Shown here: piece by piece, positions 1 to 20,622 of the stretch
Layout: each line of letters begins with the position of its first letter
How positions within the stretch are numbered: position 1 is the stretch's first letter
Source of the DNA: Candidatus Heimdallarchaeota archaeon
GTDB taxonomy: Archaea > Asgardarchaeota > Heimdallarchaeia > Hodarchaeales > Hodarchaeaceae
Direction of reading: 5' to 3'
Assembly: GCA_048881705.1 (NCBI GenBank)
Contig: JBHLSH010000072.1
Span: 1-20,622 of the forward strand
DNA length: 20,622 bases
The notes under the pieces: model-generated
Seen by the model: the letters and a program-made list of their open reading frames with translations, nothing else
What the model was told of the DNA's origin: nothing
Database searches by the model: none
Made by a program: the position numbers and the translations under genes

Positions 1-21
1 TTAGAACCCTCTAGGGATTCT

Positions 22-438
22 TCATTTGACTGCACTGCGGGCACCACACGCCTCGCACTGTTTTTGCAGGATTCTCCCTTCTCGAATGAGTTTGGTATCA
101 GGTTTCCCACATTCAGGGCAGATTACATATTCTTTGACATAAGTGGCCAGTTCTTTGTTGATCATTTTTCGAGAGAACTTTCCCTGCAATGCTAACCGTC
201 CCCGTTCTTCGGTTGTACTGGTTGCGAATTCGCGGGCTAGATGTTTTGCCAAATGATCCGCGGCTTCCTCTCGATTTATTATTTTGATCACATTACGCCA
301 ATCTGTGATCCAGGTTTTATTACCCTCTCGGAATACATCCGCTTCGGGGATTTGAAACCGAGTCTTTTCAAAGACATGTGCTGGCAAATTGTCTCGAGCG
401 CGTTTGAGTGCCTTTAGATATGCTTCCTCAGATGCCAT
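22..438 (-). CDS. eif2b: Translation initiation factor 2 subunit beta (aIF-2beta)
   Basis: YLKALKRARDNLP N-terminal helix, REFATS..E.GRLALQGKFS core, C-terminal Zn ribbon CPECGKPDT...CEACGA. Start moved from the ORF-track 540 to ATG at 438 (MASEEAY, 138 aa), which matches the usual family length. Confidence 0.95.
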   Translation of the reverse strand: MASEEAYLKALKRARDNLPAHVFEKTRFQIPEADVFREGNKTWITDWRNVIKIINREEAADHLAKHLAREFATSTTEERGRLALQGKFSRKMINKELATYVKEYVICPECGKPDTKLIREGRILQKQCEACGARSAVK

Positions 439-683
439 TGTTTTGTTCAATCCTAAAAATCCGGTGAGACCATTGAAAAATTGGCCGTAACGAACCAATT
501 CAGTAGTTATTGAAACAATACATTCATGTAATGGCCCCATCGCCCGAGTTTTTAATGCTATTGATAATAAGATCCACCTTTTTGGAAAGCCGTAGGAATT
601 TTTTTAACTTTGAAGGAATTACTTTGAGGTAATTGCGAATCAAGTTAAAATTCCTGGCTTAAAATGCAGCCTGAGGTCTGATT

Positions 684-1490
684 TTGAGTTTTACCTTGCG
701 GCGTCGGCGGGAACATAGAATGGTATTCGATCTCATCGCCAGATCGGATCTGTGCCTTGAAGTGATAGATGGGCGTCTTCCAGCCCTCACTCGGGTATCT
801 ATAATAGAAAACTTTGCGCGCAACTCCCAAATCCCATTAATTATCGTGTTGAACAAATGTGATTTGGTTCCTCAGCAAGTGTGTGAACATAACAAGCATA
901 TTCTAGGTCGTAGCTTTCCAACAGTGTATATTTCTGCCCAAGCAAGGCAAGGAACAAAAAAACTACGATCCCAAATCGCAAGGATATCTCCGCAGCAGGA
1001 AATAACTATTAGCATTGTAGGGATACCAAATACGGGAAAAAGCAGTCTGTTAAACATCCTACGTGGGAAACATGTATCCCCAACTGGCCAAAAGCCAGGA
1101 ATTACCAGAAGTGAACAACTTGTTCGAATTTCTAAACGCGTTCTGGCCTTTGACTCCCCGGGAGTGGTTCCTTTGGATCATCAGAATGAAAATATCCAAG
1201 CCTTTCTCGGTGCTTTACCAATAGAAAAACTGACAGATCCCATTTCAACAGTAGAATTCTTTTTAGATAGGATAAAACGGTACAACGCTAAAGGTTTAAA
1301 GGCTAGATACGAATTAACCTCTTTAGATGTTGATAATGAGACTATTCTCTCTCATATTGCCCATAACCGCGGTTTATTCCTGAAAGGTGGAGATCTCAAT
1401 TTATCAGAAGCCGCAAAAGTCCTCATGAGAGAGTTTACCTCTGGAGTATTTCCTTACTGGGAACCTGCTAATCCACGGAGTAGCTTTTAA
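684..1490 (+). CDS. Circularly permuted ribosome-biogenesis GTPase (YlqF/RbgA/Nog2-Nug1 family)
   Basis: Motif order G4 (NKCD), G1 (GIPNTGKS), G2 (PGIT), G3 (DSPG); N-terminal SDLCLEVIDGRLP; C-terminal RGLFLKGGDLNLSEAAKVLMREFTSGVFPYW. Start could be TTG 684 or ATG 720. Confidence 0.92.
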   Translation: MSFTLRRRREHRMVFDLIARSDLCLEVIDGRLPALTRVSIIENFARNSQIPLIIVLNKCDLVPQQVCEHNKHILGRSFPTVYISAQARQGTKKLRSQIARISPQQEITISIVGIPNTGKSSLLNILRGKHVSPTGQKPGITRSEQLVRISKRVLAFDSPGVVPLDHQNENIQAFLGALPIEKLTDPISTVEFFLDRIKRYNAKGLKARYELTSLDVDNETILSHIAHNRGLFLKGGDLNLSEAAKVLMREFTSGVFPYWEPANPRSSF

Positions 1491-1555
1491 TAATTCTTGA
1501 AAAAAGGCAAGTCGATGACGGAAGAGAGAAATTTCCTCCCTATTGACCAACCAAA

Positions 1556-3172
1556 GTGCTGCAACCTATCCTTTCACCTTATAGACATGAAATGGATTAT
1601 GAAACTTGGGCGATGAACGTGAGCGTCGACAAAGACGAGTTAAGAAAGTTTCTTGAGAAAATCATGGCGTTTGCTAATAAAACAGGCATCGCCTTTATGA
1701 CTGGAAGCATTTATGGGGGATTAGCTGGATTTTGGGATTATGGACCAATTGGAATCGAAATAAAGAACCGTATCAAAGAAGCTTGGTGGATGGATTTTGT
1801 TCGTAATCGTGATGACATAGTAGGGTATGAGGGGGCAATTATAACACACCCCAAAATTTGGGAAGCCTCTGGACACGTCTCTAGTTTCAACGACCCGTTA
1901 ATTTTCTGCATCGGTAGCTGTAAAAAAAGACACCGTCTCGACCATCTGCTAGAGGACCAATTAAAAATCCGAACAGAGAATCTAACCTTGGAAGAAATGG
2001 GTAATCTTGTCACAGAAAATGCTTTAAAATGCCCAGATTGCGGAGGAGACCTAGGAAAACCGATTAAATTCAATTTGATGTTTAAAACCCAGATTGGCCC
2101 AATCCAAGATTCATCTTCGGTAGCGTATCTACGGCCTGAAAATGCCCAACTTATTTTCTCTGGTTTCCGTAATGTTATTGACTCCACACGAGTTAAAATG
2201 CCCTTTGGAATCGCTCAATCTGGACCAGCCTTTAGAAATGAAATATCCCCGCGAAATTTCTTGTTCCGAGTTCGTGAATTTGAATTAATGGAATTTGAAT
2301 ACTTTACAGATCCCGATAAAATCAATGATTGTCCCAAGTTCGATTCGATCGCAGAGACTTCGGTCCATATTTATTCTCGATCTGAACAGAGTCAAAATTT
2401 TGAGAACCATTACCGTGTAATGACAATAGGAGAGGCATGGGAAAAAGAGATCTTCCTTAACAAGTGGCAAGCTTATTGGATGACCATATTCTTTGTTTGG
2501 TTTTCACAATACCTAGGAATCCGAAAGGAAAATCTCCGATTTCGACAGCATTTGAAAACGGAATTGAGTCACTACGCGTTGGACACCTGGGATATTGAGT
2601 ATAAGTACCCATTTGGCTGGAAGGAGCTGATGGGCTGTGCAAATCGAACACAATACGATCTTGAACAACATAAAACTCATTCAAATGCAAAGTTGCACTT
2701 TACTGAAACAACAGAGAATGGCGTAAAACGTTACGTTCCGTATGTAGTGGCTGAGCCCTCTGTGGGATTAGGACGGATTCTTCTTACTGTTCTTGCAGAG
2801 GGTTATACCGAGGAGATAGTACAGGGCAGAAAACGGGTGGTACTAAAAATTCATCCTCGGATAGCTCCTTATGACGTTGCAGTGTTTCCTTTAGTCAAAA
2901 AAGACGGCATCGAAGAAGAAGCTAGGGAAATTTTTCAGTACCTGCGTTCCCATGGCTTTATTGTAAGCTATGATGATAGTGGATCCATCGGCAAACGATA
3001 TCGTCGACATGACGAGATTGGTACCCCTTTCTGTGTCACCGTAGACTATGAAACTCTAGAAGATACGAGCGCTACGGTGCGAATGAGGGATTCAATGGAA
3101 CAGACTCGTATTACTAGATCTGAGCTTGTCAATCAGATAAGAACCTTTCAGAAAACTTTTCAAATAACCTAG
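1556..3172 (+). CDS. glyS: Glycine--tRNA ligase, homodimeric (alpha2) class II type
   Basis: GSIYGGLAGFWDYGPIG motif 1, AFRNEISPRNFLFRVREFELME motif 2, EPSVGLGR motif 3, anticodon-binding domain (SIGKRYRRHDEIGTPFCVTVD). True start may be ATG 1592 or 1613. Confidence 0.96.
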   Translation: MLQPILSPYRHEMDYETWAMNVSVDKDELRKFLEKIMAFANKTGIAFMTGSIYGGLAGFWDYGPIGIEIKNRIKEAWWMDFVRNRDDIVGYEGAIITHPKIWEASGHVSSFNDPLIFCIGSCKKRHRLDHLLEDQLKIRTENLTLEEMGNLVTENALKCPDCGGDLGKPIKFNLMFKTQIGPIQDSSSVAYLRPENAQLIFSGFRNVIDSTRVKMPFGIAQSGPAFRNEISPRNFLFRVREFELMEFEYFTDPDKINDCPKFDSIAETSVHIYSRSEQSQNFENHYRVMTIGEAWEKEIFLNKWQAYWMTIFFVWFSQYLGIRKENLRFRQHLKTELSHYALDTWDIEYKYPFGWKELMGCANRTQYDLEQHKTHSNAKLHFTETTENGVKRYVPYVVAEPSVGLGRILLTVLAEGYTEEIVQGRKRVVLKIHPRIAPYDVAVFPLVKKDGIEEEAREIFQYLRSHGFIVSYDDSGSIGKRYRRHDEIGTPFCVTVDYETLEDTSATVRMRDSMEQTRITRSELVNQIRTFQKTFQIT

Positions 3173-3241
3173 CAGTTGAACATCATGCACTGCGAAGTTA
3201 CTCCAAAAATTGTAGGTATTCGCCATTAGTGTCTCACTGAA

Positions 3242-4498
3242 ATGAATAACGGGTTGAATTGTCGAATGGTTGAAAGATGGATCGTCATTTTCGCCTTAAA
3301 TGGACAAGAGAAAATTGAATTGACCGATGTGGCTACATTGGTTGACTGGCAGCCCGAATTCAAAGGAGAATATATGGCCAAATTTTTTGGAACCGATTAT
3401 TCATGGACGAGAGGTTTGGCTGCGATCGAAAGATTTGATGGAGAGAAAAGCCTAAACATTCCCATAAAGAACTTTTTTATGTGTGTATCCCGAAAATGGA
3501 AAGGAGGGGTACCTTTGGGAATCTTATTTGAATTCACTGAAGGTGATCTGAAATTACGTGGTGTAGGGCCCCCTAGCTTAACTGAAAAGGCAGGCGGCGA
3601 TAGTAATCTTCTCCTTCAGCTCGTAGATGAACTATTTGAAAAACCCGATCTCTGGAAGACCAAAATTGTTATTTCGGCGAAATCCAAAGCCGAATGGAAA
3701 AAATTGAGCGAAATTGTGGGTGCTCAGCCATGGGCATTGATCGAACAAGGACGTAATATCATCCCTTCCAATCCAAAAAAGGCAATGGAGAATTTTGAAA
3801 CCGCGTACCAGGTGTTTAATGTTCTGAACGATACTAACGGACAATTTCACGCGCTATATGCACTGACAGAGCTTGCCCTTGACACTCAAAATACAGATTA
3901 CGCTCGTGGACGGCTTGAGGCTCTTTGGGCACTTGCAAACCAATTGGGGGATCCAATGCTGGAGGAAAACATCCTTACAGTAGAAGGAATCCTTCTGTAT
4001 GAAGATAAGCTCTATGAACAATCGATTGCAAAGTTCGAGCAGGCACTAGAGCGTGCAAAGCGAGCAAACATTCATTCCGCGGTTGTAAACGCATACTGTA
4101 ACATTGGTGAGTGTTACTACCGAGTTCAGCGATTTAGCGAGGCGAGCGAAAACTTCGATAAAGCTCGTCGTCTTGCTGAAGAACGTAACGATAAGAGATT
4201 CCTCGCTATTTCCCAAGCTAACCTTGGAAAAGTCCTTACTCAACAGGTCCTTCAAAATACATCTAGTGAAACCCAGGCACGTTTTTACCTAGATGAAGGT
4301 TTACAATTATTCGAGCAGTTGACAAGTGAAAGCGGAATGATGGAGATTTATGGAATATATGCCCAACTTGAAGCCAATCTCCAGAATTTTGAGGCTAGTT
4401 TCCTTTATTATGAAAAGGCAGCAGAAAAGGCACGGAACTACCACCTCAAAGAATATTATCTTCATCGAGCACGATCCATGAAGGATCGTCTCATTTAA
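3242..4498 (+). CDS. TPR-repeat protein with uncharacterised N-terminal domain
   Basis: C-terminal half has TPR-like helical pairs (AYCNIGECYYRVQRFSEASENFDKARRLAEE; SQANLGKVL). The N-terminal ~160 aa were not recognised. Alternative start ATG 3374 follows an AAGGAG ribosome-binding-like site. Confidence 0.75.
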   Translation: MNNGLNCRMVERWIVIFALNGQEKIELTDVATLVDWQPEFKGEYMAKFFGTDYSWTRGLAAIERFDGEKSLNIPIKNFFMCVSRKWKGGVPLGILFEFTEGDLKLRGVGPPSLTEKAGGDSNLLLQLVDELFEKPDLWKTKIVISAKSKAEWKKLSEIVGAQPWALIEQGRNIIPSNPKKAMENFETAYQVFNVLNDTNGQFHALYALTELALDTQNTDYARGRLEALWALANQLGDPMLEENILTVEGILLYEDKLYEQSIAKFEQALERAKRANIHSAVVNAYCNIGECYYRVQRFSEASENFDKARRLAEERNDKRFLAISQANLGKVLTQQVLQNTSSETQARFYLDEGLQLFEQLTSESGMMEIYGIYAQLEANLQNFEASFLYYEKAAEKARNYHLKEYYLHRARSMKDRLI

Positions 4499-4590
4499 GT
4501 TTGAGATTCGGGCCTTTTCTCACGGTACCGCCTTAGAAGGCTTAAAATCCCCCCAGTTCCCTATATGGACCTGAGTTTGGTCCTTTGCTG

Positions 4591-4995
4591 CTAACCCAAA
4601 ATTTCCCCAATCTTTTTCGCGGCTTGTTTCATATCCAGAAAGATTAAGCCCAGTTTAACAGATTTATTTGCGGAAGCAGTTAATACTGCCTTACTGCCGC
4701 TTTGAACCGAAATCAAGTAGCCGTTCTCACCCTCAACATAGATCTTTGACATTTCACCCTTATTTGTTTCCATAACTGCGCGTTCCCCTAAGCTGAGGAT
4801 TGCCGCAGTCATTGCCGCCACTCGAACATCATCTAGATTATTTGGCAAAGTGGGCGGGAATGAAGAAATGGGCAACCCCTCTAGAGATACAACACTGGCA
4901 AAGTCGATTGCGGGGAGTTTACTTACAAAAGCCTCTAGAACTTCATTGATTTCCTTATGAACAGCTTGATCGGCCTCGGCATCGGGTATGTACAC
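4591..4995 (-). CDS. Roadblock/LC7 (MglB-like) domain protein
   Basis: ASVVSLEGLPISS, RVAAMTAAILSLGERAVME, IYVEGENGYL, KLGLIFLDMKQAAKKI are typical Roadblock/LC7 patterns. GTG start with AGGGG upstream. Confidence 0.92.
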   Translation of the reverse strand: MYIPDAEADQAVHKEINEVLEAFVSKLPAIDFASVVSLEGLPISSFPPTLPNNLDDVRVAAMTAAILSLGERAVMETNKGEMSKIYVEGENGYLISVQSGSKAVLTASANKSVKLGLIFLDMKQAAKKIGEILG

Positions 4996-5026
4996 AGTTT
5001 GTTGCCCCTATTGATTTTTATTCTCT

Positions 5027-5039
5027 TCATAAAAGCTTT
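5027..5039 (-). promoter_or_regulatory. Putative BRE/TATA element for the Roadblock gene
   Basis: Minus strand reads AAAGCTTTTATGA, ending about 32 nt upstream of the GTG at 4995. This fits archaeal BRE-TATA spacing. Confidence 0.45.
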
Positions 5040-5398
5040 ATGTTTATAATCACCTGAAATTCTGTTTTTTTTTCAGAATGACCGAATTTTTACGGAATTT
5101 GGTGGCATAACCATGTCGTATCGATGTCTCTGATATATAAATATATTTCTCAACTAATTCTTGAAATTAAGAAGTGCCTTGATTCCAGTTCAATTATGGA
5201 ACAGAAAATTAAATAGCATCCTATCATTTGAATATCATCAGGCTACTCTTAGATCATAGTCCAGACAATGGTTTTATTCATCTGAAATCGTCTCGGAACC
5301 ATTATGTGATTTATTCTAGAGAAAAACCCTTGTAATAGATGATATTTTCTCATTAACAAAACCAAATTTATCTCATCCCTGATCGGAGTCCGCTAAGA

Positions 5399-5662
5399 AT
5401 GCCCAGCAAGAAAGAGGAATTGGTTCAAGTACGACAGGATCCAGCCATTCTGCAAATAGGCAAAAATGGATTTTCTGTTGATGTTTTTACAGAACTGGAA
5501 ATGCAACTTAAGCGGCATAAAATGGTGAAAATTCGAATAGGCCGATCCGCTCCCTTCTCATCGAAGGAAGAGGCCCTTACTGCACTTCGAGATTCTTTGC
5601 CTCAATATATCCGGATCGTTGAGGCCAGGGGATGGACCGTAATTTTGGAAAGAAACCCCTAA
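5399..5662 (+). CDS. yhbY: YhbY/CRM-domain RNA-binding protein
   Basis: PAILQIGKNG, ELEMQLKRHKMVKIRI and C-terminal RGWTVILER match the CRM/YhbY consensus; 87 aa. Confidence 0.88.
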   Translation: MPSKKEELVQVRQDPAILQIGKNGFSVDVFTELEMQLKRHKMVKIRIGRSAPFSSKEEALTALRDSLPQYIRIVEARGWTVILERNP

Positions 5663-5668
5663 TCTACC

Positions 5669-6268
5669 TTAAATAACCTGGGAATCTTTTGTGCCGTAAA
5701 GTTGGATCATTATAATTTCTCGTGCCAACGATTGAAAAGCTCGCTTGACTCCAATGCCCGTCGTGGCAACTGTTTCATATATCGGAAATTGCGTAAGCTT
5801 AAGAGTATCAACCAACTCTGAACGGGGTAATGCATCTGGGACATCCCGTTTATTCAGCGTAATGACCATTGGAATGCTTTTTCCGAGTTCATCTCCAACG
5901 TGTGCGCGCAGTTCACTGATAGAGGCGATATTTTCTTCGAGCTGTGATTTAGAGGAGTCAACCACAAAGATTAATCCATCTACACCTTGAATTACTATTT
6001 TTCGCTGGCTTTTGTGTCGATCTTGCCCAGCAGTCGTGTATACATCAAAAACCACACCCGTTGTAGCCTGCATGGGTGCAAAATCAAAGAATAGGGTCCT
6101 CCCCGTAGGATCAGCCAATTGAGTAAATTTTCCTTTATCCAGCCCATCTACCTGATCGTACAACCATCTTAGGGTGGTAGTTTTTCCGCCGAGCGAGGGG
6201 CCATAAAATACTATTTTAAAACGTTGACGTCCTTCTGCGTCCTTTCTAACCATGTGGCATCTGACCAC
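5669..6268 (-). CDS. mglA: MglA-family small Ras-like GTPase
   Basis: KIVFYGPSLGGKTT (G1), GRTLFFDF (MglA signature with intrinsic Arg), YTTAGQ (G3 lacking Asp, as in MglA TVPGQ), GVDGLIFVVDS, NKRD (G4), ETVATTGIGV (G5). Start may be ATG 6253. Confidence 0.93.
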   Translation of the reverse strand: MVRCHMVRKDAEGRQRFKIVFYGPSLGGKTTTLRWLYDQVDGLDKGKFTQLADPTGRTLFFDFAPMQATTGVVFDVYTTAGQDRHKSQRKIVIQGVDGLIFVVDSSKSQLEENIASISELRAHVGDELGKSIPMVITLNKRDVPDALPRSELVDTLKLTQFPIYETVATTGIGVKRAFQSLAREIIMIQLYGTKDSQVI

Positions 6269-6280
6269 TACAAGGAATAA

Positions 6281-6775
6281 CTAAAATTTCTCTAGTTCTC
6301 TCAAAGCTGCTTCGAGCTCATCCTTTTCCAAGCTGGTACGAACCTCAGGGGCCGCCGTCATCCCACTAGAGGGTATTCTCGTGGGTTTTCCCGCTAGGAA
6401 CTCATCCAAGGTACTAGCAAGCTCATCATTGGCCTGTCGCATCAAAAGTCGAATCATCCCGATATTGATTTCCGCATCAGAAATCAGGGTCAATATGCCT
6501 TTCCCACAGGAAGACGCGAAGATTTTTCCTGTATCAAATTCAGAGGTAACAATTCCTAATCCTCCGATGGTTAAATTTGAGCCTTGTTCCGCTGAGGCCA
6601 TGAACACAGCTGAGGCAATGGCCCCGATCCCATCCACGTCTATTGAGGCATAATCATATTTGCTAGCATGAGCAATTGTTAGCCCTGTCCGATCTACAAG
6701 TATGACCTTTTTAATACCAGGCTCACTCTTAATGATTTTGCTTAGAACCGTATCAAATCGTCTTGGATCGATCAA
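6281..6775 (-). CDS. mglB: MglB-like Roadblock protein with C-terminal extension
   Basis: VILVDRTGLTIA, GAIASAVFMAS, NIGMIRLLMRQANDEL Roadblock core. Lies 12 bp upstream of mglA on the same strand. TTG start with AGGAG upstream. Confidence 0.88.
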   Translation of the reverse strand: MIDPRRFDTVLSKIIKSEPGIKKVILVDRTGLTIAHASKYDYASIDVDGIGAIASAVFMASAEQGSNLTIGGLGIVTSEFDTGKIFASSCGKGILTLISDAEINIGMIRLLMRQANDELASTLDEFLAGKPTRIPSSGMTAAPEVRTSLEKDELEAALRELEKF

Positions 6776-6911
6776 ATTGGAGGCGTCTCCTATGTGTTTC
6801 TTTGATTTAGAAGATTTTACCTACTGTAATCAGTGAGTAGTTTGCCTTAATTCAAATATTAGGTAAAGTCTTAAAAACTTAAGCCAATTCATAAGCAAGT
6901 ATCCGCTACAA

Positions 6912-7739
6912 TCATATCAACAGACTGATCCCCAGAAAAACAACGTTTCCAAAAACCAGGTCTAATAAGAAACCCAAGCTTATAAACAGGATAAACGGAA
7001 GAGATGGTTGAATCCAGACCACCTGTTTCCCCGTTGATTCTATTAGTTCAATAGTCTTTCGTTTTCGAGCCAAATCTCCCTCAGGGGAATCTAGTTGAAA
7101 TCGAAAATCAACGTGCCATTTCTGTGTTTCTGAATAATCTTCTAACAAGTCGTAGTGCCACGGTTTTGCCATTAGATCATTTTTAAGGCCGCTCGTGTCA
7201 CGTGGATATCCAATAAAGCGGACAATAAAACGAGTCTTATAGGATTCATCGGCAAGTGAATAGAGTCGTGGATTAGAACGATTTTTTATTAGATTATAGC
7301 CAAATATCACCAGAGGAACAGGTACGGCTGCCAAATATGAATTACAAAACGTGTTTAGAATCCTTGGAAGAATATCAAGAAGCAATTCATATCTTGCGTC
7401 AATATGACCAAAAAATGGATCCGTAACAGGGGAAATTGTCGATATTGCAATGAAAGAAATTCGATCTGCTTCTCCTCCAAGACCTAAAATACCTAATAAT
7501 AGAGCGATGAGAATTCCTGTAATAATATTAATGATTACGGTTAGGGAGTAGGGTAACGGAGACAGACCAACCAACGCAAGTTCAAAGATGCTGAGGCCAT
7601 GTACTATTATACCCATTCCCGCAATTCCAAACCATATCCAATCCGTTACCTCCCTTGATTGTATGTCCTGCCAAGAAGCTACCGCCAGTAGGAGAATTAC
7701 CGCAGATAAGAGCAGCAAGTTTAATTCAGAGCTTACCAT
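6912..7739 (-). CDS. pibD: Prepilin/prearchaellin peptidase (A24 family, PibD/FlaK-like)
   Basis: Multi-TM protein with first catalytic Asp in WQDIQSREV and second in GLGGEAD. Archaeal C-terminal signature VWIQPSLPFILFISLGFLL. Confidence 0.88.
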   Translation of the reverse strand: MVSSELNLLLLSAVILLLAVASWQDIQSREVTDWIWFGIAGMGIIVHGLSIFELALVGLSPLPYSLTVIINIITGILIALLLGILGLGGEADRISFIAISTISPVTDPFFGHIDARYELLLDILPRILNTFCNSYLAAVPVPLVIFGYNLIKNRSNPRLYSLADESYKTRFIVRFIGYPRDTSGLKNDLMAKPWHYDLLEDYSETQKWHVDFRFQLDSPEGDLARKRKTIELIESTGKQVVWIQPSLPFILFISLGFLLDLVFGNVVFLGISLLI

Positions 7740-7919
7740 GGCGAGGAAGACGCAGAAAAAGGATCATAATAAAGCCACCTTGCGCTTTTTGTGTTGCGGG
7801 AAAAGATGATAAATTCGACATTAACATGCTCTTCAGTAGCGACAAGGTGTTGAGACTAGATTTCGAGGCTAGTCATTGGATCAAATGTCAAGGAATGTTG
7901 TTTAGCCACTGTGGCTTAG

Positions 7920-7947
7920 TTTTTGTGGCATCTGCCCAGAAGAGTAG
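7920..7947 (+). other. tRNA intron at position 15/16 (D loop), 28 nt
   Basis: Central helix GCTT (7914-7917)/GAGT (7942-7945), 3-nt bulges AGT (7918-7920) and AGC (7946-7948), internal hairpin TTTTG..GGC/GCC..CAGAA. The outer helix is weak, so this is a relaxed bulge-helix-bulge motif. Confidence 0.82.
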
Positions 7948-7993
7948 CCCGGTTATAGCGCCTCCTTGGTAAGGAGGATGTCGTGGGTTCAAA

Positions 7994-8023
7994 ATGGTAG
8001 ATCCTGCGGGGTCTTCATGAAAT
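7994..8023 (+). other. tRNA intron at position 59/60 (T loop), 30 nt
   Basis: Strict bulge-helix-bulge motif. Outer helix is the T stem, central helix TTCA (7988-7991)/TGAA (8018-8021), bulges AAA (7992-7994) and ATT (8022-8024), inner hairpin AGATCC-TGCG-GGGTCT. Confidence 0.9.
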
Positions 8024-8086
8024 TCCCACCAGTGGCTCCATTTTCAAACGGGTATTGGTCCAAATTAGGAAAATCACCAGTAAATA

Positions 8087-15020: not shown

Positions 15021-16250
15021 CTAGTCAATAAACCGAACTTTCAAACGCAGCTCATTGTCATTGCTTATTGAACTCAACGTAATCCGATCACCATCAGAAA
15101 GAACCTCCCCTAGGGTTACATCCTCAGGAATATGATGATTTCCTCGAAATCCGATATACTCAGTATGATTTCTATGACCCATTTCTTCCAATATGGATCG
15201 AAATAAGGAGTTCCTGCTTACACGGATCTCAGCTAGCTTTTTTCGTGAAGTAAATAATGATCCACAGACCAAACAGTCATGGTCAGGCACAAGATCGAAG
15301 GAATTAACCGTTCCAGTCAATGCAGAGTAAATTGTAAGGTGGGGAATCCGGTATCGATTTTCCTTTTGCAGTCTCTCAAGCGTAGATTTTTCATTCTTTT
15401 TTAGCTGAGACTTTTTTTCGAGAAAAAGGGCCTTGACGATTTCTTGGCTTTGAATGCCACTAATGACAGCATTGACGGTCACAAGACTTGGAACATGGAA
15501 GAGTATCATCTGAAGAAGCTCCATCTTTTCAAATTGTCCGAAATTATACTCCACCGCATAACGATTGGCCCGTTCAAATAGCCAAGCTACCTCCTCCGTT
15601 GAATTCTCATCTGGCATCCGTTGATATGTTGTATTAAAATCATACAAGGCCTTCCAACCGCAATGTTCTCTGATGCGTGGTATGCCGACTAAAGTACAGG
15701 GTTCAGTAAGGACCTGGAATTCTTCGGGTGGCAATGGATTATCACATGCCAGGCACGCTGAGGTTTCACGTTTCACATATTGAACCTGCCCAAAAAAACC
15801 GTCAGTTGCAGAATCGATATAGGGTTTGTACAGTTCAATGGCTTGTGCATTCAGAAATTGTCGTCCAATAAAGTTGTCAACACAACCTGCAATAATATCG
15901 ACTTCCTCAAACACCCTTTGTGGAATCGTTTGGAGGGGTTGACCGTAAATATCAACCTTCAGATCAGGATTCAGCCTTTTTGTTATTTCCTGTTTCGCTA
16001 TGACAACCTTTTGATCTCCAACATCCTTCTCACCAAACAACATTTGTCGATTTAGATTGGAGAATTCCACCGTATCCTGATCTACTAGAATGAGTCTTCC
16101 AATCCCAAGAAGCGCCAGATTTTTCGCTACCTCGCTCCCTGTCCCTCCTACGCCTGCTATGAGGACACTAGAGGTTGAAACTAGCTGTTGATCCCATATT
16201 ATAAGCCTTTCTTGGCGATCATACCTTGAGGCCCTAGAATCCCTTATCAT
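15021..16250 (-). CDS. Ubiquitin-like activating enzyme E1 (UBA2/UBA3-type architecture)
   Basis: RYDRQ, GVGGTG nucleotide loop, DQDTVEFSNLNRQMLF, CVDNFIGR, Zn pairs CLAC and CLVC, catalytic Cys motif EPCTLVGIPRIREHC (Cys185, 15696-15698), C-terminal ubiquitin-fold-like domain. Confidence 0.93.
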   Translation of the reverse strand: MIRDSRASRYDRQERLIIWDQQLVSTSSVLIAGVGGTGSEVAKNLALLGIGRLILVDQDTVEFSNLNRQMLFGEKDVGDQKVVIAKQEITKRLNPDLKVDIYGQPLQTIPQRVFEEVDIIAGCVDNFIGRQFLNAQAIELYKPYIDSATDGFFGQVQYVKRETSACLACDNPLPPEEFQVLTEPCTLVGIPRIREHCGWKALYDFNTTYQRMPDENSTEEVAWLFERANRYAVEYNFGQFEKMELLQMILFHVPSLVTVNAVISGIQSQEIVKALFLEKKSQLKKNEKSTLERLQKENRYRIPHLTIYSALTGTVNSFDLVPDHDCLVCGSLFTSRKKLAEIRVSRNSLFRSILEEMGHRNHTEYIGFRGNHHIPEDVTLGEVLSDGDRITLSSISNDNELRLKVRFID

Positions 16251-16346
16251 TTAGTATTAAACAACCTTGAATCAGACGAACTTCCGTTAATATGGAAGAT
16301 TGCCCTGCCAGCTACGACTAGATTCCATGCCTTGGAAATGGAAGGG

Positions 16347-16598
16347 TTAACCACCTTTAATCTGGTCTGGAACAATCATTAGCATCGAATTTTGTTCTAT
16401 TCCATATGAATTCAAGGTGTTTGAGGGATTTAGCCGACGTCCCTTGTACAATAGGGCGATGGGAACCACCTCAGGGATATTAAATGCATCTCGTGCAGCA
16501 GAAATTGCCTGAAACACATTTCCTTGCAGATTTACATACTTCTCCTTGACGTTTTGATCTGGCGGCAATTGAGGATCCTTGAATCGAACTTTAATCAT
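16347..16598 (-). CDS. Ubiquitin-like modifier with C-terminal di-glycine
   Basis: LLYKGRRLNPSNTLNSYGIEQNSMLMIVPDQIKGG-stop aligns with ubiquitin [34 protein letters not shown]. ATG 16598 (83 aa) is preferred because GGAGGG lies upstream; GTG 16652 would give 101 aa. Confidence 0.92.
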   Translation of the reverse strand: MIKVRFKDPQLPPDQNVKEKYVNLQGNVFQAISAARDAFNIPEVVPIALLYKGRRLNPSNTLNSYGIEQNSMLMIVPDQIKGG

Positions 16599-16693
16599 CT
16601 TTTCAATGCCCTCCGAAGGGGGAGCGCGCTTGGAGCCTGAATCCCAGACCACATCTTTTTTCTTGCTAATTGAAATTCACCTTTGTATCTTTG

Positions 16694-17485
16694 CTAAACA
16701 TATAACAATCGTTCAATTTCTGACAATGTTTCCAGAAGATCAATTCGACCTTTGGCATAATCCTCCAAGGGCCCACGGATGAGTGGATATTTCGCGAGAA
16801 TTTCGCTCTCTAGACCAATCGGATAATTTTTCTTCCGTTTAATATTAAAGTTAATGACATCCCCCGTTTCCGCGTAAAATCGAACTGATATCTCTTTTTT
16901 AGAAAAAGAAGCATCGTAATTGCTCAGAATCTTCTGAATCAGAGGATCGTGTTCTTTTCTTTCGGTTGGAGACACCCCCGCAGTTGGAACAGGGCTTTCA
17001 CCCATTACTTCCGGTAGTGCGATCGAGGCCCGACGATGGATTTCCTCCAACACATCTAGCACGGAGCTTTTCTCAGGTCGCCACTCTTTCATAGATTCTA
17101 ATTCGGTCATCTCACAATCCAAAATCTCCCGTAATTTTGCGGGACCATCAATATAGGGGCGGTCAGGAAGGTCATCTAATACGAGAAGAAGGGTGAACGC
17201 GTACTGCCCGACCTGCATTTTAATCCTGAGCTTACCGATCTCATCACCCACATATTCTCCTGGGAAATTCTCCAGAATTTCCTGGGCGGTTTGGTATATT
17301 CGGTAATACACTTCAGACTCGATCTCTTCATCCAAACCTTGCTCGACTTCGGCAGGGGCCACGGATCTCTTCAAATAGTTGGTTAAATCACAATACTCAC
17401 ATTTAACCGCCTGTCCAGTGGTAGGTCTGTAAGGAAGGGGTGCCCCACAGCCGTTACAGGTGCTTACTTCAGTTAGCGCTGCCAT
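16694..17485 (-). CDS. Zn-ribbon plus UEV/RWD-like (inactive UBC-fold) protein
   Basis: N-terminal CNGCGAPL...CEYC. Central FTLLLVLDDLPDRPYI...LESMKEWRPEKSSVLDVLEEI resembles UEV/UBC-fold termini such as TSG101 YLPYLHEWKHPQSDLLGLIQ. No HPN motif. A second similar unit may lie at the C-terminus. Confidence 0.6.
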   Translation of the reverse strand: MAALTEVSTCNGCGAPLPYRPTTGQAVKCEYCDLTNYLKRSVAPAEVEQGLDEEIESEVYYRIYQTAQEILENFPGEYVGDEIGKLRIKMQVGQYAFTLLLVLDDLPDRPYIDGPAKLREILDCEMTELESMKEWRPEKSSVLDVLEEIHRRASIALPEVMGESPVPTAGVSPTERKEHDPLIQKILSNYDASFSKKEISVRFYAETGDVINFNIKRKKNYPIGLESEILAKYPLIRGPLEDYAKGRIDLLETLSEIERLLYV

Positions 17486-17537
17486 AGGGAGATCCTCTAA
17501 ATCAATAGCAGTATCTACTCGTAATCCTGATTGCTGG

Positions 17538-17549
17538 TTTTTAAAGCTT
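17538..17549 (-). promoter_or_regulatory. Putative TATA box for the UEV-Ubl-E1 transcription unit
   Basis: Minus strand reads AAGCTTTAAAAA about 53 nt upstream of ATG 17485, with GAGGA just upstream of that ATG. Confidence 0.4.
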
Positions 17550-17903
17550 CATGATGAAGATCGTGTTCTTCGACCTCCTGAATCCTGACACAGTTTTCTT
17601 CTTAAAAAGGTGCCAATTTTTGAAAATCGCACCTCAGAATTATTTAAAATCCCGCTATTGCCCTTTTTGGAGTTTGATCAGGATTTTAAACCTCCTCATG
17701 ATTCAATTAATCTCATAAGAGTACTGCTTTGTGAGACAGAATAGGAGAATATTACATGAGATTGCCCTCTTTTCACGATCTGAGGCCCAAATTCAGCGAT
17801 ACTGATGTCCTTCCTCTCTCTTATGATCCTAAGGAATATATAATATAAAATTCTTGTCCGTGGTACGGATTTTATCTTTTTATTGCATGCTGAGGAATAG
17901 AAT

Positions 17904-19754
17904 TTGGTTGATGCTGTTAGTAATGGGCTCCATCATCTAGAACAGCTATTGTACGAAGGTAAATTCCCCGAAGCTTTCGACCTCGTGAAACATCTTGAAA
18001 ACCAATTCGATCTTCATTCAACGGATCAGTTGCAGGTTCAATTCCTAAAGAGCGAGCTCATGAGACGTCTCGGACAGTTTAGAAAAGCGCTCGCAATAGC
18101 TGAAGAAGTTCTTAAAGACAGCCAACAATTGATTGAACCTCTATACGGAATTGATGCCCTTCTTGTCAAGATGAAAATAACTCTCTCATTTCTTCAAATT
18201 CCAGAGACTTCTAATGTCATTGAACAGATTGGTGAACTTCTTCCCCTTCTCTCAAAAACCACTGTTGCTGACATTAATCCAAGAAAAGCCACCTTAGTGT
18301 GGGGAAAAGCTCATTATCATCTGTTAAAAAATGATCAGGATCGAGCGCTTGTATTAGCTCAAGAAAGCTTAGGGTTACGCCAAGAACTTAGAAATAAAGC
18401 TGCAATTGCTGACTCTTTGCATGTCATTGGCAGTATCTTTTATTCGAAAGGCAAATTAAATCGTTCTATGGAATATTATCAAAGATCGTTAACTTTAAGG
18501 GAAGAAATTGGAAATAAACAAGATATTGCTTCCTCATTGAATGCTTTAGGTCGCATTTATTTCCTAAATGATAATTTCCAAAAGGCATCCGAATACCTTG
18601 AGCTAAGTCTAGCAATACATCGGGAAATTGGTAACAAGCTTTTAATTAATAATGTACTCGAAAATCTTGGCTGGATGGCTCGGTATCGAGGTGAGCTAAA
18701 CTTAGCTCTACGCTATTATAACCAACTTCGGGAATATGCGGAAGAAATTGGGTTCCCGACACATTTTTCAATTTTTCATATTGGTTTGATTCATGGCTTA
18801 CAAGGAGAACCAGATCTCGCTTTAGAGTATATGGAACAGAGTATAACAGAAGTACGTAAGTCTTTCGGTAGAACCTACGGCTTTGCTTGGTCTCTCAATC
18901 GACTTGCCAAGCTGTACCGAGAGAAGGGAGATTCTGAACAAGCCATTAAACATTTAATGGAGAGTCTAGCAATATCCGAGGAATTTCAGGAGACATACTC
19001 TTTTCGTTTGGTAATGTCGGAGACTCTCTTTTATTTATTTTCTATTGCTCTTGATCAAAATTTTCCTAATCGCGCCAGTGAATACTTAAAATACCTTGAG
19101 AAGTTGACGGAGCAACATGCTCCATCCTCAGAAGGAAGTGATCTTATTACTCATCGTTGTCGTGTGGCTCAAGCTCTGTTATTGAAAACCAGTCCTCGGA
19201 TTAAAGACAAAGCGCGCGCCCAAGAGCTCCTTCATCAAGTCGTTAATGAAGAAAAAGTGGATCATGACCTTGCAGTAATGGCGTTGCTAATTCTATGTGA
19301 GTTATTCTTACTAGAATTGCAGATGTCTGGTGCGCAAGAAGTTTTGGATGAGGTCAAGGCTTTTACAAGACGATTACTTATGATTGCGAAACAGCAACCC
19401 TCATTCTGGCTGCTGGCAGAAACATACGTTTTAAAGTCTCGATTGGCCTTGTTCGAGTTAGATCTTCAGAGTACCAGTCAGTTCTTAGATCAAGCTCTCC
19501 TTCTTGCAGAGGAGAAAGGGCTCAAGAGGTTAGCAGTAAAAATCTATTCCGAACAAAACCAATTTCGGGATCAAATGGAACATTGGGAGCGTCTGATCAA
19601 ACAAAAAGCTCCTCCGAGTGAACGCTTAGAATTAGCTCAATTAGAGTCTTTAATTCGTCGAATGGCTAACAGACAACTAGAAATTACGGAGGAAGAAACA
19701 CTGGCTTATGCTCAAAGGGCTCAGGAATTAGTGAAAGGATGGGAGAATAAATAA
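17904..19754 (+). CDS. Large TPR-repeat protein (40-aa periodic repeats)
   Basis: Tandem 40-residue units such as SLGLRQELRNKAAIADSLHVIGSIFYSKGKLNRSMEYYQR / SLTLREEIGNKQDIASSLNALGRIYFLNDNFQKASEYLEL / SLAIHREIGNK...; all-helical pattern; TTG start. Confidence 0.88.
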   Translation: MVDAVSNGLHHLEQLLYEGKFPEAFDLVKHLENQFDLHSTDQLQVQFLKSELMRRLGQFRKALAIAEEVLKDSQQLIEPLYGIDALLVKMKITLSFLQIPETSNVIEQIGELLPLLSKTTVADINPRKATLVWGKAHYHLLKNDQDRALVLAQESLGLRQELRNKAAIADSLHVIGSIFYSKGKLNRSMEYYQRSLTLREEIGNKQDIASSLNALGRIYFLNDNFQKASEYLELSLAIHREIGNKLLINNVLENLGWMARYRGELNLALRYYNQLREYAEEIGFPTHFSIFHIGLIHGLQGEPDLALEYMEQSITEVRKSFGRTYGFAWSLNRLAKLYREKGDSEQAIKHLMESLAISEEFQETYSFRLVMSETLFYLFSIALDQNFPNRASEYLKYLEKLTEQHAPSSEGSDLITHRCRVAQALLLKTSPRIKDKARAQELLHQVVNEEKVDHDLAVMALLILCELFLLELQMSGAQEVLDEVKAFTRRLLMIAKQQPSFWLLAETYVLKSRLALFELDLQSTSQFLDQALLLAEEKGLKRLAVKIYSEQNQFRDQMEHWERLIKQKAPPSERLELAQLESLIRRMANRQLEITEEETLAYAQRAQELVKGWENK

Positions 19755-19846
19755 CCTCCTTTTTGTTATGTCCGTCAGGATAATATTCCCTCAAATTATT
19801 TATAATAGGCTCCATTACTGTTAGCAATTAATAAGGTGACATCGTA

Positions 19847-20392
19847 TTGCAGGATTTACACTCGAGACGCCTACGGGAAGAATTCAAGAGAATGCTCAAG
19901 GTATATCCTCCCAAGACAAGCCCAATACAGTGGAAAATTGTAAACAATGATCTCCATCATTATAGAGCCTGGATCAAGGGCCGAGAGGGAACTCCTTACG
20001 AAGGTGGAACCTGGGAAATCGCTGTAGAATTGCCTCCCAGCTATCCTTTTAAACCACCTGTCTGTAATTTCGTTACTCAGATCTATCATCCGAACATTGC
20101 GGTAGGGGAAACACGATGGAAATGGGGATCTAATGTCTGTTTAAGTTTAGTGAATTGGAATAATCTTGGTCAAACGGGGGGCTGGAAAGAAACCATTACC
20201 CTCCCGAGCGTGTTTGAACATCTAGAAATGATGCTAGAAGTCTACCAAACAACTGGAACGGATGATTTTCCGGAATATCTAGTCGACCCAAATGATCCCT
20301 TTAATCCTGATGCTGGTAAAGAAATGAGAGAGGAGTTTAGTACCTTTTGGAACAAGGCGGTCACGTGGACCAAAAAATTTGCTTCCTCCTAG
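19847..20392 (+). CDS. Ubiquitin-conjugating enzyme E2 (UBC fold)
   Basis: RRLREEF helix 1, IKGREGTPYEGG, LPPSYPFKPP, TQIYHPNI, catalytic Cys98 in SNVCLSL (20138-20140), DPNDPFNPDAG, AVTWTKKFA. TTG start with AAGGTGA upstream. Confidence 0.95.
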   Translation: MQDLHSRRLREEFKRMLKVYPPKTSPIQWKIVNNDLHHYRAWIKGREGTPYEGGTWEIAVELPPSYPFKPPVCNFVTQIYHPNIAVGETRWKWGSNVCLSLVNWNNLGQTGGWKETITLPSVFEHLEMMLEVYQTTGTDDFPEYLVDPNDPFNPDAGKEMREEFSTFWNKAVTWTKKFASS

Positions 20393-20419
20393 CTTTTACA
20401 TCGTAACGGGGGACATTTG

Positions 20420-20622
20420 ATGCCAAAAAAAACCTTTACGAACCGTTCAGATTCAGAGGATCCGAAAGAACTTCCCGTCGAATTGGAATCTAAAGTATCC
20501 TCAATTACTCTACTTGGTTCCCTTTTAGATGAAATGACTCAACACGCCCAGCAGGCAATCCCTCGTGAAGCCATTGGACTCCTTGGTGGTAAAGAGTTCC
20601 GTACCAACGAACTCCTCATCAC
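20420..20622 (+). CDS. JAB1/MPN (JAMM) metallo-isopeptidase, 5' part only (runs off the window)
   Basis: Manual translation: MPKKTFTNRSDSEDPKELPVELESKVSSITLLGSLLDEMTQHAQQAIPREAIGLLGGKEFRTNELLI. The H-A-x3-P-x-E-x2-G-L-L-x-G pattern is the MPN N-terminus with its catalytic Glu. The HxH...D motif lies beyond the window. Confidence 0.82.
   Translation, partial: MPKKTFTNRSDSEDPKELPVELESKVSSITLLGSLLDEMTQHAQQAIPREAIGLLGGKEFRTNELLI

Follow-up and report, generated by a model that had tools for sequence, protein, structure and literature searches.

A probable third ubiquitin-type modifier, encoded with its own set of conjugation enzymes, in one lineage of Hodarchaeales archaea

The window analysed here, that is, the whole 20,622-nt stretch of contig JBHLSH010000072.1 (assembly GCA_048881705.1, Candidatus Heimdallarchaeota archaeon, order Hodarchaeales), carries on its minus strand a short open reading frame (16347–16652), hereafter the tag, whose product ends in ...MLMIVPDQIKGG, followed by TAA at 16349–16347. 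As encoded, the tag is a monomer that lacks a fusion partner, and it belongs to a cassette of the form X-tag-E1 / E2-JAMM / Y that is conserved in relatives (Table 1).

Table 1. Features of the tag locus in the window.
Feature	Position	Strand	Evidence or remark
Ubiquitin-like modifier (tag), core ORF	16347..16598	-	83 aa from ATG 16598; GG, then TAA
N-terminal extension codons (ISKKKDVVWDSGSKRAPPSEGIEK) and ribosome-binding site	16599..16681	-	In-frame conservation
X, 263-aa Zn-ribbon and tandem RWD/UBC-like (FANCL DRWD-like) protein	16694..17485	-	Directly upstream of the tag, co-oriented
E1, 409 aa, ThiF fold with catalytic-Cys region	15021..16250	-	96 nt downstream of the tag; Pfam ThiF 1.9e-50
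Small (116-aa) Zn-ribbon protein flanked by the E1 and Y genes	14631..14981	+	Weak Zn-ribbon Pfam matches
Y, 588-aa candidate E3: UFL1-like winged helix, PCI-like winged helix, Zn fingers, C-terminal RING-like finger	12672..14438	-	Profile and Pfam matches
E2, 181 aa, HPN and catalytic Cys (IYHPN...NVCLSL)	19847..20392	+	Pfam UQ_con 3.5e-23
JAMM/MPN+ protease, N-terminal 68 codons	20417..20620	+	Ended by contig end; Prok-JAB E 0.007 (below cut-off) and synteny
TPR protein, 616 aa, between the X and E2 genes	17904..19754	+	Pfam TPR_12 1.8e-31
EAP30/Vps22-36-like protein	10754..11779	+	Pfam; same order in L017 and L019
SPFH/Band 7 protein	11773..12675	+	Pfam; same order in L017 and L019

When compared with PDB sequences, the single-chain E1 was closest to Uba1 (4e-32) and UBA3 (1e-29, query residues 21–274), followed by SAE2 (4e-25), ThiF (7e-23) and UBA5 (7e-19), and the best matches of the E2 were Ubc1, UBE2K and UBE2D (about 1e-16). 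The JAMM gene to which the initial annotation referred is represented in the window only by a 68-codon fragment, the identity of which was confirmed by synteny with the related locus L017: there the E2 gene is followed by a 180-aa JAB gene, to whose first 67 residues the fragment is 85% identical, and this orthologue has a complete HSHPGYGLFLSQTD motif (HxHx7Sx2D) and matches both Pfam JAB and Prok-JAB. The E2/JAMM pair is set apart from the tag by the TPR gene, which lies outside the conserved cassette, being absent from this place in L017, whose tag is 99% identical, and in L019. L017, L018 and L019 have a counterpart of the small Zn-ribbon gene (104–116 aa) in an equivalent position and orientation.

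The two remaining members of the cassette, X and Y, have a composite domain make-up. The AlphaFold2 model of X (pLDDT 79.5) gave FANCL chains as its best Foldseek matches (1e-4 to 8e-4), followed by E2s, and full-length X and the tag were found in the same genomes, namely 20 of the 21 genomes of the genus plus G078. We dismissed a catalytic E2 function for X because its sole non-ribbon cysteine, C124, is missing in two distant orthologues (alignment A2). The predicted complex of X residues 52–263 with the tag core scored 0.25 against a mark of 0.32, which speaks neither for nor against binding. The 263-aa gene located after the JAMM gene in L017 is not a paralogue of X. As for Y, which also adjoins the E1 in relatives, its profile (A3) matched UFL1 (8b9x_A, 2.7e-5, Y residues 37–108; 8c0d_A, 6.3e-4), the PCI domain of CSN2 (1.5e-3) and the RING of TRIM32 (3.9e-3) in the PDB; among five orthologues, Pfam E3_UFM1_ligase was matched by two (the L013 orthologue with 23.9 bits, cut-off 23.2) and PCI by four.

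Three start codons can be considered for the tag, ATT 16670, GTG 16652 and ATG 16598. The last of these is preceded at a distance of 11 nt by GGAGG (16614–16610). Further upstream, the ribosome-binding site of the extension, GGTGA (16681–16677), overlaps an in-frame TGA (16679–16677) and is followed, after a 6-nt spacer, by ATT 16670–16668, the position of which is occupied by ATG in relatives (MSKKDVVWDS...). The extension is in frame at 22/22 same-genus loci, and synonymous changes have left its motif KKDV[VI]WD intact (pS 0.78, pN 0.03). The ATT is common to four assemblies of the subclade, while other assemblies use TTG or GTG. Furthermore, the internal Met is replaced by L or T in more distant relatives, so the long form of the tag must be obligatory there. 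Taken together, the tag probably bears some 24 additional, flexible residues at its N-terminus, translated in this subclade from a non-ATG start (ATT 16670). The extension of the family was of low confidence and is probably disordered; the initial annotation is thus supported in proposing a disordered N-terminus, but not in deriving it from a 101-aa product starting at GTG 16652, since this valine codon is GTG in just 4 of 23 genomes and is not a conserved start.

At the other end of the protein, the Gly-Gly is present in all 58 distinct family members, and the tail IVPDQIKGG is invariant across the family. The mature GG end reported previously was read directly in the window, where the GG codons are followed by TAA; hence the accompanying statement that no processing is needed applies to this clade. 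It does not extend to the family, given that 12 of 27 aligned relatives carry 1–10 residues beyond the GG, which indicates that the family does use processing.

The tag family comprises 45 clusters of homologues with 55–100% identity, and the 83 core codons are under strong purifying selection (pN/pS 0.086 across 23 genomes, pS 0.73). The AlphaFold2 model (mean pLDDT 85.8, above 95 over the core) shows a beta-grasp of the order strand-strand-helix-strand-strand, for which Foldseek retrieved ubiquitin, ISG15, NEDD8, SUMO1 and Caldiarchaeum ubiquitin at E values of about 1e-6 (TM by target 0.78–0.87); this was the check proposed at the outset. In line with this, VIA-align gave Z scores of 12–13.4 to ISG15, ubiquitin, NEDD8 and Caldiarchaeum ubiquitin (12.8 for the latter), and the best 50 structural matches listed were all ubiquitin-type. 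Pfam Rad60-SLD, a SUMO-type domain, was the best single match (30.9 bits, cut-off 23.8), followed by a marginal match to ubiquitin (26.0 bits, cut-off 25.4), and both were matched by 27/27 members (E<=1). A feature search of the ESM Atlas returned unnamed clusters and ubiquitin/Rad60-SLD clusters. On the grounds of sequence and modelled structure, the tag is a real, divergent member of the ubiquitin family. We did not find a description of this particular family in the literature, and the published report on Asgard Ufm1 homologues (PMC12962969) names no accession for comparison.

The relationship with ubiquitin was resolved at the level of residues by two independent alignments, one by HMMER against PDB ubiquitin chains and the other made with hhalign between the family profile and eukaryotic ubiquitin (83-aa numbering from ATG 16598). 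The latter gave a probability of 96.2% (E 2.5e-9) over residues 21–78, 57 columns and about 25% identity. The first 20 residues were left without alignment to ubiquitin, and when the N-terminal half was searched by itself against PDB sequences, no meaningful match emerged, which bears out the earlier remark that this half is poorly ubiquitin-like. Both alignments placed R54 opposite K48 (LLYKGRRL versus LIFAGKQL), Q69 opposite K63, P77 opposite L71 and D78 opposite R72. The predicted loss of K48 and K63 equivalents was therefore borne out, as was a tail lacking Arg72, replaced by Asp, and longer by one residue (QIKGG, five residues, versus LRGG, four). Of the 58 distinct members, 51 have R opposite K48, five have K and two have V; opposite K63 they have E or Q. 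Conversely, the positions of the I44/V70 hydrophobic patch remain hydrophobic (L50 and V76, both invariant), and an expanded, Pro-rich beta1-beta2 loop, KDPQLPP, is invariant as well.

Compared with eukaryotic ubiquitin, which is its best profile match and with which it shares the fold, the GG end and the hydrophobic patch, the tag thus differs in the substitutions at K48, K63 and R72, in its longer tail, and in the conservation of K7 and K52 instead. K7 is kept in 58/58 members and K52, two residues before the K48 position and in the same loop, in 57/58, the sole exception having Lys at 54. These two near-invariant residues provide available acceptor lysines, so that chains may form, and the expectation of mono-modification put forward in the initial annotation is not supported.

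An identity of the tag with canonical Asgard or eukaryotic ubiquitin was rejected: its profile match is limited to residues 21–78, Lys is not typical at K48, and K63 is E or Q. The same genome encodes, on another contig, a canonical Asgard ubiquitin that matches the ubiquitin profile with an hhalign probability of 99.1% over 76 columns. BLASTP found no alignment between this protein and the tag, in agreement with the proposal of a divergent modifier distinct from canonical Asgard ubiquitin, and hhalign of the tag family against it reached 65%.

Among the alternatives, we weighed membership of the UFM1 family, in which case the archaeal cassette would be a relative or forerunner of the UFM1-UBA5-UFC1-UFL1 pathway. 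In its favor are the match of the Y N-terminus to UFL1, including the Pfam E3_UFM1_ligase match above cut-off in one orthologue, weak full-length HMMER alignments of the tag with UFM1 (E about 0.3, query 3–79 versus UFM1 3–80), an hhalign alignment of 49 columns and the existence of published Asgard Ufm1 homologues (PMC12962969). Maximum-likelihood trees also grouped the family with UFM1 and a second Asgard tag ending in STAG (described below), apart from ubiquitin, SUMO and canonical Asgard ubiquitin (support 98/98, or 96/90 without UFM1). The support for family plus UFM1 itself was 90/72, and both are long branches. However, in the AU test the placement of the family with ubiquitin/SUMO was not rejected (lnL 2.59 higher, p = 0.71), this constrained tree fitting the data equally well or better; the trees were consequently not taken as decisive and the bootstraps were not relied on.

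Further observations weigh against a UFM1 assignment. The hhalign probability against UFM1 was 10.7%, versus 96% against ubiquitin, and Pfam Ufm1 was unmatched in 27/27 members (E<=1); in a search of the whole genome, PF03671 missed the tag locus and gave only a sub-threshold match elsewhere, which contains a stop. The short motifs that resemble UFM1 by eye (KV.FK, DP.LP, AA..F.[IV]P, [LI]NP..T, L.I[IV]P) were discarded as evidence, being not significant against the UFM1 profile. UFM1 was not among the best 50 structural matches listed, which does not exclude UFM1. Moreover, the cassette E1 is nearer to Uba1 and UBA3 than to UBA5, the E2 is a canonical HPN enzyme and not UFC1-like, the tag ends in GG and not VG, and Y carries a RING besides its UFL1-like winged helix, while UFL1 itself is not known to have one. 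The likeness to UFM1/UFL1 consists of the winged helix of Y, short shared motifs and the leaning of the trees, and we regard this reading as unlikely.

A SUMO-like modifier, with a disordered N-terminus, a SUMO-like tail and SIM-type readers, is less plausible still. The Rad60-SLD match, the N-terminal extension, the polar tail before the GG and the presence of SUMO1 chains among the top Foldseek matches recall SUMO/Smt3, but the structural scores fail to separate SUMO from ubiquitin, NEDD8 and ISG15. By hhalign, the tag reached 18% against SUMO1 over the C-terminal 33 columns only (with a SUMO profile made of vertebrate SUMO1 alone and of low diversity), as opposed to the result with ubiquitin, and the genome's canonical Asgard ubiquitin itself scored 96% to SUMO1. 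In the same alignment the tail of the tag is one residue longer than that of SUMO1 too. Neither an SAE1/SAE2-type heterodimer nor a Ubc9-type enzyme is present in the cassette, the E1 and E2 of which have the affinities given above. The resemblance to SUMO noted previously hence does not withstand these comparisons, and we consider a SUMO-type identity very improbable.

Nor do we give much credit to a non-conjugated ubiquitin-like adaptor that binds X, Y or the ESCRT-II-like proteins: the tag gene does lie near the RWD/UEV-like X and an EAP30 protein, but its terminal GG and tail are invariant, the post-GG residues in relatives imply a cleavage exposing the GG, and it is accompanied by its own conserved E1, E2 and JAMM genes. 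Finally, a beta-grasp protein of the ThiS/MoaD/SAMP/Urm1 type, serving as a sulfur carrier or in a dual function and forming a thiocarboxylate through a ThiF-type enzyme, is barely credible. Although a GG terminus does adjoin a ThiF-family enzyme, Pfam ThiS, MoaD and Urm1 matched none of the 27 members, and the E1, which has a catalytic-Cys region like that of canonical E1s, scores lower against ThiF and MoeB than against these. The cassette also conserves E2, JAMM and RING genes, and in a Pfam scan none of the window ORFs covered, the E1 included, matched a rhodanese, thiamine or molybdopterin (MoCo) family. ThiS/MoaD chains were not among the best 50 structural matches listed, which does not exclude them.

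The distribution of the family sets it apart from the other tags of the genome. Of 400 Asgard genomes, 25 carry it: it was found in 20/21 genomes of the genus of the window and in a sister family, and hardly anywhere outside these. This contrasts with the canonical Asgard ubiquitin (135/400) and with the STAG tag (192/400), both of which are widespread and each of which has its own E1 in the same genome. The STAG tag is present in two copies on contig C57, ending in ...LLIP(A/V)STAG, together with an E1, a JAMM and a RING membrane protein. By profile, it is the nearest full-length relative of the tag (hhalign 94.6%, 73 columns); their E1s are paralogous (35% identity over 367 aa), and both tags have an N-terminal low-complexity extension and a Pro after beta5. 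The two nevertheless share only about 22% identity, and in the STAG family the Pro is followed five residues later by a lone terminal Gly, whereas the GG of the tag lies six past it. As two widespread tags already exist in the same genome, the tag would be a third, lineage-restricted paralogue. We therefore consider it likely that the tag is a conjugatable ubiquitin-type modifier (beta-grasp, Gly-Gly), representing a small Hodarchaeales family beside the two widespread Asgard tags.

The locus is reminiscent of the operonic ubiquitin system of Caldiarchaeum subterraneum, with its Ub-E1-E2-RING-Rpn11 arrangement (PMC6043591), in that it brings a short GG-terminated tag of the beta-grasp fold together with a single-chain E1, an E2 of the UBC type, a RING protein and a JAMM/Rpn11-like protease; like the Asgard Ub-ESCRT gene clusters (PMC9192718), it adjoins ESCRT-related genes. 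It differs from the operonic systems in the KDPQLPP loop, the Asp in place of Arg72, the longer tail and the N-terminal extension of the tag, in a candidate E3 that joins a UFL1-like winged helix, a PCI winged helix and a RING, in the additional Zn-ribbon/double-RWD partner and in belonging to a separate sequence family essentially confined to one genus-level lineage.

From this genomic evidence we infer a pathway of the following kind. The adjacent E1 would adenylate Gly83 and load the tag onto its catalytic Cys, from which the E2 (HPN-Cys) would take it over. Y, possibly with X, would steer the transfer to substrate lysines. The JAMM protease would remove the tag, and the same or another protease may trim the precursors with post-GG residues in relatives. 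Eukaryotic E1 specificity is set at Arg72, the tail length and the beta1-beta2 loop; the KDPQLPP loop, the Asp in place of Arg72 and the longer tail of the tag are accordingly placed to be specificity elements, and they likely insulate this pathway from the other two tags. A link of the pathway to the ESCRT-II-like and SPFH neighbours may likewise be envisaged.

A more speculative scenario, which we think doubtful, would make the tag, Y and X the survivors of a stage between conjugation of the ubiquitin type and that of the UFM1 type, in which ubiquitin-style E1 and E2 enzymes already act on a UFL1-like scaffold and from which UFM1/UFL1 might have grown; K7/K52, the loop and the ESCRT-II-like and SPFH neighbours could then mark a membrane-linked pathway insulated from the other two tags. 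The archaeal lineage that hosts the tag is often placed closest to eukaryotes, and a UFL1-like winged helix plus RING, as in Y, and a FANCL double-RWD fold, as in X, are not known to occur together in the eukaryotic enzymes.

On present evidence, the tag is best described as a solid if slightly unusual representative of a known class, and it introduces no new principle. Asgard ubiquitin systems are, however, the best prokaryotic window on the origin of eukaryotic protein tagging, and this genome has three separate tag/E1 sets, the third of which, limited to a single Hodarchaeales lineage, has diverged at the positions that govern E1 specificity in eukaryotes, which makes it a natural test case for the insulation of paralogous tag pathways. 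Reconstitution of the cascade, if feasible, would reveal which specificity rules predate eukaryotes and whether UFL1-type scaffolds first served ubiquitin-type E2s.

The product of the ubiquitin-like modifier ORF (hereafter, the tag) comprises 101 residues when read from a GTG and 83 when read from an internal ATG, and both forms end in ...MLMIVPDQIKGG, directly followed by TAA (residue numbers below refer to the 83-residue form). Pfam placed it in the ubiquitin clan, its scores against the Rad60-SLD (30.9 bits) and the ubiquitin model (26.0 bits) exceeding the respective cut-offs. The structural comparison suggested in the initial annotation was performed with an AlphaFold2 model based on 27 homologues, which showed a mean pLDDT of 85.8, a core above 95 and the element order of a beta-grasp fold. 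Its top Foldseek and VIA-align matches were all of the ubiquitin type (ubiquitin and variants, ISG15, NEDD8, SUMO1, the Dsk2 UBL and the Caldiarchaeum ubiquitin), with effectively tied scores (E of about 1e-6 and Z of 12–13.4, respectively). The tag is a divergent, ready-made, conjugatable modifier, conjugation itself being predicted, and the original reading of it as neither a canonical Asgard ubiquitin (hhalign, 65% over 54 columns) nor a sulfur carrier was upheld.

The tag is a real gene under selection and belongs to a small family. Over the 83 core codons of 23 genomes, pS was 0.73 and pN 0.063 (pN/pS 0.086), and the motifs FKDPQLPP, PIALL.KGRR.NP and IVPDQIKGG were invariant or nearly so. 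A word-indexed search yielded 45 homologue clusters of 55–100% identity, whose named sources were nearly all Hodarchaeales/Hodarchaeota, together with single MAGs bearing the labels Odin-, Thor- or Heimdallarchaeota. When 1.84 billion representatives were searched exhaustively with HMMER, only some six single-domain clusters (50% level) were recovered, the remaining hits being polyubiquitins that scored through repetition.

The residue-level observations made initially were confirmed, since the HMMER alignment to ubiquitin chains in PDB and the hhalign alignment between the family profile and eukaryotic ubiquitin agreed on the same register. R54 and Q69 of the tag occupy the positions of ubiquitin K48 and K63, L50 that of I44, V76 that of V70, P77 that of L71 and D78 that of R72, and the five residues QIKGG correspond to the four of LRGG, i.e., the tail is one residue longer and lacks Arg72. 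The N-terminal half is indeed poorly similar to ubiquitin: only residues 21–78 align, nothing in ubiquitin corresponds to the first strand or to the Pro-rich beta1-beta2 loop of nine residues (DPQLPPDQN), and that half alone retrieved no match by sequence from PDB. Across the 58 distinct members, the residue equivalent to K48 is Arg in 51, Lys in five and Val in two, and the one equivalent to K63 is Glu or Gln; the absence of both lysines from the tag is correct in the strict sense. The mono-modification deduced from it does not follow, given that K7 is found in 58/58 members and K52, which shares a loop with the K48 position and precedes it by two residues, in 57/58 (the lone exception has a Lys at 54); K81 and K20 are present in 56/58 and 52/58, respectively. 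With regard to the C-terminus, the tag ends at GG-stop in the window's species and in nearly all same-genus genomes, so that the claim that processing is not needed holds for the window's clade, but not for the family as a whole, which uses C-terminal processing, as 12 of 27 aligned relatives carry 1–10 residues after GG (likewise loci L013, L014, L032 and L041). Deconjugation would be the sole task of the protease in the window's clade only.

In hhalign comparisons, the tag family reached 96.2% with eukaryotic ubiquitin (57 columns) and 94.6% with a second, widespread Asgard tag ending in STAG (73 columns, nearly full length), compared to 18% with SUMO1 (33 columns) and 10.7% with UFM1 (49 columns), the latter two comparisons being weakened by the low diversity of profiles built from animal sequences only, retrieved with 78-residue probes (each 100% identical to database proteins). 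In a control, canonical Asgard ubiquitin gave 99.1% with ubiquitin and 96.4% with SUMO1. The SUMO analogy proposed initially was thus not borne out. Maximum-likelihood trees (LG+C20 PMSF) recovered the tag family as one group (96/90) and joined it to the STAG tag and UFM1, separate from ubiquitin, SUMO and canonical Asgard ubiquitin (98/98), a split that persisted after removal of UFM1 or of the tag family. However, an AU test found a tree that keeps the family with ubiquitin, SUMO and canonical Asgard ubiquitin slightly likelier (lnL +2.59; p-AU 0.71), and any deep placement drawn from these 84 columns, in which several branches are very long, is tentative. The STAG tag and eukaryotic UFM1 grouped at 100/99 in the tree without the window's family, and the STAG tag may be the Asgard Ufm1 homologue reported previously (PMC12962969). 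The UFM1 echo of the tag locus is real and consists of a few tag motifs and the UFL1-like domain of the candidate E3, Y. The membership tests by profile match and by E1 and E2 type spoke against the tag itself as a UFM1 member.

The tags of relatives begin with M-S-K-K-D-V-[VI]-W-D-S, about 24 residues ahead of the core, and this long form is obligatory in more distant members, since the internal Met is replaced there by Leu or Thr. The KKDV[VI]WD block, which doubled as search pattern, was present in 22/22 same-genus loci amid abundant synonymous change (pS 0.78, pN 0.03), and no same-genus locus failed the pattern. The family does possess this N-terminal extension. The window reads ATT TCA ATT AGC AAG AAA AAA GAT GTG directly after an in-frame TGA, the second ATT lying exactly at the relatives' ATG position, 6 nt past a conserved GGTGA (Shine-Dalgarno). 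This ATT, the candidate start codon of the conserved long form in the window's subclade, is common to its four assemblies (the window, L017, L018 and L037), and other species of the genus carry ATG, TTG or GTG at or near that position. The other candidates in the subclade are the internal ATG, with GGAGG 11 nt upstream, and the GTG of the 101-residue form, which is not the conserved start, as this Val codon is GTG in only 4/23 genomes. Of the disordered, SUMO-like N-terminus proposed initially, the extension stood, its first 8 residues in the 101-residue form having pLDDT below 50 (residues 11–20 average 68), but the SUMO likeness and the GTG start did not.

The tag lies in a cassette common to the window and relatives' longer contigs. 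X (263 aa), the tag and an E1 (409 aa) share one strand, an E2, a JAB/MPN+ protease (JAMM; 180–197 aa) and a further 263–267-aa gene are divergently transcribed, and a small Zn-ribbon gene, Y (560–600 aa) and the genes of an SPFH and an EAP30 (ESCRT-II-like) protein come next. In the window's genome, X and E2 are separated by an inserted 616-aa TPR gene, which is absent from this position in the 99%-identical relative L017 and in L019. The E1 matched most closely Uba1 (4e-32), UBA3 (1e-29, aligned to residue 274) and SAE2 (4e-25), followed by ThiF (7e-23) and UBA5 (7e-19), and the E2, carrying HPN and Cys, is closest to Ubc1, UBE2K and UBE2D. The window stops 68 codons into the JAMM gene; this fragment matched Prok-JAB at only E 0.007 and shares 85% identity with the beginning of its L017 counterpart, a gene that has the full HSHPGYGLFLSQTD motif. 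The conserved gene after JAMM in relatives, past the window end, has no Pfam family and is unrelated to X.

The X model shows a Zn ribbon and two RWD/UBC-like domains in tandem, with FANCL chains as best Foldseek matches (1e-4 to 8e-4; closest to the FANCL DRWD) and E2s next. A catalytic E2 function was discarded, because two orthologues of X lack its sole Cys outside the ribbon. Another large Asgard family (f20) has single RWD domains of this type within ~550–600-aa proteins. Y combines UFL1-like and PCI-like winged helices, internal Cys-rich fingers in which many Cys are invariant, and a RING-like finger at the C-terminus; its five-member profile matched the UFL1 N-terminal winged helix (8b9x_A, 2.7e-5; 8c0d_A, 6.3e-4), the CSN2 PCI winged helix (1.5e-3) and the TRIM32 RING (3.9e-3), and one orthologue passed the Pfam E3_UFM1_ligase cut-off (23.9 vs. 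23.2 bits). This domain architecture is not known from any eukaryotic ligase.

Coordinates of the tag, its candidate starts and associated loci
Feature	Location	Coordinates	Strand
Tag ORF	window	16347-16652	-
In-frame TGA	window	16679-16677	-
Shine-Dalgarno (GGTGA) to candidate start ATT	window	16668-16681	-
Candidate start ATT	window	16670	-
Candidate start GTG	window	16652	-
Candidate start, internal ATG	window	16598	-
X	window	16694-17485	-
Y	window	12672-14438	-
TPR gene	window	17904-19754	
Gene after JAMM	L017	961-1752	
Gene after JAMM	L019	6782-7585	
Canonical Asgard ubiquitin locus	L002 (contig C15)	351-1722	
STAG tag locus	L015 (contig C57)	8104-11757	
Tag copy, different family	L042 (G119:C139)	133-393	
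Partial second tag copy	L045 (G066:C1)	1389201-1389350	

Over 400 Asgard species genomes, the tag family profile was found in 25, including 20/21 in the window's genus and 1/2 in the sister family, with none in other large families of the same class (0/31 and 0/12) and isolated hits elsewhere (one strong, on a 1.9-kb contig, and two weak). Full-length X occurred in the same 20/21 and the same sister genome, and elsewhere as single RWD-domain matches inside larger proteins only. A 54%-identical tag copy from a different Asgard family (L042, on a 1.9-kb contig) could reflect a true patchy distribution or a binning error, and in one genome of the window's genus the tag is accompanied by a second copy that is partial (profile positions 57–106). 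The window's genome also encodes the canonical Asgard ubiquitin (135/400, across at least 24 families; 80 aa, FQGKQL, ending TRTTGG-VDD), which has its own short E1 (343 aa) and the gene of a KaiC/RecA-like ATPase beside it, and the STAG tag (192/400; ending IP(H/V)STAG), in two tandem copies with acidic/SKTP-rich N-terminal tails. The STAG locus also includes an E1 of 420 aa, what may be the remnant of an E2, a JAMM of 269 aa and a membrane protein of 369 aa that bears a RING-like finger. The window's E1 shares 35% identity over 367 residues with the E1 of the STAG locus and aligns with that of the canonical locus in the adenylation domain only. These distributions and comparisons indicate that the tag is a third, lineage-restricted paralogue in its genome. 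Its most likely mechanism would be an ordinary E1-E2-E3-JAMM cycle, which the expanded loop, Asp78 and the longer tail may insulate from the cell's two other tag systems.
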